DNA of 64,000 bases from a virus. Its lineage: Duplodnaviria > Heunggongvirae > Uroviricota > Caudoviricetes. The stretch is taken from positions 1 to 64,000 of the IMG/VR virus record IMGVR_UViG_2681813421_000002; one strand, given 5' to 3'. The number at the start of each line of letters is the position of its first letter. Position 1 is the stretch's first letter. The notes below the pieces were generated by a model. The model had not been told where the DNA came from. It was given only the letters and a program-made list of their open reading frames with translations, and ran no database searches. Made by a program: the position numbers and the translations under genes. This document shows positions 1-64,000 of this stretch, piece after piece.

Positions 1-3000
1 AGAGCCTGCTCCTGCTGTGGAGTTTTCGGAGTAGAAGGGGATACTTGATCTCCCGGAAGTAGATCAATGATTTCTGTATCGTGATTAACAGTGCGTTTTT
101 GTTGTATGGCTGTTGCGATATCAGCCGCTTGAGAAGCTTTTTTAAATCCAAAAGATTTACCGGTTAAGCCGGATATCTTTTCAGTAAGAGCCTGATCCAT
201 TCCTTTCGCTTTTTCGGAAAGCGAAGATATAGAACCAAACGAAGTAGCCAACGCAAAATCCTTTACCAGGTCCAGACTTGTTCCAGCAAGGCTGGTAGCC
301 GCGCCGCCAAATAAATTACTTGCACCACTGATTCCGCTTTCATTTATTGCGATTAACCGCTCAAGCAAACTCGATGGAGAGCCGGTATTAACATCAGTGT
401 TCTCTGGATTAATCGGTTGTGGTTGGTTACCTGTTTTTTGTGGCTTTTTGACTGCCTGGGCATGTTGTGCAACCTCAATTGGCTGTTGTGTTGCTGTCGG
501 AACGGCATTCAAAACTGGTTGAGCTGGAGATTTTCCATTAGCATATTTTACCTTGCGACCAACACTATATTGCGAATCGCGGGCAATTAGCTGACCACCA
601 TTTTCTTTCTGAATTTTATTAATCCGCGCCAATGTTTCGTCAGAGAATTGTCCCTCCCATAGACCAGTGTTTGTGTTAAATGCTCCAAGTGCGTTCTTAA
701 TGAACTCATTATTAACTGCCGGATTTCCGCCTTCTTTCGTCGCAATTGCACGAACTAATTGCGTCATAACCTCTGGTTTGCTGACATCTATTTTTTCATT
801 AGGCGATACACCAAGATATTTACTGACGTTATCAATATATTGGTTAGTATTGTTCTCATTTGGCGGTGCCCATTTTGAAATGATGCTGGATACCGTCTGT
901 AACTTCTGATATCCCGCTGCGGCACTGGTGCCGTTGTAATAGCTGGAAACCTGGTTTGCCAGTGCCCTGATCCCTTCTTCAGGTGTGTTAAATCGCGCAA
1001 AACGTTGTTCACCTTTTGCATTTGGCGATTCCAGCGTCGCCCCTTCCTGGTTGGCAAAAACAAGATTGCCGAGATTATTATTTCGGTAATTGCGGTTTTT
1101 AGCGTTGCTGCCGCCAATATTCAGATCCGCTGCAATGGTGTTGTTGGCAGGTGAACTAAATTCAGTTGGAGAAGTATACCCGTGCTCACCAACTCCATCC
1201 TCGCCATTACGCCCACCTTGTAATTGTTCACCTAGAGAATGAATCGCATCGACAGTTTTTTTGGTGCCGTCTTCAACAGCTTTTTTTACTTGTTTCGTGT
1301 TTTCGTCAGTGGATAAAAATGTATCCTTAAGGCTACCAAAAACAGATTTGGTGATATCTACCGCGCCGTTAACACCACGAGCAATATCTCCGGTATCAAA
1401 ATTCTGAAGTTTTTCACCTGCTCTTTCAAATCCTAGCGCAGAAATTCCTTTCCCTATCAAGTTCGTTGCGCCCGACACCAAGCCCCCCATATCGAGCACA
1501 TTAGCTGTTGCGTAAGCCGTTTTTTGCTGTTCGGCTACAGCATCATCGTCACTTAATCCAAAGGCTGCCTTTTGCGCATCTGTATCAGTGTAACCATCTA
1601 TAGCGTCATATCCCGCCATAGCCAGCGAACCGATGATAGGGATAGCTCTTGCAGCTGTAGAAGCAGCTGATTTAACACCTATTTTTGCAGCACTTTTGAG
1701 GGCTACGGATTCGGTTTTTTTCTTTGCAACAGTTTCACCTGTTTTAACTGTGGCCTCTTCGGCAACAACACCTGCTGGCTTAACTGCCTTTGCTGTGTTT
1801 TTTGTTTCTTTAGCAATACCCTTAGATGCGTCGCTTGTGGTGCTGATGTCTTTGGCTTTACTAACCTTTGTTTTAACAGTCTTTGCAGCTCCGGCACCAG
1901 CTCCAGCAGCAGCGGTTCCGGCAGCGGCTTTTTCACCAACAGTAAGGGCTTTTTTCCCCAGATTGCGACCTTTCCTTTTCGGTTTGTTCCGTTTATTTTT
2001 ACCAGCCTGATCGCCAATATTGATTTTATTTCTTCTGCTTGCTCGATTTCTCCAGAGATCACTTAAGCCGAACTTATTCCCAGAAGATACTGATTTGCGT
2101 AGCTTAACTACTTCGTCGGAGACATTTTCCAGACCATCAATTATTTTGTTGTCATTGGTCTGAAGAATTTTTGTTTGCTCTTCTACTGCTTGTGCTGATT
2201 TTGTCTCAACAGCATTATTAAATGCTGTTGCAGAGGTTGCTTTTTGAGTATTAACCACCGCCGGATAAGTGATAGCTGGAGATGTCGCTTTCGAAGGTGA
2301 AGCCTCACCTTTCCCCTTTTCTACCCATTCTTTAAGAGATTCTGCTTTACCTGTGATCTCTTTAGTAATGTCGTACATGCCGCGAGCAGCCATCCACAAC
2401 GGACCACCAGCGCCAACACCTGCGGCATCTGTTAAAGACTCTTCACTGGAAGACTGATTGCCATCTACCCCTATAATGGAGCCTAATTTCCGGAGGAAGC
2501 CTTCTTGTAGTTTGGCGTCGGCCTTATGTGCTTTCTGCCATTCTTTTTTTCTGGCTATATCTTCGTTGTTTTTCTGGGATACAAAGCGTCCGTTACTATC
2601 CCGAAGCGGTCCTTTTTGGCTTTGGGGGGATTGTGGTTCAAGAGGAGCAGAATTAGCGGCTAATGGCACAGAACCTTTCAACTTTTGGGCTGACTGGCGT
2701 GATGACGCAAAATGAACGCGCTCTGATGTGTTGGTTGCAACAATGAGACGTTCTTCTCCGTTGTTGACCTGCGTCCTCCCTTTTTTCATCGGAAGGCGTT
2801 TTATATATGGGTTAGCTTGGGTATTCTTGGCATCATCAGAGACATAGGGTTCGCTTGCTATGAGTCTACGGGATAGTCTTTGACTTACTTTACCTTGATT
2901 TTCACCAAGTTGAGTTATAGACCCTCTACCAGAGAGAATGGCGTCTTTGATCTCAGCAAGAGCGTTAAGTTCGTTTGTGCTCGCCCCCTGAATAGCGTCA

Positions 3001-3125
3001 ATTATTGCGATACGGTCTTTATTCTCTTTCAAAATAACCTCTCTTTTGCCAGCGGCGATCAACGTTTCCCGGCTTGAGCTTTGTATTTTTCTTCCAGGGC
3101 TTTTGACATATGGAGTGCTCGCCAT
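1..3125 (-). CDS. Large virion protein, Sit-like tape-measure/injection protein (3' end beyond window edge, >1040 codons)
   Basis: ATG at 3125-3123 on minus strand; frame spot-checked open toward position 1; absent from ORF track, consistent with no stop in window; ORFs 1633-2010(+) and 1703-2062(-) are shadow frames with Ala/Gly/Lys/Pro-rich low complexity; sits at end of tail module. Confidence 0.5.
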   Translation of the reverse strand, partial: MASTPYVKSPGRKIQSSSRETLIAAGKREVILKENKDRIAIIDAIQGASTNELNALAEIKDAILSGRGSITQLGENQGKVSQRLSRRLIASEPYVSDDAKNTQANPYIKRLPMKKGRTQVNNGEERLIVATNTSERVHFASSRQSAQKLKGSVPLAANSAPLEPQSPQSQKGPLRDSNGRFVSQKNNEDIARKKEWQKAHKADAKLQEGFLRKLGSIIGVDGNQSSSEESLTDAAGVGAGGPLWMAARGMYDITKEITGKAESLKEWVEKGKGEASPSKATSPAITYPAVVNTQKATSATAFNNAVETKSAQAVEEQTKILQTNDNKIIDGLENVSDEVVKLRKSVSSGNKFGLSDLWRNRASRRNKINIGDQAGKNKRNKPKRKGRNLGKKALTVGEKAAAGTAAAGAGAGAAKTVKTKVSKAKDISTTSDASKGIAKETKNTAKAVKPAGVVAEEATVKTGETVAKKKTESVALKSAAKIGVKSAASTAARAIPIIGSLAMAGYDAIDGYTDTDAQKAAFGLSDDDAVAEQQKTAYATANVLDMGGLVSGATNLIGKGISALGFERAGEKLQNFDTGDIARGVNGAVDITKSVFGSLKDTFLSTDENTKQVKKAVEDGTKKTVDAIHSLGEQLQGGRNGEDGVGEHGYTSPTEFSSPANNTIAADLNIGGSNAKNRNYRNNNLGNLVFANQEGATLESPNAKGEQRFARFNTPEEGIRALANQVSSYYNGTSAAAGYQKLQTVSSIISKWAPPNENNTNQYIDNVSKYLGVSPNEKIDVSKPEVMTQLVRAIATKEGGNPAVNNEFIKNALGAFNTNTGLWEGQFSDETLARINKIQKENGGQLIARDSQYSVGRKVKYANGKSPAQPVLNAVPTATQQPIEVAQHAQAVKKPQKTGNQPQPINPENTDVNTGSPSSLLERLIAINESGISGASNLFGGAATSLAGTSLDLVKDFALATSFGSISSLSEKAKGMDQALTEKISGLTGKSFGFKKASQAADIATAIQQKRTVNHDTEIIDLLPGDQVSPSTPKTPQQEQA

Positions 3126-3179
3126 TGTGGCAATTGTTCAACGTCACTAACGGGCTGATATCCATACAGAGTCAGGTTG

Positions 3180-4001
3180 TTAATAATGGTTAGCCATCCA
3201 TTCAGATCTAATTGATGGGATAAACTCTCTATTGAGAAAGGGGACGTACAGTGTGGTTGTCACATCTGCACCCTCCTTAGCGTTTTTGCAATGTTGCGGA
3301 GGCAGGATCAGTCGGCTTGAGCCTCTCTCAATAGACATTTTCAGGCCGTGGCGTAGGTCTTTTTGCATAAGCTGTATGCGAGCCACAAGCGGGGTAAATT
3401 CGGTTTCAAGCGCCATGCTTTCAATGATGTCAAAGCGTCGGTTAGCGGCCTGCGTGAAGTCCTCCGGATCGTCTTCAAGCGCCGTGCATAAAGCGAGTTC
3501 AGCAATTCGCATCCGTGCTACGCCAGCACTGTATTCGGGAGTTTTCATATCAGGAAGTGACGCTCGCATTCGTTCAAGGAGTTCCGCGCCTTTCCCGGTT
3601 AATGGTTTAAGTATCCAGTCAGTTGGTACTCCATTTACTGGTACGTTGGTTTTCACGTAAGGAGGTACAGTGAGTATTTCTACTGTTTGGGCCAGGTCGC
3701 TCAGGTTAATATCTGCATGATGCGTATTACCGCAGTGACTGCACTCATAGGAGTAGGTCATTACTGCATCGGGGCGCGAATTAACAAATATCCACCAAAG
3801 AGCAGTTCTGCGGTCCTGAACTGTCCAGTTAGCACTGTCGTTAATTTCACCATCCTGCATAGAGTTAAGGTACTCTGTAGTCGTTGCCTCATCTTCTGCC
3901 GGGTTCAGGTCAGAATATTTCAGCGCATCCTTCACGGTAGGGGCGTGGAACTGAATTTCTGTCTCAGGACGGGAAGGCAATGGGAATTTTGGAATGTTCA
4001 A
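3180..4001 (-). CDS. Hypothetical tail-module protein (CxxC motif)
   Basis: 273-aa ORF co-directional with and immediately upstream of the Sit-like gene; CSHCGNTHH motif; no recognisable family. Confidence 0.5.
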   Translation of the reverse strand: MNIPKFPLPSRPETEIQFHAPTVKDALKYSDLNPAEDEATTTEYLNSMQDGEINDSANWTVQDRRTALWWIFVNSRPDAVMTYSYECSHCGNTHHADINLSDLAQTVEILTVPPYVKTNVPVNGVPTDWILKPLTGKGAELLERMRASLPDMKTPEYSAGVARMRIAELALCTALEDDPEDFTQAANRRFDIIESMALETEFTPLVARIQLMQKDLRHGLKMSIERGSSRLILPPQHCKNAKEGADVTTTLYVPFLNREFIPSIRSEWMANHY

Positions 4002-4247
4002 TTATTCCTCCGAAAAGCAGGTATCTGTTCATTTTCCAGAGGATAGGGAGTGTGTGATTTGCGATGGGGATTGAATGAAGATCTTTGCCGGTCGAGAAGC
4101 GATTATTGAGGGTGATTTTTACACCTTAAGTGACGCTACTCACATATCCACAGAGTATTTTTATAAACCTTTTTCCATTTTTAATCCTTTTTAGATCCTT
4201 TTTAGGCGTCGCTGGAGCCAGTAGTGGCGCGGGCTGTAGAGGAGGCT

Positions 4248-4365
4248 GGTGTAAGATTTGCCCTCAATTAAATACGATCGGTGTAAGATTTGCCCTCAGA
4301 AGGTGTAAGATTTGCCCTCAAAAGGTGTAGTAATTGCCCTCAAAGTGGTGTAAAAATTGCCCTCA
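4248..4365 (+). repeat. Iteron array: 5 direct repeats GGTGTAAGATTTGCCCTCA upstream of repA
   Basis: Repeats at 4248, 4280, 4302, 4324, 4347 with 22-32 bp spacing; DnaA-box-like ATATCCACA at 4144-4152; iteron half-copy at 4111-4125. Confidence 0.8.
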
Positions 4366-4389
4366 CCATTTGAAGGATCACACAGGGTT

Positions 4390-5145
4390 ATGAACAGAGC
4401 GGAATTAACAGCAAAAGCCGTCAGCCTGATTGAGTCAGCGACACCTATTAGTCGTAGTCTGGCACAAGCCAATGAGATCACGGAGGCTGCTTATCACCTG
4501 ACTCGCGACCAAAAGCGACTGTTGTTTATTGTGGTGGGAAGACTTCGCTATGCTTCTAAGGATGGCGTTCTTGGTTCAGGTGCCTGTGAGTTGACGGTCA
4601 ACGAATATGCAGAGATGTATAATTTGCCCTCTGCTGAAGCCAGCAAGGATATTCGTAAGGCCATTTCAGGGCTTAGCGAGAAGAAAGTTACGATATATAA
4701 CCCTGATGAATCGACCGAATCAGAAGACAGTTATGAGTCTTATCCCTGGATGATTAAGGATGCCTATTCACCACGGCGCGGGACTTACATTATTCATCTT
4801 AATCCATATCTCATGCCGTTTTTTACTCTGCTTGATAAGAGATTCACAAGGCTGAATTTTACCGAAGTATCTCGCCTTACAAATCCTTATTCTATGCGGC
4901 TTTATGAGTCCTTATGCCAGTACAGGAAGGATGATGGAAGCGGCTTTGCCATACTTGGCGTCGAATGGATGCGGGAGCGTTATGGGTTACCAAAAAGCTA
5001 TCAGCGGTATGCCGAATTTAAGAGAAGTTTTTTAACGAAGGCTGTAGCAGAGATTGAAAAAAATACAAAAATGAAAATAGTCTTCTCAGAGGTGACGGAA
5101 GGCGGCAAAGTTACCAGGATAAAATTTACCTATCAGCAGTCTTAA
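4390..5145 (+). CDS. repA: Iteron-binding replication initiator RepA (Rep_3 family, pSC101 RepA / F RepE / R6K pi type)
   Basis: Track ORF 4357-5145 starts at TTG inside last iteron; ATG at 4390 (MNRAEL) more likely; motifs SRLTNPYSMRLYE and EFKRSFLTKAVAEIEKNT typical of Rep_3 initiators; flanked by iterons. Confidence 0.8.
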   Translation: MNRAELTAKAVSLIESATPISRSLAQANEITEAAYHLTRDQKRLLFIVVGRLRYASKDGVLGSGACELTVNEYAEMYNLPSAEASKDIRKAISGLSEKKVTIYNPDESTESEDSYESYPWMIKDAYSPRRGTYIIHLNPYLMPFFTLLDKRFTRLNFTEVSRLTNPYSMRLYESLCQYRKDDGSGFAILGVEWMRERYGLPKSYQRYAEFKRSFLTKAVAEIEKNTKMKIVFSEVTEGGKVTRIKFTYQQS

Positions 5146-5146
5146 G

Positions 5147-5440
5147 GGCAATTTTTACACCCCTCTCAAGGTGTAGAATTTGCCCTTAACGATCGGCAAT
5201 TGAGGGTAATTTTTACATCTTAATTGCATGTATCTTGTTATTAGCAAGTTGTGTTTTTATATAACGTATTGATATGTAAGGATTATGTAAAAAACGCCCT
5301 CAACCAATATCGTGCGTATCGTGCATTCTTATTGCGCTTTTTTATTATCATTCACTGTGTTAACTGATTGATATTATTGAAATATGTAAAGAATGCCTTC
5401 ATTGCAGATGGATTGATGATGTAAAAAATGCCCTCAAAAT
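5147..5440. repeat. Downstream iteron-like repeats in both orientations plus AT-rich stretch (origin/incompatibility region)
   Basis: GGGCAATTTTTACACC (inverted iteron) at 5147, direct copy GGTGTAGAATTTGCCCTTA at 5170, further TGTAAAAAATGCCCTCA-like copies at 5285 and 5420; visibly AT-rich 5220-5410. Confidence 0.65.
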
Positions 5441-5526
5441 TGCGCTACCTTCCCTACCCGCTATCGTTGAGGTCGTGGGTGCTGACGGGAAATGAGCAAC
5501 CCTCCAGCACACATAATTAAAGCTAT

Positions 5527-6234
5527 TCAGAATTTGATCACTCCACTCACAGCCCCCTTTAACGCGCTTGTAGCCATGCCAGCGGCACCGTTGACCAAAG
5601 CAGAAACACCTGAGCCTGCGGATGTGTATTTCTGGAAAGTGATTGGATATGACAAGAACTCTGACACCTGGTCTCGTGAGCGGGTGATTTCCCCAAGTTG
5701 AGTGGGGAATACGCGCATTTCCTCTTCCAGTTCTTTACCGCCATCCTGAGTTACCCGGTAGAGCCGGATCTTCATTAGATATTCAGGAGGAAGGTTTATT
5801 GTTCCGTCCGGGTTTGTCACGCGGGAACGACGCTCTTTGAACCAGTTCATGATCTTGCCGTCTTCGGTATCCCTTACGGTCATCGTGACTGGTCCGGCGG
5901 TGACGTAGGTTGGCTTGCTGAACTCTACGCTACCTATCACCTTGTTTTCTGTCTCGATATTTCCGCTGCTGTAGGTGATATCCTTCACGAACATATCGAA
6001 ACCGTTCAGACCGTCCACTTCAACCGTCCACTGCCATCCCTGGGCGTAACGAATACGCATAGCGGCAGCAACAATATTTTTCCCGTAGGCAATATCGCTG
6101 CTGTAGTTCCCACTTACCCCGCCGCCGGATATTGCTTTATCCAGAATGTCGCTAATGAGGTTGCTGGTGAATGATTTTGTGTTAAATGACAGTGCGGTGG
6201 TCAACGTTCTGCCAACGCTGCTGAAAATACTCAC
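5527..6234 (-). CDS. Phage tail/virion protein, unassigned
   Basis: 235-aa ORF in co-directional structural gene block; no recognisable motif. Confidence 0.5.
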   Translation of the reverse strand: MSIFSSVGRTLTTALSFNTKSFTSNLISDILDKAISGGGVSGNYSSDIAYGKNIVAAAMRIRYAQGWQWTVEVDGLNGFDMFVKDITYSSGNIETENKVIGSVEFSKPTYVTAGPVTMTVRDTEDGKIMNWFKERRSRVTNPDGTINLPPEYLMKIRLYRVTQDGGKELEEEMRVFPTQLGEITRSRDQVSEFLSYPITFQKYTSAGSGVSALVNGAAGMATSALKGAVSGVIKF

Positions 6235-6249
6235 TCTGCGCCTCCAGCG

Positions 6250-6810
6250 TTAAAAAATGGTAGCCCCCGGAATAATCGCCCGGTTTGAGGACATTTTTTC
6301 TTCAATCTCCTGAACGCGGGCATATAACGTGGCTTCATCAGGTAGATCTGAGTAGTCAAATTTCCCGTCGATGGACGCTCGACGCTGGCGGGCGACATTT
6401 CTGACATTGATAAGCGCCTCCAGGTATTCTTCCAACATACCAATGATTGCAGGCGGCACTTGCCATTCGTCCAGTTTTCTGTCGCGGAGATTAACCAGAT
6501 ACAGCATCCGAAAAGGCCATCGTTCTGAACCTGTCAGCTCTAATTCAATAAAGCCGGATAGTTCATCCGAATAGACCAAAAGGCCATTGCTGTCGGTGAC
6601 GTGAACAAGGGATAGATAATCTTCCGGCAATGGGATTGCGGTGCCACCAGCTTTTTCGAGTTTTAGTGTCTTCACTACCCCGGCCCTGTCCTGATACGTG
6701 GTCAGCGCTTTAATCAGGAAGGCTTTCAGCGTGTCTTCTTCACGCACAAGCAGTGGGTTAAATCGCGTTTTAACGCTTTCTAATAATTCGGTTGGTGTCA
6801 TCGTAGCCAC
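6250..6810 (-). CDS. Phage tail/virion protein, unassigned
   Basis: 186-aa ORF tightly packed in structural block. Confidence 0.5.
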   Translation of the reverse strand: MATMTPTELLESVKTRFNPLLVREEDTLKAFLIKALTTYQDRAGVVKTLKLEKAGGTAIPLPEDYLSLVHVTDSNGLLVYSDELSGFIELELTGSERWPFRMLYLVNLRDRKLDEWQVPPAIIGMLEEYLEALINVRNVARQRRASIDGKFDYSDLPDEATLYARVQEIEEKMSSNRAIIPGATIF

Positions 6811-6855
6811 AACTCAAATTCAGAGGAAATCCCGTCCGGAAGGACGGGAAAGAGA

Positions 6856-7347
6856 TCACTCTACCCAGTTGTAAACAATACGCAGGGAAGGTTTCACGAC
6901 TGCCGTTACGTCTTCGGAAGAGAAGTCCACGGCGTCGGAATACACTTTGCAGTGAGAGTAGGTACGAATCAGACCTTTGTGGTTGCCGCTGTTGGATTCA
7001 GCCGCTGCCTGGAAGGTGATATCAAGATACTCTTTGCCATAAACCATTTGTTTAACGGCTGCGAGTACATCCCCTTCGATTGTCTCAGAGCAGGTGACCT
7101 GGAACTCACCAGAGTTGCGCAATGGCCCGTGTTGGTTGAACTTCATGCCGCCGGGGGCATAATCCTCCACGTCTTCGCGTGTCATTTCCGGTAACTGAGT
7201 GGTACGAACAAGTACAGACAGGTTTTCGTAACCTTTAATAGTCATCCAGAATTCTGAACCAATAAGTTTTTCGCCTGCTGCCAGGTTTTTATTAAACCGG
7301 GATTTCAGGAAGGCGATATCGGCTTTTGTATTTGCAAAACCGGACAT
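6856..7347 (-). CDS. Phage tail protein, possible tail tube
   Basis: 163-aa ORF downstream of sheath candidate; size fits tube proteins; assignment by position only. Confidence 0.4.
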   Translation of the reverse strand: MSGFANTKADIAFLKSRFNKNLAAGEKLIGSEFWMTIKGYENLSVLVRTTQLPEMTREDVEDYAPGGMKFNQHGPLRNSGEFQVTCSETIEGDVLAAVKQMVYGKEYLDITFQAAAESNSGNHKGLIRTYSHCKVYSDAVDFSSEDVTAVVKPSLRIVYNWVE

Positions 7348-7355
7348 AATTACTC

Positions 7356-7946
7356 CTACACAAAAACAGATGAGATATTGCTACGGTTGATCGATGTATT
7401 ACCGCTGCATTGCAGGGTTACCGTGTTATGAGTGAAATAGCCTTCTGGTGTGCGCGGGGCGTCCAGTTGGTAACTCACGCTTTTGATAACAACGTCGGTA
7501 AGGGCTATGTTCCTACCTATGTTTAACGTTACTGTCTCCGGGCGACGACCGAATGGCGCTACATTGTTCAGTTCCGGCGATTCCATCTTCAGCAATGCTG
7601 TAATGGCTGCGTTCACTTCAAGTTGCGCGTTCGTTGTCGCCATGAAATCAATTACCAGATTAAATTCAGGCGGTTGCTGACCTTCCCAAACAAGCATTGA
7701 GTTGAAGAGGGTTTTTGTTGTTACGCCGGTTGCGGTCTGAAGCGTATCTGCAAGAGAGCCAGCCGCAGCGCTAATACCACCAAGCAAACCTCCTACTGAC
7801 TGGTTTTCAAATGGTGATTGCCACATTGATGATAGTTCTGCGGTAGATCCTTCACCGATATAACCGACGACCATATCCTCTGAAGAGAGGATATAAACCT
7901 TCATTAACGGACTTATTCCGTCAGGCATTATCGCGCCGCAAATCAA
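7356..7946 (-). CDS. Phage tail protein, unassigned (possible tube or chaperone)
   Basis: 196-aa ORF; start ambiguous (internal Met at about 7928 or 7904). Confidence 0.45.
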   Translation of the reverse strand: MICGAIMPDGISPLMKVYILSSEDMVVGYIGEGSTAELSSMWQSPFENQSVGGLLGGISAAAGSLADTLQTATGVTTKTLFNSMLVWEGQQPPEFNLVIDFMATTNAQLEVNAAITALLKMESPELNNVAPFGRRPETVTLNIGRNIALTDVVIKSVSYQLDAPRTPEGYFTHNTVTLQCSGNTSINRSNISSVFV

Positions 7947-7995
7947 ACGCTATTTCTCCCTGGTAGAGGCCACCTTTGCAGGCGGCCTATGTCAC

Positions 7996-8736
7996 TTACA
8001 AACCGCGTTTTTTGCGAATGCGCATTGATTTTTTGCGGTTGATATTCGCTACGGATGTATGTGCTTTGCGGCGTGCTTTTTTCAGCGCCTGTTTTTGCAA
8101 TGACGTCATGCGGCGAGGACGCGGGCGTTTACGGATGATGGTAACCTTGCCATCACGAACCACTTTTTTACGTACCGCTTCCAGCATTGCGCTATCACCA
8201 CCAGCAACGGTGTAAATGGCAATAGCTGTTTCCATCATGTCGGTGTCGCTTTCGGAAAGAGCGTCAAAAACACGTTCGGCAGCTGAGTCATCTTCATCGT
8301 CGATCATTTCGGTTACATCGTCCTGATCAGCGCCAAGCGCAACAGCTGCATCAGCAAGAGCTGCGAGAGCATCGTTATAAGCATCGATTTGTTCATCGGT
8401 GAAATCGGTGCCTTCATCGATATCAGCCAGGCCAGCCATAGTGATTGCTAATGCATCAAATGAGTCAGCCTCCGGATCACCATCTTCAACCCAACCAGCA
8501 AGCATGGACGCTGCCAGGCTGCGCATATCACCTTGTGCACGGGATTCAACCGCTTCCATCATCGCGGTTTCAATGTCGTCTTTGGGCTTTGGTTGAGTGT
8601 CCTTTCCTTTCTGTCCTGCACTTTCCAGCATGGCGTTATCATTATTGTCCTGAGTGGATTTATCACCGCTTTCAAAGCAGCCAGAACCGAAAATCGCACG
8701 CATAAACGGATCAGCAGTATAATTTTTCATATTCAA
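7996..8736 (-). CDS. Acidic virion protein with strongly basic C-terminal tail
   Basis: 246 aa; Asp/Glu-rich body and C-terminal RKRPRPRR...RKKRGL tail; between sheath candidate and smaller tail genes. Confidence 0.5.
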   Translation of the reverse strand: MNMKNYTADPFMRAIFGSGCFESGDKSTQDNNDNAMLESAGQKGKDTQPKPKDDIETAMMEAVESRAQGDMRSLAASMLAGWVEDGDPEADSFDALAITMAGLADIDEGTDFTDEQIDAYNDALAALADAAVALGADQDDVTEMIDDEDDSAAERVFDALSESDTDMMETAIAIYTVAGGDSAMLEAVRKKVVRDGKVTIIRKRPRPRRMTSLQKQALKKARRKAHTSVANINRKKSMRIRKKRGL

Positions 8737-8773
8737 ACCTCTCTCCCCCGCATCATTTAGCGGGGGTTATAAA

Positions 8774-10432
8774 TCAGCGCATCAGAATTGGCTTACCGAC
8801 GATTCGGCGAGCTGTACCGGTCGGACAAACAGACCAGGCCACTTCCCACAGATCGATGTCCTTTTGGACAACCTGAACAACATATGGATCTTCACCCTGG
8901 GACTTGTCACGTGGAGTAACCAGCGCACCGGCTGCAACGTAACGGTCAAGCAATTCAGTCATTGCTTTCATTAGCGCTTCTTTGGTAATGCCATCCGGTT
9001 CGTGCTTAATCGCCTGAGCTACTTCATAGAAATCTCTGGCGATGGCGTTCATCAAGGAAGACACATGCTGGAATCGCAGATAGTTGTTTTTGCTGTAAGT
9101 TGTTAAAGAGTCGTCAATGTAAACGGACCCGTCAGCAGCAACTGAAACTGGATTAATGCGCGCAAGAACGAACGCTTCACGATCAACTGCACCGATATTT
9201 GGAATTCGGGCAATGTTCTGTCGATCAATAATCGCGCGTGATATACCTGCCGGTGCGTAATGCCAACCACCAACATCCGGTACCAGCGCCACTCCTTTTG
9301 CCTTCGCTACGAATGCGTCGCAGCTAATGCCATAGACGACATTCATTCCAGTGAAAGTATCTCGGCAGGAGAGCGGGAAGTAGTAACGGCTTGGTTGATG
9401 TGAGCCGCCAAAACTATGGCTTTTCGCTTCTGAAATAGCGTTTTCAGGTGTCTGGTTGCCCTTCAGGTCATAGAACATGTCTACGCGAACATCTTCAGCC
9501 AGCTTTTTGATTGCGGCTAAGGCGGATGCGTCATAACAACCCAATGACAGCAATGCGGTGTAATTAACCTCTGAAGCTTCGAGAACCTTTAATGCTTCCA
9601 GATAGTCTGCAGCGGCAATTTCGGACAGATTTCCATCAGTACCACCTTCAAAAGCCACATCCTCAAAAATGAGTTGAGCAGCGGATGCTTCTGCATTATC
9701 TGCCAGTACGGCACCAATGCGAGTGGACTGGCTTTCAAGCAGTGTCGGAATCCATGCTGGTTGGCCCATGTCGTTGGTGCCTTCTGGATTGAAAGACACT
9801 TGGTGGCTTTCCAGCACCTCAATGGACCCATCGGTTTTTTTTTCTTTCAGCGTCAGCGTAAAGAGTTCGCTTTCTTCATCATCGCGAGTTAGTGATAACG
9901 TGCGATTTTGAGATGCATCACCATCTTTGATGAAGAATAATGCCTTCTCTCCACCTTTAATCTGGGGCGTCTCTTTGGGTGTGAAGGTCACTGATTGAGT
10001 CGTTGCAGTTGGAGCAACACCAACGCTTAATGTGTCACCTGGATTTGCTGTGGTTTCAGTAGGTTCAACGGAAAGTTCTTTGCTCGCCTTTGCCGCTTTT
10101 GCTTTGCCCACAACGGAAACAGAAATACCCGGCACCTTCATGTCTTTAGCGCAAACTCGAACGACATATCCAGAGCCGCCTTTTACTGCACGCTCCACGT
10201 GGCGATATGGTTCAAATGCCGCGCCCAGGCGAGGGTGAATCGGTGAACCTAATACGCTTTGATAAGTCGTATCGTCAACTTTCAGTACCTTACCCGGTGC
10301 GCCACGACGCGATATTACAAGCCCAGCAAAGACGGATGCGCCACCGCTGGTATTGGTGAGGGTAGCGTCAGCATTTACTGACATTACAGCAACGCCAGCT
10401 GCCTGCCCTACCGAAAAACTAATCTTATTCAT
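8774..10432 (-). CDS. Contractile tail sheath protein candidate
   Basis: 552 aa; C-terminal region has GGWHY...PAG... pattern resembling conserved C-terminal domain of P2 FI-type sheath proteins (recalled, not aligned). Confidence 0.45.
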   Translation of the reverse strand: MNKISFSVGQAAGVAVMSVNADATLTNTSGGASVFAGLVISRRGAPGKVLKVDDTTYQSVLGSPIHPRLGAAFEPYRHVERAVKGGSGYVVRVCAKDMKVPGISVSVVGKAKAAKASKELSVEPTETTANPGDTLSVGVAPTATTQSVTFTPKETPQIKGGEKALFFIKDGDASQNRTLSLTRDDEESELFTLTLKEKKTDGSIEVLESHQVSFNPEGTNDMGQPAWIPTLLESQSTRIGAVLADNAEASAAQLIFEDVAFEGGTDGNLSEIAAADYLEALKVLEASEVNYTALLSLGCYDASALAAIKKLAEDVRVDMFYDLKGNQTPENAISEAKSHSFGGSHQPSRYYFPLSCRDTFTGMNVVYGISCDAFVAKAKGVALVPDVGGWHYAPAGISRAIIDRQNIARIPNIGAVDREAFVLARINPVSVAADGSVYIDDSLTTYSKNNYLRFQHVSSLMNAIARDFYEVAQAIKHEPDGITKEALMKAMTELLDRYVAAGALVTPRDKSQGEDPYVVQVVQKDIDLWEVAWSVCPTGTARRIVGKPILMR

Positions 10433-10499
10433 GCTGGTTCTTATCCTCTAAAGCGAGAGAACGAGGCAAGGCTGCCCACGGTTAATGGGCAGCCTCTGA

Positions 10500-10778
10500 T
10501 CAGGATTCGCTTACCGTGAAGTTATCGCCTACAGTTACTTCTTTCGTAGTTGGTTCAACACTGACGGTGCTTACGCTTTTATGTGCCTCCCTAACAGTGA
10601 CTGTGCACTGTGCGGTTTTATTGCCGTCATTTGTTTTGATTGTCAGCACTGCCTGCCCGGCCTTAAGAGCGGTACATGTAGTGCCATCAACCTGGACAAT
10701 ATCAGGGTGATCTGACTCAACAGTGAAAGATTTGTCTGTTGCGTCAGGTGGCGTGATAGTTACTTGAATGTTTGCCAT
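10500..10778 (-). CDS. Small Ig-like (Big_2-like) domain protein, possible decoration protein
   Basis: 92 aa, beta-rich Thr/Val pattern typical of bacterial Ig-like domains; lies between the two large structural genes. Confidence 0.45.
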   Translation of the reverse strand: MANIQVTITPPDATDKSFTVESDHPDIVQVDGTTCTALKAGQAVLTIKTNDGNKTAQCTVTVREAHKSVSTVSVEPTTKEVTVGDNFTVSES

Positions 10779-10925
10779 TTTTTTCTCCTTAACGCCCCTT
10801 AATCAGGGGCGTGTTTTTGCCTTACTTCTGCTTTGTTTTTTTCTGTGCCTTTGAAGTGTTCGCGGCGATAGTTTCACCTTCATCTACGTCAAGTGACGTT
10901 GGTGATACCGACACGTTCGCCACCA

Positions 10926-12623
10926 TCACTTTTTTTCGTTAACCTTGCCTGTCAGCATGTCGATAGCACCTTCTTTGGCACGAGTCAGACGCAGGCGGGT
11001 GAAGTAGTTTTCACCGTTGCGAGGATGTACTTCGTTGATGGCACTGCCCCAGAGAGTGGTACGGTTAACGAGAGACGGATTGGTTTCGTGAACGTAAGGG
11101 ATTGCTGGGACTGCATCACCAGCAATCAGACCGGCTTTACCGATGCCTTCGCCACGCCCATAGAAGAAGATGTCATCCAGCCCGAAGTCATATCCCTGTG
11201 CCAGGAATTGCTCACAGACAGGTTGCGGCACTTCGTAAATACGAATCGTGCCAAACAGGGTGCCGATGTACTGTACATACGGCGACTGAACGTAACCTGG
11301 TGCGATCTGGAAGTGCTGTGGAGGCAGAGAGCGCAGGAAGTTCGCGGCGTCACTACCAGCAAAGCCGCCACGAATACCCGTTGTCAGGGTACGATTTGCC
11401 ATTTCTTGAGACAGAGCGTTTACTGCGTGACGCAGGAGGCCGACCCAGGACTCATAGTTTTGAGCTTCCGGCAGAGCCACATCAAATTCACGACCATAAA
11501 CGGTATGGAATACCAGGGTGCGCAGACGCATGATGTCGGTTTCATGGGAGATCCAGTTACGCATCGCGGAGAACTGAAGTGCCGCTAATTCAAGGCCGTG
11601 CTCACGGCTTAAATCGGATGCGGACATTACCGTGTGTTCGGAAGCAAGTACGTACTGGGACGGACGAACTTCGTACTTACGCATAGCCTGGTTGATCACC
11701 GGAATCAGGCTTGGATTGCGCTCGATGTTAATTTCGACCTGAACAGCAATTTCAGTACCTACTGGCGGAGCCTGGGTAAATGTAATGTCAATGACACCAG
11801 TGTCATAGGCAACTTTGGCAGTCGCTGAGAAAGTATTACCTTTGCTGTCTTTAGCATTGAAATAAAGGTTGCCATCGCCGTCGTCAACTTTGGACGGTTT
11901 GCGGTTGATCAGCAGTTTGTTATAACCAGCGCGAAGCGGGCAGGATTGTCCCTCAAATTTTTGGATGTTGAACTGGAAGGTTTTGGTGCTGCCATCCCCT
12001 TTAGTGGAAAGGGCATACAGGCGCTTCATTTGAGAATAAACACCAGCTGACTGCATATTCAGTTCGTCACCTTGGTTGAAGGTGCCGAATTTTGTGCCTG
12101 CTACGTTGACCAGTTCATAAATATTTGACTCGTCACGATCACAAGGAACAAAAGTACAGGCATCACTGGTAGCAGCGCCCAGAGAAGCAGGCAGAATTAG
12201 AGCAGCATATTGAGCAACTTTCATTACGCCGTCAGAGCTACGCATTGATTGCGCGACAGACTCAAACATTGCCTTACCCGTGCCTTCATGGGTATCACTG
12301 GCACATTCAGTCATCAGGCGTTCAAGAGCCATGTGTGCGTTCGCCAGGATGTCACTTGCCGGGTAATGACCATGTTGACGTTTATACTCATGCAGAGACA
12401 TAGCCCACCCACCAGTGATCTGACGAGCGACCTCTGGATTTACGCCTTCAAACATAGGCACTTTCTGGATTGCTTTATCCAGGTTTTCCATCATTACTGC
12501 CTGGTCAGCAATCATGTTGCCTGCTGCATCGGTGGTCGGATCGACGGTCATAGCCATGACGCTTGCCGCCCGATTCATAATCTCGCGCTCGCGATCACGA
12601 GCTGGCTGAATGTTTTTATTCAC
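10926..12623 (-). CDS. Major virion structural protein, major capsid protein candidate (P1 gene 23-like position)
   Basis: 565-aa ORF heading the structural block, adjacent to sheath candidate; capsid versus tail not resolved from sequence alone. Confidence 0.4.
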   Translation of the reverse strand: MNKNIQPARDREREIMNRAASVMAMTVDPTTDAAGNMIADQAVMMENLDKAIQKVPMFEGVNPEVARQITGGWAMSLHEYKRQHGHYPASDILANAHMALERLMTECASDTHEGTGKAMFESVAQSMRSSDGVMKVAQYAALILPASLGAATSDACTFVPCDRDESNIYELVNVAGTKFGTFNQGDELNMQSAGVYSQMKRLYALSTKGDGSTKTFQFNIQKFEGQSCPLRAGYNKLLINRKPSKVDDGDGNLYFNAKDSKGNTFSATAKVAYDTGVIDITFTQAPPVGTEIAVQVEINIERNPSLIPVINQAMRKYEVRPSQYVLASEHTVMSASDLSREHGLELAALQFSAMRNWISHETDIMRLRTLVFHTVYGREFDVALPEAQNYESWVGLLRHAVNALSQEMANRTLTTGIRGGFAGSDAANFLRSLPPQHFQIAPGYVQSPYVQYIGTLFGTIRIYEVPQPVCEQFLAQGYDFGLDDIFFYGRGEGIGKAGLIAGDAVPAIPYVHETNPSLVNRTTLWGSAINEVHPRNGENYFTRLRLTRAKEGAIDMLTGKVNEKK

Positions 12624-12753
12624 GGTTAAGCCCTAAATTCGGGCGCGGCGTGAAGGTTCTTTTGACGGGCTAACAATACCTACTTTGTGATTTAGTCAAT
12701 AGGTTTAGTAAAATAAAATATATTAACACGCATGTTGTTATGTGATTTAATTT

Positions 12754-12770
12754 TAGTTTTCTAACACAAA
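12754..12770 (+). promoter_or_regulatory. Operator-like motif TAGTTTTCTAACACAAA upstream of 12782 gene
   Basis: Member of dispersed TCTAACA-core motif family (12 or more copies in window), all intergenic. Confidence 0.5.
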
Positions 12771-12781
12771 TCATTAGAGTT

Positions 12782-13174
12782 ATGGCGTATCGAATCTTTG
12801 TTTCGTATAAAAATGGCGCTAAGAGCCACTCTCTGAACACAACAAGTCGCTTTCTTGTTGAGGCGCAGTTGGCATCAATTCTTGCCGAAAGTGAGATACT
12901 CTCGCTCGCTGAACGGATCGTTATCCAGTTTTCTGGTAGAGATATACTCAATGTCCCCGCTCTCACCCCGGCCTCCGAAGTTATGGAATCAATTAAATGG
13001 CCTGTATGCGGATGTCCTGCCAGGGTTGAAGAACCGGTAACTGCAACGCTCTACATGCCGAAAGCTGTAAGAGATTGGCTTGCTATGGTTGGCAATGGGA
13101 AAGTCAGTGCTGGACTTCGCAAGTTAATTGAAATGGCAGATATTCCTGAGTTAAAAAATGCATGGCGACAATGA
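12782..13174 (+). CDS. Hypothetical protein, operator-controlled
   Basis: 130-aa ORF directly downstream of operator motif; no family recognised. Confidence 0.45.
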   Translation: MAYRIFVSYKNGAKSHSLNTTSRFLVEAQLASILAESEILSLAERIVIQFSGRDILNVPALTPASEVMESIKWPVCGCPARVEEPVTATLYMPKAVRDWLAMVGNGKVSAGLRKLIEMADIPELKNAWRQ

Positions 13175-13190
13175 GTAAACAAGGGACAAA

Positions 13191-13649
13191 ATGAGTCACG
13201 TTAACCCATCAAAAACACAATATCGCTTAATGCTGGCGATCGCGTCAGCTATACCAACCAGCCTGAATCCCCCGGCAGGCTATCCCACTGTTGTTGATGA
13301 TTGTTTTCAGTATTACGGAGAAGACATCCTGAGCCAGTCAAAAGCGCTCAAGCAGTTATGTAAGGCAGGTATTCTTCACTGTATCGGAGATCCGGACGAT
13401 TTTGTTGTTATGCTGGCGGATCGTGACTCTTTTCTACTGTCCTGGAAAGCTGGTGCGCGCGAAGCACGTTTGGGGAATGGTATTGGTTACATAGACTATA
13501 GCGATTGTCCGCTGGCATTTGCTGGTGGATATATGCATTGGCATGAGCGAAATAGGGGCCGTCAGCGTCAGTATCGTTTGAGTGACTTTAACGTCTGTCA
13601 CGGTTTCGAAGAAGCTGACAGCCAGGACATCTGGCTTCAGGAGCCTTGA
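13191..13649 (+). CDS. Hypothetical protein
   Basis: 152-aa ORF, 17 bp after previous gene. Confidence 0.45.
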   Translation: MSHVNPSKTQYRLMLAIASAIPTSLNPPAGYPTVVDDCFQYYGEDILSQSKALKQLCKAGILHCIGDPDDFVVMLADRDSFLLSWKAGAREARLGNGIGYIDYSDCPLAFAGGYMHWHERNRGRQRQYRLSDFNVCHGFEEADSQDIWLQEP

Positions 13650-13969
13650 TCCCCCTTCCCTTCCCAAATCTCCCTGTTTCTTTGGTTATTCAGTGCGTTT
13701 CGTTGGTTGCATTCGTCGATCGTGCTGAATAACTGTTCAGCGTATGTCGGATACTTGTTTAACAGCACTGGCGTGTCTTCTGGCACTAAACAAGGGGAGT
13801 AATCAATCAGATTTGCCTGCGGCCTGCTGGTGGCTTCTACGGTAATTTTCACTGGCACGCTGGTTGATGGCTTTTGCCCGTTCCCGCTGCATCCTGATAA
13901 CGTCATCAGGCACACGCACATCGTTAATCCCAGCACGGCGTAACGCATTTTCAAGGCGAGTGATTTCAT
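13637..13969 (-). CDS. Outer-membrane lipoprotein, o-spanin (Rz1-like) candidate
   Basis: Signal peptide with lipobox LSGC; overlaps 3' part of i-spanin gene in another frame; true start probably internal (about 13948). Confidence 0.45.
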   Translation of the reverse strand: MKSLALKMRYAVLGLTMCVCLMTLSGCSGNGQKPSTSVPVKITVEATSRPQANLIDYSPCLVPEDTPVLLNKYPTYAEQLFSTIDECNQRNALNNQRNREIWEGKGDQGS

Positions 13970-14276
13970 TCTGGCTTTCCTCCCGTTGTTTGATTAGGTT
14001 GGCATTCAGTTCTGCTGTTTTGCGCTGGTACTCCTTTTCCAGTGCTTTAATTCTTTCGTTTTCGGTCAGCATGGCTGAGCGAGCGTTCTCACTTAACTGT
14101 AATGCGGTAGAAAGCGTGTTGTTCGTGCTTTCCAGTTGTGATTTTGAGTCTTCAAGCGATCGGACATACCTGATGTGTTCGATAACTGCCGTCGTTGTTC
14201 GGTAAATTCCAGAAATGGCTAAAAGCGCAATTACAATCAAAATTATCTTTTTCAAAACCATCCTCTTCAGGTTCAT
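13803..14276 (-). CDS. i-spanin (Rz-like) lysis protein candidate
   Basis: N-terminal transmembrane helix followed by long coiled-coil; overlapping lipoprotein partner. Confidence 0.55.
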   Translation of the reverse strand: MNLKRMVLKKIILIVIALLAISGIYRTTTAVIEHIRYVRSLEDSKSQLESTNNTLSTALQLSENARSAMLTENERIKALEKEYQRKTAELNANLIKQREESQNEITRLENALRRAGINDVRVPDDVIRMQRERAKAINQRASENYRRSHQQAAGKSD

Positions 14277-14331
14277 TTTTGGTGTTAAACATGTGCCAAT
14301 TCACATCCTTTTGTGTTCCTAAGTGGTGTTG

Positions 14332-15135
14332 CTATGGTTCCTTTTTGGTGTTCTTTTGGAGCGCATCGATAACGCCTTGTGGCATGATTAAACTGATTGC
14401 CGGACTCATTACTGCATCATCCAGTAGAGAACTAGTTAACGTGATGGCGACAGCGTTCTCTAAACCTTTGGTTGCCTGAGTGGTTGACGTTTTAATGCGA
14501 CCTGTAAGGGCTACGACACTCTCACTTGCTGAGTTAATTTCGGAGAGTAAAACTTCGGCGGCTGTCACTGCTTCCCGTAAAGCATCAATTTCATCCTGAG
14601 TAATGACTGGAGCCTGAGCGCCCCCAGCACCACCCTGTCCACCATTGCTATTACCACCAGCGCTTCCAGCAGCTTCTATTTTTGCGTTAATGGCGTTCAT
14701 GGCGGTTTTCAGAGCATCAAGTTTTAGCGCCGTCAATGCGTCCGTTAGAGATTGCGGAATGGAAACATTCCCCATTCCCTCAACAAGGGCGAAAGCAGGT
14801 ATGGGGGTCAGCTCGTTACCTTTTGCGTAGCATTCCCAGCCAATCTTCATCTGTAACAGCTCTGATGGCTTGGTGTATGGGGAAAGAGAATCAGCCAGTA
14901 ATGAAGACGCTTTGCTGGCCTCATTGAGCTGTTCAGAAAAGCCAAGCAATTGAGTAGTCCAGGCCGAAACAGAATCAGGATAGGTTTTATCGGCGAGAAC
15001 TATTCCCTGTATGGCGCTGGCGAGTGATGAGGCTTTTACAGACGCTGCCCGGCTTATGGTTATAGATTCTGGTGTAGAGATACCGGCATCTGACAGAATT
15101 TTGAAGGCTTTAACTTCACCTATTGAATCAAGCAT
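14332..15135 (-). CDS. Baseplate/tail fibre-associated protein, unassigned
   Basis: Likely start is ATG at 15135-15133 overlapping PAAR stop (TAATG); Gly/Ala/Ser-rich. Confidence 0.45.
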   Translation of the reverse strand: MLDSIGEVKAFKILSDAGISTPESITISRAASVKASSLASAIQGIVLADKTYPDSVSAWTTQLLGFSEQLNEASKASSLLADSLSPYTKPSELLQMKIGWECYAKGNELTPIPAFALVEGMGNVSIPQSLTDALTALKLDALKTAMNAINAKIEAAGSAGGNSNGGQGGAGGAQAPVITQDEIDALREAVTAAEVLLSEINSASESVVALTGRIKTSTTQATKGLENAVAITLTSSLLDDAVMSPAISLIMPQGVIDALQKNTKKEP

Positions 15136-15419
15136 TATGCAACCTGAAAAATATCCTCGCCGTTGGCGATAACAGAACCACAAGAAAGCGGATCGCCTAC
15201 ACAGACAACTCCCTTTCCACCTATCGAAAACCATACTCGCGTCGATACAGCTGCCCCTGGATGTGCACTGTTACCGTCAGTGTGACTGGGAAACATGGCA
15301 CCATCTACAACAATTGGCTTACCGTTAACGGTGAACCAGGGAACAGTTTCAGCTACCAGTCGCGGCGGAAATCCTCCGTGACCAGAACAAAGGGTGTCGC
15401 TGGTGGCTATTGCGCTCAT
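15135..15419 (-). CDS. PAAR-repeat protein (tail spike tip)
   Basis: 94 aa with PAAR-like pattern CSGHGG...VNGKP...GD...CG... Confidence 0.6.
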   Translation of the reverse strand: MSAIATSDTLCSGHGGFPPRLVAETVPWFTVNGKPIVVDGAMFPSHTDGNSAHPGAAVSTRVWFSIGGKGVVCVGDPLSCGSVIANGEDIFQVA

Positions 15420-15489
15420 TCTTCACCTCCGGGTTATCCTCCTATTGTCATCACTTTGTTATTTCATCATTCAAACTGAGAGTTAAATT

Positions 15490-15670
15490 TCGGAATATTT
15501 CTGTATTCTCACTTCATTCTCAAATAAATCTCACTGTCAGACCATAATTCATTGGGTGATTAAGATATTCTCAAAATGAACTCAATAATCACTCTTTTTT
15601 TATCTCTTTTGGTGTGGATTTTTGGGTGCTTCTCTTTTAAAATTGCATTTTGATTCTCAAATGTGTCTCA
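15490..15670 (+). repeat. parC: parC-like centromere: 5 or more TTCTCA repeats upstream of parM
   Basis: TTCTCA/TTCTCT copies at about 15498, 15517, 15568, 15629, 15655 in AT-rich leader. Confidence 0.55.
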
Positions 15671-15686
15671 GAAGTGGAGCAAGAAG

Positions 15687-16643
15687 ATGCGCATTTTTAT
15701 CGATGATGGTTCAACCAATATCAAAATGCTGTGGGAGCACGACGGGGAAACTCGCACTCACATCAGCCCTAACAGCTTTAAGCGCGGATGGTCAGCAACA
15801 TTTGGTGCGGGCAAGCCGTTTAACTATGTCATTGACGACGAAAAGTATTCGTATGATTTGATCTCGCCAGATGTTCTGCCGACGAATAACGTGGAATGGC
15901 AATACAGCCCGCTTAACGTCCTGGCTGTTCACCATGCCCTGCTGACAAGTGGCATTGAGCCGCAGGAAGTAGAAATTGTGGTCACGCTGCCTCTGGCGGA
16001 GTTTTACGACGACGACGCGCAATACAATCTCGATAACATCGAGCGCAAGAAAGCCAGTCTTATGCGCCCCGTCACGCTGAATAAAGGCAATGTGTTCACG
16101 ATTAAGAAAGTTACGGTACGACCGGAGTCTATTCCGGCAGGAATTGGCCTGTGCGACAATCTGAACCCTGCCCATTCTGTTCTTATCGTCGATTTGGGTG
16201 GAACTACCCTTGATGTTTCAATGGTCGCCGGGCAAATGACGGCAGTTTCCCGTGTTTTTGGCGATTCGAATCTTGGTGTATCACTGGTCACCAGGGAAGT
16301 AAGGCAAGCACTTGCAAGGGCCAATACCGAAACGTCAAATTACAATGTCGATCAGCTCATTATTAACCGCCACGATGAAGATTATCTGAACGACAATATC
16401 AATGACCCATCAGCGATTGGTGATGTGAAAAAGGCCATTGCCGCAAGCATTGACCGTCTGCGTACCCGCGTTCTTGATGTGATTGGCGACTTTAAAGGAT
16501 ATACGCATGTCATGGTGATCGGTGGTGGCGCACCGCTGGTGGCAGATGCAATTCGCGAGCAAGTTAATATTCGTGATGACCGTTTCTTCGTGGCGGATGA
16601 CCCGCAACTTGCTCTTGTTCATGGCCTGAAAGCAATCGGTTAA
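15687..16643 (+). CDS. parM: Actin-like plasmid segregation ATPase ParM/StbA
   Basis: Aligns by eye along its length to R1 ParM (RIFIDDGSTNIK, ISPNSFK, NVLAVHHALLTSG, PESIPAG, DLGGTTLD, GDSNLGVSLVT, YTHVMVIGGGA); track start 15663 is non-ATG, ATG at 15687 preferred. Confidence 0.9.
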   Translation: MRIFIDDGSTNIKMLWEHDGETRTHISPNSFKRGWSATFGAGKPFNYVIDDEKYSYDLISPDVLPTNNVEWQYSPLNVLAVHHALLTSGIEPQEVEIVVTLPLAEFYDDDAQYNLDNIERKKASLMRPVTLNKGNVFTIKKVTVRPESIPAGIGLCDNLNPAHSVLIVDLGGTTLDVSMVAGQMTAVSRVFGDSNLGVSLVTREVRQALARANTETSNYNVDQLIINRHDEDYLNDNINDPSAIGDVKKAIAASIDRLRTRVLDVIGDFKGYTHVMVIGGGAPLVADAIREQVNIRDDRFFVADDPQLALVHGLKAIG

Positions 16644-16650
16644 CGAGGTA

Positions 16651-16995
16651 ATGTCCATGTCTCAGGAACGTAAGAAAGTGATGATTTATCTTCGCCCAGA
16701 GGCTTATGCCAATGAAAAGGCGGCGAGCGAGAAGATAAAAAAACATAGCGATATGGCAAGAACCGCATTGTTGGCAGGGCTTGCGCTGGGAGAAGTCGAT
16801 AGCAGGCTTCCAGGATTACTGGCTTCCCTGCTGACCGAAGATAATAATCCGGAGCTGATCCGAAAAATGCTGGCATCCTTCCTGGAACTACCAGCTGCGG
16901 TTGAGGAGCGCCCTGCCTCCATTGAGCCAGTGAAGGAGCAAGTTGTTGCCAAAAGCGCGTCGGCGCGCAATCTGGCTGACTCTCTACCTGATTGA
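16651..16995 (+). CDS. parR: ParR/StbB-like centromere-binding adaptor
   Basis: Small protein immediately downstream of parM; start 16651 or 16657. Confidence 0.6.
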   Translation: MSMSQERKKVMIYLRPEAYANEKAASEKIKKHSDMARTALLAGLALGEVDSRLPGLLASLLTEDNNPELIRKMLASFLELPAAVEERPASIEPVKEQVVAKSASARNLADSLPD

Positions 16996-17013
16996 CAGAA
17001 GATGTGCTGGTTT

Positions 17014-17038
17014 AAGGCTGCAAATTGCAGCCTTTTTT
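17014..17038 (+). terminator. Rho-independent terminator after parR
   Basis: AAGGCTGCA-aatt-TGCAGCCTT hairpin followed by TTTTTT. Confidence 0.7.
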
Positions 17039-17282
17039 ATGCCTTAATGGTGCCTAATTGGTGTTAATCTGGCACCGGTTAGGTGCTGTTATGGTGCAGT
17101 TTTGTATCTGGTTCCAATTTAGGGCTGATTTCGTGTTAAACAGGATGCAACAGAGGGCAAATTTAGAATGATTAGTGTTATACTTTTGCAAAGCATAATG
17201 ACTCCACTATAGAGCCAAAACCGCATCAATAAGACTTCTGTTTGGAGCCAGTTTGATACCAAAATAACACCGAGGAACGGAT

Positions 17283-17924
17283 ATGATTATATTGGTAGTC
17301 AGCCAAAAAGGTGGCTGTGGAAAATCAACCACAAGCGTAAACATCTGTGCGGAGCTTGCCCGCGCAAATAAGGATGTAGTGTTACTAGATGCAGACAAGC
17401 AAGGAACAGCTGCCCGCTGGGCAGCTGACCGTAACACGGCAGAGGTTTCTCCTGTAATTCATTGTGTCCAGAAGTTTGGTAATATTCGAGAAACACTTCT
17501 CGATCTGGATAAGCGTTATGAATTTGTAGTTGTTGATACAGCCGGGCGCGATAGCAAAGAGATGCGTACAGGCATAACCGCTGCAGATATTGTGTTGGTC
17601 CCATTCAGACCATCTCAACCAGATTTAGACACGCTGGCACACTTTGTTGAAGTGTTTGAAGAGGCTTTGGACCTGATGCCTAATCCTAGCATTAAGGCGT
17701 TCGCAGTCTTAACAATGGCCCCATCCAATCCGGTTGTGAATGAAACCAATGAGGCCAAAGAGTACCTGGCTGAATATCCGCAACTGAAGTTGCTGAAAAC
17801 CATCATTCGTGATCGTAAGGTTTACCGCGATTGCATGGCTGAAGGGAAGGGCGTTGTTGAGATGGACAACGGGAAAGCTAAAGGTGAAATCCAGATGTTG
17901 GTTAAGGAGTTATTAAGTGATTAA
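17283..17924 (+). CDS. parA: Small ParA/ParF-type partition ATPase
   Basis: Deviant Walker A KGGCGKST, 213 aa; ParA/MinD-like. Confidence 0.85.
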   Translation: MIILVVSQKGGCGKSTTSVNICAELARANKDVVLLDADKQGTAARWAADRNTAEVSPVIHCVQKFGNIRETLLDLDKRYEFVVVDTAGRDSKEMRTGITAADIVLVPFRPSQPDLDTLAHFVEVFEEALDLMPNPSIKAFAVLTMAPSNPVVNETNEAKEYLAEYPQLKLLKTIIRDRKVYRDCMAEGKGVVEMDNGKAKGEIQMLVKELLSD

Positions 17925-18204
17925 ACCTCGTAAATCGGTAAAAGCCCCCGAAGTAAAAGACCCCGATCTTGAACGCCGAATTGAGGATTTTGCAAGTAAG
18001 GCTGATTTGGTGCCGGGTGAGCAACCAGAAGACAACAAAGTGCTCGATAAGGACGCCCCACGTGATTTTAAATCTATTCGTGTTGGTTTCAATGAATACG
18101 AGTACCAGGTACTTGATGCGTTAAGTAAAAAGCATAATCGCAGCAAATTGAATATGATCCGCCATGCTATCCTCATGTTAGCGGAGTCTGAGGAAGCAAA
18201 ATAA
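17917..18204 (+). CDS. ParG-like small partition protein (RHH candidate)
   Basis: GTG start at 17917 with AAGGAG RBS, overlaps parA stop; 95 aa with basic/acidic N-terminus and C-terminal helical segment; palindrome GCACCAAT...ATTGGTGC at 18212-18262. Confidence 0.5.
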   Translation: MIKPRKSVKAPEVKDPDLERRIEDFASKADLVPGEQPEDNKVLDKDAPRDFKSIRVGFNEYEYQVLDALSKKHNRSKLNMIRHAILMLAESEEAK

Positions 18205-18472
18205 AGTCTTTCAGGGTGGTTTTAGAACTTAAAAAATCTTGAACCAAAGATGCACCAATACACCACTAATTTGGTGCACCTTTACATCCTTTTTGGTCCC
18301 AATTGTGTACCATTTGTCATTAATTTACTTATGCGCAAAAGTGGGCTTCATGAAAAAGCTCATTATTGAAATAACGATAGAAAGCAATTTCTAATCAACT
18401 AGTGGTTGTCAGCCTATTCGGCTTATAAGATCATACGCTGTTATACGTTTTTTACGCTTTGAGGAATCCACA

Positions 18473-20134
18473 ATGAGTGAGGCAGAAGCCCGCCCGACTA
18501 ACTTTATTCGTCAGATCATCGATGAAGATCTGGCAAGTGGTAAGCACACCACAGTACATACCCGTTTCCCGCCGGAACCGAATGGCTATCTGCATATTGG
18601 TCATGCGAAATCTATCTGCCTGAACTTCGGGATCGCCCAGGACTATAAAGGCCAGTGCAACCTGCGTTTCGACGACACTAACCCGGTAAAAGAAGATATC
18701 GAGTACGTCGAGTCGATTAAAAACGACGTTGAATGGTTAGGTTTTCACTGGTCTGGTAACGTCCGTTACTCCTCCGATTATTTTGATCAGCTCCACGCCT
18801 ATGCTGTTGAACTGATCAACAAAGGCCTGGCGTATGTTGACGAACTGACGCCGGAACAGATCCGCGAATACCGCGGCACCCTGACGCAGCCGGGTAAAAA
18901 CAGCCCGTACCGCGATCGCAGCGTTGAAGAGAACCTGGCGCTGTTCGAAAAAATGCGTGCCGGTGGTTTTGAAGAAGGTAAAGCCTGCCTGCGTGCGAAA
19001 ATCGACATGGCGTCGCCGTTTATCGTGATGCGCGATCCGGTGCTGTACCGCATTAAGTTTGCTGAACACCACCAGACTGGCAACAAGTGGTGCATCTACC
19101 CGATGTACGACTTCACCCACTGCATCAGCGATGCGCTGGAAGGTATTACGCACTCTCTGTGTACGCTTGAGTTCCAGGACAACCGTCGCCTGTACGACTG
19201 GGTGCTGGACAACATCACCATTCCTGTTCACCCGCGCCAGTACGAATTCTCGCGCCTGAATCTGGAATACACTGTGATGTCCAAGCGTAAGCTGAACCTG
19301 CTGGTGACCGACAAGCACGTTGAAGGCTGGGATGACCCGCGTATGCCGACCATTTCCGGTCTGCGTCGTCGTGGTTACACTGCGGCTTCTATTCGTGAGT
19401 TCTGCAAACGCATCGGCGTGACCAAGCAGGACAACACCATTGAGATGGCGTCGCTGGAATCCTGCATCCGTGAAGATCTCAACGAAAATGCGCCGCGCGC
19501 AATGGCGGTTATCGATCCGGTGAAACTGGTCATCGAAAACTATCAGGGCGAAGGCGAAATGGTCACCATGCCGAACCATCCAAACAAACCGGAAATGGGT
19601 AGCCGTCAGGTGCCGTTTAGCGGTGAGATTTGGATCGACCGCGCCGATTTCCGAGAAGAAGCTAACAAGCAGTACAAACGTCTGGTGCTGGGTAAAGAAG
19701 TGCGTCTGCGTAATGCTTACGTCATTAAGGCTGAACGCGTGGAGAAAGATGCCGAAGGTAATATCACCACCATCTTCTGTACTTATGACGCCGACACCTT
19801 AAGCAAAGATCCGGCAGATGGTCGTAAAGTGAAAGGCGTTATTCACTGGGTGAGCGCGGCACATGCGCTGCCGGTTGAAATCCGCCTGTACGATCGTCTG
19901 TTCAACGTGCCGAACCCAGGTGCTGCGGATGATTTCCTGTCGGTGATTAACCCGGAATCGCTGGTGATCAAACAAGGCTTTGCTGAACCGTCGCTGAAAG
20001 AAGCGGTAGCGGGTAAAGCATTCCAGTTTGAGCGTGAAGGTTATTTCTGCCTCGACAGCCGCCATTCTACGGCGGAAAAACCGGTATTTAACCGCACCGT
20101 TGGACTGCGTGATACCTGGGCGAAGTTAGGTTAA
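18473..20134 (+). CDS. glnS: Glutaminyl-tRNA synthetase
   Basis: 553-aa product colinear and near-identical to E. coli GlnS as recalled (HIGH motif [19 protein letters not shown]-type VMSKR); upstream 18360-18472 matches recalled native glnS promoter/leader. Confidence 0.95.
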
Positions 20135-20160
20135 TAGGTATTTCGCCACATGAAAAAGTA

Positions 20161-20186
20161 AACGCCGCTACTGCGGCGTTTTTTAC
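20161..20186 (+). terminator. Rho-independent terminator of glnS
   Basis: AACGCCGC-tact-GCGGCGTT hairpin plus TTTTTT; dmt stop abuts on opposite strand. Confidence 0.75.
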
Positions 20187-22477
20187 TTCATTATTGCAAT
20201 TATATCGTTAGCAACTACACGTGTTGACGCCTTGCAGGAAACCGACCGTCTGGCTGCCATATGATGTACTTTAAACCCGTTTCCTTCATATAGTTCACGG
20301 ATGTTTGGTGCACCACTATTTGTAATCACTACCTTAGCGCCGCGCTGGTGGGCTTCCACCAATAGAGATACCAGCCGTTTCTGTTCGTCGAAACGGAAGC
20401 TATTTCCTGAATAACTGGTAAACCCTTCTGTATCCGGCAGCGGTTCATACGGCGGATCGCAAAAAATCACATCTCCTTCACCAGCCGCCTCGATGACGCC
20501 AGCAAAGTCACCTGATACAAAGGACGTGTTTTTGAGTACGTCATCAGCCAAAAATGCCTCCATCTCTGCATGTGGGAAGTAGGGCGCTTTGTATTTGCCA
20601 TACCCCACGTTGAACTCGCCATTTTGGTTGTACCGCGTTACGCCATTAAAACAGTGCCGATTAAGGTACAAAAAGGCGGCAGCATGATGTAGCTGGTCAT
20701 ACTTTCCTCTGTTAAATGCCTCACGCACTTCGAGGTAAGCGTCAGCGTTGTTGTAATTTTGGAAAAAACTATATGACAGCGTGACGAGCGAATGTCCTTC
20801 TCGCTGCAATGTCTGATAGAAGTTAATCAGGTCACCGTTAATATCATTAAGCAGGTTGTGGCGAAATCCTGCATTCGTAAATACAGAACCGCCACCAACG
20901 AACGGTTCTATTAACCGCTTGCCGTGTGGTAGATGCTCAAGCACTGTAGGCAACTCTGAGAATTTACCGCCTACCCATTTGAAGATCGGACGCTCATATT
21001 CATCCGGAGTCCGGAGTTTTCTTGTGTAGGTAATGGTATTTATTGTTTTTGGCTGTTTAGCTTCCACAGTCGCAAGAATGCGACACCCAATCCATTGCAT
21101 AACAGGAACTGCCATGCTGTTGCCAATCGCTTTGTAACGCGGCCCGTCAGCAGCGAGCATCGCGGCCTCTTCTTCGCTTAAATCTGGATAGTGATTGCGA
21201 AGGTATGCCAGTTCATCTGAGGAAATTGTTTTACGCTTTTCCGTAGGGATCAACGTATGCCCATCAGGAAAACCTTGCAGCCTTTCACATTCGACAGGGG
21301 TAAGACGGCGGACAGCTACTTCTGCGTTTCTTACTTCATAGCAAACGGCTGTTGGATTTTGAGCCATTAGAGATGGTGAAGTATTCTTAGTTGCAGCATG
21401 TTGTGTACCGCTCATACGCTCAGGAAAAGCTAATGTAACAAGATGCTCATGGCTTTCTTGCTCACGCGCCCGCAATGTACCATGCCCCTCTGACCAAAAA
21501 CCTGCTCCTGTGCTGCTAAAAACGGCAAGGTCAGTGGCATCTTTAAAGTCTCTTGCCTTTACTGTCGATGCGGTTTCATCGTCAATATATTCCCCAAATG
21601 CCGCCATCCTGAAAGCGTTTACGGCTTTCGTCGATTTCATACCGGGGGGCATGTCAGCGTGTAGGCATGGATTTAGGCTTTCGCCACTGATTGCAGCGCC
21701 ATTTGCAATAATGGCGGAAGCGATTTCCTTCTTTTTTCGGCTCGGCGCAATATTCCGGCGCACGCCTTCGAACTCAAAAAGTATCGTTGCGGGATCGAGG
21801 TCTGTTCGAGCACTTGCGACAACAAACACGCGTCGGCGTCGTTGCGCCACTCCGAAGTATTGGGCATCAAGGATTCTCCAGGCCACTTTTCGCTGCGGTC
21901 CATAAATACAACCACACTGCGGCCACTTTGGAGCATGGCAACTGGTTTTGACATCCCACCGCCAGAACGCGTTACTTTTTCGCGATTCAGGTCGAGCACC
22001 TGGTTCGAATGGCGCATCTTCTCCAGCCAATCCGGCAAGGAAACATCCGAAGGCGTTATCTGCCGATGACAAGACTCCTGGGACATTTTCCCAGACGATA
22101 ACGGCTGGTTTGAGAAATGACTCAGCCCGTTTGTCGTCAATTGCATTTGCAAGCTCCACATACTTTAAAGTTAGCGCGCCACGCTCATCATCAAGCCCAC
22201 CACGTAATCCAGCGATACTGAATGCCTGACAAGGTGTTCCCCCGACGAGCACATCAGGGGATTCGATTTCCCCAGCCAGGACTTTTTTGGCAAGTTTTGT
22301 CATATCGCCAAGGTTGGCGACATGGGGCCAGCGGTGCGCAAGAACGGCAGATGGAAAAGGCTCGATTTCAGCAAACCACGCCGGACGCATACCCAACGGT
22401 TCCCAGGCAATGCTCGCTGCTTCAATTCCACTGCAAACTGAACCATATCTAAGGTTAACGTTCTGCTTCACCACCAA
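20183..22477 (-). CDS. dmt: Bifunctional DNA methyltransferase: N-terminal C5-cytosine MTase fused to C-terminal Dam-like N6-adenine MTase
   Basis: N-terminal motifs SGIE/FxGxG-like, PCQ ([11 protein letters not shown]), ENV (ENVPG), [16 protein letters not shown]; C-terminal FVGGGS and DPPY; 764 aa. Confidence 0.85.
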
Positions 22478-23360
22478 CGGCCTCCACTAGCGAAGTGAAC
22501 ATCGCGGATAATTCAGCAGTAAACAGGATAAAGTCAGCGTCAAATCGTTGCGCAACATCCTCTCGATCAATATCGTCGTTCTGGTCGTACAATTCGTCGC
22601 TGAACGACAAAGCCTTGATACTCATATCGTCATTCAGTCTGAAAAATGCACGGTCTTGCCAGTTAACCGCAACTGTGGTTGCAACCTTACCAGCTTCTAT
22701 ATGACTCATGATCTCGTCGGATAGCAGGTCCACTTTTTTGCAGCGGACCGCGCCGCCATCATCAAGCAATGCTTTTAAGGTCGCTTCCTCACCGGCACGG
22801 AAACCGTTCGGGAAGCCATTTTTAATCCAGCCAGTGATGGTCAGTTCTAATGGGTCTTTCGGAGAGAAGGGGACAACGGGCAAGCTGCCAAGCGATTTCC
22901 GTAACAAAGCCAGCTGATCCTCTGCTTTTTTAGCACTGCTGGCCTCGACAAAAACCAGATGATTGCTTCGGTCTATCAGGATTTTAGCTACTGATTTTCT
23001 CGTGAAAGCGCGAGGAAGAAGAGAGTGAAGCACTTCATCCTTCAGCGAATCTTTTTCGGTCTTCTTCAGCTTTCTGTCTTGCTCTTCTTCAAGTTTCAGG
23101 ATTTTTTTCTGTAACTCTTCTTTGAGTACTTGAGAAGGTAGGATTTTTTCCTCTCGTTTATGCTGCATCAGAAGAAAACCCTGGTATTCATGGGTGAGGT
23201 TGTCGCCAAGAACGGGGGTCCAACCAGCTTTAGCCATATCCTGAGAACCGCATGGGGTAAACACAAACTTGCTAAGGGCTGCATTTACTTCTGCAGTATC
23301 CCAGCTAACTTCGCGTGAAAGACGATAGATGAAGATATTTTTGAAAGCGACTGATCTCAT
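22455..23360 (-). CDS. rdgC: Recombination-associated protein RdgC homologue (P1 hrdC-like)
   Basis: Colinear with E. coli RdgC as recalled ([69 protein letters not shown]). Confidence 0.9.
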
Positions 23361-23371
23361 GTCTCACCATA

Positions 23372-23406
23372 TGTGTTAGAAAATACATATTAATTATCTA
23401 ACACAA
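23372..23406. promoter_or_regulatory. Palindromic operator pair TGTGTTAGA-N17-TCTAACACA upstream of rdgC-dmt
   Basis: Two inverted copies of the TCTAACA core in the 60-bp leader of rdgC. Confidence 0.5.
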
Positions 23407-23419
23407 ATGGGTGCATTTT

Positions 23420-24073
23420 CTATCCTTTCTTGAAATCGAAGTTGCTAGCAGTGGCCTGAAAGGTTCCTCCTGCCTTGAAAGCTATGTCTCCGTTAGCGGT
23501 GACAGCAATATTTTCCCCTTTAACATTGATGTTGTTGGCTGATTTGACGTTAACACTCCCTCCTGCATTCACGATTACATCAGCCGGACCAATGATATAT
23601 ATCTGCCCGGACTCATTCATGCCAATCCTTGAGCCTGCAGCCGTATTGGCAATTTCATAGCCGCCACCAGCAGTTCGTACTTCAAGAATATTGTTGCGGT
23701 GAATAACGAAGTCTTTCGTTGCTGAGATTTGGGGGCGGGGAGGCGCTCCATCTACTTCCGGCGGCGTCCAGCCGTTGCCTTTGCCAGATGCTTCTGGTGC
23801 AACGTTTGGAATTCCTCCCGGTGCATCCTGAGCGGCACCAACTATCATTGGGCGTCTGGTGTCTATTCGACCGTTAACATCTAAATAAGGAAACTCTACC
23901 CAGACCAGGTCACCTTTGACTGTGGGTACAAAAGCGTTTCCGATGGGTAACAGGTATTCCGCCCAGGGTAGATCGTCATCAGGAACGCCATTCCAGTCAG
24001 GTAAAACACGGACTTGAGCACGCATAAGCCCTGCCGGGTGCACAGTTCCAACAATTTGCGCTCTACGCTTCAT
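23420..24073 (-). CDS. Baseplate central spike protein (gpV/gp5-like OB-fold plus beta-helix)
   Basis: N-terminal OB-fold-like IVGTVHP...RVLPDW...GDLVWVEF and C-terminal beta-helix-like repeats VNVKSANNINVKGENIAVTANGDIAFKAGG. Confidence 0.6.
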   Translation of the reverse strand: MKRRAQIVGTVHPAGLMRAQVRVLPDWNGVPDDDLPWAEYLLPIGNAFVPTVKGDLVWVEFPYLDVNGRIDTRRPMIVGAAQDAPGGIPNVAPEASGKGNGWTPPEVDGAPPRPQISATKDFVIHRNNILEVRTAGGGYEIANTAAGSRIGMNESGQIYIIGPADVIVNAGGSVNVKSANNINVKGENIAVTANGDIAFKAGGTFQATASNFDFKKG

Positions 24074-25050
24074 TTGTTCGGCACTCCCAATATCATTCGT
24101 GTTGTGTAGCCTACGCGGTCTTCAAAGTGCGCAACATTTTTTACTATCAGCTTACGGGGCATTGATTCATCAATGCGGTTTTCCTGGTCATAGCGGTATA
24201 CGATAATCTCTATCACCATCCCCGGTTTTATATCAGGATTGCCTGCGACTTCTATATCCATTTTGGGGACGAGAGACAGCTGCATATTGCGAAGAGTTTC
24301 CATATCAGAGTCGGATATATAACGCACTGGGAGTGAGCTATCGCCATATTCGACGTAGCCATCGGTCATGGAATACCCAACAAAACGATATTGATTCTTT
24401 GCTGTTGTCGCATGTTCCTGTTGGAGTAGGCGCATTTTGGACAAAGTGTATTCTGCTTTAGGGTTATTCCCCTCGTAGGTAAATGATGGCGTTTGCTTCA
24501 TCAGATCAGCCAGGGTGTAAAAGTTAAATTCCCCCCGGCATACCCAACATAATGCACCTTTGTCTCGCGCTATCTCCGAAAGCATTTTTGACGGTTTGTC
24601 ACCGGCATTCAGATGATATGTAACTGCGCGTTTTAGCACGCTGCTGGTAATTTTAAGCTTGCCGGAATATGCCTTGAATATAGCGTCTGGTGTTTTGTTG
24701 GTATGTAAATTTGTGCGCGGGGAGGGGATCTTAAACCTGCGCACGTCTTCACTGACAGCAATAACGGTAACAACATCACCAGCCAGCATTGCAGACGTAA
24801 CAAAGAAATCTGTTTTAAAAGTGCCTGCATTACCGTTTGGATCGCCCATTTCAGCCACCAGCGATGCACCGTATTTGGCTTTCCAGTCATCAATTACGGT
24901 GCCGGTAGCGTCATGAATTTCCAGTTTTAGCAAAGGGGCTTTGAGGCTGGTTTTTTCTACATATACTGCGGTAAAAATCCAGTCTCGTGGCACTTTGTTA
25001 TCGTTAATGAGCACTGACTGTAGAAAATATTGTTGTAACTCCTGGGCCAC
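24070..25050 (-). CDS. Baseplate protein, unassigned
   Basis: 326-aa ORF overlapping spike gene start by 4 nt; co-directional baseplate block. Confidence 0.45.
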   Translation of the reverse strand: MAQELQQYFLQSVLINDNKVPRDWIFTAVYVEKTSLKAPLLKLEIHDATGTVIDDWKAKYGASLVAEMGDPNGNAGTFKTDFFVTSAMLAGDVVTVIAVSEDVRRFKIPSPRTNLHTNKTPDAIFKAYSGKLKITSSVLKRAVTYHLNAGDKPSKMLSEIARDKGALCWVCRGEFNFYTLADLMKQTPSFTYEGNNPKAEYTLSKMRLLQQEHATTAKNQYRFVGYSMTDGYVEYGDSSLPVRYISDSDMETLRNMQLSLVPKMDIEVAGNPDIKPGMVIEIIVYRYDQENRIDESMPRKLIVKNVAHFEDRVGYTTRMILGVPNK

Positions 25051-25053
25051 TTA

Positions 25054-25821
25054 TCACCCCATAGATATCGAGGTTTCGGTAATAATACGTTTTGCGTCCA
25101 ACTCCCATGCTGTGATCACGTCTGTAATCACACTTATCGGCGCTTGTGTGGCATAAATACGCTCTTCTCCAATTGGTGCTGAAACATCCGTAAAGCCGAC
25201 TTCTTTGGCATCCTGTATCGAGCAAATCAGCGGGACCGGGACACGAACAAGGTGAGTGGTTGCTTCAAATTGTGTACCTGTCATCAGGCGAAGCCGTGCG
25301 CCCAGCGAATTACACATCAGACTCATGGTCGCTTTATCAGTTGCCATTAACGTAACGTCATACGTCAGAATGGCCTGGGTGTATTCCAGTTCTGCTAAAG
25401 GCATTCCGGTATCTGGTTCGCAAAAACTGGCTACTTTTTTGCGGTCAATCTGCTGATCATCGTTGATATAATTGATATCCATAGTGCGTGAGATATTGAC
25501 CAGGGGGAGAGCATCCCGGTTAATGTTCTGGTTTTCAGGTTTTCTCCCTTGCCCGGCATTTGCGCGACGAACTGCTTTAAGAAACTCGATCGCATTGTCG
25601 AAACGGGCCATATAGACACGCTCTGCTGGTGGACGATTCAGGAATGACGCAAAGCGTTTTTCTTCCGGCGCGGGGGCCACCAGTAAGATATCAGAAAAAA
25701 TGTTGCTGATTAGCGTCGCAAACGCGTTATCCACGTTTTCAAAGCCCGTGGTCTGGAATTTTCCTGTGCGTAAGGTTTGCCATTCACCGGTTCGCGCCAG
25801 GAGGGTTTTATTTGAAGTCAT
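25054..25821 (-). CDS. Baseplate/tail protein, unassigned
   Basis: 255-aa ORF in same block. Confidence 0.45.
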   Translation of the reverse strand: MTSNKTLLARTGEWQTLRTGKFQTTGFENVDNAFATLISNIFSDILLVAPAPEEKRFASFLNRPPAERVYMARFDNAIEFLKAVRRANAGQGRKPENQNINRDALPLVNISRTMDINYINDDQQIDRKKVASFCEPDTGMPLAELEYTQAILTYDVTLMATDKATMSLMCNSLGARLRLMTGTQFEATTHLVRVPVPLICSIQDAKEVGFTDVSAPIGEERIYATQAPISVITDVITAWELDAKRIITETSISMG

Positions 25822-26621
25822 TCGATCACTCCGTTTTGAGTCGTATCAAAATTTCTGGCAGGTATGCAGTAGTAAAGCGAACCAACATGCTGTGTGCCGT
25901 AGCTAAAAATACGGTGCACGTACCACCAGCGGCGGGCTACGCCGTTTACCATCTCTTCATTCCATTCAAGAATTGAGCCGACGGGGACGTTATTTGCTGC
26001 AATACGCAGAATCAGAACATCATCGGTTAAGCCATCCTGCTCACCGTCTGCGTCAATCGCATGGAAAGAGTCACGCCCGTCAGGGTTATCCAGCACATAA
26101 ACGATTTCAGGTTCCTGGTAAGTCAGTTCGCGTTGGTTGTTATCCAGTTCAGTGAATGACTCTTCTCCTGTTTCGTCGCTGACTACCCCATATGTGCCAA
26201 CATCTGGTCGATATAAGAGAGCCTGAAACGCGTCTGGGCTGGATTCAATAATCAGCATCCAGTCTGCGCGGATTTGGTCGTTAAAGGCTTTATGCCCGTT
26301 ATAGCGTGCTTTTAACTGTGGAGTCGGTTCTCTCCCAGCCAGGGAAGATGGAAGTATGGCTATATCTGATTCGCCAGCATCCGAAGTAAGGCCACCGTTG
26401 CTATCAGCAAAATTATCATGGCTATCAGCTTTGGCGGCGGGTTGCTCTTCCAGAATGCTGAATGAATCCGAACCGGTATTGCCATGTTCCGGCGCGCCTC
26501 CTGCATTCGCTTCAATCGGTGCTGGCGTTTCTCTCTGCGTGCTGTCATGTTCTGACTCCTTACTTGCCAGGTTTGCATCGTCAGCAAACCATTCGTCAAA
26601 ACGGCCCATAAGCATCCTCAA
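25818..26621 (-). CDS. Acidic tail/baseplate protein, unassigned
   Basis: 267 aa, Asp/Glu-rich N-terminal half; first gene of minus-strand block. Confidence 0.45.
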   Translation of the reverse strand: MRMLMGRFDEWFADDANLASKESEHDSTQRETPAPIEANAGGAPEHGNTGSDSFSILEEQPAAKADSHDNFADSNGGLTSDAGESDIAILPSSLAGREPTPQLKARYNGHKAFNDQIRADWMLIIESSPDAFQALLYRPDVGTYGVVSDETGEESFTELDNNQRELTYQEPEIVYVLDNPDGRDSFHAIDADGEQDGLTDDVLILRIAANNVPVGSILEWNEEMVNGVARRWWYVHRIFSYGTQHVGSLYYCIPARNFDTTQNGVIE

Positions 26622-26771
26622 AGGTCGATCTGTCAGGTATCGAAAGGAAGATTTTCGGGAGATTGTGATTTTGGATGAAGGAGGGGGAATTCATAAAATG
26701 CACTTGCGCACAGTGCAACAGTGCGCTATAGTTATGGCATTCGGTAATCATCACGGAGGATCAAATGACTA

Positions 26772-27074
26772 ATGACCAAAAAAATTAACATAAAGGATTT
26801 CAGGGATGCGTGGCTTGATGATTTTTTTGAATTTTCAACACCACATAGAAAGATACCTCCTGATATTCATATGACATTGTCACGGAAGTTGGACATTATC
26901 AATGCCGCAACTACCTGTAAGGATTTAAGATCACCACCAGGTAATCGGTATGAGGAACTGTCAGGGAAGCTAAATGGCTATTCATCAGTAAGGGTGAATA
27001 AGCAATATAGGTTAATTTTTAAGTGGGTTAACGGAAAGGCCGAGGACTTGTATCTCGACCCTCACAAATACTAA
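26772..27074 (+). CDS. higB: HigB-type toxin (plasmid killer protein family, RelE/ParE superfamily)
   Basis: C-terminal KDLRSPPGNRYEELSGKLNGYSSVRVNKQYRLIFKWVNG...DYH-like pattern characteristic of HigB killer proteins. Confidence 0.8.
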   Translation: MTKKINIKDFRDAWLDDFFEFSTPHRKIPPDIHMTLSRKLDIINAATTCKDLRSPPGNRYEELSGKLNGYSSVRVNKQYRLIFKWVNGKAEDLYLDPHKY

Positions 27075-27144
27075 AACAGATACCCGGTTACGGACCGGGT
27101 TCTGACCAGAGTCCACTTAATACGCACGCTAGTAAGGGCAAAAA

Positions 27145-27483
27145 ATGAAACAGGCAACCAGAAAACCGACGACCGTAGGTGATATCCTGCTGTACGAATA
27201 CCTGGAGCCGTTAGAGCTGAAGATCAACGAGTTAGCAGAAATACTTCATGTTCATCGTAACACCGTAAGTGCTCTTGTTAATAATAATCGTAAGCTAACG
27301 ATGGATATGGCATATCGCCTGGCAAAAGCATTCGATACTTCTGTAGATTTTTGGATTAATCTCCAGACCGCAGTAGACCTGTGGGAAGTCGAAAATGACA
27401 TGCGCGTTCAGGAAGAGTTAAGTCGTATCAATACTGCTGAAAAATTTATTTCTCAGCGGAACCTGAATAAAAAAGCAGCCTGA
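27145..27483 (+). CDS. higA: HigA antitoxin (XRE-family HTH)
   Basis: HTH LKINELAEILHVHRNTVSALVNN immediately downstream of higB; antidote-family architecture. Confidence 0.8.
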   Translation: MKQATRKPTTVGDILLYEYLEPLELKINELAEILHVHRNTVSALVNNNRKLTMDMAYRLAKAFDTSVDFWINLQTAVDLWEVENDMRVQEELSRINTAEKFISQRNLNKKAA

Positions 27484-27502
27484 TATAGTAAAACACATAC
27501 AA

Positions 27503-27529
27503 AAAGCCCACTTAACAAGTGGGCTTTCC
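27503..27529 (+). terminator. Hairpin after higA (candidate terminator)
   Basis: AAGCCCAC-ttaacaa-GTGGGCTT stem-loop followed by T-rich tract. Confidence 0.45.
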
Positions 27530-27899
27530 TTTGGAATTAATGAACATTAAAACTATCCGTACAGAACAAGATTATGAGGCCGCACTGCGTGCGGTAGAAC
27601 CGATGTTCGATAACGAACCGGAAACGAACACCCCGGAAGGTAATTTCTTGGAGGTTATGTGTCTTCTCATTGAGGAGTACGAGAAAAAACATTACCCAAT
27701 TGAGCCGCCATCACCTATTGAAGCCATTAAATCCCGTATGGAATAGCAAGGGTTGACCGTGAAGGATCTGGAACCGGCGATTGGTAAGTCAAATCGTGTT
27801 TACGAAGTGCTAAATGGGACACGAAATTTAACGTTACCTATGATTCGTCGTTTACATTCCCAGTTTGGCATTCCTCTTGAAAGCCTAGTTGGTGTTTAA
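27519..27899 (+). pseudogene. Orphan HigA/YgjM-type antitoxin interrupted by in-frame TAG at 27744-27746
   Basis: ORF 27519-27746 and the in-frame continuation 27747-27899 together resemble E. coli HigA(YgjM): N-terminal NIKTIRTEQDYEAAL domain and C-terminal HTH GLTVKDLEPAIGKSNRVYEVLNGTRNLTLPMIRRL; no partner toxin adjacent; start overlaps upstream terminator hairpin. Confidence 0.55.
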
Positions 27900-27959
27900 G
27901 TTTGGCAGTCTGGAGGGCCGATTTTACATAAAATCAAGGTTTAAATATTTGGTGATTAT

Positions 27960-28700
27960 ATGAGCACTGATTCATCAATAGAAAAGGAAAATGAAAAATC
28001 ATCCGCCCAAAATCTGATAGAAGATGCTGTAAAAGATAAGTTGTTTAATAAGGTTTTTGCCTACATTTTTATTTCATTTTTAATTTCTAACTGGCGAGAT
28101 ATATTTATATTGTTGAAGTCAAAAGATGATGTTATGTATACATTATCTATGGTGTTTGTTGGGGAAAAGATTCCATTATTTGGGAATGTTTTTGTACCCT
28201 CATTCGTAGCTCATTTTGTCTTGCCTTTTATTTATGGTGTTGTGGCTTCAATATTAGCCCCAATGTTAACTTTACTAATTTCTATGGTGACTGGCACAAT
28301 ATACGCTAAATTGAGAGAGATAGATAAAATTGAAGACAAAAAAGAACAAGTAAGAAAAATTAACAGAGACATTAATGATCTTACTAAGAAACGGAAAGAC
28401 GTTGAAGAGCGTCTTGAAAAAGAAAAAGAAGAACATGAATCATTAAAAAGAAAGGTAGAAGAAGTTAGGGAACAGATTGAATGTGTGGATAGCGATATCC
28501 GTCATGTTATTAAATTATATAGAGAGAAAGGTGAGAGCTTAAATTCGTTGGATGATTTTTATGAATTTTTTACTGCCGTGAAAAACTCATCTTTTCGTTC
28601 GGGTGATACAAATGACAGGGAGACACTTGAGGAGATTCTCTCAAAGCTTTCTGATTCACTTGAAAAAATTAAATGCGATGCTAATAAAAAGGTGGGATAA
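27960..28700 (+). CDS. Membrane protein with C-terminal coiled-coil, AT-rich accessory gene
   Basis: 246 aa; 2-3 hydrophobic helices (residues about 30-110) then Lys/Glu-rich heptad region; gene visibly more AT-rich than surroundings. Confidence 0.55.
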   Translation: MSTDSSIEKENEKSSAQNLIEDAVKDKLFNKVFAYIFISFLISNWRDIFILLKSKDDVMYTLSMVFVGEKIPLFGNVFVPSFVAHFVLPFIYGVVASILAPMLTLLISMVTGTIYAKLREIDKIEDKKEQVRKINRDINDLTKKRKDVEERLEKEKEEHESLKRKVEEVREQIECVDSDIRHVIKLYREKGESLNSLDDFYEFFTAVKNSSFRSGDTNDRETLEEILSKLSDSLEKIKCDANKKVG

Positions 28701-28711
28701 ACCCACCTTTG

Positions 28712-29902
28712 TTAATTTTTTATGTACTCCATGAACATTTTTTCAGCTTGTGCTGGTGGTGTTCCAGCCATGACAAGCGCATCAATGAACGCCTGCTTCT
28801 TCAGTGCGAACTGATCGGCAAGGCGTTGCTGAAGTTCCTTATTTTTCTGTTTCTCACGTTGCAAGGCCGCTTCTTTTGCAGCCGCCCGTTTTTTCTGTGC
28901 GTCTGACAACTTTCTGGCCCTGGTCAATTGGTCACGTAGCTTGTCGATATTGCCGTTGTCCTTTGCCAGTTTTGTACTTAAAGCTGCCTGGCGCTTCTGA
29001 TAGAGCCTCCATTCGCGTTTGGCGGCTTCAACGTTTGTTTTACTGCTTCGATTGCGATTAAACTCCTTCTCGTCTTCTTTTGAGAAGTGTTTGGTTGTAC
29101 GGCGGCGATCGTCACCAAATGCAATTTGCGTTGCAGCCTTTTGTAGCGCACGAGCAATACTCATTTGCCAACTGGCGGACTGTAACCGCGTCATTGAGTG
29201 GATCACGTGTTTACAGGCGACGCCTTGCAGCTTCGGGTTGCGAACTTTTGGATAGGCGTATTCTTTTGGCGGGGCCAGGGCAAAGTTACCCGCAGTAGCG
29301 ATGTAACGATACCAGTATTGATGACGACCACAGTCACAATCGAAAGACACTCGCCCGGCGCACAGTGATTTAGTGATTTTGAGAGCTGATTTATCGTCTT
29401 CTGCGATGTCATCGACCATCTGATCCCATTCTTCAAAGCGTATCCGGACGATATGGTGCTGGTGGACGGATATATCCGATGCTTCTACGCGGATATTAAT
29501 CACGTTGTGGCGAAGAGATACGGGGGTAGCTCTTTTGATACCAGATCCGTCATCCACGGCGTTATTTGCACGCTTAATATCGATTGCCTGGCTGGATGCC
29601 ACCAGCTGGGCGTATGTGATGCCAGCCGTCTTGCTGTCATATTTTTCGCGTGTTTTACTCCGTAGCTTTTCGAAACCTTTCAGGTCGTCTCGCGTGAAGA
29701 ACGTGCCGCCTTTTTTCTTCCCTAACTTGAGAATATCTTCGGCGGATTTGTTCCTCAGTCCACCTGGCGTCAGCGTCCGGTGAGCTTGTCGGCGCTTACG
29801 GGTTTGTTCTTTCCTGATAATCTCGAATATACGCGTGAAGTCCTTAGAGGACAGACCGTCAGTGATATAGCGCCCGTCCTGGTTTTTCAGGAAATCAGGC
29901 AT
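28712..29902 (-). CDS. SWIM-type zinc-finger protein with basic coiled-coil tail
   Basis: CDCGRHQYW...CKHVIH resembles SWIM CxCxnCxH finger; C-terminal 120 aa Lys/Arg/Gln-rich coiled coil. Confidence 0.5.
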   Translation of the reverse strand: MPDFLKNQDGRYITDGLSSKDFTRIFEIIRKEQTRKRRQAHRTLTPGGLRNKSAEDILKLGKKKGGTFFTRDDLKGFEKLRSKTREKYDSKTAGITYAQLVASSQAIDIKRANNAVDDGSGIKRATPVSLRHNVINIRVEASDISVHQHHIVRIRFEEWDQMVDDIAEDDKSALKITKSLCAGRVSFDCDCGRHQYWYRYIATAGNFALAPPKEYAYPKVRNPKLQGVACKHVIHSMTRLQSASWQMSIARALQKAATQIAFGDDRRRTTKHFSKEDEKEFNRNRSSKTNVEAAKREWRLYQKRQAALSTKLAKDNGNIDKLRDQLTRARKLSDAQKKRAAAKEAALQREKQKNKELQQRLADQFALKKQAFIDALVMAGTPPAQAEKMFMEYIKN

Positions 29903-30224
29903 TTTCTATCTCCGGTTCCGCGCTTGCGTAATCACGGATCTTGTTCCTCAGCCATGCCACATCAGGAAGAGTTAACGTGGTCCCTGCGGGCATTTCTTCC
30001 ATTTCTGACTCATGGCCCACCAGCACCCGGAATACCCAGCGCAAATCTGCATTGCCATACGCCCTGTAGGCTGCAAGGTCTGAACGATATACTTCATCAA
30101 TCTTTATCGTGTACTGGAAATTATCAGAGTGATACTCCGATACCCGCTTAATCATTTCCTGGTGAAACAGCGCACGAAAAATATCGTCTTCAATGTACCT
30201 ATCGTCGAGTCTGCTATAGCCCAT
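29895..30224 (-). CDS. Hypothetical protein, operon partner of SWIM protein
   Basis: 109-aa ORF whose stop overlaps SWIM gene start by 8 nt. Confidence 0.45.
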   Translation of the reverse strand: MGYSRLDDRYIEDDIFRALFHQEMIKRVSEYHSDNFQYTIKIDEVYRSDLAAYRAYGNADLRWVFRVLVGHESEMEEMPAGTTLTLPDVAWLRNKIRDYASAEPEIENA

Positions 30225-30417
30225 AACAAAGCCTCTCAGTCATAACCTGGTGGAAACTGTATGCAGGGTGTGAAATGCGAGAAACAGACAGGCCACCAGT
30301 TCAGGGGGATGTGGTTCATAAATCCCCTCACTGGTGACAAGTGACTTTCATTAATCTTTATGCGGGGGCCAGCTTCATTTGCTGGCATTAGATTAAAAAT
30401 TAAACGGAGTGAATGAC

Positions 30418-30552
30418 ATGGATGTTATCTTCGAATTATTAATGCTAATTGATCTGTTTATGAACGCTTCATTGACCACGCAAATACTGGCGTCAATATT
30501 TTTGTTACTCTTCTACCTGGTATTGAGGGAGTTAACAAAGCTACTAATGTGA
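30418..30552 (+). CDS. Small hydrophobic protein (44 aa), candidate membrane toxin
   Basis: ATG at 30418 with GGAG RBS 8 nt upstream; product MDVIFELLMLIDLFMNASLTTQILASIFLLLFYLVLRELTKLLM is a single predicted TM helix; below ORF-track cutoff. Confidence 0.3.
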   Translation: MDVIFELLMLIDLFMNASLTTQILASIFLLLFYLVLRELTKLLM

Positions 30553-31206
30553 TCAAAGTATCACGGTATCTTCATCAACTTCTTTCCCAGCCAGTGACTT
30601 TGGCTGGGAGGTGCCTGCTTTAACTTTTTCATGCCCAATAATGGACAGGAACGAAGCGAGTATGCCTGTTTTTTGCTCTTTCTCGACTGTACCGATCATC
30701 TGCTCTACGTAATCCGCACTGGCAACGTTGTGGTATACGGTCGCGTAGCAACACAGGACCATCAGAATATGTTCCGGCCTGATATCCTGCCAGTTCACCC
30801 GGTAGACTTCTTCTCCGTTACCGTTGTATTCGGTGTCAACGATGGAGTCAGGGATTTCGAAAGCACCTTTGTTATTTTGCGGCAGGGATAATAGCTTCTG
30901 GAGTTTTAACTCTCTGTATCTTTCCATCCCGACGATGATTGCTGCTCTGCCATCGGCATGACGGGTCTTGAGAGTCACCTGGCTTGCTCCGGTGCCAGCG
31001 GAGATCGTTGGCGTTATTTCGTCTACCAGTACCTTAAATTTGCTTTTCCGCAGGGCTGCTATAGCTGGAGGAATTTTTTGCTTTTGCTCCAATGCTGACG
31101 CGGGAAGGGGTTTTACTTCGTTAATAATGAGAGCACCGTCTTTCAGTATTGCAGTGAGCATTTGAGGCTTGCTGGTGGTCAGGCTGAATATTGCGATCTT
31201 TTCCAT
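30553..31206 (-). CDS. Hypothetical protein
   Basis: Track ORF starts at GTG 31248; ATG at 31206 with GGAGGA RBS preferred; 217 aa; stop abuts the stop of the small hydrophobic ORF (convergent). Confidence 0.5.
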   Translation of the reverse strand: MEKIAIFSLTTSKPQMLTAILKDGALIINEVKPLPASALEQKQKIPPAIAALRKSKFKVLVDEITPTISAGTGASQVTLKTRHADGRAAIIVGMERYRELKLQKLLSLPQNNKGAFEIPDSIVDTEYNGNGEEVYRVNWQDIRPEHILMVLCCYATVYHNVASADYVEQMIGTVEKEQKTGILASFLSIIGHEKVKAGTSQPKSLAGKEVDEDTVIL

Positions 31207-31474
31207 TGTCCTTCCTCCACGGATGACGGATACAAAAAAAGGCCGCACATGGCGGCCTGCTTTGGCGTTATGACTCCCTACCGCGCTTCGGCTGAAAGTT
31301 AATCGTCAAAAGAACCTTCAACGGGAGCCGTTAGCGCGATGGATTATGTGCAGTTTGTGATTTCCAAAATAGTGTCAACCACTTTTTGTGGATTTTATTT
31401 TTTGACCGAAATTTGGCCTAAATCATGTTGATGTAGTTGATTGTTTTTGTAACATAAAACTTCATTTTGTTTAC

Positions 31475-32098
31475 ATGAAGGACGGTGTAGTGAAGTTAAG
31501 GGTTTTAGGGACCGCGCTCGCGGCTATGTTGGGATGCGTATCTGTTAATACAGCCAATGCAACTGCGTTACCTGCACAATTCAGGGCAGGGCAGCAGGTT
31601 ATGAATAACGCTGGTGGGGATCATTCACAAGCGGCAATTATGGACTTTTGCAAGAGAGAGGGCATTCCATTACGGCCTGTTGGAACTCAGTTTATTGGTA
31701 AAACTGACTTTTGCGTTTTTGCATATACAGCATATCTGACGGACAAAGCTATAACAAAAACAGGTTATTCAACCAAAGATACTCTTTCCAGATTAAGTCA
31801 GGGATGGCAGCAATTCGAAGTGTATCGCCAGCAAGGATTAGGTGAGTTATTACAACCACTTTTTATGCTTGCGTTGGTGCCCGAGGGGCAGCAATTTTTG
31901 GTTAAAAAGGGAATGCTTCGCCAAAGTGATATTGCCGGGTTCGATAGCATGATGGCTTATGAGCGCAAACTAACCGAGCAGCGAAATAAAAAACCATCTG
32001 CTTCATGTGTGCAAAGTAAAACAGCAGAATACAGTGCAGTAGCCGGGCCTTTAGCCAAACAAATGGCAGAGCAATGGTGTAAAAAATACGGGCAATAA
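31475..32098 (+). CDS. Secreted/periplasmic protein, unknown function
   Basis: N-terminal signal peptide LGTALAAMLGCVSVNTANA; 207 aa. Confidence 0.5.
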   Translation: MKDGVVKLRVLGTALAAMLGCVSVNTANATALPAQFRAGQQVMNNAGGDHSQAAIMDFCKREGIPLRPVGTQFIGKTDFCVFAYTAYLTDKAITKTGYSTKDTLSRLSQGWQQFEVYRQQGLGELLQPLFMLALVPEGQQFLVKKGMLRQSDIAGFDSMMAYERKLTEQRNKKPSASCVQSKTAEYSAVAGPLAKQMAEQWCKKYGQ

Positions 32099-32118
32099 GT
32101 TACGCAGCGGAGGCAGAA

Positions 32119-32511
32119 TTGAAAAGATTGGCTATTGCTTTACTGGCGTCTTTCCCTTTGATCGCGAGCGCCGGAAATTTACAAGTTAAGTGCGGTCGGT
32201 TTGATATAAAAATCTATCCAGATGCCATATTTCTGAATGGGAATAAGGTTGATAACGCACACCGAAAAACTGAATCTGACGTAATGAGCTATGTGTTCCA
32301 GGAGTATGCGGAGATGGGGGGAACTTACACGCTGTACTCGCTGGATGTTCCTTCTCGCGGTGATATGACATTATCCCATCAATGGCAGAACGCCGATGGC
32401 GAAGCTCTGCGCGAGGTTAAAACAGAAAAATGTGGCACTTTCCATTCTTTTAAAGGGAAAGCGCCAAATGTTAAATCTGTGCTTGAAAAACAGCGCGCAG
32501 GTGAGCTTTAA
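32119..32511 (+). CDS. Secreted/periplasmic protein, unknown function
   Basis: TTG start with GGAGG RBS; signal peptide MKRLAIALLASFPLIASA; 130 aa. Confidence 0.5.
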   Translation: MKRLAIALLASFPLIASAGNLQVKCGRFDIKIYPDAIFLNGNKVDNAHRKTESDVMSYVFQEYAEMGGTYTLYSLDVPSRGDMTLSHQWQNADGEALREVKTEKCGTFHSFKGKAPNVKSVLEKQRAGEL

Positions 32512-32819
32512 ACACCTTTAACCACGGAGATGCCGTTTCCTGCACGATAGCGGCGGGGAACGGAATTCTCCATCAGGTCACGAATTACTCCCGCCTCATG
32601 TAGTTCCTCTGTTTCCCAGTATCTGTTTGTCACCAGATCGAGGCTGGCTATGACCTTGTGCCGGTCATTCGGCATAGCCAATTTTTCTGCTATAACCATC
32701 AGTGAAAACTCTTCATCCAGTAGGATTTGATACCAGACTTTTGACAGTTCCAACTCTCTAATGAGGGTGAAGCGCCGCTCAAGTGTGGCGGCAGAATAAG
32801 TGAAATCTATTTTTTTCAT
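32508..32819 (-). CDS. Hypothetical protein downstream of antirepressor
   Basis: 103-aa ORF; GC hairpin CCCCGGCG/CGCCGGGG at 32850-32868 separates it from the Rha gene. Confidence 0.4.
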   Translation of the reverse strand: MKKIDFTYSAATLERRFTLIRELELSKVWYQILLDEEFSLMVIAEKLAMPNDRHKVIASLDLVTNRYWETEELHEAGVIRDLMENSVPRRYRAGNGISVVKGV

Positions 32820-32878
32820 CGTGCGGATAATCCGATTATTTGGCAGTTAAATCCCCGGCGTCGCCGGGGATGCAGCAT

Positions 32879-33820
32879 TTAACTAACAATCCAGTCCATA
32901 GCAATAACATCCTCTGGAGCTAAATCAATAGCATGGATTTTCCCGTCACGGATGGTGCGCCAGTGCTTTCGTGATCCACCTTCGGGCCACACCCATATAC
33001 CTTCAGGCCAGGAAGAACGACGACACACTGTTGCGTATCCAGTCCTGATCTTCTCTCTGACGGTATGTAGTGACAGATTATCCTTTGGGCTTTCAGGCAC
33101 AGGATGGTGGATTGCCTGAAACATCCCCATCTTTGGATGATACCAGCGTTTATTGCGTGGTTCTGCCTCCGACATCACCTGCTTAAAGGCTTTCCGGAAG
33201 GGGGCCAGGGCCACAATGGAGCGTCGCGCAAGCAAACCATCTGGAGTTAAAAACTCATGCGTATCGGTGGGAATCCGGAAAGCGTTAACCAGGTTGCGAC
33301 ATTTGGCTTCAGTCAGGCCACATTTCGCCGCCAGCTGGCGGTAGCCAATGTAGCCTTCCGGAATATTGCCTTTCTTTATTTGCTCGAGTGTTTCAGCGAC
33401 CATCGATACTTGTGCTGATACCTCGGCTACCTGGGCATTTACGGCGTTGATCCGGCGTTCATGCTCAAGATGCATTTGCGCCATTTCAGCCAGGATTTCG
33501 GCTTTTGATTTTAACTGTACCCGGGCATTCTCCAGTTCGCGCCAGCGGTCCACCAGCCGGGCGGTGAATTCCGGAGAGAGCTGCGCGACGACAATGATGC
33601 TGTCTCGTTTTCCTTGTTCGCCTTCAAATATGTAAGCCTTGGAAAATCGACGAGGGCCAACTGATTGTTTATTTTCAATTTCCACAGATTGTGGAAATTG
33701 GATCACACTCTTTTTAGCCAGTGTTTCGATAGTTCTCTTCACACTATCTTGGCGACTTCCTACCAGTTCCGCGATCTCAATGCTGGTCATTGTCGCTTTT
33801 TGAGAGATGGACAGATTCAT
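32879..33820 (-). CDS. Rha-family phage regulatory protein / antirepressor candidate
   Basis: N-terminal MTSIEIAELVGSRQDSVKRTIETL matches Rha/pRha family pattern; translationally coupled to upstream small ORF; position analogous to P1 ant. Confidence 0.65.
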   Translation of the reverse strand: MNLSISQKATMTSIEIAELVGSRQDSVKRTIETLAKKSVIQFPQSVEIENKQSVGPRRFSKAYIFEGEQGKRDSIIVVAQLSPEFTARLVDRWRELENARVQLKSKAEILAEMAQMHLEHERRINAVNAQVAEVSAQVSMVAETLEQIKKGNIPEGYIGYRQLAAKCGLTEAKCRNLVNAFRIPTDTHEFLTPDGLLARRSIVALAPFRKAFKQVMSEAEPRNKRWYHPKMGMFQAIHHPVPESPKDNLSLHTVREKIRTGYATVCRRSSWPEGIWVWPEGGSRKHWRTIRDGKIHAIDLAPEDVIAMDWIVS

Positions 33821-34035
33821 CAGTGCACCTCCACGCAGTTCATTGGCAGATTCCAGTAATTGAGGATCTCCATCGCATCAAGAGTGAAGCGTGCGGCAAA
33901 AATGCAGGGTTCTTCAGGAAGGTATGAACGAGCTTCTGCTTCGGTTGCAGCCATGACGCAGATATACAGGTGTTTTTGGCAGGAATAGAAACGCCAGATA
34001 AATTCAGAATGAGTTGGGGTAGGGATAGTAGCCAT
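33820..34035 (-). CDS. Small protein coupled to antirepressor (Icd-like position)
   Basis: 71 aa; AAGGAGG RBS; stop overlaps Rha start (ATGA); P1 icd overlaps ant similarly. Confidence 0.45.
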   Translation of the reverse strand: MATIPTPTHSEFIWRFYSCQKHLYICVMAATEAEARSYLPEEPCIFAARFTLDAMEILNYWNLPMNCVEVH

Positions 34036-34039
34036 ATTG

Positions 34040-34327
34040 GCAGCCTCCTTTTGCTAATTTAAGGAGCTACCGCGTGAGGTTCCAATCTCAATGGCGGTAG
34101 CACTGACTGGGTTGGAACTACCGGCGCAAAAGGGAACCGGCCTGCCTTTCGGCAGCCCAGCCAGCACTACCATTGATCTCTGAGCTAAACGCTACGTATG
34201 GCTGTGCGATGGCATGACACAAGAAAAGACGCTTTCGGCGTCTGTGTCGCCTTTTGCATTATCCGGGGTTCCAATCCCGGCACCCGTTTTTCTAAGGTGC
34301 CGTAGAAATATACCCCACGATAATGCC
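34040..34327 (-). other. ORF-free structured region between two small immI-like ORFs
   Basis: Multiple mutually complementary GC-rich segments (AGCTACCGCG/CGCGGTAGC pairs etc.); no plausible ORF. Confidence 0.3.
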
Positions 34328-34495
34328 AGGGCGCAACAGTCAGTATTTTATGCTTTGGCGGATTTCTTCCGGGCTTGCTTGCAGGCGTAGGCCATTGCTT
34401 TAGCTTTCACTTCATCCAGCTTCCCGGTAATCACTTCTTTTCCGAGAGTGACAAACCAGTCATAGCAACCGCCAGTAATGTTCTTGATTTGAAAG
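34328..34495 (-). CDS. Small protein (55 aa)
   Basis: ATG at 34495 with GGGGGAG RBS; product MTVRYLNFQIKNITGGCYDWFVTLGKEVITGKLDEVKAKAMAYACKQARKKSAKA; below track cutoff. Confidence 0.4.
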
Positions 34496-34835
34496 TTGAG
34501 GTAGCGAACAGTCATTTTGACTCCCCCAGCGCGAATAAAGAATGCAGATTATCGCGTGAGTGGTGGACGACGAGTGATGGGAAAAGACTGTAGTTGTTCA
34601 TAGTGTAGTGACTCCTTGCTTTCGGAGCCGCCATCGACTGTTCCACGGTCTGGTGGCGGCGCAATAAAGGCTGGAACACCGTGAGTCAACGGGGGCTTTT
34701 CAGCCACCTATATTGCACCGCCATAGGTATGGCGGGGGCAATAATACGAAAAACTAAACAGTTTGTCTCAAAAAGTTGACCGGTGTGCCAATCGGTAGTG
34801 AATGTACATCGGAGAAATTTACAATTCAACTTAAA
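34496..34835 (-). ncRNA. Long structured 5' leader, candidate c4-like antisense regulatory RNA
   Basis: About 330 nt between operator motif and small ORF, several hairpins (GCCATACCTATGGCGG, GCCGCCACC...GGTGGCGGC); analogous to P1 immI where c4 RNA precedes icd-ant. Confidence 0.25.
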
Positions 34836-34837
34836 AT

Positions 34838-34851
34838 GTTAGAAAACTAAT
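34838..34851 (-). promoter_or_regulatory. Operator-like motif (TTAGTTTTCTAACA on minus strand)
   Basis: TCTAACA core, heads the immI-like transcription unit. Confidence 0.5.
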
Positions 34852-35425
34852 TTATTAATTCAATCGCCATCTGATACAACGCCATTTCATCGGCATTGTG
34901 CCGTATGAAATCTGCTTTTCCGCCTATTTTTCCATCAGCATGAACAGGGACCAGCCAGGGATATTGTTCTCGGACCTCGGCTGGCGCTGCGTACTGGTGG
35001 TGCCATTTACACAAAGGGAGGACATATTTATGTGCGTTCTCTGCCGTTCTCCCGAAGATATGGTGCAGGGATACCACTGGGCTATGTTGCCCGTGAATAT
35101 GGCAGGCAATGCAGGGGAGAGTACCGATAGCGGTCTGTATCCGGCGTTCATCGGCTGTGAGTGATCTGCCCTTCAGGCCGCGTGACGTGCGTGTTTTTTT
35201 GGGCGGAGCGGATACAGCTTTATCTTTTCTCCGCTGTTCATATTGCTTTGCTTTTTCAATTTTCTTTTGCCGATATTCAGGCGATGCGGCTTTTTCTCTC
35301 GCTCGCTGCTGCTGGCGTTGAGCTTGTTGAAGGCGCTTTGCCCTTTGTTCCTCTCGCCAGGCTGGGTCAGCCAATTTTTGCATGGCTTTTTGTCTCTGTT
35401 TCTCCCAATAGCTCTGTTTCTGCAT
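34847..35425 (-). CDS. Ref-like HNH endonuclease (P1 ref-like)
   Basis: Highly basic low-complexity N-terminal half plus C-terminal Cys/His cluster CIACHIHGQH...HHIFG...CKWHH typical of HNH; operator motifs on both flanks (P1 ref is C1-controlled). Confidence 0.5.
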   Translation of the reverse strand: MQKQSYWEKQRQKAMQKLADPAWREEQRAKRLQQAQRQQQRAREKAASPEYRQKKIEKAKQYEQRRKDKAVSAPPKKTRTSRGLKGRSLTADERRIQTAIGTLPCIACHIHGQHSPVVSLHHIFGRTAENAHKYVLPLCKWHHQYAAPAEVREQYPWLVPVHADGKIGGKADFIRHNADEMALYQMAIELIN

Positions 35426-35489
35426 GATGGCTGCCTCTTACTTTTCAGCTATTTTTCTATGATTGATCAAAACAGTTAGATATTCAAAA

Positions 35490-35509
35490 TTGATTTTCTA
35501 ACACAAAAC
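35490..35509 (+). promoter_or_regulatory. Operator-like motif TTGATTTTCTAACACAAAAC
   Basis: TCTAACA core in divergent intergenic region between the Ref-like gene and plus-strand operon. Confidence 0.5.
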
Positions 35510-35697
35510 ATTAATATCATTCCTGATAACTGTTTGGAGGACATGATGCTTATAGCTTTAAGTGCGATCCACCAGCCATCTGTGAATGAGATTGGCCTGT
35601 TCTATGTGTTGTTTTTCGGGGCGTTGGCGCTACTTGAACTTGGTATTGAGCTTTTCGCAGTGCTTATGTTTTGCGTCACGATTTTGGGGAAATTTTG

Positions 35698-36309
35698 ATG
35701 GTGAAACGTGTTTTGAAAATTTACATCGCGGGGCCGATGACTGGTTATCCAGATTACAACCGTGCGGCGTTTAATGCGAAAGCGAGCGAGCTGATGGCTG
35801 AAGGGCATATCGTTCTGAATCCAGCGGTGTTACCTGGTGGCCTTTGCCAGAGTGAATACATGGATATTTGCCTGGCAATGGTGCGTTCTGCTGATGCGAT
35901 TTATTTGCTCAATCGATGGGAAGAATCGGTTGGTGCTCGTGCAGAGCACGCGCTGGCTGAAAAGCTGGGGCTGACTGTAATTTATGAGTCACCAACCAAC
36001 ATTGAATGCCAGGTTGCTCCGCATATTTACCGGGAACTGGTCAATGCACTGCGTGATATCGCTGCTGTATATCACGGCACAGAACAGCTTCGTGAGCGTT
36101 TAGCCCATACCATTTCCTATTACCTTTCTTTATCTCATGAGCACAAGCTCCGCCAGAAGGTAATGATCAAATTTATCATGAGGTTATCGAAATCCCTGGC
36201 AAACGCCGATCCAAAGAATCCATTACCGAAAGAGGCAATGAATTACCTGAAGTCCTGCAACGTTGTTTCTGAAGATGGCGTTCTTTTGGTTAGAAGGAGT
36301 TCTGCGTGA
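35698..36309 (+). CDS. DUF4406-like (nucleoside 2-deoxyribosyltransferase-like) protein with extra C-terminal domain
   Basis: KIYIAGPMTGYPDYNRAAF...GHIVLNPA resembles DUF4406 signature; C-terminal 40 aa homologous to C-terminal region of the 43840-45246 product. Confidence 0.5.
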   Translation: MVKRVLKIYIAGPMTGYPDYNRAAFNAKASELMAEGHIVLNPAVLPGGLCQSEYMDICLAMVRSADAIYLLNRWEESVGARAEHALAEKLGLTVIYESPTNIECQVAPHIYRELVNALRDIAAVYHGTEQLRERLAHTISYYLSLSHEHKLRQKVMIKFIMRLSKSLANADPKNPLPKEAMNYLKSCNVVSEDGVLLVRRSSA

Positions 36310-36623
36310 GCTGGCGGGGATGGGGAAGGGCAGAAATCATGATACTCCGCCAGTGCGCCGGAACTATGACGGTCGAGAGTATTGGGAAGCTGATCGGTCG
36401 TACCGGTGATGCCGTCAGGACTAAAGCGCGGGAGTTGGGGATCAGCATGATTCTGAAAGGAGACTTTCATCCGTCAGTCAAATACCGGCAGAGCGATATA
36501 GAACTGGCACGGCAGCTTCATCAGTGTGGTGTTCCCCGCCGTGAGATCGCGGAAAAACTCGAAATGCCCCTGGGCATGATTAATCAGTACGTTTATTTCG
36601 AAAGGAGAGTGTATGAAGTCTGA
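36306..36623 (+). CDS. Hypothetical protein with HTH-like segments
   Basis: 105-aa ORF overlapping neighbours by 4 and 11 nt. Confidence 0.4.
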   Translation: MSWRGWGRAEIMILRQCAGTMTVESIGKLIGRTGDAVRTKARELGISMILKGDFHPSVKYRQSDIELARQLHQCGVPRREIAEKLEMPLGMINQYVYFERRVYEV

Positions 36624-37116
36624 AGGTTTAACGCCCGCACAACTGGCAGAGCGTAACGCTGAGTATGTAACGGAAATTTCCCGACTTGAGAAAGCGTGTG
36701 CTGCGCTGGCGGCGGAGAATGCACTTGCTCGTAAAGCAGTTCAGGCATTCTGCGATGTTGTTGGCGACAACACCGAGGTTATCTGCGAGGTGGCAGGGAG
36801 AGATGGCGTTCTGGTTATTTTGGAGGCCATGAAGGCAACAGGAAATATGCCAGTCACCGATGCTTTCCTGGCTGAAATTCGTGCGGAGGCTCGCAACGAG
36901 GGGATTAACTATACCGCAAGCCGTCTTGCTGCTGCTTTCAACCACGGATTTATCAATAAGTCTTTACGTGAAGTTTTCGACGTTACGCGCATGATTCTGT
37001 CAGCGAAAGAAGAGTTGGCTAATGAACCGCACCCGATTGATGGCCTGTCCGGTGAATATGCGGAGAAATCCCTTGAAGAATGGGCGGAACAGATTCGCAA
37101 AGGAGCTGACAAGTGA
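36613..37116 (+). CDS. Ead/Ea22-like family protein (paralogue 1)
   Basis: Shares about 180-nt module (ALAAENALARKAVQAFCDVVGDNTEVI...AMKATGNM) with 41396-42034 gene. Confidence 0.6.
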   Translation: MKSEGLTPAQLAERNAEYVTEISRLEKACAALAAENALARKAVQAFCDVVGDNTEVICEVAGRDGVLVILEAMKATGNMPVTDAFLAEIRAEARNEGINYTASRLAAAFNHGFINKSLREVFDVTRMILSAKEELANEPHPIDGLSGEYAEKSLEEWAEQIRKGADK

Positions 37117-37523
37117 AGAGGATGATTTTTGTGGCGGCATTGCTGACCATTACCCAACAGGCGCAGGCTTCAGCAGTTATTGTGGCATCTACCGCCGCGA
37201 CCACGGCTGCTGTAGCTGCTGCGAACTCTGCGAATATCGCAAACCAACAGTCACAGCGTGCTGCCAATGCATCAGCTAGTGTTCACCCAATCGCCATTAA
37301 GACCGGCAAGAAAAATATAGGTTTCATAACATGCGGCAAACGTTCTGACGAGGCTGTAGGTTCACTTGGATGTACGGTATATGGGGATAGTGAGAGTAGA
37401 GAAATTCCATGGAAAACGTGGCCCGGATACGTTCTCGGCTCGAAGCTTCCTGCCAGCTATGAAGTAAACGCCGTATCGTTTGATCACTATAACGGTGTGG
37501 CAACTGTCTATTTTGCATATTGA
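37113..37523 (+). CDS. Secreted protein, unknown
   Basis: Signal peptide MKRMIFVAALLTITQQAQA followed by Ala-rich region. Confidence 0.45.
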   Translation: MKRMIFVAALLTITQQAQASAVIVASTAATTAAVAAANSANIANQQSQRAANASASVHPIAIKTGKKNIGFITCGKRSDEAVGSLGCTVYGDSESREIPWKTWPGYVLGSKLPASYEVNAVSFDHYNGVATVYFAY

Positions 37524-38284
37524 GGCTCCGCATGAAATTCTCCAAATTTTCTGAGTTGGTGAATCGTATTTTGTCCAATAACCACAGCCATCGTCGCGAT
37601 ATGGATGTAACGATCGTTGTTCATTCGCCTGGCAGCATTGGTTCAACACCCTCAGTTGAGGTTCAGTCAATTCACGCTGGTTTTGATTGGGATTCCGGGA
37701 AAGTGCTGATTTTCCCAGCACAGCCACTGACCACGCTAACACCAGAACAGATTACTGATATTACTGATAGTGTGCGCAAAGGTCAGTCCTGGCACGCATA
37801 TCAGGAATACAAGAAGCATAAAGAGCAGTTGGAAAAATTATCGATTGAACTTGATGCCGCAAAACAGCGCATTGCAGAGCTGGAGGGTAATCGCGCGGCG
37901 CTGGCGGCGGAGAATGCAGGGCTGAATAAATTTATCGCACAGAGTTGCTACGTGTTTGATGGCGAGCAGGATGAAATATCTGATGCGTATATCTGCGCAA
38001 CAGATGGAGGGATGCCGCAAACACCAGCCACCGATGCTTTTCTGGCTGAAGTGAAGACTGAAGCACGCAAGGAGGGCGCTTACTTTGTGGCGAACAGAAT
38101 GCTGGCTGCCTGGGAAGCTGGTTTTATTGATGATACTGCGAAGAACGCCGCGGATATTGCCCGGATGATTCTTACCTCTACTGAGTTTATGGCTAATGCG
38201 CCGGAAGGCGATTTTGACCGCTCATTCTCTGATGGCGTTCTCGAAGATATCGCCGCCCAGCTTGGAAAAGGAGGCAAACAGTGA
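37520..38284 (+). CDS. Ead/Ea22-like family protein (paralogue 2)
   Basis: Coiled-coil plus shared segments ALAAENAGLNKFIAQ and TDAFLAEVKTEARKEG; identical C-terminal coupling junction ...AAQLGKGGKQ. Confidence 0.6.
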   Translation: MRLRMKFSKFSELVNRILSNNHSHRRDMDVTIVVHSPGSIGSTPSVEVQSIHAGFDWDSGKVLIFPAQPLTTLTPEQITDITDSVRKGQSWHAYQEYKKHKEQLEKLSIELDAAKQRIAELEGNRAALAAENAGLNKFIAQSCYVFDGEQDEISDAYICATDGGMPQTPATDAFLAEVKTEARKEGAYFVANRMLAAWEAGFIDDTAKNAADIARMILTSTEFMANAPEGDFDRSFSDGVLEDIAAQLGKGGKQ

Positions 38285-38529
38285 GCAATTCAGCACGACT
38301 ACAGCTTGGTTTTTCACCGCTATCAAAAACAATCGTGTTGGCAAAAATGCGTGACTTAGGGGATGGAACAAAACGTCGTGTCGGCAATGATCGCGGTCGC
38401 GATGTAACCAACGAGGCCGCACAACTCGTTTGGCATCTAGTCATGGCTGAAGGCGGTGAAATTAATTGGGAGCTGGATGATGGTTCTCGCATGGTATTAA
38501 AGGCAGAAAAGCAGGAGCCACCACAGTGA
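38281..38529 (+). CDS. Hypothetical small protein
   Basis: GTG start coupled by AAGGAGG junction. Confidence 0.4.
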   Translation: MSNSARLQLGFSPLSKTIVLAKMRDLGDGTKRRVGNDRGRDVTNEAAQLVWHLVMAEGGEINWELDDGSRMVLKAEKQEPPQ

Positions 38530-38819
38530 ATATCGACACCACGATAACGATTGATACGGCCCTAAATACCGGTCTGGCACTTCTCGGTTGGCTTTACATC
38601 ATGTCCAGTACATGGCGATGGCTGGGTTCCATTTTCCTGAAACAGTGGAAAAAACGGCGCAAACAGGAATTACGCCAGAAGGCATTAGAAGCGTTCTATG
38701 ACGCATTTGAACTTAGCCGCATTGAACCAGGCACAACAGCCAGGATAGCGACAAAAGGCGACCTGATGATAGTGATGTTCCGACAGGAGAAAGCAAATGG
38801 CAGCAAAGCGAATGACTAA
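38526..38819 (+). CDS. Small membrane protein
   Basis: 97 aa with hydrophobic N-terminal helix; C-terminal segment recurs as a short ORF at 41127-41210. Confidence 0.4.
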   Translation: MNIDTTITIDTALNTGLALLGWLYIMSSTWRWLGSIFLKQWKKRRKQELRQKALEAFYDAFELSRIEPGTTARIATKGDLMIVMFRQEKANGSKAND

Positions 38820-39021
38820 TCGCGAACTTGTTGATGCCGCGATTGAACTTGCTGGCGATTTTTATTCCATGATGGGGTACACGCATCGCCCAGGCTTCAA
38901 ATATTGGGAGTCTCCGCACCCGCAAGAGCAACGGGTATTTCAAATGGCCTGTCGCGCTTTTGAAGTTATTCGCGGTTCTGATGTGATGGACGCGGTTGCT
39001 GATTTGGAGGATGAAGAGTGA
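38797..39021 (+). CDS. Hypothetical small protein
   Basis: 74-aa ORF in tight operon. Confidence 0.4.
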   Translation: MAAKRMTNRELVDAAIELAGDFYSMMGYTHRPGFKYWESPHPQEQRVFQMACRAFEVIRGSDVMDAVADLEDEE

Positions 39022-39329
39022 ACACAATTAAAGAAATGCCGGTAGAACGTGATGAATATGGCTGCTGGACACATCCGGAGTATGAAAAGTTTTGCGCAGG
39101 TCGTGAATATATATCCACTGAGGAATTTGACGCCTGGATGAAGGAAAATAATCTTCAGTGGACTATTCGCAGTATGGATGAAGATGATTTTGGTCTGGAC
39201 GCAGCTGGTCCCGATATTGCCGCCTGGGAACCGGAGCGACCAGAGGGTGAAGGCTGGTTTGTTGGCTCTATTCATGACACTGAAGATGGTCCAGTTTGTA
39301 TCTGGCTGCGGGAGAAGGTTGCCGCATGA
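39018..39329 (+). CDS. Hypothetical protein
   Basis: 103-aa ORF; stop overlaps ppp start. Confidence 0.4.
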
Positions 39330-40018
39330 TCCAGGCTATGCATGAAATGAATTTATATAGCCGTATTGATGGTTCTGGCTACAGAAACATATGGGTTGTT
39401 GGTGATCTGCATGGTTGCTACACCAGACTGATGTCCGAACTCCATCGTGTGGATTTTGACCCGACGCAGGATTTACTGATATCGGTTGGCGACCTTATCG
39501 ATCGCGGTACTGAAAATGTCGAATGTCTGGAACTATTGCAGATGCCCTGGTTCAGGGCAGTAATGGGGAACCATGAGCGGTTGATGCTTGATGCGTTAAG
39601 TCCTGATGGCAACGTGAATAACTGGCTAATGAATGGCGGACAATGGTTCTTCATGCTGGACACTGATCAGGAAATATTAGCCAAGGCGCTGGTGGAGCTG
39701 GTAAAGCGTCTGCCATATATCATTGAGTTGAACACCGGGCATGAAACTATCGTTATAGCCCATGCCGACTATCCAGGTGGAGAGTACCAGTTCGGTAAGG
39801 ATGTGTCGCTTTTTGATGTTGTCTGGTCGCGCAGTCGCGTCGGTGATTCGATAGATGGCATTGGTGGAGAAATCACAGGCGCAGATCGCTTTATCTTTGG
39901 GCACACACCGGTACGAAGACCAAAAGCATACTGGAATCAGCACTACATAGACACGGGCGCGGTTTTTTGCGGAAATCTGACGCTAATGCAGGTGAAGGGA
40001 GGGCAGCTTAAAGTCTGA
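39326..40018 (+). CDS. ppp: Ser/Thr protein phosphatase (lambda PPase / P1 Ppp / PrpA-like)
   Basis: Metallophosphatase motifs GDLHGC, GDLIDRG, GNHE; ATG 39326 with RBS. Confidence 0.85.
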
Positions 40019-40060
40019 TCAAATCATTTACGCACTCAAAATCACATTAGAACATTGATT

Positions 40061-40080
40061 TTAGTTTTCTAACATATTAT
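40061..40080 (+). promoter_or_regulatory. Operator-like motif TTAGTTTTCTAACATATTAT
   Basis: Near-identical 18-mer also at 61634 and 62892. Confidence 0.55.
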
Positions 40081-40116
40081 TTTACCGATCGGAACAAAAC
40101 AGAGTCGGTATGCATT

Positions 40117-41112
40117 ATGAGTGCAATAATCACCCCATATGTCGTAAATGAAACTGGTGTGGCTGTCTTTCCTGTAGATAAGCCCACCAGCAATTACATC
40201 GGCGCAGGACGCCGTTTTCTTATATCCCCATTGCCGCGTGAACAGGCTGAAAACACCCCTGATGGTGTCGTTGACCTGAATTATTCACTGGTTGCCAACC
40301 AGTCACTGGCACCCTTTTTTCAAAGTGAGCGCGTATTTAACGCGTTAGGTGGTGAGGATTCTCTCGTTCACTGGGTTAGCACCAACATTCACGATTGCCA
40401 GGCGCATGATAAGCGCGATTGCAGCCACCAGCTAACCACCCATTTCTATAACGGTTCTGCCGTTCGCCTGTGCTGGAAGCATGATGCGGAATACATGATG
40501 AAGGGATACGGCAAGCTGGAAGACCAACTGTCACTGAATCGCGCCAACTGGATTATGAACTGGGCTGCCAGCGAGTTAAAACTTCCGCCAGATCGCGATC
40601 TGAGCATGGTTGAACTCACCTTTTGGGCCATTCGCCGGAATCTTAAAGACGAACTGCCTGATGAAGCTGGTCGCATTGCATTTTGTCAGCCAAAAACTGA
40701 AATCCCTACCGGTACGCTGAAAGAATCAGATATCACTTGGGAGCACAGTACCCGCGAGCTGGTGGACATAACCGCAGAGCAGATCGTCAACCTGTCTGTA
40801 GATGAGGATTCCGGCCTGCTTTATATGCGCCGACCAAAAGCGGTCCTCGGTAAAAGCCCGGCTTATCTCCGGTTTGTGGTTTCTCGTCCGTGCATCGGAT
40901 GCGGTGGCAAAGTTAACCACCCGTTCATGTACCGCGCCCGCTCGTTAAACGAACACGACCGCTGGGCTGTTCCTCTTTGCGATGACTGCGCCAGAAGCGC
41001 AGAAAACGATGTCCGGGCATGGGAAAAAGCACATGGCATACGCCTTTACGTAGCCGCTAACCAGCTTTTTGACTTCGCCATCGAGCGCGGAGTAATCACG
41101 TTTAATAACTGA
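40117..41112 (+). CDS. Hypothetical protein with Cys cluster (putative Zn-binding)
   Basis: 331 aa; RPCIGCGG...C..C motif near C-terminus; operator-controlled. Confidence 0.45.
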   Translation: MSAIITPYVVNETGVAVFPVDKPTSNYIGAGRRFLISPLPREQAENTPDGVVDLNYSLVANQSLAPFFQSERVFNALGGEDSLVHWVSTNIHDCQAHDKRDCSHQLTTHFYNGSAVRLCWKHDAEYMMKGYGKLEDQLSLNRANWIMNWAASELKLPPDRDLSMVELTFWAIRRNLKDELPDEAGRIAFCQPKTEIPTGTLKESDITWEHSTRELVDITAEQIVNLSVDEDSGLLYMRRPKAVLGKSPAYLRFVVSRPCIGCGGKVNHPFMYRARSLNEHDRWAVPLCDDCARSAENDVRAWEKAHGIRLYVAANQLFDFAIERGVITFNN

Positions 41113-41208
41113 TTGGGATAAAGGCATGAGCATGGAGCCAGGCAGCACCATCCGCATTACTACAAAGGGAGGCCTGATAATCATGATGTATCGGAAGGAG
41201 GAAGCCAA

Positions 41209-41403
41209 ATGAATAAAGCCTCACCAGCAGAGTTAAGAGCAAGTCTAGAGATGGCGCATAGCCTTGCTCAAATTGGAGTCAGGTTTGTACCAATTCCAGT
41301 TGAAACAGATGAAGAATTTCAAATGTTAGCGGCATCAGCAGCACAAAAGCTGGAAATCATGGCGAATAAAGCAGAGAAAGCGGAAGGAGCAGATAGTGAG
41401 TGA
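41209..41403 (+). CDS. Hypothetical small protein
   Basis: 64-aa ORF with AGGAGG RBS. Confidence 0.4.
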   Translation: MNKASPAELRASLEMAHSLAQIGVRFVPIPVETDEEFQMLAASAAQKLEIMANKAEKAEGADSE

Positions 41404-42034
41404 AACTAACTATCAGGAGTTGCGCGAGGCAGCGGAGCAGGCAACGCAAGATGAATGGGTAGCATATATTTTGCCGGGTCATAACGGCATTTATCCTGCG
41501 CGCACGTCTGAGGGTAGGCATTGCGGATACTTTATTGACTGGCCTGGCGTCTGTCAGGGGCGGGAGAGCATCAGCATCAGAACCTACGCAGTGAATTGCA
41601 ATGACGCATGGCTAAACACCGAAGGTGATGACATCTCCGGCTCATACGTTAAGTACAAAGACCATCAGGAAGTGGTTGCCGCTCTTGAGGCCAAGTGCGC
41701 GGCGCTGGCAGTGGAGAATGAGCTGGCTCGTAAGGCAGTTCAGGCATTCTGCGATGTTGTTGGCGACAACACTGAGGTTATCGCTGAGGTGGTTGGGCGA
41801 GATGGCGTTCTGGTTATTTTGAAGGCCATGAAGGCAACAGGAAATATGTCAGCCACCGACGCTTTCCTGTCTGAAGTACGGGCGCAGGGTGTGGAGATGT
41901 TTGCACAGTGGTGTAGAGGTGAGCGCGATTTTACTCTCATTGATGAGGATGTTGCTGATGCAGCGGCTTATGAAGAATGCGTAAAAAGAGCTGAATATTT
42001 CGCCGCCCAGCTTCGCAAAGGAGGCAAACAGTGA
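41396..42034 (+). CDS. Ead/Ea22-like family protein (paralogue 3)
   Basis: N-terminal YQELREAAEQAT and shared 180-nt module with 36613-37116. Confidence 0.6.
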   Translation: MSETNYQELREAAEQATQDEWVAYILPGHNGIYPARTSEGRHCGYFIDWPGVCQGRESISIRTYAVNCNDAWLNTEGDDISGSYVKYKDHQEVVAALEAKCAALAVENELARKAVQAFCDVVGDNTEVIAEVVGRDGVLVILKAMKATGNMSATDAFLSEVRAQGVEMFAQWCRGERDFTLIDEDVADAAAYEECVKRAEYFAAQLRKGGKQ

Positions 42035-42792
42035 GCAAGATTGACTATCAGGCACTGCGTGAGGCGGCAGAGAAGGCTACGAAAGGTAAGTGGGCTGTTG
42101 AATTCGACGATGAGATTTACTCCACTGACGGCATAAACCATGAGCAAATAGCTATGGTGTTCAGTGAAAACGAATCTCGTGATGCTGAATTCATCGCCGC
42201 AGCCAATCCGGCTACCGTCTTGGCGCTTCTGGATGAACGGGAAAGAAACCAGCAATACATAAAACGCCGCGATCAGGAGAACGAGGATATTGCGCTAACG
42301 GTAGGGAAGCTGAGAGTTGAGCTTGAGGAAGTAAAACAACACGCTGAAGAATTATCCGAAACCAAGGCTGTTCGTAACCAATGGCGGCCAGATATTTGCC
42401 CAATAACCGGACGTGCATTTTTCATGTGGATTGAGCATCCAACATTGGGAAATGTGCCGACATATGGTGGCCCATTAGATAGTTACACCATTCCAACAAA
42501 GGACGGTGACGGTGAGTTTTCATGTGAGCGTTACGATCATGATTTTGGCGGTTGGGTAGAAAGCGAATGTCTTGGGTTATATCTGATTGATGATAGAGAA
42601 CAATGCAGGGTCTACGAACTGGAGGAACGCGTTAAGGAACTGGATGCTCGGGAAATATCGCTCCCGGAACGTAGCAGCATGCTTCATCGAACAGATTTTC
42701 ACGATGATTACCAAACGGTAATGGCATACAAAGTTTCTGAAGTCATCGCTGCAATCCGCGCCGCAGGCATTCGCATCAAAGGAGGTGAGTAA
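42031..42792 (+). CDS. Ead/Ea22-like family protein (paralogue 4)
   Basis: N-terminal YQALREAAEKAT; same GTGAGCAA coupling junction as at 38281. Confidence 0.55.
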   Translation: MSKIDYQALREAAEKATKGKWAVEFDDEIYSTDGINHEQIAMVFSENESRDAEFIAAANPATVLALLDERERNQQYIKRRDQENEDIALTVGKLRVELEEVKQHAEELSETKAVRNQWRPDICPITGRAFFMWIEHPTLGNVPTYGGPLDSYTIPTKDGDGEFSCERYDHDFGGWVESECLGLYLIDDREQCRVYELEERVKELDAREISLPERSSMLHRTDFHDDYQTVMAYKVSEVIAAIRAAGIRIKGGE

Positions 42793-42968
42793 TGCGTGTG
42801 GCATGTATCGGCTTGTTACCGTACCCGACTCGTTTTTGGGCTTCTGCGCTAATTGCAAAGCCGTATGTCCTGATGGCTGACAACATCATCCCGGCACCAA
42901 AGCGCCGCCATACCGGTATTGCAGCGGCACGACGAGCAGCAAAGAGACGCAGGAGAGCAAAGCGATGA
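42792..42968 (+). CDS. Small basic protein (58 aa)
   Basis: Below track cutoff; Arg/Lys-rich C-terminus. Confidence 0.3.
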   Translation: MRVACIGLLPYPTRFWASALIAKPYVLMADNIIPAPKRRHTGIAAARRAAKRRRRAKR

Positions 42969-43141
42969 AAAACCGTAAGGCAAAACGACTTTTTTTACAG
43001 CGACCTGTGCGTGTGGTGGAGCTGGTTATTAGCAACCATAAGATAGCGGTACTCCATCCATTTGGTCAGGTGGCTTTTGCCGCAAAGCGTAAGCCTACTG
43101 CGTCACAGAACAGGCGGAAGAAAGGGAACGCTGTAAGATGA
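42965..43141 (+). CDS. Small basic protein, MKNRKAK paralogue A
   Basis: Shares first 7 codons and about 20 nt with next ORF (tandem duplication). Confidence 0.3.
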   Translation: MKNRKAKRLFLQRPVRVVELVISNHKIAVLHPFGQVAFAAKRKPTASQNRRKKGNAVR

Positions 43142-43326
43142 AAAACCGTAAAGCAAAGATTCTGTTAGTTCGTAGAAACGCTCCTGGCGTCTGGCAGTGG
43201 GTGAGACTCAGCAACCGACGGATGGGGTTGATGAAATATTACGGGATGATGGATTGTGGTTTTTGCAAAAAGCCCAGCGCGGCGCAAAACCGCTGGAAAA
43301 ACCACTTGCGCACTAAAGGAGAGTGA
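43138..43326 (+). CDS. Small basic protein, MKNRKAK paralogue B
   Basis: 62 aa; Cys pair CGFC. Confidence 0.35.
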   Translation: MKNRKAKILLVRRNAPGVWQWVRLSNRRMGLMKYYGMMDCGFCKKPSAAQNRWKNHLRTKGE

Positions 43327-43327
43327 T

Positions 43328-43843
43328 ATGGCGTTAACACACCGCGAACTCTGTCAGATTGCGTATAAGTTCCTTAAGCGCAACGGGTTCAAGGTTTGTT
43401 TTCATGACCGCTTTATAGCTGTAACCAGTACCGGAGAACAGCCAGATGCTATGGGATTCAGAAATTCAGCATCATGCCTGATAGAGGCGAAGTGTTCTCG
43501 TGCTGACTTGTTGGCAGATAGAAAAAAGCGTTTTCGTAAAAATCCATCTCTTGGAATGGGCGACTGGCGATTCTTTATTAGTGAGCCGGGAATTATTTCA
43601 GTTGAGGATTTACCACCTGGCTGGGGATTACTTCACGTTGTTAACGGAAGAGTACGGAAAGTACATGGGTGGCCCAAGGGTAATTGCTGTTGGGGTAATC
43701 CTGACGATAAGCCATTTACTGGAAATAAGCAGGTTGAATGCGATTACATGTTATCTGCATTAAGGCGCATGGAGTTGAGAGGGCACCTTAATGAAATATA
43801 TGACGGTGTAATTGTTAATAAGAAAGAAGGAAACGCAGCATGA
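43328..43843 (+). CDS. Hypothetical protein with PD-(D/E)xK-like motif
   Basis: ATG at 43328 (MALTHREL); PDAMGF...IEAKCS resembles restriction-endonuclease-like core; weak. Confidence 0.4.
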   Translation: MALTHRELCQIAYKFLKRNGFKVCFHDRFIAVTSTGEQPDAMGFRNSASCLIEAKCSRADLLADRKKRFRKNPSLGMGDWRFFISEPGIISVEDLPPGWGLLHVVNGRVRKVHGWPKGNCCWGNPDDKPFTGNKQVECDYMLSALRRMELRGHLNEIYDGVIVNKKEGNAA

Positions 43844-45246
43844 TCACTATTACCAAAGAACGCCTGCTGACAATCCAGCAGTGGCGCGAAACATACGGAC
43901 CTGGTAGCAACGTTGTACTGCCAGCAGAAGAAGCGGAAGAACTGGCACGAATTGCTCTGGCATCGCTGGAAGCAAAACCAGTTGCTTATATTTTCAAACA
44001 TCCGGCCGGGAAATTATTCTGGGCTTTAACGGATGAAAGCAATAAAGAGCAAGCGGACGTTATTCCTGTTTATGCTGCCGCGCCTGCGTCGGTTGTGCCG
44101 GATAATGCATCAGAGCCTCTTGCTTATGCTTACAAAGAGCTTACGCCTGAGATTATGCGCAACCATTTAGCTGTATTCGAGCGATATGGAATAGCCCCAA
44201 ACGATAGCTCTACCACAATTCAGGCACTGCGAATCGCGCTGGATGGTATAGAGCGGAGCGACGCCATGCTTCAGTCCGGAAACTTTCGGGAAAACAAGAA
44301 TTCGTCAACCAATAATTTTCGGGAAATCGCGGAAACGTCAACCAACTATCCGGTAATTCCTAGTGAGCTGTTGTCCGCAATCCTGAAGGTTGCCAAGATT
44401 CGTGCCGATTTCGATGATTTTGACGGTGACAGGCGAGGTATCGATGATTGTCTGGATGAGGCTGAGCAAGAGCTTATCGTTACCATTAACAAATATGCCA
44501 GTCAGTTGGCAGCAGAACCGATAGCGACTAATGACGTTCGAGAGCAAACAGCCGTTCCGCCAGTTCCGGTAATGCAGGCTGATGTCGCGCAGGCAATTGA
44601 AAAACTCAAACGGAAATTAGTGGAATGCAATCGCTATAACTACTGTGCAGATGCAGTTAAAGGCGTAGAGGATGCCTGCCGTGCTGTTAGCTATAGCCAA
44701 GCCGACAATCAGCCAGCATCTGGCAACCAGGCTGCCGAATCCAATCGCGGTAATGAGTGGACCGGCAATCCTGATATTGATAACGCCATCATCATGCTCG
44801 ATCGCATAGATACGCTGGAAAGTTGCGATGATGACCGTATTGAGGCTGTTAAGGCTGTTTTGCGTAGACTGGCTGGCAACTATCCGGATATTCCGGATAG
44901 TTCGGTGCCAGCGCCAGGAAAGGGCGTCACCGGTGAACGTATCCGCATTAAGCCGCATGTTTATCGCGAACTGGTTAACCGTCTCCACGATACAGCGATC
45001 AAGTGTGCTGGCACCCAGCAATTACGAGAAAGAATTAGCCGTGTTTTGGGCGACGTTATTACACCAGATCATCATAAACAAGCCGAGAAAAGTGACCTGG
45101 AAAGGTGTCACCTTGAGGCGGCATTAAACATTAAGCCGGGGCATACGCTTGGCATTATTGATGCACTATTGGTTCATAAGATGGCCAGGGCTTTATTGCC
45201 GCTGGTGGCTGAAAAGCATGAGGTGGACCATGCCAACGAAAGCTGA
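43840..45246 (+). CDS. Hypothetical protein (468 aa)
   Basis: C-terminal HVYRELVNRLHDTAIKCAGTQQLRERI segment homologous to 35698-36309 product. Confidence 0.5.
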   Translation: MITITKERLLTIQQWRETYGPGSNVVLPAEEAEELARIALASLEAKPVAYIFKHPAGKLFWALTDESNKEQADVIPVYAAAPASVVPDNASEPLAYAYKELTPEIMRNHLAVFERYGIAPNDSSTTIQALRIALDGIERSDAMLQSGNFRENKNSSTNNFREIAETSTNYPVIPSELLSAILKVAKIRADFDDFDGDRRGIDDCLDEAEQELIVTINKYASQLAAEPIATNDVREQTAVPPVPVMQADVAQAIEKLKRKLVECNRYNYCADAVKGVEDACRAVSYSQADNQPASGNQAAESNRGNEWTGNPDIDNAIIMLDRIDTLESCDDDRIEAVKAVLRRLAGNYPDIPDSSVPAPGKGVTGERIRIKPHVYRELVNRLHDTAIKCAGTQQLRERISRVLGDVITPDHHKQAEKSDLERCHLEAALNIKPGHTLGIIDALLVHKMARALLPLVAEKHEVDHANES

Positions 45247-45514
45247 ATTACAGGTGCGCGTAGATGAGCTTGAAAAAGAGAACGCGAGCCTCAAAAAAAT
45301 GCTGTCGCGGGCGGAAAGGGAATTATCAGGCAAATTATTGCCTGAAGAACTGCCACCAGCAGATATACCTGATCGAGTGTCCTGGTGGATGAAGTATTTC
45401 CGTGCACCGTGGGAGGCGTTTTGGTGCTACGACCATCGCAGATGGTGTGATGAACTTGATAGCAATTTTCCCTACTTTGCGGAAGGGAACACCTGCCCTC
45501 AATGCAGGGGATAG
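45230..45514 (+). CDS. Hypothetical coiled-coil/Cys-containing small protein
   Basis: ATG 45230 (MPTKAELQVRVDELEKENASLKK). Confidence 0.4.
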   Translation: MPTKAELQVRVDELEKENASLKKMLSRAERELSGKLLPEELPPADIPDRVSWWMKYFRAPWEAFWCYDHRRWCDELDSNFPYFAEGNTCPQCRG

Positions 45515-45869
45515 CATTTGACGAAATCGATCACCCTATCCTGAACTTCAGAAAGAAGGTCTTTTTCACGCGCCAGGACGTCAGGATATTGACGTTCTGG
45601 CCTTACCAGATGCCGGAGCAGAATGGCCTCAGAAAACACTTTTACGCTGTGCTTTATCCCCTCTGTTTCACTTTTCAGCGTCAAAATAAAGCGCAATTGC
45701 TTATTAGCCTGATTCGGATTCAATACACGAATTTGCAGTTCGTCTATGCTGTTCCGCAATGGGATTGATGCCACCACACTGGTGCAGTCTCTGATTGTCT
45801 GAATTGAACGGCTAACATTGAGAACGTTATTGTGCATGTGCCTGATCCACTAACTCCTGGAGGTTTCTT

Positions 45870-46121
45870 GTGTCAGATCGAAATATAGCAGCTAAAAGCC
45901 AGGAAGAGCGAGACAAGGTGAACGTAGACCTTGCCGCCAGCGGCGTTGCTTACAAAGAACGGCTGAATATACCTGTGATTGCAGAGCAGGTGGCCCGTGA
46001 GCAACCGGAAAACCTGCGCGCCTATTTCATGGAACGGCTACGGCACTACCGGCAGTTAAGCCTCCAGTTGCCAAAAGGGAGCGATCCGGTGTATCAGAAC
46101 GAGGATGCACCAAAAAAATAA
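45870..46121 (+). CDS. hot: Hot, homologue of DNA polymerase III theta subunit (HolE)
   Basis: [43 protein letters not shown] aligns with E. coli HolE as recalled; GTG start with GGAGG RBS. Confidence 0.8.
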
Positions 46122-46208
46122 CGGCAAGATGGGGGAGAAATGTGATTAGCCCCCAGCGTGGCGCGCCTACAAACCCCGCTTTCACAAACTATGCCTTTTC
46201 AATGTATA

Positions 46209-46224
46209 CTGTATGAATAAACAG
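46209..46224 (+). promoter_or_regulatory. LexA box CTGTATGAATAAACAG upstream of humD
   Basis: Canonical CTGT-N8-ACAG SOS operator 21 bp before humD start. Confidence 0.75.
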
Positions 46225-46244
46225 CATTATTGAGGTAAAACGCT

Positions 46245-46634
46245 ATGGGCTTCCCTTCTCCTGCGGCGGATTATGTTGAAAGCCGAATTTCTCTTGATCA
46301 GCAGATAATTAGACATCCTTCAGCGACCTACTTCATGCGGGCAGCTGATAGCCATCACCGTGAGGGAATATTGCAGGGAGCTTTGCTGGTGGTTGATTCC
46401 TCGCTTACTCCGGTTGATGGTTCTCTGCTTGTGTGCGCTATGGAGGGTGAATATTGCATAAAGAGATACAGGAAGTATCCGCGCCAGCACCTGGAGGACT
46501 TAAGCACCGGGAAGAAAGAGGCGTTACCAGTAGATGACGATGGATACACGGGCAGTAATGCTGTTTTTGGTGTGATCACTCATGTCATCAATGATGCCCG
46601 AAGTGGGGAATTTGATGATTGTCCGGTTATTTAA
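46245..46634 (+). CDS. humD: HumD, UmuD-like S24 peptidase-domain protein
   Basis: LexA/UmuD C-terminal-domain-like sequence; P1 humD position next to phd-doc. Confidence 0.7.
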   Translation: MGFPSPAADYVESRISLDQQIIRHPSATYFMRAADSHHREGILQGALLVVDSSLTPVDGSLLVCAMEGEYCIKRYRKYPRQHLEDLSTGKKEALPVDDDGYTGSNAVFGVITHVINDARSGEFDDCPVI

Positions 46635-46706
46635 GCTGCAAAGTGCTGGTGCTTTATGCCTGTGAAGTTTATAATTGTGTACACATAACGAGTACACGAG
46701 GTGTTT

Positions 46707-46928
46707 ATGCAATCCATTAACTTCCGTACCGCGCGTGGCAACCTTTCTGAAGTGCTCAACAATGTTGAAGCCGGGGAAGAGGTTGAAATCACCCGCAGAG
46801 GCCGTGAGCCAGCAGTAATTGTCAGCAAGGCTACTTTTGAAGCCTACAAAAAAGCGGCGCTGGATGCCGAATTTGCATCCCTGTTTGACACCCTGGACTC
46901 CACCAACAAGGAACTGGTTAACCGATAA
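46707..46928 (+). CDS. phd: Phd antitoxin
   Basis: Product from ATG 46707 matches P1 Phd as recalled ([39 protein letters not shown]...). Confidence 0.95.
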
Positions 46929-47308
46929 TGAGGCATATATCACCGGAAGAACTTATTGCGCTTCATGATGCGAATATAAGCCGCTACGGCGGCCTGCCGG
47001 GAATGTCAGATCCGGGCAGGGCAGAGGCCATTATCGGGAGAGTTCAGGCCAGAGTTGCCTACGAAGAGATCACCGACCTTTTCGAAGTCTCCGCCACCTA
47101 CCTGGTGGCTACGGCGAGAGGGCATATATTCAATGATGCCAATAAGCGTACCGCGCTAAACAGTGCGCTGCTATTTCTACGCCGTAACGGTATACAGGTA
47201 TATGATGATCCCGTGCTGGTGGAGCTTGCAGTGGGGGCTGCAACTGGTGAAATCCCCGTATCTTCAGTAGCGAAAAAACTACGTGAACTATATGGTTCCA
47301 ATATTTGA
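46928..47308 (+). CDS. doc: Doc toxin (Fic-fold kinase)
   Basis: Matches P1 Doc as recalled, including Fic motif HIFNDANKR; start overlaps phd stop (TAATG). Confidence 0.95.
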
Positions 47309-47343
47309 AAAGAAGCCCGCTCAACCAGGCGGGCTTCTTACTA

Positions 47344-48438
47344 TCACTCAATGATTTTTTCTGCTGTCAGCCAGCTAATTTCTTGCCTGTCTTTCGGCGG
47401 TTTTAGCATGTGGGCGTATTCAGCGACATTCTCCCACGGAATTGTTTTTGCCCACTCAACGATAGCATTGTGATCTGCAGTGAAGAGTGGAATGGTGTGC
47501 GATTTCAACCATTCTAATGTCGTGACGCCATGTTTTTTGGCGTGGTGCTGCGCATGATGCCGGGCTATCACTCGTAATGGTATTGTCCATTCACTACCAT
47601 CAGGCATCGAAAAGCGCATTGTCTTCGGCATATCTGATTCAAGAACAGCCTCCCTAATACCAGGGAACTCACCAAGAATCATACGACGATAGTCATCACT
47701 ATTTCGCCCGCCATACCTTTCGGCAAAATGATCAAGATATTCTTGGGTAATAAATGGTGAATCCTCCGCACTCAGCTTAATGGCTTTATATACACCACTC
47801 GGATTATCTTCAGCTAAAGCACGTCCATGATGTGAATCATAAAAAAAGCCTATTTCCTCTGGTGACGGAATTGAAGTGAGCAATATGCGTGAATCACCAC
47901 TAGTCATGCTTGCCCACACAATGCTGTATGCCCGATCGCTGATATGTGCGGAATCCACAATAATGAATAAAAGATGGTCGGCGTAGTGACCTGCAATGCT
48001 ATCTTCATAGTTAAGGCGGAAGTTACAAAAGCACATTCCCCAAAATTCATTGAACATCAGACCGCTATCACCGACCTTAAAATACTCAATGATAAAAGGT
48101 TGTTTTTTCAGCAATGCCTCCCAACATTGCCACACATATGCAACAATTCCTCTTTTGCAAACATTTGATTTTGGATAAACAATTACTGTCCGGGAATCAG
48201 GATACATAATCGTATAAAGGGTACTAATAACAGCAAGCACTTGCGGTCGTCCGATCCCATACGGAGTGGTGACAGTAGCTTTTGCATTATTGGGCTGTAT
48301 AGCTTCAACAATTTGTTGTTGCTGGTGGCTTAAATCAATATCAAACAATTCTTTTGCTGCCAGTACCCAATTGTCTTTATATTTCTCCACCAGCGACAGC
48401 CAGCGCGGATCTTTATAAATATTGCTCTTAGTCGCCAT
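47344..48438 (-). CDS. Terminase large-subunit (PacB) ATPase-domain paralogue with degenerate Walker motifs, no nuclease domain
   Basis: About 40 percent identical by eye to PacB N-terminal 270 aa (SHQQQQI, FYDSHH, DNP, SPF, EYGGR); Walker A GHGTGKS replaced by PYGIGRP; Walker B LILDEAS replaced by IIVDSAH; C-terminal 110 aa unrelated; ATG 48438 with AAGGAAG RBS. Confidence 0.6.
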   Translation of the reverse strand: MATKSNIYKDPRWLSLVEKYKDNWVLAAKELFDIDLSHQQQQIVEAIQPNNAKATVTTPYGIGRPQVLAVISTLYTIMYPDSRTVIVYPKSNVCKRGIVAYVWQCWEALLKKQPFIIEYFKVGDSGLMFNEFWGMCFCNFRLNYEDSIAGHYADHLLFIIVDSAHISDRAYSIVWASMTSGDSRILLTSIPSPEEIGFFYDSHHGRALAEDNPSGVYKAIKLSAEDSPFITQEYLDHFAERYGGRNSDDYRRMILGEFPGIREAVLESDMPKTMRFSMPDGSEWTIPLRVIARHHAQHHAKKHGVTTLEWLKSHTIPLFTADHNAIVEWAKTIPWENVAEYAHMLKPPKDRQEISWLTAEKIIE

Positions 48439-49195
48439 CTGCCACTTCCTTAACTTCTTCTTTGGCCTGTTCTGCAATCGCCGCACGGCATTTCGCCCTG
48501 GCTGTAGCGATTGCTTCAGCTCGCACATCGTCTGGAATCGTTGACGTGATATACATATCCAGTTCTTCGGCACGGAATACTGTTTGGTCCAGATATTCGC
48601 GTAGCATCCAGGTAAATTCGAAATCACACGCGATAATCTCTGCGCCACCTTCTGCACCATTTGGGAAATGAATAAATGCCTGTTTAGCCAAACCGATAAC
48701 ACGACATGCGGTTGCCAAAACAGCGACAACCAGGTTTACATTTTCACACGCTACGGGCTGGTTAACGCCGGAGATTACTCCATTTAACTGTCGGTTATAT
48801 GGAAGGTAGTTTGAGATGCGTTCTACGCGCCATGTGCCAGTCAGGCTGCCATTTTTAAATATAATTGGTGTAACGGATAGCCCAAGCTCGCGTATAAGTC
48901 GTTGCGCTATAGCAGGATCATTAAACAGGTCTAATGCTACACATTCGAAAGACTGCGCAAGGGCAAACAGTTCTTCCAGAGAGTAGTCTTTGCCCCTGGC
49001 GGTGATGTAACGACGAACGCCGCTGTCTGCATCACTCCATATAGCTACGCCATGCTCTTCATTCAGCTCTTCATTAAAGCCGAGATACGTCATGATAGTG
49101 CGTTCAATCGTGTCAAACGGCAGTGACATGTCGGCGTTAACAGCCACCAGCAGGCCATTACGCAAGCGGTATTGAATTGTTTTAGTGCTTTCCAT
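48428..49195 (-). CDS. Hypothetical protein
   Basis: 255-aa ORF in operator-controlled operon. Confidence 0.45.
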   Translation of the reverse strand: MESTKTIQYRLRNGLLVAVNADMSLPFDTIERTIMTYLGFNEELNEEHGVAIWSDADSGVRRYITARGKDYSLEELFALAQSFECVALDLFNDPAIAQRLIRELGLSVTPIIFKNGSLTGTWRVERISNYLPYNRQLNGVISGVNQPVACENVNLVVAVLATACRVIGLAKQAFIHFPNGAEGGAEIIACDFEFTWMLREYLDQTVFRAEELDMYITSTIPDDVRAEAIATARAKCRAAIAEQAKEEVKEVADGD

Positions 49196-49201
49196 GTCAA
49201 A

Positions 49202-49642
49202 TCACTCCACAACAAACCAGTCACAGGCCAGCAGGTCGCCAACTGAAGGCACCCACGGAACAACTACACCTTGTGCATTTTTTAAGGCGAAATAAGCACC
49301 ATACGGAACGAGGTCGCCGGGGAAATATCCCTTAATGGCTTCCATTCGTGCCGGGTACTGTCCTTCAGGAACCAGCCAGCAGAATTGGTTTTCGCCGTTC
49401 CACCCGCGTCGAGCAACTTTCTTGCCTTCCTTCAGCCACATCAGCGCGTCTGAAAAGTCGGCTGCTTCAAGGTCGATTTCTTCTTGCTGGGTGGTGATGC
49501 CACCAGCAGAAATAGTTACGCTCCCGGTAAGATTAATCATCACGCCGTTGTCATCCGTAATGATGACCGTGGTTCCATTTTTTTTGTGAGCTTTGTATTT
49601 GGGACGGAACTTAAAAAGCTCTTTCGTTGCCATGTTATTCAT
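49202..49642 (-). CDS. DUF2829-like protein (Tad2-like anti-Thoeris sponge family candidate) with N-terminal extension
   Basis: C-terminal 90 aa FSDALMWLKEGKKVARRGWNG...GDLLACDWFVV matches recalled DUF2829 signature. Confidence 0.45.
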   Translation of the reverse strand: MNNMATKELFKFRPKYKAHKKNGTTVIITDDNGVMINLTGSVTISAGGITTQQEEIDLEAADFSDALMWLKEGKKVARRGWNGENQFCWLVPEGQYPARMEAIKGYFPGDLVPYGAYFALKNAQGVVVPWVPSVGDLLACDWFVVE

Positions 49643-49656
49643 AGTCTTTTCTCTGC

Positions 49657-50151
49657 TTATAACTTTTCGTACTGAAGCGGTGAACGCTTAATTTCAAAGT
49701 GGCCTTCCGATGTGCTACCAAAGCCACCAGCACCACGCTCCGTTTCGTTGAGTTCCTCAACCTCGACTAGTGAGACTTGTTCAACACGCTCAAAAATTCC
49801 TTGCATGACAGCCATTCCAGGCTTGAGACAAACGCCTTCCCCGCCGGGATCAGTAATCAGTTTTGCCATGATTTCGCCGCGATAATCGGAGTCGATAATT
49901 CCTACGCAGTTAGCCAGGCGAGTATGTTTTTTGCAGCCCAATCCTGATCGCGGATAGAGTTTCAGACACCAGCCGGGCGGGATCTCCATAGCCAGTCCGG
50001 TATACACCCACCAGCTTGAGGAAATTGCACCATTGCTATCGACGCATGGTTTTATTTCAACAGCCTCAAAATCCATCGCCGCCGATCCGGAGGTGGCATA
50101 AGCTGGAAGTTTTGCTGCCGGATGTAGGCGTTTCACTTTTACGTAAATCAT
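49657..50151 (-). CDS. dut: dUTP diphosphatase
   Basis: Trimeric dUTPase motifs (GLGCKKH..., GIIDSDYRGE, GERGAGGFGSTS). Confidence 0.8.
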   Translation of the reverse strand: MIYVKVKRLHPAAKLPAYATSGSAAMDFEAVEIKPCVDSNGAISSSWWVYTGLAMEIPPGWCLKLYPRSGLGCKKHTRLANCVGIIDSDYRGEIMAKLITDPGGEGVCLKPGMAVMQGIFERVEQVSLVEVEELNETERGAGGFGSTSEGHFEIKRSPLQYEKL

Positions 50152-50624
50152 TGTTTTTTAGCTCTCTGCGTGAAGGTGTAAACCCGACGTTTGATATGTG
50201 GAACGGTAGGAACAGGAAGACAGGAACTTTCAATAACTCCTTGCTCATCCAGCGATCGCACCGCCCGCAAGAACTGCGACGTGTCGCCGCCAAACTGGCG
50301 GGCATAGGTGCTGCCGTTATGAAGTATTTGAGCTATTACCCGAGTTTTTGTCTGGCTGTCACGATATGCGAATAGCCGCACGGCCTCTTCTGGCGCAATC
50401 GCTAACTGATAGCCTTTCCCGGCACGGTGTCGAATGAATCCATGCGCCAGTAGGTTTTTGAGTTCGTTACGAGTGCGAACAGATCCGTAACCCAGGAAGT
50501 GTGGATTGATAACGACTGGCTTAAACCATTCCGTAGGTGCTTTAGCTAATAGAGCTAACAGCTTCCCGGATAATTCTGGATAGGAAGACGGGTAACAATT
50601 CAGAGATGGGTAATAAGTTTTCAC
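50148..50624 (-). CDS. Hypothetical protein
   Basis: 158-aa ORF, overlaps dut start by 4 nt. Confidence 0.45.
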   Translation of the reverse strand: MKTYYPSLNCYPSSYPELSGKLLALLAKAPTEWFKPVVINPHFLGYGSVRTRNELKNLLAHGFIRHRAGKGYQLAIAPEEAVRLFAYRDSQTKTRVIAQILHNGSTYARQFGGDTSQFLRAVRSLDEQGVIESSCLPVPTVPHIKRRVYTFTQRAKKQ

Positions 50625-50965
50625 CGACGCCCCCTTGCAGGATATCGACCTGCATTAGTATCCGGTGCAATAAAGCCGGTAGTGGGGCGAGTGAAAGCGA
50701 GATTAATCTTCTCGACCATAGTGCGATAATTTTCCTGATAGTGGGCCAGGAGTTTTTCGGCGGCAATGATGGTTACTTTCCGGACGTAGCTTTCTGCTTC
50801 CTCCAGATTTCGCCAGTTTTTTTCGAGGGTAAACACAGGGACGGCCTCAAGCCCGGTCATGATGCCGAACACAACGACAGCATGACTGTTCTTAACACCA
50901 GCGGCGAAGGTTACGGTGTAACCATCCACCTTGAAGCGTCTTGATTCCGTGATTTGACTCTGCAA
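50621..50965 (-). CDS. Hypothetical protein, first gene of operon
   Basis: 114-aa ORF directly downstream of operator motif at 51023. Confidence 0.45.
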   Translation of the reverse strand: MQSQITESRRFKVDGYTVTFAAGVKNSHAVVVFGIMTGLEAVPVFTLEKNWRNLEEAESYVRKVTIIAAEKLLAHYQENYRTMVEKINLAFTRPTTGFIAPDTNAGRYPARGRR

Positions 50966-51022
50966 AGCACCCTCCTAAATAGGCGAGGGTACTTTACAGC
51001 AAAGATGTTAATCTAAAAAGAT

Positions 51023-51038
51023 GTGTTAGAAATTTAAT
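51023..51038 (-). promoter_or_regulatory. Operator-like motif (AAATTTCTAACACA on minus strand)
   Basis: TCTAACA core between cre 3' end and operon 50965-47344. Confidence 0.5.
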
Positions 51039-52067
51039 TTATAAATCCATCAGGCGGCTATTAGCCCCCACAGACACGCCGCCACGGCGCAGATACCGCA
51101 TAAGTGTTTCCGGTTTCTTCCAGGTTCCTTCCTGCATAATCTCCACCATAGAGACCTGCTTTTCAGCCATATCGATAGCGGCCCCGACGCGTGCACTATG
51201 CCCGGTCCACGTCCGGTATCTTCCTTTGTTTGGCGTAGCATCTCCTTTATTCAGCAACACCCAGGCGTCGCTGAATATTTTCTCCATTGCAGGTGCAGTA
51301 AGGGGCGTTATCGTGATCCTGGCCTTATTGCTACGGTGTATCGGCGGGAACAGCACTGCGTCAGGATGTTCGCGAAGCCCGGAAACATCCAGCCAGTCAT
51401 TCAGCACAGCGGTAGTGCGACGGGAAAGCACCTTATCAAGCCCGGCGGCGGTCGTTATTGTCTTCGTGTGTGAAATATGTAGCGTGACAGTGTCACCTGT
51501 TTGGTCCAGATCTCCTACACGAATACGCGAGATTTCCGACATACGCATCAGCGTATTGTATGCAACAAAGAGAAAAGCCCGGTTGCGCAGGTCCACCAGC
51601 CGTTCAGACCTGGACAACAGGACGTCGAGCAGTTTCAGATCGTCCCACCGCAGCGGTATAGCCTGGCCTGTTCGTTCGCCTTTTTCAGTTGCCGCTTCGC
51701 GCCGGATGCGCCGCATAGCCAGAGAAACACTTTTATCATCCGAAAGTGGTGGAAGGCCACAATGCGAAAGCAGCATGTTCAGCATGGCGTAGTGCTTATC
51801 AATGGTGGTCGAAGCCAGATCGGCATCATGCAGCTGAAGAAAATACTCGCGGGCCATTTCTGGTGAGATCGGAAACCAGGCAAGCTGGCGAGCGTGACAC
51901 CAGCGCGCCCAGGAATGAAACACCAAACGGAGGTCGCGCAGAGTATTCGGCGCATAAGCTCCCTGGTCATTCATGAACCGCATAAAGTTTTCTGCGGCTT
52001 CCTGGTACTCTTTGCCAATGTTGCGCAGAAAACCACCGGAACTGCCAGAGATAATTAATTCACCCAT
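51039..52067 (-). CDS. cre: Cre-like tyrosine site-specific recombinase
   Basis: 342 aa colinear with P1 Cre as recalled (VSLAMRRIRRE, IRNRAFLFVAYNTLMRMSEISRIRVGD, GHSARVGAAIDMA, catalytic Tyr region LMRYLRR). Confidence 0.9.
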   Translation of the reverse strand: MGELIISGSSGGFLRNIGKEYQEAAENFMRFMNDQGAYAPNTLRDLRLVFHSWARWCHARQLAWFPISPEMAREYFLQLHDADLASTTIDKHYAMLNMLLSHCGLPPLSDDKSVSLAMRRIRREAATEKGERTGQAIPLRWDDLKLLDVLLSRSERLVDLRNRAFLFVAYNTLMRMSEISRIRVGDLDQTGDTVTLHISHTKTITTAAGLDKVLSRRTTAVLNDWLDVSGLREHPDAVLFPPIHRSNKARITITPLTAPAMEKIFSDAWVLLNKGDATPNKGRYRTWTGHSARVGAAIDMAEKQVSMVEIMQEGTWKKPETLMRYLRRGGVSVGANSRLMDL

Positions 52068-52218
52068 GAAACTATTTGACCTCTATATACAGATGACGCT
52101 ACGCGAAAAATATAAAAATGACAGGGTAGCTATAAGTTAATTTTCAAAATACAAGCCTTTGATTCGAGGCACGTATTTTCAGTGATGTCAACACTGTTCA
52201 TCTACACATGATTATAGC

Positions 52219-52252
52219 CTAACTTTAAATAATGCCAATTATTTAAAGTTAT
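52219..52252. other. lox-like recombination site CTAACTTTAAATA-ATGCCAAT-TATTTAAAGTTAT (13-8-13)
   Basis: 12/13 inverted-repeat arms flanking 8-bp asymmetric spacer, about 150 bp upstream of cre start; outer arms share AACTT with loxP. Confidence 0.7.
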
Positions 52253-52433
52253 AAAATGCCGATTTTTTTTAATCCATCATAGATTGATGATGACCAGTAA
52301 CACGTTGCCTTCATGGTCTTTAATTTGCGAAGTGTGGTTTCTACGGTTGGTTTTCTAAAATTGATGACAAAAAATCACAGTTCGATCCTTTACTCACCCT
52401 GTTATTCGACATAAATTTGTCATAGTAATTTTA

Positions 52434-52450
52434 TGTTAGAAAACTAAATC
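52434..52450 (-). promoter_or_regulatory. Operator-like motif (TTTAGTTTTCTAACATAA on minus strand)
   Basis: TCTAACA core immediately upstream of 52462 gene. Confidence 0.5.
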
Positions 52451-52461
52451 GAGTAGGAATA

Positions 52462-53499
52462 ATGAGTAAGAAGTCGATCGAGAAAGAGTACAAACGGTTC
52501 CTGCAAACCGCTGAACGGTGGAAAGAGCTGGTGGTCGCAAACTCTGTTTTCCATGATACCAGTTATGCTGGCGAGGAATTCCGCCATGTTGCATTAACGC
52601 ATGACCAAAACATATTAGAAGAAGCTGAAAAATGTCTTGCTGAATGGAAAGCCTTCGTTGACATGTGCCGCGATGCCGACGGCAAAGCGTCGAACATTGT
52701 TGAGTCTGTATATTCTCCGATCCCATTCATCATTGAGGACACCAATCAAAGCACGCATGTCGTTGTGCAAAGCGCTACAACAACACGTACATTTACACGT
52801 GAACAATTGCTAAAAAAATACGACAAAATCATAAAGAAAAGCCTGAAAAATAGGGTTTTTTCTCAAATCGTAGGTGCTCTTGAAGAAGAACAGCGCTTCT
52901 TTGAAGCTGAGCCTGAAGGCGAGATCTACCGGGCGCGTAAAGAGGCATATACAGATGTTGTGCTGACAACAAACATCGAAGGCAGCAATGCCCTTTCTCG
53001 CTTTAGAGTTGGCGCACATGGCGCATTGGTTTTCGCAAGACTACCGAAGACAACGATCCCCGTTGTCAATAATGTTGGTGAACGCCGGAGCATTACAATT
53101 TATTCTGGCGTCGAATCGGTACCATGCAGCCTTCTCGGCGATTTTAACTTATATCGTGTTCGTGACCTGGAAAAACACCAGCCAAGCTACGTTGCGAAGT
53201 CGTACATCTTAAGGAACATCGATATTCGCAATGAAAGCCTTAAGCAGAAATCCGCTAAGATGCTGGAGGATGCCGATCCGGCTATTCGCCATATCATTGA
53301 ACGTAAGATACGTACATCACGTGAAGCAATGGCAAGGTTGGATAAAATGGATCTGGAATTGTTAGACGTAATGATGGCCTCTGGAGACGACCTGACCGGC
53401 ATTAAACTGAATGAAGCTCGTAAAAAATACGGCAAAGCAATCGAAGAACGTTACGGATACACATTCCCCCAAACGCAGTACGCCGCGAAGCTCTGGTAA
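52462..53499 (+). CDS. Hypothetical protein at the P1 c1 position (candidate immunity/regulatory protein)
   Basis: 345-aa ORF between lox-cre and pacB, convergent with pacB, operator motif in leader; no recognised similarity to P1 C1. Confidence 0.45.
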   Translation: MSKKSIEKEYKRFLQTAERWKELVVANSVFHDTSYAGEEFRHVALTHDQNILEEAEKCLAEWKAFVDMCRDADGKASNIVESVYSPIPFIIEDTNQSTHVVVQSATTTRTFTREQLLKKYDKIIKKSLKNRVFSQIVGALEEEQRFFEAEPEGEIYRARKEAYTDVVLTTNIEGSNALSRFRVGAHGALVFARLPKTTIPVVNNVGERRSITIYSGVESVPCSLLGDFNLYRVRDLEKHQPSYVAKSYILRNIDIRNESLKQKSAKMLEDADPAIRHIIERKIRTSREAMARLDKMDLELLDVMMASGDDLTGIKLNEARKKYGKAIEERYGYTFPQTQYAAKLW

Positions 53500-53527
53500 T
53501 CACAACCGGCCCCGCATCGCGGGGCTT

Positions 53528-55036
53528 TTATATATCCAGATCCGGCATTTCGATATCCGCCAGAACCTGATCTCGGAAAGTTGCCATTTCGGCACCAATA
53601 TCTTCATTAGCAGGCACATAGTCCACCAGCATAGTGAAGCAGTAGGTATCCCATCGGTCAGGCGATTTGATGTTTAGCTTTTGCCGCATGTGCTCTTTGC
53701 GCATCATCGCCATTTTCCCTTCCTCATTCAGTAAAAAGGGGATTTTTGACGCTTGCTCTGCCGTTTTAGGGTCACTGTCTATCCGCATACGCCCTGACTT
53801 TATGGCATCACGCGCCATAATATTTGCGTAGGCACGCTGATTAACAAATCGCTCCCTGTCTTTGTTCGCAAACATGGGTTTTCCCCACCGAATACGTACC
53901 GGGTTCGCACCACGACGTACCAACTGCGCACACGTATCAGAACCAAAACCATCGGCATCAACCGCGATTGTTATATTCGGGTATTTTTCCGGCGTACATT
54001 CGTTATATATAAAGTCAGCAAAGGCCAATGGGTCCATAGTGCCAGGCATCTCCATTACCTTAAAGTTAACAACGCGCCGCTTATCCCTGTGACCAGATAC
54101 CTTGCAGATGTTGAGGACCGACTTATCTCGCCCATTACCAACGTCAGCCGTTGCCACCCATCCCCAGTTTTTCTCCAACAACACCTTGCGGCGAGCAGCG
54201 CGATCGCATTCATCACGACCAAGCAAATAGCCGTTAATTTCTCGTGGGAACTGACCAAGCACCTTGACCATATACTCAATAGAATCGCGCCCACCATATT
54301 CCAGAAGCTTCTGCCTGATGAATTGTGGTGTGACGAACGGTGATTCTTCCGAGTTAAGAACAATTGCTGTCCAGATCCCTTTCGGGTTGTCTGGGGTTTT
54401 TGCTTGAGAATGGTGCGAATCGTAGAAATAACCACTTGGCCTTGTTGGCTGGGATAGCATCAACATCCGGTTATCTTCTTCAGTAAGAGCACCGGTCATT
54501 ACGCCGATCGCCTTATCAGATATACCAGATGCTTCATCCAGAATTAGAAGCAAATGTGCCGCATGTTCCCCCGCCAGCGCTTCTTCGTTGCCGAGTCGAT
54601 AACCTTTGCAGAGAACTTCCCAAATCCCCTTACGGGAGCGCTCATAAAACATGGTGTCAGAGAGGACAAAATAGGTCTGCAACCACCCATGACGCTTAAC
54701 TGCATTCGCCCAATACTGTTTAACGTATTTGAATACGCCTGTTTTTACCTGGCCTATCTTGTTAGCAACAATGATGACACGGGCATCGGGGAACAGGATC
54801 ATAAAAATCAACAGCAACATCGCGGTAAGGGACGACTTCCCAGTTCCGTGTCCGGACGTGACGGTCGTCCTACTCCCCGTTTCCTGCACGGACTGAATGA
54901 TCTGCTGCTGCTGGTGGGAGGGGAACATCCCAAAAATATCGACAACAGCCTGGGTAAAGTTGTAGCGGTATTTGATTACCATATCGCGCCAGCGTGGATC
55001 GCTGGTGACGCATTTAATCTTGCGCCCTCCAGCCAT
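53528..55036 (-). CDS. pacB: Terminase large subunit PacB
   Basis: Walker A SGHGTGKSS, Walker B LLLILDEASGI, C-terminal nuclease-domain length; directly downstream of pacA. Confidence 0.85.
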   Translation of the reverse strand: MAGGRKIKCVTSDPRWRDMVIKYRYNFTQAVVDIFGMFPSHQQQQIIQSVQETGSRTTVTSGHGTGKSSLTAMLLLIFMILFPDARVIIVANKIGQVKTGVFKYVKQYWANAVKRHGWLQTYFVLSDTMFYERSRKGIWEVLCKGYRLGNEEALAGEHAAHLLLILDEASGISDKAIGVMTGALTEEDNRMLMLSQPTRPSGYFYDSHHSQAKTPDNPKGIWTAIVLNSEESPFVTPQFIRQKLLEYGGRDSIEYMVKVLGQFPREINGYLLGRDECDRAARRKVLLEKNWGWVATADVGNGRDKSVLNICKVSGHRDKRRVVNFKVMEMPGTMDPLAFADFIYNECTPEKYPNITIAVDADGFGSDTCAQLVRRGANPVRIRWGKPMFANKDRERFVNQRAYANIMARDAIKSGRMRIDSDPKTAEQASKIPFLLNEEGKMAMMRKEHMRQKLNIKSPDRWDTYCFTMLVDYVPANEDIGAEMATFRDQVLADIEMPDLDI

Positions 55037-56400
55037 TAATCATCCTCCGGCGGTTCTATCGCGATATCTTCATCTCCGGCGTCATACCCTGCATCAGATG
55101 CATCATAATCACCGTAAATTTCAGCCGTTGCCGAAGGGTCAATATCCAGCTCTTCGTCGTTGGCCTCGAATTCTCCAGCTTTACGCTCGCCATTGCGGTC
55201 GTAATCTCCGCACCCCAATTCTTCAACAATGGTTGCCACATCCGCCCGGCGCTCTGCCAGCCATTGCGGATGGTTAGCCTGAAGCGTCGCAAACTCCCTT
55301 GCCTCTTTGTCCAGCTGTTCATCATCAACATCATTGACGTCAGAAACAGGTGGTTCGAGAAGAGTGATAGCTTTCGCCGCGCGCGCCGCGAGGATAGCCG
55401 GGACGCTGACCCCCTGGCGCTCGATGTATTCAGCAACACCGATATCATCCAGTTCCTCGCGCTCACGCATACGTATAGCGGCGGCGATAACTCTGGCTGC
55501 GCGTGCGTCAGCGCCAATGCGATATTCAATCTCTTTGCCACGCTGTTCGGCCTGTAGGCGTGCTAATTCGAGTTTTTCTCTGGCCTCAGCCTCTTTGAAT
55601 GCTTGCTGGCGAGCGCTCTGACGAAGCTTTTCATCCCCCTGTCGCAGCTTTTGTTCGGACTGATATATAGCTGCCAACCTACTGATAAAATCATTCATGT
55701 AGTAGGCAGCGTCACTGATTAGACCGAGAAGGCGCTGCCCAGGGTGCATTCCTTCTGGCTCTTTATCGCCCAAGGCGTCTATTTCCGCCTGTAGACGTTC
55801 GGCCTCCTGATCAACAATGCTTTGATACTGAAGTGCGCGCTCTTGCGCCATTTGAATTGCTAACCGCAGGTGTTCTTCTGCGCCGTTCTTCATCATATCG
55901 CGAGCCACATTCGTAGTGGGCAATGTGGCACGCTGCACAGCACCGCCAGGGATCATTGCTGAAGATCCCTCAATTTTTGGGGCGCTTTTATCTTCTTCGG
56001 GGATCATTTTCGCCATTTTTTCGCGCAATGATCTCCTGACAGATTCTTTTATCTCATTGTTATTATTTGCATTATTTTCATGATCCGAAGTTTTCTTTCT
56101 CGGCATACTTCGGAAAGAACCTGCGCCCTGCGAATTGTCAATTTCTGTAAATTTTGTTTTTTCTGCACCCTCTTCCAGCTTTTTTGTTGCTCTTCCCGCC
56201 CGTTTTTTTTCAGGTGATTTGGTGCTTTTTTTTGTTGTCTTTACCTGCGACCGCACCTCATTTTTTTTCATATTGAGATGCTTTCTGGCTGTATTGAAGC
56301 TAAGGCCATGCTCCTCACAGTATTCCTTTACAGTGATCCCTTTTTCTTCACGCAACGCTATAAAGCGGGCGCGGTGCTCCTCCCAATTAACCAGACTCAT
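55036..56400 (-). CDS. pacA: Terminase small/pac-recognition subunit PacA
   Basis: N-terminal HTH (ITVKEYCEEHGLSFNTARKHL), acidic C-terminus; contains GATC cluster. Confidence 0.75.
   Translation of the reverse strand: MSLVNWEEHRARFIALREEKGITVKEYCEEHGLSFNTARKHLNMKKNEVRSQVKTTKKSTKSPEKKRAGRATKKLEEGAEKTKFTEIDNSQGAGSFRSMPRKKTSDHENNANNNNEIKESVRRSLREKMAKMIPEEDKSAPKIEGSSAMIPGGAVQRATLPTTNVARDMMKNGAEEHLRLAIQMAQERALQYQSIVDQEAERLQAEIDALGDKEPEGMHPGQRLLGLISDAAYYMNDFISRLAAIYQSEQKLRQGDEKLRQSARQQAFKEAEAREKLELARLQAEQRGKEIEYRIGADARAARVIAAAIRMREREELDDIGVAEYIERQGVSVPAILAARAAKAITLLEPPVSDVNDVDDEQLDKEAREFATLQANHPQWLAERRADVATIVEELGCGDYDRNGERKAGEFEANDEELDIDPSATAEIYGDYDASDAGYDAGDEDIAIEPPEDD
55945..56090 (-). other. 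Candidate pac site: 5 GATC within 135 bp inside pacA
   Basis: GATC at 55951, 55964, 56002, 56030, 56082; P1 pac is a Dam-site cluster within pacA. Confidence 0.4.
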
Positions 56401-56789
56401 AAAGCAACACCACGCTTTTTAACGGCGGCATTCCACAGCTTATTCGCCATGTCCACCAGCTCTCGTTGCTCTTTTCGCGCCTGTTCGACTGATTTCCTGC
56501 TACAGTTTTTAACCAGTAAGCTACCGTATTCAGGCGTGCGCCCGCGCACCTTGAACTGATATCCGTTCAGGCCATGCAACCAGTATTTCCGTGGGTAAAC
56601 ACGATCATCAAGCTCACAAATAGCTCGGCTTGACCGCACAAAATGCCGAATGATGTTGGTTACACTTACGCGTGAAACATGAAGGTGAGGATATTTTTCT
56701 TTAGCTAGAGTGGTGATTTCGGTGACTGTCAGATAGCAGTCAGCCCTAATCATGATATCCGCAATTTCTGCGCTGCTGATATGCTCCAT
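56397..56789 (-). CDS. lpa: Late promoter activator Lpa-like protein
   Basis: 130-aa ORF immediately upstream of pacA with operator motif in its leader; assignment by position. Confidence 0.5.
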   Translation of the reverse strand: MEHISSAEIADIMIRADCYLTVTEITTLAKEKYPHLHVSRVSVTNIIRHFVRSSRAICELDDRVYPRKYWLHGLNGYQFKVRGRTPEYGSLLVKNCSRKSVEQARKEQRELVDMANKLWNAAVKKRGVAL

Positions 56790-56868
56790 TAATCCCCCAG
56801 GCAGGAAATGACCGAGGGGATGATAATGAGAATGTTATTTCTGTATAGACTGGCAAAAAGTTGGTTAT

Positions 56869-56898
56869 ATTAGAAAATTAATTCCATTCATCTAACAC
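56869..56898. promoter_or_regulatory. Operator-like motifs (ATTAGAAAAT and TCTAACAC) upstream of lpa
   Basis: Two partially inverted TCTAACA-type cores in 100-bp leader. Confidence 0.45.
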
Positions 56899-57290
56899 TA
56901 CCAGCGAGATAAGCGAACGACGTGTTTTACCTTAGCGATCCACTTACCACGTGAGTTATTAATTACGGCCTGCGCCACCTTTAAGCTGACTTCAAAATCA
57001 GCCTTACGACCATCAGAATCCACCAGCGTTGCACCGTCTATTTCCGGCAGGCTTAAATAATCCTGTTCTACCTCTAATGGCATTGACGGCTCTCTGAATG
57101 GTGTCAATTGCCGAGCTTTCCAGATAAAGCGAACTCTCAATCCCCTATAAGCCATTACCATGTAGCCTGTTATCGTGCTCTTATGGCCTGCATCAGTACG
57201 CGCAGCATTACACGATACAATCTTACAGGTGACGATATTCCACTCCACATTGGATACTTCGTGAATGCTTAATTTTGTGGTCTCGTACAT
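56898..57290 (-). CDS. Hypothetical protein
   Basis: 130-aa ORF. Confidence 0.45.
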   Translation of the reverse strand: MYETTKLSIHEVSNVEWNIVTCKIVSCNAARTDAGHKSTITGYMVMAYRGLRVRFIWKARQLTPFREPSMPLEVEQDYLSLPEIDGATLVDSDGRKADFEVSLKVAQAVINNSRGKWIAKVKHVVRLSRW

Positions 57291-57865
57291 CAGAATGCCT
57301 CCCAGTCAGTCGCGATAATATCCACGCCAGTGGCGAACCAGTCTGTCTGTGCCTGTAAGTCTCCATTCATCATTACCAGCCGAGGCATAACCATCACATC
57401 GCACCCTTCCACAATATCGAATGCTTCTTCCGGCAGGAATTCGACGAGCTTTTCTTTGCTGCCTATACTGCCACGGAACATCGACATATAGCTCCCTTTA
57501 GGCCATGATGCCCGGCGGGCGTCAAGCCCCTTCATCATCCAGAACACGGCGGCAGAAAAATTGATGTTCTTTTTGGCGATGAAAACATTATTGGCTTCTG
57601 TTTGCTTCAGAAACTTAATTAGCCTTGCCATCGACTCTGATAACGCTACGTATGGCTCATGATTGGCTGCGGACACGCTCACACCATGTAATCCAACACT
57701 GACTACCGTCATATCGCCGCTTTGAGCGGTTTCAATGTTGACACCTTTGCGAACTAACGAGGCATAAAGTTCCTCTCGCTTTTGTGTCCAGCGTTCCCGC
57801 TGACCGATGAAGTCACTCAATATGAGATCTGCTTCTGCATACGCGTTATCGTTCGCCGTTAACAT
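57290..57865 (-). CDS. Hypothetical protein
   Basis: 191-aa ORF; stop overlaps next start. Confidence 0.45.
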   Translation of the reverse strand: MLTANDNAYAEADLILSDFIGQRERWTQKREELYASLVRKGVNIETAQSGDMTVVSVGLHGVSVSAANHEPYVALSESMARLIKFLKQTEANNVFIAKKNINFSAAVFWMMKGLDARRASWPKGSYMSMFRGSIGSKEKLVEFLPEEAFDIVEGCDVMVMPRLVMMNGDLQAQTDWFATGVDIIATDWEAF

Positions 57866-58318
57866 AACGTCTCCTTTTTACACGCGCGACCATCCCTCGG
57901 TTAAACCGATAGAGATGTCGAAACTTCGTATTAATTAAGGGTTACAGCCTGAGCGGCTATATGATGAATTGAAAGGAGTTGTGGCGGTGGTGCCTCCACC
58001 TGCCAGGTTAGCCACTCCTGGCGACGTCACTTATCAGAACGTAGTGAATGAAAATGGCTTCGTCACGAGCGCATAGCCGCAATTACCACAACGGAAACGG
58101 CGCTCACGCTAATTAAACGCCTTTTCCTGTTGTGCGCCGTACTCTTCCGGCTGTCACACCGAATCGCCAGGATGGTGAGTCCTCGGTCCGACGATATGAA
58201 CGGGGCTTGCACATTCCGGCTACCTGGTTTGTTGCCTGAGCTAGGGGAAAAGGTAACCCCTTTAACGTCACCAGACCGCTAACGACGCATGTGCCAGACG
58301 CCGTGTTACAACCAAATA

Positions 58319-58394
58319 TGGTGGCCCCTACCGGACTTGAACCGGTGACCGTGCGATTATGAGTCGCCAGCTCTAACCACTGAGCTAAAGGGCC
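58319..58394 (-). tRNA. tRNA with CAU anticodon, tRNA-Ile2 (lysidine)-like
   Basis: Cloverleaf with encoded CCA; resembles E. coli ileX as recalled. Confidence 0.85.
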
Positions 58395-58421
58395 GGATTA
58401 CTGCCAATTTTGCTTACGCTT

Positions 58422-59249
58422 TTATTTCACCGGAACAAACGGAACAGCGGCATTACTGGTCATATACTGCGGTAATGTACCGTTCCATTTGTTGATCGCT
58501 TCCAACTCCATAACACCGGGGTTCTGGCGCAGAGCTTCACCACGTAAACGAATGGCATCAGCTTCGGCCTGGGCTTTTGTGCGAATAGCATCAGCCTGTC
58601 CGGCAGCTTCCGCGCGCAGCATGTTGGCCTCTGCTTCACGTTGTTTGACCTCTTGCTCGCGTTGCAGGGTTTTTTGGTTTGCCGTAACTTTGGCGTTAAT
58701 ACTGTCAATAACTGTTGGCGGATATTCTGGCTTACCTACATAAGAGAGGCTCATCACCTGAATGCCGATTGGCGTCATTTCTTCCTGAATGTCTTTAAGG
58801 GCTGCATCAAGCAATTCAGATTTGCCACCGTCGATAAATTTGTCGGTGGTCATTTTGCTGGCTAACCGGTTCAGAGCATCTGCAACCTTCTGGCGTAGAT
58901 CGGTATCAGTAATATCATCTACACCTTTGCGATAGGTCTGAAATACCGTTGTGACTTTTGCTGGATCAACCTTGTAGGCTACGCCGATGTGGTAACCAAT
59001 GGTTGTTCCGTCGCTCATCTGGAAGCTGAACGGCTCATCGTATGTCTTCATTTGCTTAAAGGTCGGGAAGATATAAACTTCAGTATTCAAGCCTGTCCAG
59101 TAGCGACCAACACCAACTACTTCACCGATACCTTTATCATCCCCCAGCTTATTTACTTTGATCCCTACGTTACCTGGCTCTACCCGATCGCATCCGGTCA
59201 GACATAAAGAACCCAAAATAATCGCTGCACTAATCAACGTTTTTTTCAT
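58422..59249 (-). CDS. SPFH/band-7 (prohibitin-like) domain lipoprotein
   Basis: Lipoprotein signal peptide with lipobox LTGC; SPFH-like core followed by Ala/Glu/Gln-rich coiled-coil tail. Confidence 0.6.
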   Translation of the reverse strand: MKKTLISAAIILGSLCLTGCDRVEPGNVGIKVNKLGDDKGIGEVVGVGRYWTGLNTEVYIFPTFKQMKTYDEPFSFQMSDGTTIGYHIGVAYKVDPAKVTTVFQTYRKGVDDITDTDLRQKVADALNRLASKMTTDKFIDGGKSELLDAALKDIQEEMTPIGIQVMSLSYVGKPEYPPTVIDSINAKVTANQKTLQREQEVKQREAEANMLRAEAAGQADAIRTKAQAEADAIRLRGEALRQNPGVMELEAINKWNGTLPQYMTSNAAVPFVPVK

Positions 59250-59466
59250 TAATTAATTTCCTGGTTTTTTCACGAAAAAAGACTACTGCGAAAGCCGGGT
59301 AAATGAGCGCGAGAAGGACTCCCAACAATACAAGTATTGTGCTGTTAGATGAGATCATATTTGGCAAAAGCCAAACATACAGAACCAGTGACACAATCAA
59401 ACAGAGGACGGCATAAATATATAACCGCACCCATAGCGTTCGACATTTGTTCGGATTGTTCTGCAT
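59230..59466 (-). CDS. Small two-TM membrane protein, operon partner of SPFH lipoprotein
   Basis: 78 aa, two hydrophobic helices; overlaps SPFH start by 20 nt; GGAG RBS. Confidence 0.5.
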   Translation of the reverse strand: MQNNPNKCRTLWVRLYIYAVLCLIVSLVLYVWLLPNMISSNSTILVLLGVLLALIYPAFAVVFFREKTRKLINEKNVD

Positions 59467-59728
59467 CCTCTCACTCCATTATTTAACGAATAAAAAAGCT
59501 GCGGTGCCGGGTACCTCCCGGTGTCCTTTGGCTGGTTATCCACCGTGGACGGGGAAACAAGGAGAAATGAATGGACTGATATAACCATTTCCCCGCGTGC
59601 GCTTAGCCGCATTCACCGCAATGGTAAGAGCACTTGGCTGGCTGGGCGGCGATGACGCCTGTACGCATTTGGTGATCCGGTTCTGCTTCCGGCATTCGCT
59701 TAATTAGCCAAATACTCTTAACGTTGCA

Positions 59729-59815
59729 CTGGCGGAGAGTAATGGAATCGAACCATCATCGCTTGCGCAATGGGACGGTTTTCAAGACCGCTTGAGCACC
59801 ATGCTCCCTACTCTC
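59729..59815 (-). tRNA. tRNA-Ser (anticodon UGA)
   Basis: 87 nt, long variable arm, anticodon loop CUUGAAA, encoded CCA. Confidence 0.85.
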
Positions 59816-60188
59816 CCGTTATTGTGGCGACCGGTGCTGATCTCCGGCTTGCGGTTATTTCAGACTCTCACGGGCGTTTAATTGCCCCGCCGAACAGCTC
59901 TTTTCCGCAATAGCTGCAATGTCTTTCGCGCATCAGCCTGCGCATTCACCACAATGTTGAGAACACTGGTTGTCACGCTGCAACGCAACATTTATTCATA
60001 GATTGGGATATGACCCCGTTACGCCAGTGTTCTCAACGTTGTAGTGCCGGTTACGGTTCCGGCCAGGCCTCTTCCTCAACGGGGTGTTCTCCATACGGAC
60101 TACCGTTTATTGGTCGTTCCTGCGGTTTATGTTGTGAAGCCAGATGCTTATCTTCTGGTTGCTTCAAAGAGCTGCACTTCATCACAAC

Positions 60189-60262
60189 GGTAAGGGTACT
60201 TCGTAGGGATTCGAACCCTCTGCCAAGCACGGCGATCTCCGACGTCGCAAAATACCCTTACC
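60189..60262 (-). other. tRNA-like fragment (T-arm GGTTCGAATCC with 7-bp terminal pairing, no canonical D/anticodon arms)
   Basis: GGTAAGG...GAGGGTTCGAATCCCT...CCTTACC; fails cloverleaf, no CCA. Confidence 0.35.
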
Positions 60263-60270
60263 TGTTGTGT

Positions 60271-60347
60271 TGGTGCCGGTTAACGGACTCGAACCGCTGA
60301 CATCCTGCTTACAAGGCAGGCGCTCTACCAACTGAGCTAAACCGGCA
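60271..60347 (-). tRNA. tRNA-Thr (anticodon UGU)
   Basis: Cloverleaf with anticodon loop CUUGUAA and encoded CCA. Confidence 0.8.
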
Positions 60348-60348
60348 T

Positions 60349-60425
60349 TGGCGATGGTGGGTGGATTCGAACCACCGACCGACAGCTTAGAAGGCTGCTG
60401 CTCTATCCTACTGAGCTACACCATC
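60349..60425 (-). tRNA. tRNA-Arg (anticodon UCU, reads AGA)
   Basis: Anticodon loop CUUCUAA, T-loop GGTTCGAATCC, encoded CCA; 1 nt from tRNA-Thr. Confidence 0.85.
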
Positions 60426-60429
60426 ACTT

Positions 60430-61630
60430 GCCGGGTACGTCTCCGGCGAGGGCTTCCACCTCCGTATGCTTTTCGGCGCACCGCGCCCTGGCTGCAATTC
60501 GGTAACAGGGGATGCACAACCCTGGCTTCCAGCGTGATTAGCGCCTTCAGCATGACGGGATATACCCGTAGTAGGATGTTATCCCAGAAAGCCATTAATC
60601 AATGGCTGTTACGCGGGAGGGACGTAACAGGTAAGGGCGCTGACCAGAAAGACCTGACCCTTCTCATTCATCTGGTTAATCACACCAGCACCCTTGCCTG
60701 TTATGCCTCCCCGTTCCCTAATACACAGACGGGGACACTCTGCGGTCGATTTTTTGACGGGGGACGACTCATACCCCGTGGCGTCAGGCTTCTTAGGCCG
60801 CTACCATCATCAGATCATCGTTTGCATTTACTTTAATGGTCGGGTTCTAAACCGCCGCAAAGTCGCTAACCATGACGAAAACCCTAAAAAAGCCCACCCG
60901 AAGATGGGCAAATACGCTACATCTCACACAAGAAAGAAGCCGACTGCCTGAGCTGGATTCACTTTCAAATGCCCGCTGAAAGGGATCACAAGTCGGCTTC
61001 TTTCTTGATGCGGCACTCTCTCCGCCCGTCACCGCTCTGTCTCGGTTGTCGCGTTTGCCACGCCAGCCGTAACGAGGTTTAAAGTCTTTGCACGTTTCCA
61101 TCACTCGACTGCCGTCTGTGGCTGTTCGTTGCAGCGGGGGTGCCTCCCCCTGGGGATATCCCCGGCCTTACCCCATTCTTTCAAGACACAATGCAAGGCC
61201 ACATCCGCATAGGTGCATTACTGCAACATTAAGGAGACTCAGGGCAAAAGGTAACCGCCACAAAAATCCCTATGCCTCCTTAATGTTGAAGACGTGCATT
61301 GATGATTAGATGCAGCATGTACCGTTACTCTCTGCCGGACCATCATCAATGAACACCTTAAAAAGACCTTCCGTGGCTCAACATGTATTGTCGTTTACTC
61401 CGCAAAGTGCTCTCTCTGAAACCACTTTCCGCACTAAACCTGCTGAACTTTGGCCTGCACGGTGCCAAAGCGTGCTCTTGCGTTACTACACTTTTCTAAC
61501 ACTTTAATTTGTTAAATGCTGGTGGGCAAACAATAACCAATAAGTGACTATCAAGCCCAGCAAGCGAAACGTGGGTACCGCCCACCAGCAAGGAAAATTC
61601 TATGTTAAGTTACCTTCACAATCAATACAT
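60430..61630. other. About 1.2-kb ORF-free, GC-rich structured region (candidate large ncRNA or regulatory locus)
   Basis: No convincing ORF on either strand; 17-bp perfect inverted repeat CAAGAAAGAAGCCGACT...AGTCGGCTTCTTTCTTG at 60931-61009; many shorter hairpins. Confidence 0.3.
61493..61512 (+). promoter_or_regulatory. Operator-like motif CACTTTTCTAACACTTTAAT
   Basis: TCTAACA core. Confidence 0.45.
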
Positions 61631-61633
61631 TCG

Positions 61634-61656
61634 AATTGTGAATTTAGTTTTCTAAC
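61634..61656 (+). promoter_or_regulatory. Operator-like motif TTTAGTTTTCTAACATATTATTT
   Basis: Near-identical to sites at 40061 and 62892; at 3' end of 61660-62868 gene. Confidence 0.5.
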
Positions 61657-61659
61657 ATA

Positions 61660-62868
61660 TTATTTCCCGTAAAGATCTTCTACACCCCCATTCTTCTTAT
61701 CCCATTCGTTCGCCCATACCCGGCAAGCGTCAATGATTTCCTGACGACGATCTCCTTGCATGAACGGAATGCTTTCATGGAAACAGCTTGGAATGCAGGC
61801 CACACTGAATACAGTATCAAACTCCGTCTGCTTGATTGCCTCCAGCGTCTCCGGACGCATTTTTAATTCATCGATTGGCGCATCCTTAGAGTCCATAATC
61901 CGGCGATATAAGCGCGGAAAATCCGTCTCCAGGTACGCCATAATTTTATCTGCGAGACATTCGTCTATGTCGGTATTCCAGTCCTTTTCGAAGCCCGGCA
62001 GGCGATAGTAAAGCGGCGTTCCCCATACCGATGGGATCACATCCATCGTTAACAGGCGATTAGTTCTGATTTGTTGATGGTAATTAGCCGTCAGCAGTGC
62101 TTCGCCACGCTGCCCAGTTTCCGCAACCAGGCCGTGCGGATACTCATGGATGTAGGCAATGGCATCCCTTCCATCATACATAAGTGGAAATGTCTCTGGT
62201 CTTTGTCCCATGCCACAAGCACGGTTCAGATCGTGACCAAGCTGTGAGCACTCTCGCTTTAATGTTTCGATAATGCTCTGCGCTGTAGCCAACTTTTTAC
62301 GCAGTGTGACGCCTTCGCCTTGATAATCAATGCATTGCTGATTGAGCTTGGTTAAACGCTCTTTTAGTTCCCGGCGCTCTCTTTTCAGCGTGCGGTTATC
62401 CTTCTCCGCAACATCCAGCCGCTTTGTCAGGCTTGGCGGATAGTCTTTTTTGTAACGGTTCAAATCGGCTTCGGCAGATTTACGCAGTGTATTTGCCTGT
62501 TCAAGACGCGCTTCCAGATTGCCGATCTCATTACGCATATTCGCGGCAAATTGATTAACTGCATCACCCAGGCTTTCAACTGTCGCTGATACGCCTGTGA
62601 CTTGTGAAAAACGGATCAAGCCATCATTAACGGCTTGTTGGTATTCCTCAAACTGATCCACCAGCTTATTGTAATCAACTGCCCCATCATCAAGCAGCTT
62701 GTTGATTTCCGCCACCAGGTTATCTGTAGTGGCAATGACACTCTCGTGCAGTCGCTTTGACAGGTCATCACCCGGATTCCGTTTCTGTATAAGAGCGATT
62801 TGTGTGCGCAGCGTTTCAATTGCTGTCGAGATAATTTCCAGATTAGAAGTATCAGTGTGTTGACTCAT
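61660..62868 (-). CDS. Hypothetical coiled-coil protein, operator-flanked (early function candidate)
   Basis: 402 aa; N-terminal 200 aa heptad-rich, C-terminal globular part with Cys/His residues; operator motifs at both ends. Confidence 0.5.
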   Translation of the reverse strand: MSQHTDTSNLEIISTAIETLRTQIALIQKRNPGDDLSKRLHESVIATTDNLVAEINKLLDDGAVDYNKLVDQFEEYQQAVNDGLIRFSQVTGVSATVESLGDAVNQFAANMRNEIGNLEARLEQANTLRKSAEADLNRYKKDYPPSLTKRLDVAEKDNRTLKRERRELKERLTKLNQQCIDYQGEGVTLRKKLATAQSIIETLKRECSQLGHDLNRACGMGQRPETFPLMYDGRDAIAYIHEYPHGLVAETGQRGEALLTANYHQQIRTNRLLTMDVIPSVWGTPLYYRLPGFEKDWNTDIDECLADKIMAYLETDFPRLYRRIMDSKDAPIDELKMRPETLEAIKQTEFDTVFSVACIPSCFHESIPFMQGDRRQEIIDACRVWANEWDKKNGGVEDLYGK

Positions 62869-62891
62869 TGCTGTTCCCGTTACCTTGTTAA

Positions 62892-62913
62892 ATTAGTTTT
62901 CTAACATATTTTA
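62892..62913 (+). promoter_or_regulatory. Operator-like motif ATTAGTTTTCTAACATATTTTA
   Basis: In 5' leader of the 61660-62868 gene. Confidence 0.55.
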
Positions 62914-62947
62914 TTAGTTTGATGACGGTATCGGAAGATGCAATAAA

Positions 62948-62977
62948 CAAAAAACCCGCTAATTGGCGGGTTTTTAT
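62948..62977. terminator. Bidirectional Rho-independent terminator
   Basis: A-run, ACCCGC-taattg-GCGGGT hairpin, T-run. Confidence 0.7.
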
Positions 62978-62981
62978 GCAA

Positions 62982-63296
62982 TTACTGTGTTGCAGCCTGA
63001 TAAATAAGATACGCGATAAATACAGGTACGATGGCCCATTGCAGCAATGAAAGTAGCCTCATTACTGTTATTGGGGTAACTCCATCCACGTATTGTTTCT
63101 CTGACATTTTCCCTAACCAACTAACCGACAACAGTGCCGAGTTTTCACCCAATTCCAGCTCTCTGAGAGCTTCACGGATTAACGGCGCTGTCACAGCCTT
63201 AACCGGTGTGCTCAACGTGATACTCCGCGTCCTCCCCGCATCGTCAGCGAACGCCAGACTCACATAATATTTTTTGCTCAATGTACAAACTCCCAA
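62982..63296 (-). CDS. Small protein with C-terminal TM helix
   Basis: 104 aa ending in hydrophobic VPVFIAYLIYQAATQ; followed by terminator. Confidence 0.45.
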   Translation of the reverse strand: MGVCTLSKKYYVSLAFADDAGRTRSITLSTPVKAVTAPLIREALRELELGENSALLSVSWLGKMSEKQYVDGVTPITVMRLLSLLQWAIVPVFIAYLIYQAATQ

Positions 63297-63478
63297 TCAT
63301 CAGCGCTTGCACTTTCCGGGGTTATGTGAACCTTATCGCCAGTAACAATATTGCGAGCTTCAAAACTTCCATTGATACGTTTCGAGATCTCAATACATAG
63401 AGCCTGCTGCCATGAGCGACGACGAGCGATAGCATTAGTTCCTGCAGGGATAAGTTCTGCCACGTTAAGTAAACGCAA
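63278..63478 (-). CDS. Hypothetical small protein
   Basis: 66-aa ORF overlapping downstream gene by 19 nt. Confidence 0.35.
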   Translation of the reverse strand: MRLLNVAELIPAGTNAIARRRSWQQALCIEISKRINGSFEARNIVTGDKVHITPESASADDWEFVH

Positions 63479-63492
63479 AACGATTTCTCCGT

Positions 63493-63987
63493 TTAATCAA
63501 GACAAACATACTCCGTGATAGCTTTTATGGCTTCAGCGGCACTGCGCGCCTCAAAGCAGTAGTAACCGGCTTCAGTGAGGCGAGTCATCCAGACGAGTTG
63601 TTCGGGAGTCAGGCGATTTCTCCCATGTTTCATCTCAATGCGCATTCCGTGGTATCCCCCACAAGCAAGGTCTATAGAAAGATCGGGGTATCCCTTCTTT
63701 TGGCCCTCTGCCACCATTTTTATTGCCGTCCTTATGCCTCGCAGGCCACCGTTTGGAGTGGCGTGAGTATGCTCATACACATAACGCATATTGCGATACA
63801 ACCAGTCCAGGACGCGAACCTGCTCGTAATGCTCATGGTTCCTTTTGATTAGATCTGGGTTTTTCTCCAGTTCTCTAAGAGCTGCGGCATGTGGGGATGT
63901 TTCAGAATATTCACTGCGACGCCTTCTCTTTTGCGCTATTTTTCTAACACACTCATTGATAGTAAATATGCGAAATAATAACAACAA
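63493..63987 (-). CDS. VRR-NUC domain nuclease-like protein
   Basis: GYPDLSIDL...GMRIEMKHGRNRLTPEQLVWM resembles VRR-NUC PD-(D/E)xK core; true start probably internal, downstream of operator at 63937. Confidence 0.5.
   Translation of the reverse strand: MLLLFRIFTINECVRKIAQKRRRRSEYSETSPHAAALRELEKNPDLIKRNHEHYEQVRVLDWLYRNMRYVYEHTHATPNGGLRGIRTAIKMVAEGQKKGYPDLSIDLACGGYHGMRIEMKHGRNRLTPEQLVWMTRLTEAGYYCFEARSAAEAIKAITEYVCLD
63937..63954 (+). promoter_or_regulatory. Operator-like motif TATTTTTCTAACACACTC
   Basis: TCTAACA core near 5' end of VRR-NUC ORF. Confidence 0.4.
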
Positions 63988-64000
63988 CGTTAGATTTGTA

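Follow-up and report, generated by a model that had tools for sequence, protein, structure and literature searches.

Introduction

Depending on the homologue, proteins of the Tad2 family block CBASS, Pycsar and Thoeris systems of types I, II and IV. They are built as homotetramers of two V-shaped dimers with inter-protomer pockets, and the Tad2 domain of 80-100 aa is the entire protein in most characterised members (Hadary et al. 2025, bioRxiv 10.1101/2025.08.24.671296). The founding member, SPO1 Tad2 (Gp34.65; PDB 8SME/8SMF/8SMG), is specific for type I Thoeris (gcADPR) and inactive against type II; its ligand is contacted by W25, N26, W73 and D79, and helix alpha-1 forms its tetramer interface (Yirmiya et al.). 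HgmTad2, or AcrIIA7 (PDB 8KBI-8KBM, 8WJC), is a protein of 151 aa that is active despite a long N-terminal extension. Its ligand contacts are W21, N22, G23, W87, S90 and D93, and their mutation abolishes binding (Li et al.). MoTad2 (ModTad2), of 88 aa, comes from a Myroides odoratus prophage (PDB 9EIB with His-ADPR, 8V3E apo); it sequesters His-ADPR, takes cUMP/cCMP in a second, intra-dimer site and does not inhibit type I Thoeris.

A larger set of homologues was screened by Hadary et al. 2025 (bioRxiv 10.1101/2025.08.24.671296). One of them, Tad2_68 (87 aa, from IMG/VR UViG_3300014659_000001), is a validated inhibitor of type II Thoeris (Table S2 of that preprint). It was also positive in the plaque assay against type I Thoeris, with the entry "n, N/A, y", a pattern that the T4 Acb2 control shows as well for the CBASS it inhibits, and it was negative against type IV Thoeris, both CBASS and both Pycsar systems. 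Several homologues, Tad2_73 and Tad2_78 among them, inhibited nothing in the same screen although their GWNG and W...D motifs are intact, and conserved motifs are therefore no guarantee of activity. Among phage-plasmids, a 2025 preprint that relied on DefenseFinder reported "Tad2 AcrIIA7 (anti-Thoeris)" in 93% of D6-like and 56% of P1-like members.

Here we describe a Tad2-like gene in a window (the whole stretch of 64,000 nucleotides that was analysed) which is a close relative of the phage-plasmid Escherichia phage D6, a P1-like plasmid prophage, and compare it with these systems. An earlier note, made from the letters of this stretch, had drawn attention to the gene.

Results

Gene and genome setting

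The Tad2-like gene starts with ATG and encodes 146 aa plus stop, the product including ALMWLKEGKKVARRGWNG...GDLLACDWFVVE (Table 1). D6 and the window share 97.8% nt identity over 3.7 kb around the gene, whose D6 counterpart is orf114 / H7U15_gp013, and copies with 100% nt identity lie on 90-98 kb E. coli plasmids. Plasmids of the D6 phage-plasmid type occur in about 4% of complete E. coli genomes. The gene belongs to a tightly packed same-strand run composed of orf117, orf116, dut, the Tad2-like gene, isaA and an ORF of 364 aa, behind which a terminator-like hairpin lies at 47315-47330. No NCBIfam model matched the Tad2-like protein or its neighbours in the NCBIfam search.

Table 1. Coordinates of the Tad2-like gene, its parts and the surrounding features in the window.
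Feature	Position	Strand	Basis or remark
Tad2-like gene	49202..49642	-	ORF list; Pfam PF11195; equivalent of D6 orf114
Tad2 (DUF2829) domain, aa 62-146	49205..49459	-	Pfam envelope 62-145; AF2; Foldseek; predicted ligand contacts W81, N82, G83, W130, S133, D136
Beta-rich linker, aa 23-61, GTTVIITDDNGVMINLTGSVTISAGGITTQQEEIDLEAA	49460..49576	-	Alignments A1, A4; common to 225-aa alleles
N-terminal stub, aa 1-22, MNNMATKELFKFRPKYKAHKKN	49577..49642	-	DNA alignment with full-length L005 allele and D6
364-aa ORF closing the gene run	47344..48438	-	Absent from D6 reference, present in L005
isaA homologue, 255 aa, start 6 nt past the Tad2-like stop	48428..49195	-	Conserved downstream partner in P1-like phages
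dUTPase gene (dut), 4-nt overlap with orf116, end 14 nt before the Tad2-like start	49657..50151	-	Pfam PF00692, E = 1.7e-14; PHROG 135
orf116 homologue, 158 aa, 4-nt overlap with orf117	50148..50624	-	PHROG 6669, function unknown
orf117 homologue, 114 aa, TTG start after AGGAGG, first gene past the motif	50621..50965	-	PHROG 1968, function unknown
Operator-like motif AAATTTCTAACACAT, candidate D6-type C1 operator	51021..51035	-	Motif searches
dre (Dre, Cre-like tyrosine recombinase)	51039..52067	-	Pfam PF00589; D6 annotation
rox (52220-52251) and overlapping promoter	52211..52251	-	D6 annotation of rox; promoter scan
C1-type prophage repressor gene, diverged	52462..53499	+	D6 orf1 annotation; PF27008 on L005 orthologue; weak NCBIfam C1 match

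The protein carries a Tad2 domain with conserved ligand contacts

The 146-aa protein matched Pfam PF11195, named "Thoeris anti-defense 2-like domain" and earlier DUF2829, with E = 5.9e-23 and a score of 81.6 bits (curated cut-off 25), well outside what chance would give; the match runs over residues 62-145 and covers profile positions 2-73 of 73. A sequence search of every PDB chain returned Tad2 proteins exclusively, namely 9EIB (ModTad2, 8e-21), 8V3E, 8KBI (HgmTad2/AcrIIA7), 8SME (SPO1 Tad2) and 8WJD (SptTad2). The AlphaFold2 model, a monomer built on 80 homologues, reached pLDDT 88-96 over aa 61-146 and showed an N-terminal helix, an antiparallel beta-sheet and a short C-terminal helix that can be superimposed on solved Tad2 proteins. 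All 24 significant Foldseek matches of this model in the PDB were solved Tad2 structures (including 9EIB, 8V3E, 8KBJ and 8SMF), the best being ModTad2 with His-ADPR (E = 4e-10, TM 0.78-0.89 normalised to the target). By residue mapping, W81, N82, G83, W130, S133 and D136 align with the ligand contacts of SPO1 Tad2 and HgmTad2, and all of them are kept. The PF11195 match, the restriction of the Foldseek matches to Tad2 structures and the conserved contact residues together indicate that the protein almost certainly belongs to the Tad2 family. The earlier note had placed the gene in DUF2829/Tad2 by the family signature and had proposed an HMM search and a comparison with Tad2 structures as checks; both searches found the family and the pocket residues are present, which bears out the assignment.

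Comparison with tested Tad2 proteins

The closest tested homologue is Tad2_68, with 68% identity over 82 ungapped residues (window aa 61-142). The insertion loop, YPARMEA.KG.F..D.VPY.AYFALKNAQG.VVPW.PS.GD, is common to both proteins, as are the pocket residues, among them an I/V-G pair ahead of the conserved Asp. They differ in setting and build: Tad2_68, from a metagenomic virus, consists of the domain alone (87 aa), whereas the window protein has a 60-aa stub and linker in front of the domain and belongs to an E. coli phage-plasmid. ModTad2/MoTad2 is 46% identical to the window protein. SPO1 Tad2 shares the fold and the four contacts (W25/N26/W73/D79 correspond to W81/N82/W130/D136), but identity is just 36%, its insertion is different and shorter, and it has Q-T where the window protein has V-G.

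HgmTad2 resembles the window protein in its gcADPR pocket and in having a natural long N-terminal extension. It differs in a 41-residue insertion that forms a cyclic-dinucleotide pocket, which is not conserved in the window protein: the HgmTad2 contacts R31, D34, L36, K46, S47, F70 and N85 are replaced by V91, G94, Y96, Y106, F107, Y114 and V128, and the beta2-beta5 insertion is about 16 residues shorter. A cyclic-dinucleotide pocket of the HgmTad2, SptTad2 or SaTad2 type was rejected on these residues and the shorter insertion.

The two residues preceding the conserved Asp were compared among inhibitors of the two Thoeris types. They are V134-G135 in the window protein, I-G in Tad2_68 and V-S in MoTad2, and Q-T or Q-A in the type I inhibitors compared (SPO1, HgmTad2, Tad2_70, 71, 82 and 83). 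The type II inhibitors (the set being ModTad2, TmoTad2, CcaTad2, Tad2_68 and Tad2_76) carry I-G, V-S or S-S in those compared, a small sample in which Tad2_68 also hits type I.

An in-frame deletion shortened the N-terminal part

Close homologues in P1/D6-like plasmids of E. coli, Shigella and Salmonella are mostly 216-233 aa long. These full-length orthologues (among them P0001, J46_0048 of SJ46 and that of Ro157c2YLVW) have the same N-terminal 20 aa, linker and Tad2 domain as the window protein, and P0001 is 98% identical to it over aa 21-146. In the alignments, the long alleles and the window agree in their first 20 residues, MNNMATKELFKF.PKYKAHK, and again from KNGTTVIITDDNG to the end; between these two parts the long alleles have 79 extra residues. 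Full-length orthologues on D6-like plasmids stand in the same synteny as in the window (dre-orf117-orf116-dut-tad2-isaA), and so does the 225-aa gene of the sister plasmid L005.

DNA alignment with the L005 allele showed that the window and D6 carry an identical in-frame deletion of 237 nt (79 codons), located between two A-runs. Its junction lies between codons 20 and 21, CACAAA|AAAAAT, at about 49583/49582. In the full-length allele, the borders of the missing segment read CACAAA|AACGTT (left) and TCC|AAAAATGG (right), and the junction in the window reads CACAAAAAAAATGG. We regard this as a deletion rather than an insertion, because the long form is widespread (SJ46, Ro157c2YLVW, Klebsiella phage SopranoGao and many plasmids) and the short one is limited to D6 and to 9 of the 213 complete E. 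coli genomes in which the gene is present.

What was removed is a domain of about 80 aa, modelled in the long form as an OB-like beta-barrel with pLDDT 81-93, for which there was no Pfam match; full-length orthologues keep it and the window/D6 allele is without it. Left behind are the stub, of which aa 1-22 had an AF2 pLDDT below 55 and are predicted to be disordered, and the linker of aa 23-61, for which AF2 gave three strands (pLDDT 64-72) in the short protein and a low-confidence prediction in the long one. Judged from these alignments, the "extension" is a 20-22 aa stub plus linker left by deletion of the OB-like N-terminal domain, and not an added module. The N-terminal extension that the earlier note had seen is thus present, at about 60 rather than 55 aa, and the long-allele alignments identify it as a deletion remnant. 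These first 60 residues, left over from a two-domain ancestor, are probably dispensable.

The short allele is intact in D6, the window and nine complete E. coli plasmids at 96.8-100% identity, free of frameshift or stop, and its plasmid sources are humans, chicken meat, pig and horse. Among the 213 complete E. coli genomes with a match, this short form is in the minority, with about 9. Codon differences between the window and D6 comprise eight synonymous and two non-synonymous changes. An in-frame dUTPase::Tad2 fusion, P0028 (241 aa, 15 member sequences), keeps the Tad2 domain. Given the 8:2 synonymous excess, the intact short allele in nine plasmids and the retention of Tad2 in frame by rearranged relatives, the sequence comparisons make the short gene look maintained. 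In P0028 a deletion brought ...ERGAGG, from the dUTPase, next to ...GGITTQQEE, from the Tad2 linker; the fusion is a second, independent rearrangement.

Loop alleles and domain partners among relatives

The insertion loop has at least three allelic forms among P1/D6-like plasmids (alignment A4). One is the window type, PEGQYPARMEAIKGYFPGD, another reads PDKQGASRLTPIKHAANGDLEINFDSP, and a further one is short, LAGSVNLHGIH, with the contact motif GWNG changed to GWKG or EWKG; loop variants are present in the relatives P0010, P0019 and P0029 and in P0032, P0037 and P0058. The loop alleles suggest a diversification of ligand specificity.

The partners of the Tad2 domain vary as well. P0089 has the OB-like domain C-terminal to Tad2, and in P0120 a gp49/Sf6-gp66-like domain, to which the OB-like domain may be related, takes the place of the latter on the N-terminal side. 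A crAss001_48-related domain follows Tad2 in P0036 (PF21825, E = 2.7e-17) and, according to precomputed Pfam annotation, in P0103. It appears rather unlikely, though conceivable, that the P1/D6-family Tad2 proteins are modular, fast-evolving two-domain anti-defence proteins in which the OB-like domain adds a second activity and the loop alleles encode different signal specificities. If they were, the D6/window allele would be a natural 'minimal' derivative for which the Tad2 module alone is enough.

Operon and candidate operator

Gene order around the Tad2-like gene was compared with that of related phages. In SJ46 (P1-like) the orthologue sits between ssb and isaA, and the P1 reference genome (NC_005856, compared at 21051-22531) has no Tad2-like gene; its ssb is followed directly by the isaA ORF, which has an unrelated N-terminal extension of about 56 aa. 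In RCS47 the Tad2-like gene is broken into two pieces that lie about 10 kb from each other, and inverted-repeat features are annotated where the breaks occur. At the other end of the run, the D6 reference has a pdcA-like gene in place of the 364-aa ORF, which is present in L005 and L006. This ORF belongs to PHROG 5902 (function unknown), and part of it weakly resembles terminase large subunits (phrog_2, E = 1e-8). Between humD and the 364-aa ORF, at 46701-47308 on the + strand, there is a phd/doc toxin-antitoxin pair; L005 is without the pair at this place, and the operon end is thus a variable region.

The earlier note had placed the gene in an operator-controlled early operon. Searches of the whole window with the P1 C1-operator consensus, ATTGCTCTAATAAATTT, gave no match with up to three mismatches, and a P1-type operator was rejected on this ground. 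A different motif is repeated: its core, TTCTAACA (extended, TTAGTTTTCTAACAYA), occurs 11 times in the window against 2.3 expected. Positions of TTAGTTTTCTAACAYA are 12757, 23383/23394 (an inverted pair), 34846, 35494, 40065, 51033, 52351, 52443, 56877, 61492, 61648, 62897 and 63940, the copies at 52351 and 52443 being just upstream of the C1-type repressor gene. The motif, TTTTCTAACA, adjoins c1, lpa, ref, icd/ant and hrdC and also occurs upstream of the orf117 operon. In D6 and the window, two copies lie by c1, one lies about 88 nt upstream of lpa and others beside ref, icd/ant, simB and pdcB, and before hrdC the motif forms an inverted pair. This distribution mirrors that of the C1 operators of P1. 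By this analogy the repeated motif probably serves the diverged D6 C1 repressor as its operator, and this C1-type repressor is the presumed binder of TTTTCTAACA. Aligned by hand, the motif agrees with the 17-bp P1 operator consensus at only about 11 positions. A Lpa-dependent late promoter was also considered for the motif and rejected, the P1 late -22 box being AAGTGACTT and the motif lying upstream of lpa itself, c1, ref and icd/ant and not of structural gene blocks.

The copy ahead of the operon, AAATTTCTAACACAT, has one mismatch to the core and lies between dre (stop at 51039) and orf117 (start at 50965), which are 73 nt apart; the same site is found in D6 at 89957. Weak -35-like and -10-like hexamers flank it, a layout that resembles the P1 Oref between its -35 and -10 boxes. 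P1 itself offers a parallel, since there the annotated C1-controlled operator Ossb drives ssb, directly ahead of isaA. An operator-controlled early operon is plausible by this analogy, with a repeated motif upstream and packed genes behind it; of what the earlier note had claimed, the operon stands as a plausible reading, and the operator would be a D6-specific motif in place of the P1 C1 operator. We infer that the Tad2-like gene would be transcribed early after infection or induction, within the orf117-orf116-dut-tad2-isaA operon and under the control of the D6 C1-type repressor.

Further upstream, a strong sigma-70-like promoter, TTGGCA-16-TATAAT (52238 to 52211), overlaps rox and reads into dre and the operon, and the terminator scan predicted no terminator between dre and orf117. 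Low-level read-through from the dre promoter may therefore be possible in the lysogen. The rox site consists of a perfect 14-nt inverted repeat with a 4-nt spacer. As the promoter overlaps rox, Dre bound there could autoregulate dre and the downstream operon.

Discussion

The comparison with solved and tested Tad2 proteins suggests how the window protein may act. By analogy with the solved structures, the C-terminal domain (aa 61-146) would form a tetramer with inter-protomer pockets, to the lining of which one chain contributes W81/N82/G83 and another W130/S133/D136. These pockets would sequester an ADP-ribose-derived alarm molecule from the TIR protein of Thoeris, which would leave the Thoeris effector inactive and let the phage-plasmid replicate. 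On this analogy we consider it probable that the protein is a Thoeris signal sponge. The most likely ligand would be His-ADPR, the signal of type II Thoeris, possibly together with 3'cADPR of type I; that His-ADPR is the main ligand is roughly an even call. Where the earlier note spoke simply of the immune signalling nucleotide, the nearest tested homologue, Tad2_68, points to His-ADPR and perhaps 3'cADPR. Assignment to type II is a best estimate, made from overall similarity and from a residue signature taken from a small sample.

Other roles are known or have been proposed within the family, and they were weighed against that of a Thoeris signal sponge. A sponge for a different signal, be it cUMP/cCMP of Pycsar, N7-cADPR of type IV Thoeris or the cyclic dinucleotides of CBASS, would fit a family that as a whole inhibits CBASS, Pycsar and Thoeris I, II and IV, and V91, P92, G94, Y96, F107 and Y114 are shared with MoTad2 at the intra-dimer interface, its cUMP/cCMP site. 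Tad2_68 is closer to the window protein, at 68%, and has the same interface residues, yet it had no effect on Bacillus or E. coli Pycsar, on either CBASS or on type IV Thoeris. For the dinucleotides in particular, R31, D34, L36, K46, S47 and N85 of HgmTad2 are not conserved, and the long insertion that builds the pocket is absent, which together make a different signal improbable. Inhibition of Cas9 in the manner of an AcrIIA7-type anti-CRISPR is scarcely credible. The idea goes back to the first link of DUF2829 with AcrIIA7 and lives on in labels, 8KBI being deposited as 'Inhibitor of Type II CRISPR-Cas system' and DefenseFinder naming the family 'Tad2 AcrIIA7'; the window protein is indeed homologous to 8KBI (E = 3.7e-11). 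As far as is known, type II CRISPR-Cas is not among the usual defences of E. coli, in which D6-like plasmids live. Attempts to reproduce Cas9 inhibition, with HgmTad2/AcrIIA7 and with further Tad2 proteins, failed in vitro and in vivo (Li et al.), the same view is taken by Yirmiya et al., and an anti-CRISPR role was rejected on these published negative data.

It may also be asked whether the short allele still works at all. The deletion of 79 codons could have crippled a two-domain protein and left an inactive or unstable product that is carried along in the operon. The lost domain is confidently folded (pLDDT 81-93) and kept by most P1/D6-like plasmids, the remaining 22 N-terminal residues are predicted to be disordered, and the short allele is in the minority, at about 9 of 213. 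The 60-aa N-terminal tail joins directly before helix alpha-1, the helix on which tetramer contacts depend in SPO1 Tad2, and the removed domain, kept by most relatives, may have contributed to function. On the other side, the deletion keeps the frame exactly and spares the Tad2 domain in full, no frameshift or stop has entered the short allele in D6, the window or the nine plasmids, and synonymous changes exceed non-synonymous ones by eight to two relative to D6. With these points taken together, we judge a decaying remnant unlikely and keep to a maintained gene for a probable Thoeris signal sponge.

The assignment of the gene to the Tad2 family is correct yet already known at annotation level, since RefSeq labels D6 orf114 "DUF2829 domain-containing protein" and gives the DUF2829 annotation in D6 and every E. 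coli plasmid match, the Pfam name is Tad2-like, and the DefenseFinder results have been reported in the preprint. Small additions made here are the nearest experimentally tested homologue (Tad2_68), the deletion origin of the N-terminal extension with the two-domain architecture of the ancestral protein, the record of at least three insertion-loop alleles among P1/D6-like plasmids, and a candidate D6 operator motif. The current understanding of Tad2 is unchanged by them; they add a well-known phage group to the range of a known family. Alleles of 146 aa and 225 aa form a natural pair that bears on the contribution of the extra N-terminal domain. Should the protein be active, D6-type phage-plasmids would come equipped to inhibit TIR-based (Thoeris) immunity, which would help to explain their establishment and persistence in diverse clinical and animal E. 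coli lineages.

Follow-up and report, generated by a model that had tools for sequence, protein, structure and literature searches.

A recombinase gene and an inverted repeat lie beside c1

The DNA analysed here, a stretch of 64,000 nucleotides that we refer to as the window, carries a gene for a tyrosine recombinase of the Cre family (dre), a short inverted repeat (rox) upstream of this gene and 152 bp from its ATG and, across the repeat, the prophage repressor gene c1 (Table 1). The initial annotation had recognized the recombinase gene as an orthologue of cre, and this assignment to the family holds. The product matched Cre chains in the PDB with E=1e-68 over residues 22-341 (phmmer), a match that spans the N-terminal and catalytic domains, and contains the Phage_integrase catalytic domain PF00589 with a score of 60 bits, above the cutoff of 27.1 (Pfam). 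With P1 Cre it shares 41% identity over 321 aa, in line with the 37% published for Dre and Cre (PMC3553980). The catalytic set R175, K202, H290, R293, W316 and Y325 is intact at 6/6 positions and aligns with Cre R173, K201, H289, R292, W315 and Y324. Residues R175, H290, R293, W316 and Y325 are those given as catalytic for Dre (PMC4777119), and K202 is, by alignment, the lysine equivalent to Cre K201.

Table 1. Coordinates of the recombination module and of the features around it in the window
Feature	Position	Strand	Length	Remarks
dre, Cre-family tyrosine recombinase	51039-52067	-	342 aa	uninterrupted ORF of 342 codons
rox, Dre recombination site	52220-52251	+	32 bp	corresponds to the misc_recomb feature 'rox' of AY753669; TAACTTTAAATAATGCCAATTATTTAAAGTTA
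13-8-13 reading of rox	52219-52252	+	34 bp	CTAACTTTAAATAATGCCAATTATTTAAAGTTAT; arms complementary at 12/13 positions
Sigma-70 promoter-like element	52211-52238	-		points into dre; 11/12 consensus match
Imperfect 13-8-13 inverted repeat/hairpin	52146-52179			between rox and the dre start codon; AAAATACAAGCCT / AGGCACGTATTTT
c1, D6/P7-type prophage repressor	52462-53499	+	345 aa	divergent from dre across rox; collinear with AY753669 c1
pacB, terminase	53528-55036	-		D6 annotation, PHROG terminase family; 56% identical to P1 PacB
pacA, terminase	55036-56400	-		D6 annotation, PHROG terminase family
PacB-like paralogue	47344-48438	-	364 aa	between doc and the isaA-like gene; phrog_5902 over full length
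Tad2-like (Thoeris anti-defence 2) gene	49202-49642	-	146 aa	Pfam domain, E=6e-23
Second Tad2-like gene	~57.3-57.9 kb (L025 4203-4778)		191 aa	beyond lpa; Pfam domain

A lox-like site had also been proposed, about 150 bp from the gene and with perfect architecture, and the 34-bp string on which that proposal was built is present at the distance given above. The site is a palindrome as claimed but not a perfect 13-8-13 one, since an outer C faces an A; its true symmetry is 14-4-14, with the arms TAACTTTAAATAAT (52220-52233) and ATTATTTAAAGTTA (52238-52251) around GCCA, as returned by the repeat finder and as rox is described in the literature (PMC4777119). The 32-bp core is identical at 32/32 positions to the rox feature of AY753669, as are the surrounding 42 bp, and is base-for-base equal to wild-type roxP as printed, 5´-TAACTTTAAATAATGCCAATTATTTAAAGTTA-3´ (PMC4777119). 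No other perfect inverted repeat with arms of at least 14 nt and a gap of at most 8 nt occurs in the 64-kb window, and 100 locally shuffled windows contained none, indicating that the rox palindrome is not due to chance. The site is present in a single copy and its half-site solely as the two arms; a further half-site match at 22160 carries two mismatches and is consistent with chance. Scanning the window for repeats and half-sites revealed no arm-type repeats around rox.

The pair corresponds to Dre/rox of phage D6

When positions 50900-52500 were compared with GenBank phage records by megablast, phage D6 alone matched, its immC record at 97.6% identity, and the features annotated under the match are the tyrosine recombinase dre, the crossover site rox for Dre and the phage repressor c1. 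The resemblance to Escherichia (Salmonella) phage D6 (AY753669, MF356679) extends well beyond the site. The DNA is 97.6% identical over 7.3 kb, leaving ~2.4% of nucleotides that differ, and the distance from rox to the dre ATG is likewise 152 bp. The recombinase is of the same length as D6 Dre (AAV84949/ASR76376; the same protein sequence in AY753669 and MF356679) and identical to it at 338/342 residues (98.8%), the substitutions being S2G, T253I, R275G and S342L. At the DNA level 27 codons differ from D6 dre, 23 of them synonymously and 4 non-synonymously, a ratio that points to purifying selection on dre. The very protein sequence of the window can be found in several E. coli accessions at NCBI and in one UniRef entry, and the 90%-identity protein cluster to which it belongs has 289 members, the exact sequence among them.

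The initial annotation had presented the pair as new. Alignments covering both Cre/loxP and Dre/rox show instead that the site is a known lox-type site, rox, and the identity of rox together with that of Dre removes the claim to novelty. On these comparisons the pair is an allele of D6 Dre/rox and no separate system; the recombinase, the site and the exact protein allele are all already known. Since site, orthology, synteny and catalytic residues all agree in silico with a D6-type Dre/rox, we conclude that the module is almost certainly the Dre/rox site-specific recombination system of a D6-like E. coli plasmid prophage, the D6-lineage counterpart of Cre/loxP. The outcome is a clean negative in that neither the recombinase nor the site needs new characterization. 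The D6 pair was reportedly first presented by Sauer and McDermott in 2004.

The suggestion that a heterospecific Cre-like pair may have value as a tool is correct for Dre/rox, which is a widely used tool beside Cre/loxP as an orthogonal system. That value has thus been realized already, Dre/rox having been standard for two decades. The reference Dre recombines rox in E. coli, in both excision and co-integration, without any added phage accessory factor (PMC3553980).

Gene context is that of a D6-like plasmid prophage

Gene context had been taken as a further sign of novelty, with the recombinase gene between doc and pacB and away from c1 and cra. A P1-type cra is indeed missing and doc does lie ~4 kb to the left, but c1 adjoins rox, and the arrangement is the known one of D6. 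The D6 records give the order lpa, pacA, pacB, c1, rox, dre, orf2/orf117, orf3/orf116, dut, orf114 and isaA-like; the order lpa-pacA-pacB-c1-rox-dre-orf2-orf3-dut is common to D6 and the window, with pacA and pacB completing the pac-c1-rox-dre block. The window is collinear with both D6 records from ~48455 to 57146 at ~97.6-97.8% identity. The difference in context from P1 is therefore the published D6 arrangement and no novelty.

The c1 assignment draws on several lines of evidence. The domain PF27008 (Phage_P7_repressor_C1) is precomputed on the identical gene in a related locus (L025), the gene falls in phrog_1678, and its product shows weak but significant similarity to P1 C1 (21% identity, E=2e-8). 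A local Pfam scan of this 345-aa ORF to the right of rox gave no match. The reading that no c1 lies beside rox was considered and is ruled out by the D6 annotation, PF27008 and the similarity to P1 C1.

The nature of the replicon is indicated by an E. coli contig, JPXJ01000019.1 (GCA_000773555.1, 86,585 bp), that is base-for-base equal to window positions 41039-62067. This contig is a D6-like plasmid prophage with dre at the window coordinates, and it carries phd/doc; for D6 itself, the prophage is described as a circular plasmid (PMC6799933; D6 record).

Several neighbouring features depart from D6 or merit mention in their own right. The phd/doc addiction module (46670-47298) is ~92-93% identical to D6 vs ~97.7% in the neighbouring blocks, a drop that again points to a mosaic, modular build of the plasmid prophage. 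D6 lacks the adjacent segment, 47299-48454, at this place. This segment holds the 364-aa ORF listed in Table 1 as a PacB-like paralogue, whose product shares 37% identity with the N-terminal ATPase part (~260 aa) of PacB, the terminase large subunit, and 33% with P1 PacB. An assignment of this ORF as P1 pdcB was rejected, given no detectable similarity to P1 PdcB vs 33-37% identity to the PacB N-terminus. On the opposite side of dre from rox, three genes further on (past orf2, orf3 and dut), lies the 146-aa Tad2-like ORF; this gene and the second Tad2-like gene beyond lpa are both candidate anti-defence genes of the phage-plasmid.

Natural Dre alleles differ beside an invariant rox

The locus is common among plasmids of enterobacteria. 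Matches were found in 144 PLSDB plasmids, 123 of which hold at least 80% of the 1.6-kb query; these 123 come from Escherichia, Salmonella and Shigella, and are mostly non-mobilizable and ~90 kb in size. Among 5426 complete E. coli genomes, 124 have some match and 106 at least 80% of the 1.6-kb query. The exact 32-bp rox is also present in 20 IMG/VR contigs. A scan for exact rox in a contig collection with one genome per species gave zero matches. Given the IMG/VR contigs, the PLSDB plasmids and the E. coli genomes just listed, this zero is no sign of rarity; the E. coli representative in the collection evidently lacks a D6-like plasmid.

These loci bear on the significance of the four substitutions. 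The differences from reference Dre are real, and they might have produced a functionally distinct variant in which T253I and R275G in particular, both in the C-terminal domain, alter specificity or efficiency and so provide a new tool. Residues 253 and 275 flank the segment aligned with Cre helix J (Cre 258-262), and directed-evolution work on Cre has shown that this segment influences specificity. Within it, however, none of the four substitutions affects the positions corresponding to Cre R259 and E262, and R275G restores the residue of Cre at the aligned position, G275 of the window protein corresponding to Cre G274. The adjoining cognate rox, moreover, is unchanged, which argues against co-evolution of the site. 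Among 13 complete IMG/VR Dre alleles that lie beside an exact rox, 9 equal D6 at all four positions, 3 have T253I and 1 has S342L, so that T253I and S342L each occur separately in nature next to an identical site. Three more loci encode Dre proteins 93.8-98.2% identical to that of the window, and even the alleles with ~6% residue differences retain the same rox. Neither R275G nor S2G occurs in these 13 alleles; the one argument for their neutrality is consequently the recurrence of the exact window allele, which sits on 14 contigs (natural E. coli plasmids), JPXJ01000019.1 among them. The constancy of rox across natural Dre diversity argues that the window's substitutions do not change specificity; most likely all four leave it as it was, and we consider a functionally distinct Dre very unlikely. 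Conversely, natural Dre diversity beside an invariant rox could guide the choice of tolerant positions for engineering.

The placements in E. coli speak to another alternative, in which the protein is a phage integrase and the site an attP that serve chromosomal integration rather than plasmid resolution or cyclization. The Pfam and PHROG labels do read 'integrase', and 3/129 placements are on chromosome records. The other 126/129, however, are on ~90-kb plasmids, the site is a simple symmetric 32-bp core of the lox type without arm-type repeats, and the contig is D6-like with phd/doc, D6 being a circular plasmid prophage (PMC6799933), leaving this role extremely improbable for the pair. That dre or rox is an inactive relic in the window's lineage is just as improbable, considering the full-length ORF with its six catalytic residues, the excess of synonymous over non-synonymous changes against D6 and a rox that is invariant among diverged relatives.

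Predicted reaction and role

With Dre/rox as the preferred reading, the plasmid-prophage contig carries an intact Cre-family gene and, next to it, a single copy of precisely the site on which Dre is known to act. The conserved active site, taken with what is established for Cre, allows the reaction to be outlined (PMC4777119). One Dre monomer would bind each rox arm, and thus two each rox, and a tetramer would synapse two rox sites. Cleavage by Tyr325, close to the edges of the central region, would leave a 3´-phosphotyrosyl link; exchange of one strand pair would then yield a Holliday junction, which exchange of the second pair would resolve. The asymmetric GCCA would give rox its direction. 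By analogy with P1 Cre/lox, the single rox copy would let Dre resolve plasmid dimers to monomers, favouring stable inheritance, and Dre/rox probably also circularizes infecting phage DNA, which is terminally redundant. D6-like plasmids have been credited with resolving multimers through this recombinase and site (PMC6799933).

A promoter-like element overlaps rox

We also noted a sigma-70 promoter-like element that overlaps rox and points into dre. Its -35 hexamer, TTGGCA (52238-52233), comprises the four spacer bases of rox and the arm base on either side, its -10 hexamer, TATAAT (52216-52211), lies 3 bp outside the left arm of rox, and the 16-bp promoter spacer between them is made up of the rox left arm and the 3 flanking bp (GCC). 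On both strands of the 64-kb window this is the sole sigma-70 match of at least 11/12, and 2.9% of shuffles of the dre-c1 intergenic region yield such a match. The 10 bp abutting rox, GATTATAGCC(T), are kept in 27/27 related loci (GATTATAGCT in two), including five in which the next 30 bp differ at about half of positions. A promoter at rox is unannotated in both D6 records and may already be described in the primary D6 or Dre papers. A precedent for a promoter at or before a recombination site exists in P1, where transcription from the annotated promoter P4cre, immediately upstream of lox, crosses the site in the direction of cre.

From this arrangement and its conservation, it is tentatively possible, though we lean against it, that rox also serves as a portion of the dre promoter, in which case bound Dre would occlude and repress its own promoter; the level of Dre would then be tied to occupancy of rox. 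Transcription initiation at rox could, in turn, modulate recombination. Altered kinetics or specificity of the four-substitution allele is the less likely of these two proposals, and a very improbable one. A second element is the imperfect inverted repeat or hairpin in the dre leader region. On the + strand a run rich in T comes after its core, GCCTTTGATTCGAGGC, and divergent loci retain this core. The element may serve as an operator, as a leader structure or to terminate antisense transcription.

Rox marks a boundary of c1 immunity types

Homology among D6-like contigs breaks at the first base to the right of rox (52252 onward). Beyond this base we found three unrelated intergenic types (loci including L005, L011, L013, L015, L018 and L022), all of which lead into c1 alleles with 80-90% protein identity vs 92-99% for dre and pacB. 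L022, for example, shares 99% identity with the window in Dre and 98% in PacB, and just 90% in C1. This pattern places rox at an edge of a mosaic segment that carries the c1 immunity type, where it marks a sharp boundary of the immunity types among D6-like phage-plasmids. The edge possibly arose by Dre-mediated exchange between co-resident phage-plasmids.

Comparison with known systems

With respect to D6, the differences include the four Dre substitutions and the PacB-like paralogue, which the window has and D6 does not. With respect to P1, the likeness covers the recombinase family, the fold class and the catalytic residues, and both sites are palindromes of the 34-bp class with ATAACTT-type outer arms that lie, in a plasmid prophage, with the c1 immunity region on one side and the recombinase gene on the other. 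The sites themselves are distinct, as the initial annotation had stated of the arms and spacer. The rox 34-mer and loxP, ATAACTTCGTATA-ATGTATGC-TATACGAAGTTAT, share 22/34 bases, with 9/13 and 10/13 in the arms and 3/8 in the spacer, such that three central arm positions and 5/8 spacer positions of loxP are unlike rox, and the symmetry of loxP is 13-8-13 vs 14-4-14 for rox (PMC4777119). The surroundings differ too: in P1, lox is separated from cre by cra and from c1 by coi, imcB and imcA, and the window is without all four. Judged by these alignments, the window pair belongs to the Cre family, yet is not Cre/loxP itself. VCre/VloxP, SCre/SloxP, Vika/vox, Nigri/nox and Panto/pox likewise consist of a short palindromic site and a tyrosine recombinase of the Cre-like type; their proteins and sites differ from those found here, and the exact identity of the site with rox removes them from consideration.

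Follow-up and report, generated by a model that had tools for sequence, protein, structure and literature searches.

A conserved phage RNA element with a tmRNA-like tag frame in the tRNA island of a D6/P1-like phage-plasmid

Introduction

What does a phage keep in the gene-free DNA around its tRNA genes? The question is raised by a tRNA island in a D6/P1-like phage-plasmid, analysed here as one 64-kb stretch of DNA (64,000 nucleotides, hereafter the window). A first-pass annotation had suggested that the ORF-free, hairpin-dense blocks of this island may encode undescribed ncRNAs, possibly akin to the large structured RNAs that cluster near phage tRNA genes, and had named decayed genes or DNA-level sites as alternatives. 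The proposal of an undescribed ncRNA is borne out by one element, 60690-60893 on the minus strand, which is found in 247 records of phages in unrelated families, has covarying helices and matches no Rfam family at threshold. It carries a ten-codon frame resembling the degradation tag of tmRNA, the bacterial ribosome-rescue RNA, and has no recognisable tRNA-like half. The gene-free DNA beside the tRNA genes of this phage is thus real territory of non-coding RNA.

Layout of the island

Judged by sequence comparison, the island corresponds, in D6-type form, to the ban-operon leader and tRNA cluster of P1. Its features (the four tRNAs, a tRNA-like hairpin and both inverted repeats flagged earlier) all lie on the minus strand, along which a palindrome and putative promoter are followed by a hairpin array with an intrinsic terminator, the conserved RNA element, a P1-family spacer and the tRNAs. 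The tRNA-bearing part comprises:

60349-60425, minus strand: tRNA-Arg(UCU) (ARAGORN)
60271-60346, minus strand: tRNA-Thr(UGU) (ARAGORN)
60189-60262, minus strand: tRNA-like long hairpin with a 13-bp stem, an anticodon-arm-like hairpin and a T arm
59947-60046, minus strand: imperfect inverted repeat hairpin (arms 59947-59969 and 60024-60046; 23 nt, 91% complementary, 54 nt apart)
59730-59816, minus strand: atypical tRNA-Ser(UGA) of 87 nt (ARAGORN)
59467-59729, minus strand: spacer with an STnc100-like stretch (59500-59620) and a 65-nt block (59641-59705)
58319-58394, minus strand: tRNA-Ile2(CAU) (ARAGORN)
57866-58318, minus strand: spacer from tRNA-Ile2 to a Tad2-family gene, with a weak structure signal

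ARAGORN calls four tRNAs, as had been claimed, each on the minus strand. The CAT tRNA at 58319-58394 is annotated tRNA-Ile2 in P1 and tRNA-Ile by PGAP in relatives, tRNA-Ser(UGA) finds only a sub-threshold tRNA-Sec match in Rfam and is named tRNA-Ser or tRNA-OTHER by PGAP, and tRNA-Arg(UCU) has the same scaffold as the tRNA-Asn of P1/D6. What had been described as a tRNA-like fragment is the hairpin at 60189-60262, which has a 13-bp stem and a perfect T arm; it shares 84-89% identity with lambdoid prophages, and the same insert lies 3' of hairpin B (below) in a lambdoid locus (L260). Both inverted repeats are present, ~2 nt off the coordinates first given. The one at 59947-60046 lies inside the P1-annotated plp/upl region, has a local z-score of -4.9 and is 98.8% identical to P1. 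Of the spacers, 58133-58318 has its homologue in the P1 spacer between trnI and ban, and the 65-nt block 59641-59705 shows full identity to lambdoid late-leader DNA found upstream of the holin gene.

The hairpin density noted earlier was recovered as minus-strand MFE z-scores, computed against dinucleotide shuffles, of -3.7 (60426-60915) and -5.4 (60886-61660). The plus strand folds similarly (-3.5 and -4.6), so that folding energy alone cannot choose the strand, and the signal is patchy in a sliding scan of 120 nt at a time. The supposed GC-richness is real but mild, at 0.51-0.56 against ~0.46-0.49 in the flanks.

A conserved RNA element

60690-60893, minus strand: conserved 'tag-pseudoknot' RNA element (covariance model R1)
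60793-60830, minus strand: resume context UAAAU and ten-codon frame (resume codon 60823-60825, stop codon 60793-60795)
60757-60779, minus strand: hairpin A (covariation)
60709-60734, minus strand: hairpin B, with the conserved loop GUGU.AUUA (covariation)
60626-60702, minus strand: long hairpin of a recurrent family, stem ACAGGCAAGGGTGC/GCGCCCTTACCTGT
60426-60625, minus strand: P1-family-specific spacer up to the tRNA

Covariance model R1 scored 79.8 bits on the element (E=3.5e-20) and matched nowhere else in the window. The 247 phage records with a homologue span Punavirus (P1-like), lambdoid phages, Schitoviridae (N4-like), Kuttervirus (Vi1-like) and Skatevirus/T1-like phages, none of the records sampled annotates it, and the element is apparently an undescribed conserved phage RNA. 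Its setting is always a CDS-free leader, whether behind a terminator (P1/D6), behind tR' (lambdoid prophages) or inside tRNA clusters (KP8), and a same-strand tRNA follows within 1 kb in 118 of 205 copies. The copy in KFS-SE2 has its own promoter (TTGACA-17-TAGATT); the P1/D6-type element lies directly behind the terminator, and its expression would therefore depend on read-through. The long hairpin at 60626-60702 is a copy without a T arm, and the same stem family is found 3' of hairpin B in other phages. The spacer at 60426-60625, which includes a hypervariable mini-hairpin (60590-60607), is kept only in P1, P7, D6 and Klebsiella IncY plasmids. Both inverted repeats that the first-pass annotation had singled out fall outside the widely conserved element.

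On the 3' side of the tag frame, hairpin A, an H-type pseudoknot and hairpin B follow in this order, each with covariation support. The pseudoknot forms between the loop of hairpin A (GUCG, 60765-60768) and CGAC at 60745-60748. Covarying pairs are 58:113 (CG41/UA26), 59:112 (GC38/AU26) and 60:111 (AU51/GC15) in hairpin A and 70:126 (GC46/AU12) and 71:123 (AU49/GC15) in the pseudoknot, while hairpin B has double changes at 4/4 stem pairs. Over 68 distinct sequences, 91.1% of cells were paired (77.9% in shuffles), 173 cells carried double changes (52.6 in shuffles) and the covariation score was 0.393 (0.170 in shuffles, 0.02-0.11 in slid controls), each value being reached in 0 of 500 shuffles; the nested helices guided the alignment behind these pair counts, so that their own counts are inflated, and the pseudoknot covaries though it was left out of the model used for alignment. 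Upstream of the tag, where a PK1-type pseudoknot was looked for, the sequences are invariant.

The tag frame

The frame in the window reads GCA AAC GAT GAT CTG ATG ATG GTA GCG GCC TAA, that is, ANDDLMMVAA-stop, and with the preceding UAAAU it reproduces the resume context of tmRNA type, UAAAU followed by GCA AAC GAY. The same context marks bona fide tmRNAs, as ARAGORN calls a tmRNA in 80 of 121 loci fetched with this pattern. In every one of the 246 element copies examined the frame measures exactly 10 codons plus the stop, and the ~20 variant peptides follow the pattern AN(D/E)xxxxx(A/V)A, with MVAA, LMAA and LAVA seen as C-terminal residues. The frame is under coding-type constraint: among tag sequences that are 1 nt apart, 13 of 22 differences are synonymous (23% expected) and 14 of 22 fall on third codon positions, and the other two frames, taken as a control, yield 3/21 and 6/22 synonymous differences and no excess. 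Conservation within the element is highest over the frame region. The frame has no ATG or GTG start codon ahead of it, and 8 codons upstream there is an in-frame stop.

Putative promoter, leader and terminator

61644-61655, minus strand: 12-nt palindrome TTAGAAAACTAA, candidate D6-type C1 operator
61597-61625, minus strand: sigma-70 promoter-like site TTGATT-17-TAGAAT (consensus scan)
61010-61596, minus strand: D6-lineage leader RNA D2 (plasmid comparison, RNAalifold)
61214-61298, minus strand: long hairpin in the D2 leader, inverted repeat I1 (arms 61214-61244 and 61268-61298)
60929-61007, minus strand: hairpin of a perfect 17-bp inverted repeat (arms 60929-60945 and 60991-61007, 45 nt apart)
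60886-60909, minus strand: intrinsic terminator-like hairpin GCCCATCTTCGGGTGGGC, then T6

The palindrome lies directly after the stop codon of the pmgS-like gene, 19 nt ahead of the -35 box. The 64-kb window contains it six times exactly and twice with one mismatch (~0.008 expected by chance); apart from the copy here, it is found 5' of the lpa-like gene, near c4 and 5' of pmgS. The window has no match to the P1 operator consensus, and I infer from the sequence that the palindrome may be a C1 operator of D6 type. Both hexamers of the promoter-like site are retained across variants that are 82-100% identical, and its spacer changes.

The D2 leader was found in 120 plasmids and is missing from P1. 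Its upstream part (61217-61596) is an array of hairpins; the core (61010-61216) hardly varies, and 61043-61067 within it is also kept in a Pantoea plasmid and a Mixta genome. RNAalifold on 21 variants placed 191 pairs with compensatory changes in 9; these include CG8/UA7/UG6, AU17/GC3 and GC17/AU3 in the 61214-61298 hairpin, and the 60929-61007 hairpin shows such changes at two pairs (AU18/UA3 and GC18/AU3). The terminator hairpin is common to the 3' part of the P1 'dicF-like region' and has an exact 18-mer match in >119 viral contigs. Of the 1.2-kb block noted at first, the ~200-nt element stands; the remainder is an operon leader, a lineage-specific RNA with modest covariation only.

The block aligns with the P1 leader between Pban/Oban and tRNA-Asn. 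The P1 ban leader holds the Pban/Oban C1 operator, the 'dicF-like region', trnA and trnT; 60426-60912 of the window is ~91% identical to it, and the tRNAs occupy an equivalent position. P1 lacks ~700 nt of the D6-type block (60910-61630), its upstream gene is dmt where the window has pmgS, and its downstream cargo is tciABC and ban as opposed to SPFH and Tad2. The 'dicF-like region' covers mainly P1-specific sequence upstream of the common terminator, and the DicF covariance model matched neither the window nor P1 at E<=5-10.

Interpretation

I give a probability of roughly 0.5 to the reading that the element is a tmRNA-derived phage RNA with a decoded tag frame, located in the leader of a ban-equivalent minus-strand operon. 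The ORF-free DNA would be the transcribed non-coding backbone of that operon, equivalent to the repressor-controlled ban operon of P1. The promoter beside the candidate operator would drive the structured D6-lineage leader, probably an attenuator, with the intrinsic terminator at its end, and the read-through RNA would carry the ~200-nt element, the spacer and the tRNAs, the last of which would be released by normal tRNA processing. The resume context, tag frame, stop-codon hairpin and downstream pseudoknot suggest that the element is related to the mRNA-like half of tmRNA. Its frame would be decoded in lytic growth, most plausibly by rescued (stalled) ribosomes, and the phage would gain a tag of its own with a C-terminus unlike the host's ...ALAA. 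The element's homology, structure, coding-type constraint and distribution are observed here; its transcription, attenuation and decoding, and an effect on proteolysis, are inferred. Evidence against this reading comes from the search for a tRNA-like domain, which found none, from Rfam tmRNA scores below the gathering thresholds, from the tmRNA surveys cited below and from the position of the P1/D6-type element behind a terminator.

More tentatively, and at somewhat worse than even odds, many Enterobacterales phages may carry a 'tag RNA' that derives from tmRNA, lacks the tRNA-like domain and reprogrammes host trans-translation. This would cover textbook P1-group and lambdoid phages as well as N4-like, Vi1-like and T1-like virulent phages, the frame being decoded on rescued ribosomes via a trans-acting or as yet unrecognisable acceptor module. 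If true, the ClpXP-targeting ...ALAA tag would be replaced, for example by ...MVAA, ...LMAA or ...LAVA, in lytic growth or upon mRNA/tRNA cleavage by host defences.

It is unlikely, though worth weighing, that phage RNA islands employ the element as a structured leader or punctuation module, in processing, stability or attenuation, and that the tag is the undecoded vestige of an anciently captured tmRNA fragment. The consistently CDS-free leaders, the frequency of tRNAs downstream and the surrounding recurrent long hairpins, which resemble processing signals, all fit such a module, as does the outcome of the search for a tRNA-like domain: ARAGORN at default calls nothing on the element and at thresholds of 80-85% gives inconsistent calls together with a nonsense one on the other strand, nearby T arms lie at varying distances and are mostly parts of ordinary tRNAs, T-arm+GCUCC fragments found no acceptor partner, and 8-mers from upstream pair with local hairpins only. 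A vestige is however not expected to hold exactly 10 codons and a stop across five phage families, to be more conserved than the rest of the element, or to accumulate mainly synonymous and conservative changes limited to the tag frame.

A smaller chance still is left for an untranslated decoy of those host trans-translation factors (SmpB tail, S1, RNase R) that bind the mRNA-like domain of tmRNA or its pseudoknots, by which host tagging would be damped in lytic growth. Phages have a precedent for partial tmRNAs in DS6A and a tmRNA-inhibiting molecule (PMC4131195, PMC11915505), conservation is strongest in the resume context and the pseudoknot, and the contexts of the element suggest lytic-phase expression. 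For a decoy, however, binding determinants would suffice, and neither peptide-level constraint on codons 4-10 nor synonymous third-position drift would be needed.

It is very improbable that the inverted repeats act at the DNA level, as sites of recombination, packaging or replication. One relative (L064) has the loop of the 61214-61298 hairpin in inverted orientation, as by a DNA flip between the arms, both strands fold almost equally and the region is a recombination mosaic; against this, pac lies within pacA and the other known P1 cis sites lie elsewhere, the minus strand tolerates G-U pairs, and the pseudoknot and strand-specific tag frame are inexplicable at the DNA level.

That the ORF-free blocks are decayed protein genes can hardly be sustained, as no ORF in the gaps is conserved, PGAP reports neither a CDS nor a pseudogene there in three RefSeq relatives, the longest gap ORFs have no Pfam match and PHROG matches concern only ORFs without conservation. 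This pseudogene reading is largely refuted. Its strongest match, ORF 60549-60836(+) to phrog_27020 at E=1e-44, is intact in only 22 of 126 relative loci, with frame changes and stops elsewhere. P1 annotates the ORFs upl and plp in the 59.9-60.3 kb segment, and the claim of no credible ORF needs one qualification, namely a 125-codon frame homologous to plp that is open at 59923-60297(+). This frame starts with CTG, runs antisense to tRNA-Thr and the tRNA-like T-arm hairpin, encodes a Cys/Ser/Arg-rich product and is left uncalled by PGAP in the three relatives. An 85-aa ORF at 60847-61104(-) crosses the hairpin and the terminator and is not retained in Pantoea or in locus L128.

Comparison with known RNAs

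The suspected likeness to large RNAs of GOLLD/ROOL type was not upheld, as these covariance models had no match in the window at gathering threshold or E<=5 and the conserved unit measures ~200 nt, not 1.2 kb. GOLLD, ROOL and the T4 species 1/2 RNAs are ncRNAs beside phage tRNA genes, probably co-transcribed with them, and the T4 species are stable; the element differs from all of these in its short conserved unit with a coding-type frame. Apart from the tag element, 59500-59620(-) has a sub-threshold match to STnc100, one of the STnc100/PasD prophage sRNAs of lambdoid late regions (RF02076: 35.1 bits, E=3.8e-5, gathering score 47, model positions 31-147 of 206 aligned), and Pas sRNAs and STnc100 are located near Q and the holin gene (bioRxiv 10.64898/2026.05.13.724894).

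With tmRNA (ssrA), above all with the coding piece of the two-piece (permuted) betaproteobacterial form (RF01850/RF04321), the element shares the resume context and a 10-residue tag with AN(D/E) at its start and a hydrophobic residue, (A/V)A and the stop at its end. The E. coli tmRNA tag is ANDENYALAA. The stop codon of the element likewise lies within a small hairpin, a structured hairpin and pseudoknot stand directly 3' of the tag, and the sub-threshold Rfam alignments fall exactly on these parts: tmRNA_permuted (gathering score 47) aligns to the tag at 22.8 bits in the window, 24.1 in P1 and 39.0 in lambdoid locus L224, and beta_tmRNA (gathering score 84) aligns to the tag and 3' hairpin at 9-17 bits. 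Unlike tmRNA, the element lacks an acceptor stem with G3:U70, a CCA end and a T arm at any fixed position, stays below the ARAGORN default and Rfam gathering scores, and is encoded by phages whose hosts own a one-piece tmRNA, from whose ALAA ending its C-termini (MVAA, LMAA, LAVA) differ. Where tmRNA has PK1 upstream and PK2-4 downstream of the tag, the element shows one 3' H-type pseudoknot and two hairpins.

No such genes were reported in enterobacterial phages by exhaustive tmRNA surveys covering RefSeq viruses (PMC4131195); a 2025 update counts 79 phage sequences, taken here as a number alone (PMC11915505), and the tmRNA database has no category for a tag and pseudoknot without a tRNA-like domain. 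Among partial tmRNAs, the nearest known are the DS6A fragment and the 'no CDS' forms. Mycobacteriophage DS6A encodes a molecule that consists of the tRNA-like domain only, and a similar molecule inhibits tmRNA (PMC4131195, PMC11915505). DS6A is a precedent for half a tmRNA kept by a phage, of which the element is the reverse: DS6A has the tRNA-like domain without the tag, the element the tag and pseudoknot without the tRNA-like domain.

The island and its leader

On sequence grounds, the block between the pmgS-like gene and the first tRNA is an operon leader, and within it lies a phage RNA that is widespread, lacks annotation and shares homology with the mRNA-like part of tmRNA. The surrounding DNA can be assigned to a D6/P1-like phage-plasmid, since the Rfam scan placed a C4 antisense RNA of the P1/P7 immunity type in the window and the region matched ~90 kb E. 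coli and Salmonella plasmids over its full length (95-96% identity) and phage D6 over two thirds (97% identity). All genes of the finding lie on the minus strand:

61660-62868, minus strand: pmgS-like gene, first in transcription order
Minus strand, 3' of the pmgS-like gene: 1.2-kb gap
Minus strand, after the 1.2-kb gap: tRNA-Arg(UCU), tRNA-Thr(UGU) and a tRNA-like hairpin, then a gap
Minus strand: tRNA-Ser(UGA), then another gap
Minus strand, after the tRNA-Ser gap: 78-aa membrane ORF and SPFH lipoprotein gene
Minus strand, after the SPFH lipoprotein gene: tRNA-Ile2(CAU), then a 450-bp gap
57290-57865, minus strand, after the 450-bp gap: 191-aa gene, 'Tad2 family' by PGAP in relatives

The four tRNAs of the first-pass annotation were all recovered (ARAGORN, Rfam), and both of its inverted repeats were found within 2 nt of where it had placed them. 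Its gaps without a credible ORF are likewise left empty by PGAP, which places neither a CDS nor a pseudogene there in three RefSeq relatives. They had also been called hairpin-dense and GC-rich: they are indeed stabler than dinucleotide shuffles (minus-strand MFE z-scores of -3.7 for 60426-60915 and -5.4 for 60886-61660), but a 120-nt sliding scan showed discrete peaks instead of uniform structure, and GC content is raised only slightly. Folding energy was rejected as a strand discriminator, with plus-strand z-scores nearly as strong. The suggested Rfam scan returned no known family in the gaps at the gathering threshold besides tRNAs; gathering and E-value scans together added only an STnc100 match and tmRNA models, all below threshold, and, in other parts of the window, C4 and isrK.

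Several features of the island stand apart from the leader. tRNA-Arg(UCU) (60349-60425, minus strand) and the tRNA-Asn(GUU) that P1 and D6 have at that site (compared loci L001 and L002) agree in acceptor stem, D arm and flanks, with differences confined to the anticodon arm and T stem. The first tRNA 3' of the conserved element in P1-type loci is Asn in 70 cases and Arg in 16, with a tRNA-Tyr added in some variants, and the exchange looks like anticodon or cassette swapping in one scaffold. The 87-nt tRNA-Ser(UGA) (59730-59816, minus strand) is atypical: Rfam gave only a sub-threshold tRNA-Sec match (43.5 bits), PGAP labels the homologue in one plasmid tRNA-OTHER, and the D6 record states that tRNAscan-SE assigned no amino acid. 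The sub-threshold STnc100 match and an adjoining 65-nt block lie in the 59467-59729 spacer, together on a stretch (59500-59705, minus strand) that also occurs in P1 upstream of tciA; the block is 100% identical to lambdoid prophage late-leader DNA upstream of a holin gene. Others have connected STnc100 with the PasD sRNAs of lambdoid late regions (bioRxiv 10.64898/2026.05.13.724894). With such lambdoid-like blocks in its gaps, the island is a mosaic of RNA modules that lambdoid late leaders have as well. The 191-aa gene is called 'Thoeris anti-defense Tad2 family' by PGAP or, in other relatives, 'MW1434 family type I TA system toxin'; an anti-defence gene ending a tRNA/RNA island may be meaningful.

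Comparison with P1 and antisense reading frames

The P1 counterpart of the island is the ban operon, annotated in the P1 record in the order Pban with a bivalent C1 operator, 'dicF-like region', tRNA-Asn, tRNA-Thr, upl/plp, tciABC, tRNA-Ile2 and ban, with the upl/plp ORFs on the strand opposite to the operon. From the shared terminator-like hairpin to the first tRNA (60426-60912) the window is ~91% identical to the P1 leader, while 60912-61630 is not in P1 and is carried by 120 D6-type plasmids. Identity to the P1 upl/plp stretch is 98.8% in the 370-bp gap that holds the 54-nt-loop repeat, and 57866-58318 has partial homology to the P1 trnI-ban spacer and little structure. Identity with DicF, suggested by the P1 label, was rejected, as neither the window nor P1 gave a covariance-model match.

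The weakest alternative, decayed genes, had been offered by the first-pass annotation and was discarded: the ORFs of the gaps have zero Pfam matches and none is conserved, their PHROG matches being limited to non-conserved or tRNA-antisense ORFs. A plus-strand ORF (60549-60836) does match phrog_27020, but no more than 22 of 126 relatives keep it intact. In the window the Plp frame stays open, with a CTG start and a Cys/Ser/Arg-rich product, and runs antisense to tRNA-Thr and the T-arm hairpin; I regard Plp as an ORF that was called on RNA genes. An antisense position to RNA genes also accounts for several 'hypothetical protein' calls (P1 plp/upl, phrog_27020).

A conserved tag frame

Across 62 distinct variants, Klebsiella plasmids of 73% overall identity included, the most conserved stretch of the P1-family leader does not change; it reads ...UUUUCGUC...GCGACUUUGCGG...UUUAGAACCCGACCAUUAAAGUAAAU GCA AAC GAU GAU CUG AUG AUG GUA GCG GCC UAA... 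The Rfam permuted-tmRNA model aligned to this stretch below threshold in both the window and P1, and its consensus UAAaUGCaAACGAu...GCugUaGCuGCcUAA falls on the same letters. Translation of the window frame gives ANDDLMMVAA; for comparison, E. coli tmRNA carries the tag ANDENYALAA. Across ~250 loci the frame had 10 codons followed by a stop in all 246 of 246 element copies. In the variants inspected, no ATG or GTG start precedes the frame, and an in-frame stop lies eight codons upstream.

Examples of tag peptides encoded by the element
ANDDLMMVAA, ANDDVVLMAA, ANEEMYLAVA, ANDEQFLAVA, ANDDLMLMAA, ANDDQFLAVA
Further: ANDNTFLAVA, ANEERFLMAA, ANDTEFKAAA

Codon constraint was assessed on 32 unique nucleotide versions of the frame, using pairs one position apart. 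Synonymous changes made up 13 of 22 single-nucleotide differences (23% expected), and 14 of 22 fell at the third codon position; the other two frames gave 3/21 and 6/22 synonymous differences. Judged by this substitution pattern, the tag frame is peptide-constrained and of coding type.

Structure of the element

For the tag region, 72 matches were realigned to a covariance model holding three nested helices, and 68 distinct sequences were scored. Paired cells reached 91.1% (77.9 ± 0.6 in shuffles), cells changed on both sides numbered 173 (52.6 ± 6) and the covariation score was 0.393 (0.170 in shuffles, 0.02-0.11 with partners slid), each matched in 0/500 shuffles. As the alignment had been fitted to the model, these counts for the nested helices are biased in its favour. 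Three pairs of hairpin A alternate, one each as CG/UA, GC/AU and AU/GC, and hairpin B showed changes at 4/4 pairs. The loop of hairpin A pairs with the strand just downstream in a pseudoknot in which CCGA:UCGG alternates with CCAG:CUGG, and the P1 type has GUCG:CGAC in a shifted register; since the pseudoknot was absent from the model, its covariation is free of this bias. The comparative covariation analysis proposed at first pass ended with covarying helices and pseudoknot in the element, and only modest covariation in D2, the D6-lineage leader RNA upstream of it (61010-61596, minus strand).

One disrupted copy was observed in L127, the IncY P1-like plasmid pSCKLB684-mcr of Klebsiella pneumoniae, where a TnpB (IS605-family) gene (2786-4117) directly 5' of the element takes out its UUUUCG/GCGACUUUGCGG part. 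Copies of this type also lack hairpin A (36-nt deletion), and the model score drops from ~80 to 49 bits.

Distribution among phages

A pattern scan with resume context, designed to leave out the P1 type, returned more than 120 viral contigs, and ARAGORN called ordinary tmRNAs in 80 of them, so the resume context is genuine. Six contigs without a tmRNA call held 10-codon frames reading ANDDLMLMAA or ANDDVVLMAA, and all six were lambdoid prophages. There the element follows closely on pR'/tR', in ~970 nt of CDS-free DNA that separate the Q antiterminator from the holin gene. A distant BLAST with a 171-nt query against the phage collection gave 247 records. Carriers include P1/P7/D6, lambdoid phages, Schitoviridae (KP8, Bp4), Kuttervirus (PM10 and many others) and Skatevirus/T1-like siphoviruses (KFS-SE2, Sf11), with hosts in Escherichia, Salmonella, Klebsiella, Shigella, Cronobacter, Serratia, Enterobacter, Erwinia and Aeromonas. 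The records sampled carried no annotation at the element, or 'hypothetical protein' only.

The element lies within the tRNA cluster in KP8 and in a 2.1-kb CDS-free gap ahead of a tRNA in PM10. The KFS-SE2 copy has a consensus promoter to itself and precedes tRNA-Met(CAU) and tRNA-Arg(UCU) by 360 nt. Obligatory linkage was rejected, as a same-strand tRNA was found within 1 kb downstream in 118 of 205 copies; linkage to tRNAs is frequent, not obligatory.

Promoter, palindrome and the D2 leader

The palindrome TTAGAAAACTAA stands immediately 3' of the pmgS stop codon, and the window has six exact copies of it in all and two with one mismatch. Copies lie near c4 and in front of the lpa-like gene and pmgS, and a TAAAAT/TAATAT-like hexamer usually precedes the palindrome.

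Positions of TTAGAAAACTAA copies in the window
12753, 34839, 40061, 52347, 52436, 56870, 61644, 62893

A reading as the P1 late-promoter -22 box (AAGTTACTT / ATGTGACTT) was rejected, as the sequences differ. The P1 C1 operator consensus has zero sites in the window with up to 3 mismatches allowed, and TTAGAAAACTAA is a candidate D6-type C1 repressor operator. A promoter-like site (TTGATT-17-TAGAAT) follows 19 nt downstream, and its hexamers are kept across variants down to 82% identity. Adjoining another TTAGAAAACTAA copy, the intergenic stretch 62860-62979 upstream of the pmgS-like gene has a very stable predicted structure (z = -7.5 on the minus and -4.8 on the plus strand).

The predicted D2 RNA is a series of hairpins ending in GCCCATCTTCGGGTGGGC+T6. 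RNAalifold on 21 variants gave 191 pairs, only 9 of them with compensatory changes, mostly from one lineage. Support is best for the hairpin at 61214-61298 and for the perfect 17-bp repeat (60929-61007), and the distal 200 nt (61010-61216) hardly vary. About 110 nt of the core (61017-61126) recur at ~81% identity in a Pantoea phage-plasmid (L126, 4001-4410), and a core stretch also occurs in a Mixta genome (L133, 2829-2853). D2 looks like a lineage-specific leader with an attenuator, and the case for a specific RNA function is modest. In one relative (L064) the loop of the 61214-61298 hairpin is inverted, a DNA-level flip between the inverted-repeat arms. Downstream of the D2-core match, the Pantoea plasmid has a 99-nt tRNA-like gene (Rfam tRNA 45 bits, no ARAGORN call) and a terminator with a sub-threshold RprA match.

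The suspicion at first pass of undescribed ncRNA is borne out in a more specific form, a widespread element within an operon leader. It holds for part of the 1.2-kb block, and a reading of the block as one large RNA was rejected: only 60690-60893 is common beyond P1-like elements, and homologues of the D2 core, both distant and partial, number two (Pantoea and Mixta).

Search for a tRNA-like domain

No tRNA-like domain of the element was found by ARAGORN or by T-arm, acceptor-partner and upstream-complement searches. ARAGORN called no tmRNA at the element by default; lowering the threshold to 80-85% gave permuted-tmRNA calls that had the right tag for the window and for KP8 and PM10. Such low-threshold calls (70-85%) were rejected, as their acceptor and T arm were weak and phage-dependent and a nonsense call appeared on the plus strand. 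T arms between -500 and +900 nt of the element had no fixed position and mostly belonged to ordinary tRNAs. Fragments of the form T arm + NNN + NNNNUCC (Kuttervirus, and loci L224 and L324; ...GCUCCA) lacked a 7-bp acceptor partner, complements of the 14 nt upstream of the UUUUCG box found only local hairpin partners, and a GGGG-UUG-CUCC 'microhelix' of one lambdoid phage was not kept in relatives when sequences were read directly; all three were rejected. What lies just upstream of the element varies among phages: in some it is a terminator, in others a promoter or a local long hairpin's 3' strand.

Long hairpins with the stem ACAGGUAAGRGC/GCYCUUWCCUGU are scattered around the element in P1-like and lambdoid phages (L154, L258, L260 and others), and some contain a T arm and an anticodon-arm-like hairpin. 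The tRNA-like fragment of the first-pass annotation (60189-60262) is one of this recurrent family, and 60626-60702 is a family copy without a T arm. Directly 3' of hairpin B, KP8 (L255, 1670-1793) and PM10 (L257, ~1693-1814) have ~122-nt tRNA-like domains with an imperfect T arm, ending ACCAGUA-A-CCA and AACGGC-U-CCA, respectively; neither has G3:U70 by direct reading, and no tool calls a tRNA.

Interpretation and comparison with tmRNA

The favoured mechanism, at roughly even odds, is that the tag frame would be decoded on rescued ribosomes. The main rivals take the element as a vestigial processing or attenuation module, or as a trans-translation decoy. If the frame is decoded, phages would use a template of their own to steer how ribosomes are rescued and protein quality is controlled, and host take-over would gain a new layer. 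The element would also be a natural case of a tmRNA mRNA-like domain that works although a canonical tRNA-like domain is lacking, with a bearing on resume-codon selection. If the frame is not decoded, the element remains a structured phage RNA that is widespread and has a covarying pseudoknot. P1 and lambda-type phages have among the most studied genomes in biology, yet the element is unannotated in their leaders, and in P1 it adjoins a feature labelled just 'dicF-like'. It is experimentally accessible in E. coli K-12 through P1vir, lambda hybrids and T1-like phages, and ssrA, smpB, arfA and clpX mutants exist.

The literature searched held no description of a tmRNA-like element in P1 or lambdoid phages. 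tmRNA surveys covering RefSeq viruses report phage tmRNAs in other groups only, and recognise 'no-CDS' forms while a 'tag-only' form is absent from them (PMC4131195, PMC11915505). Set against tmRNA, the element fails on the tRNA-like domain, and its resemblance is to the mRNA-like part only.
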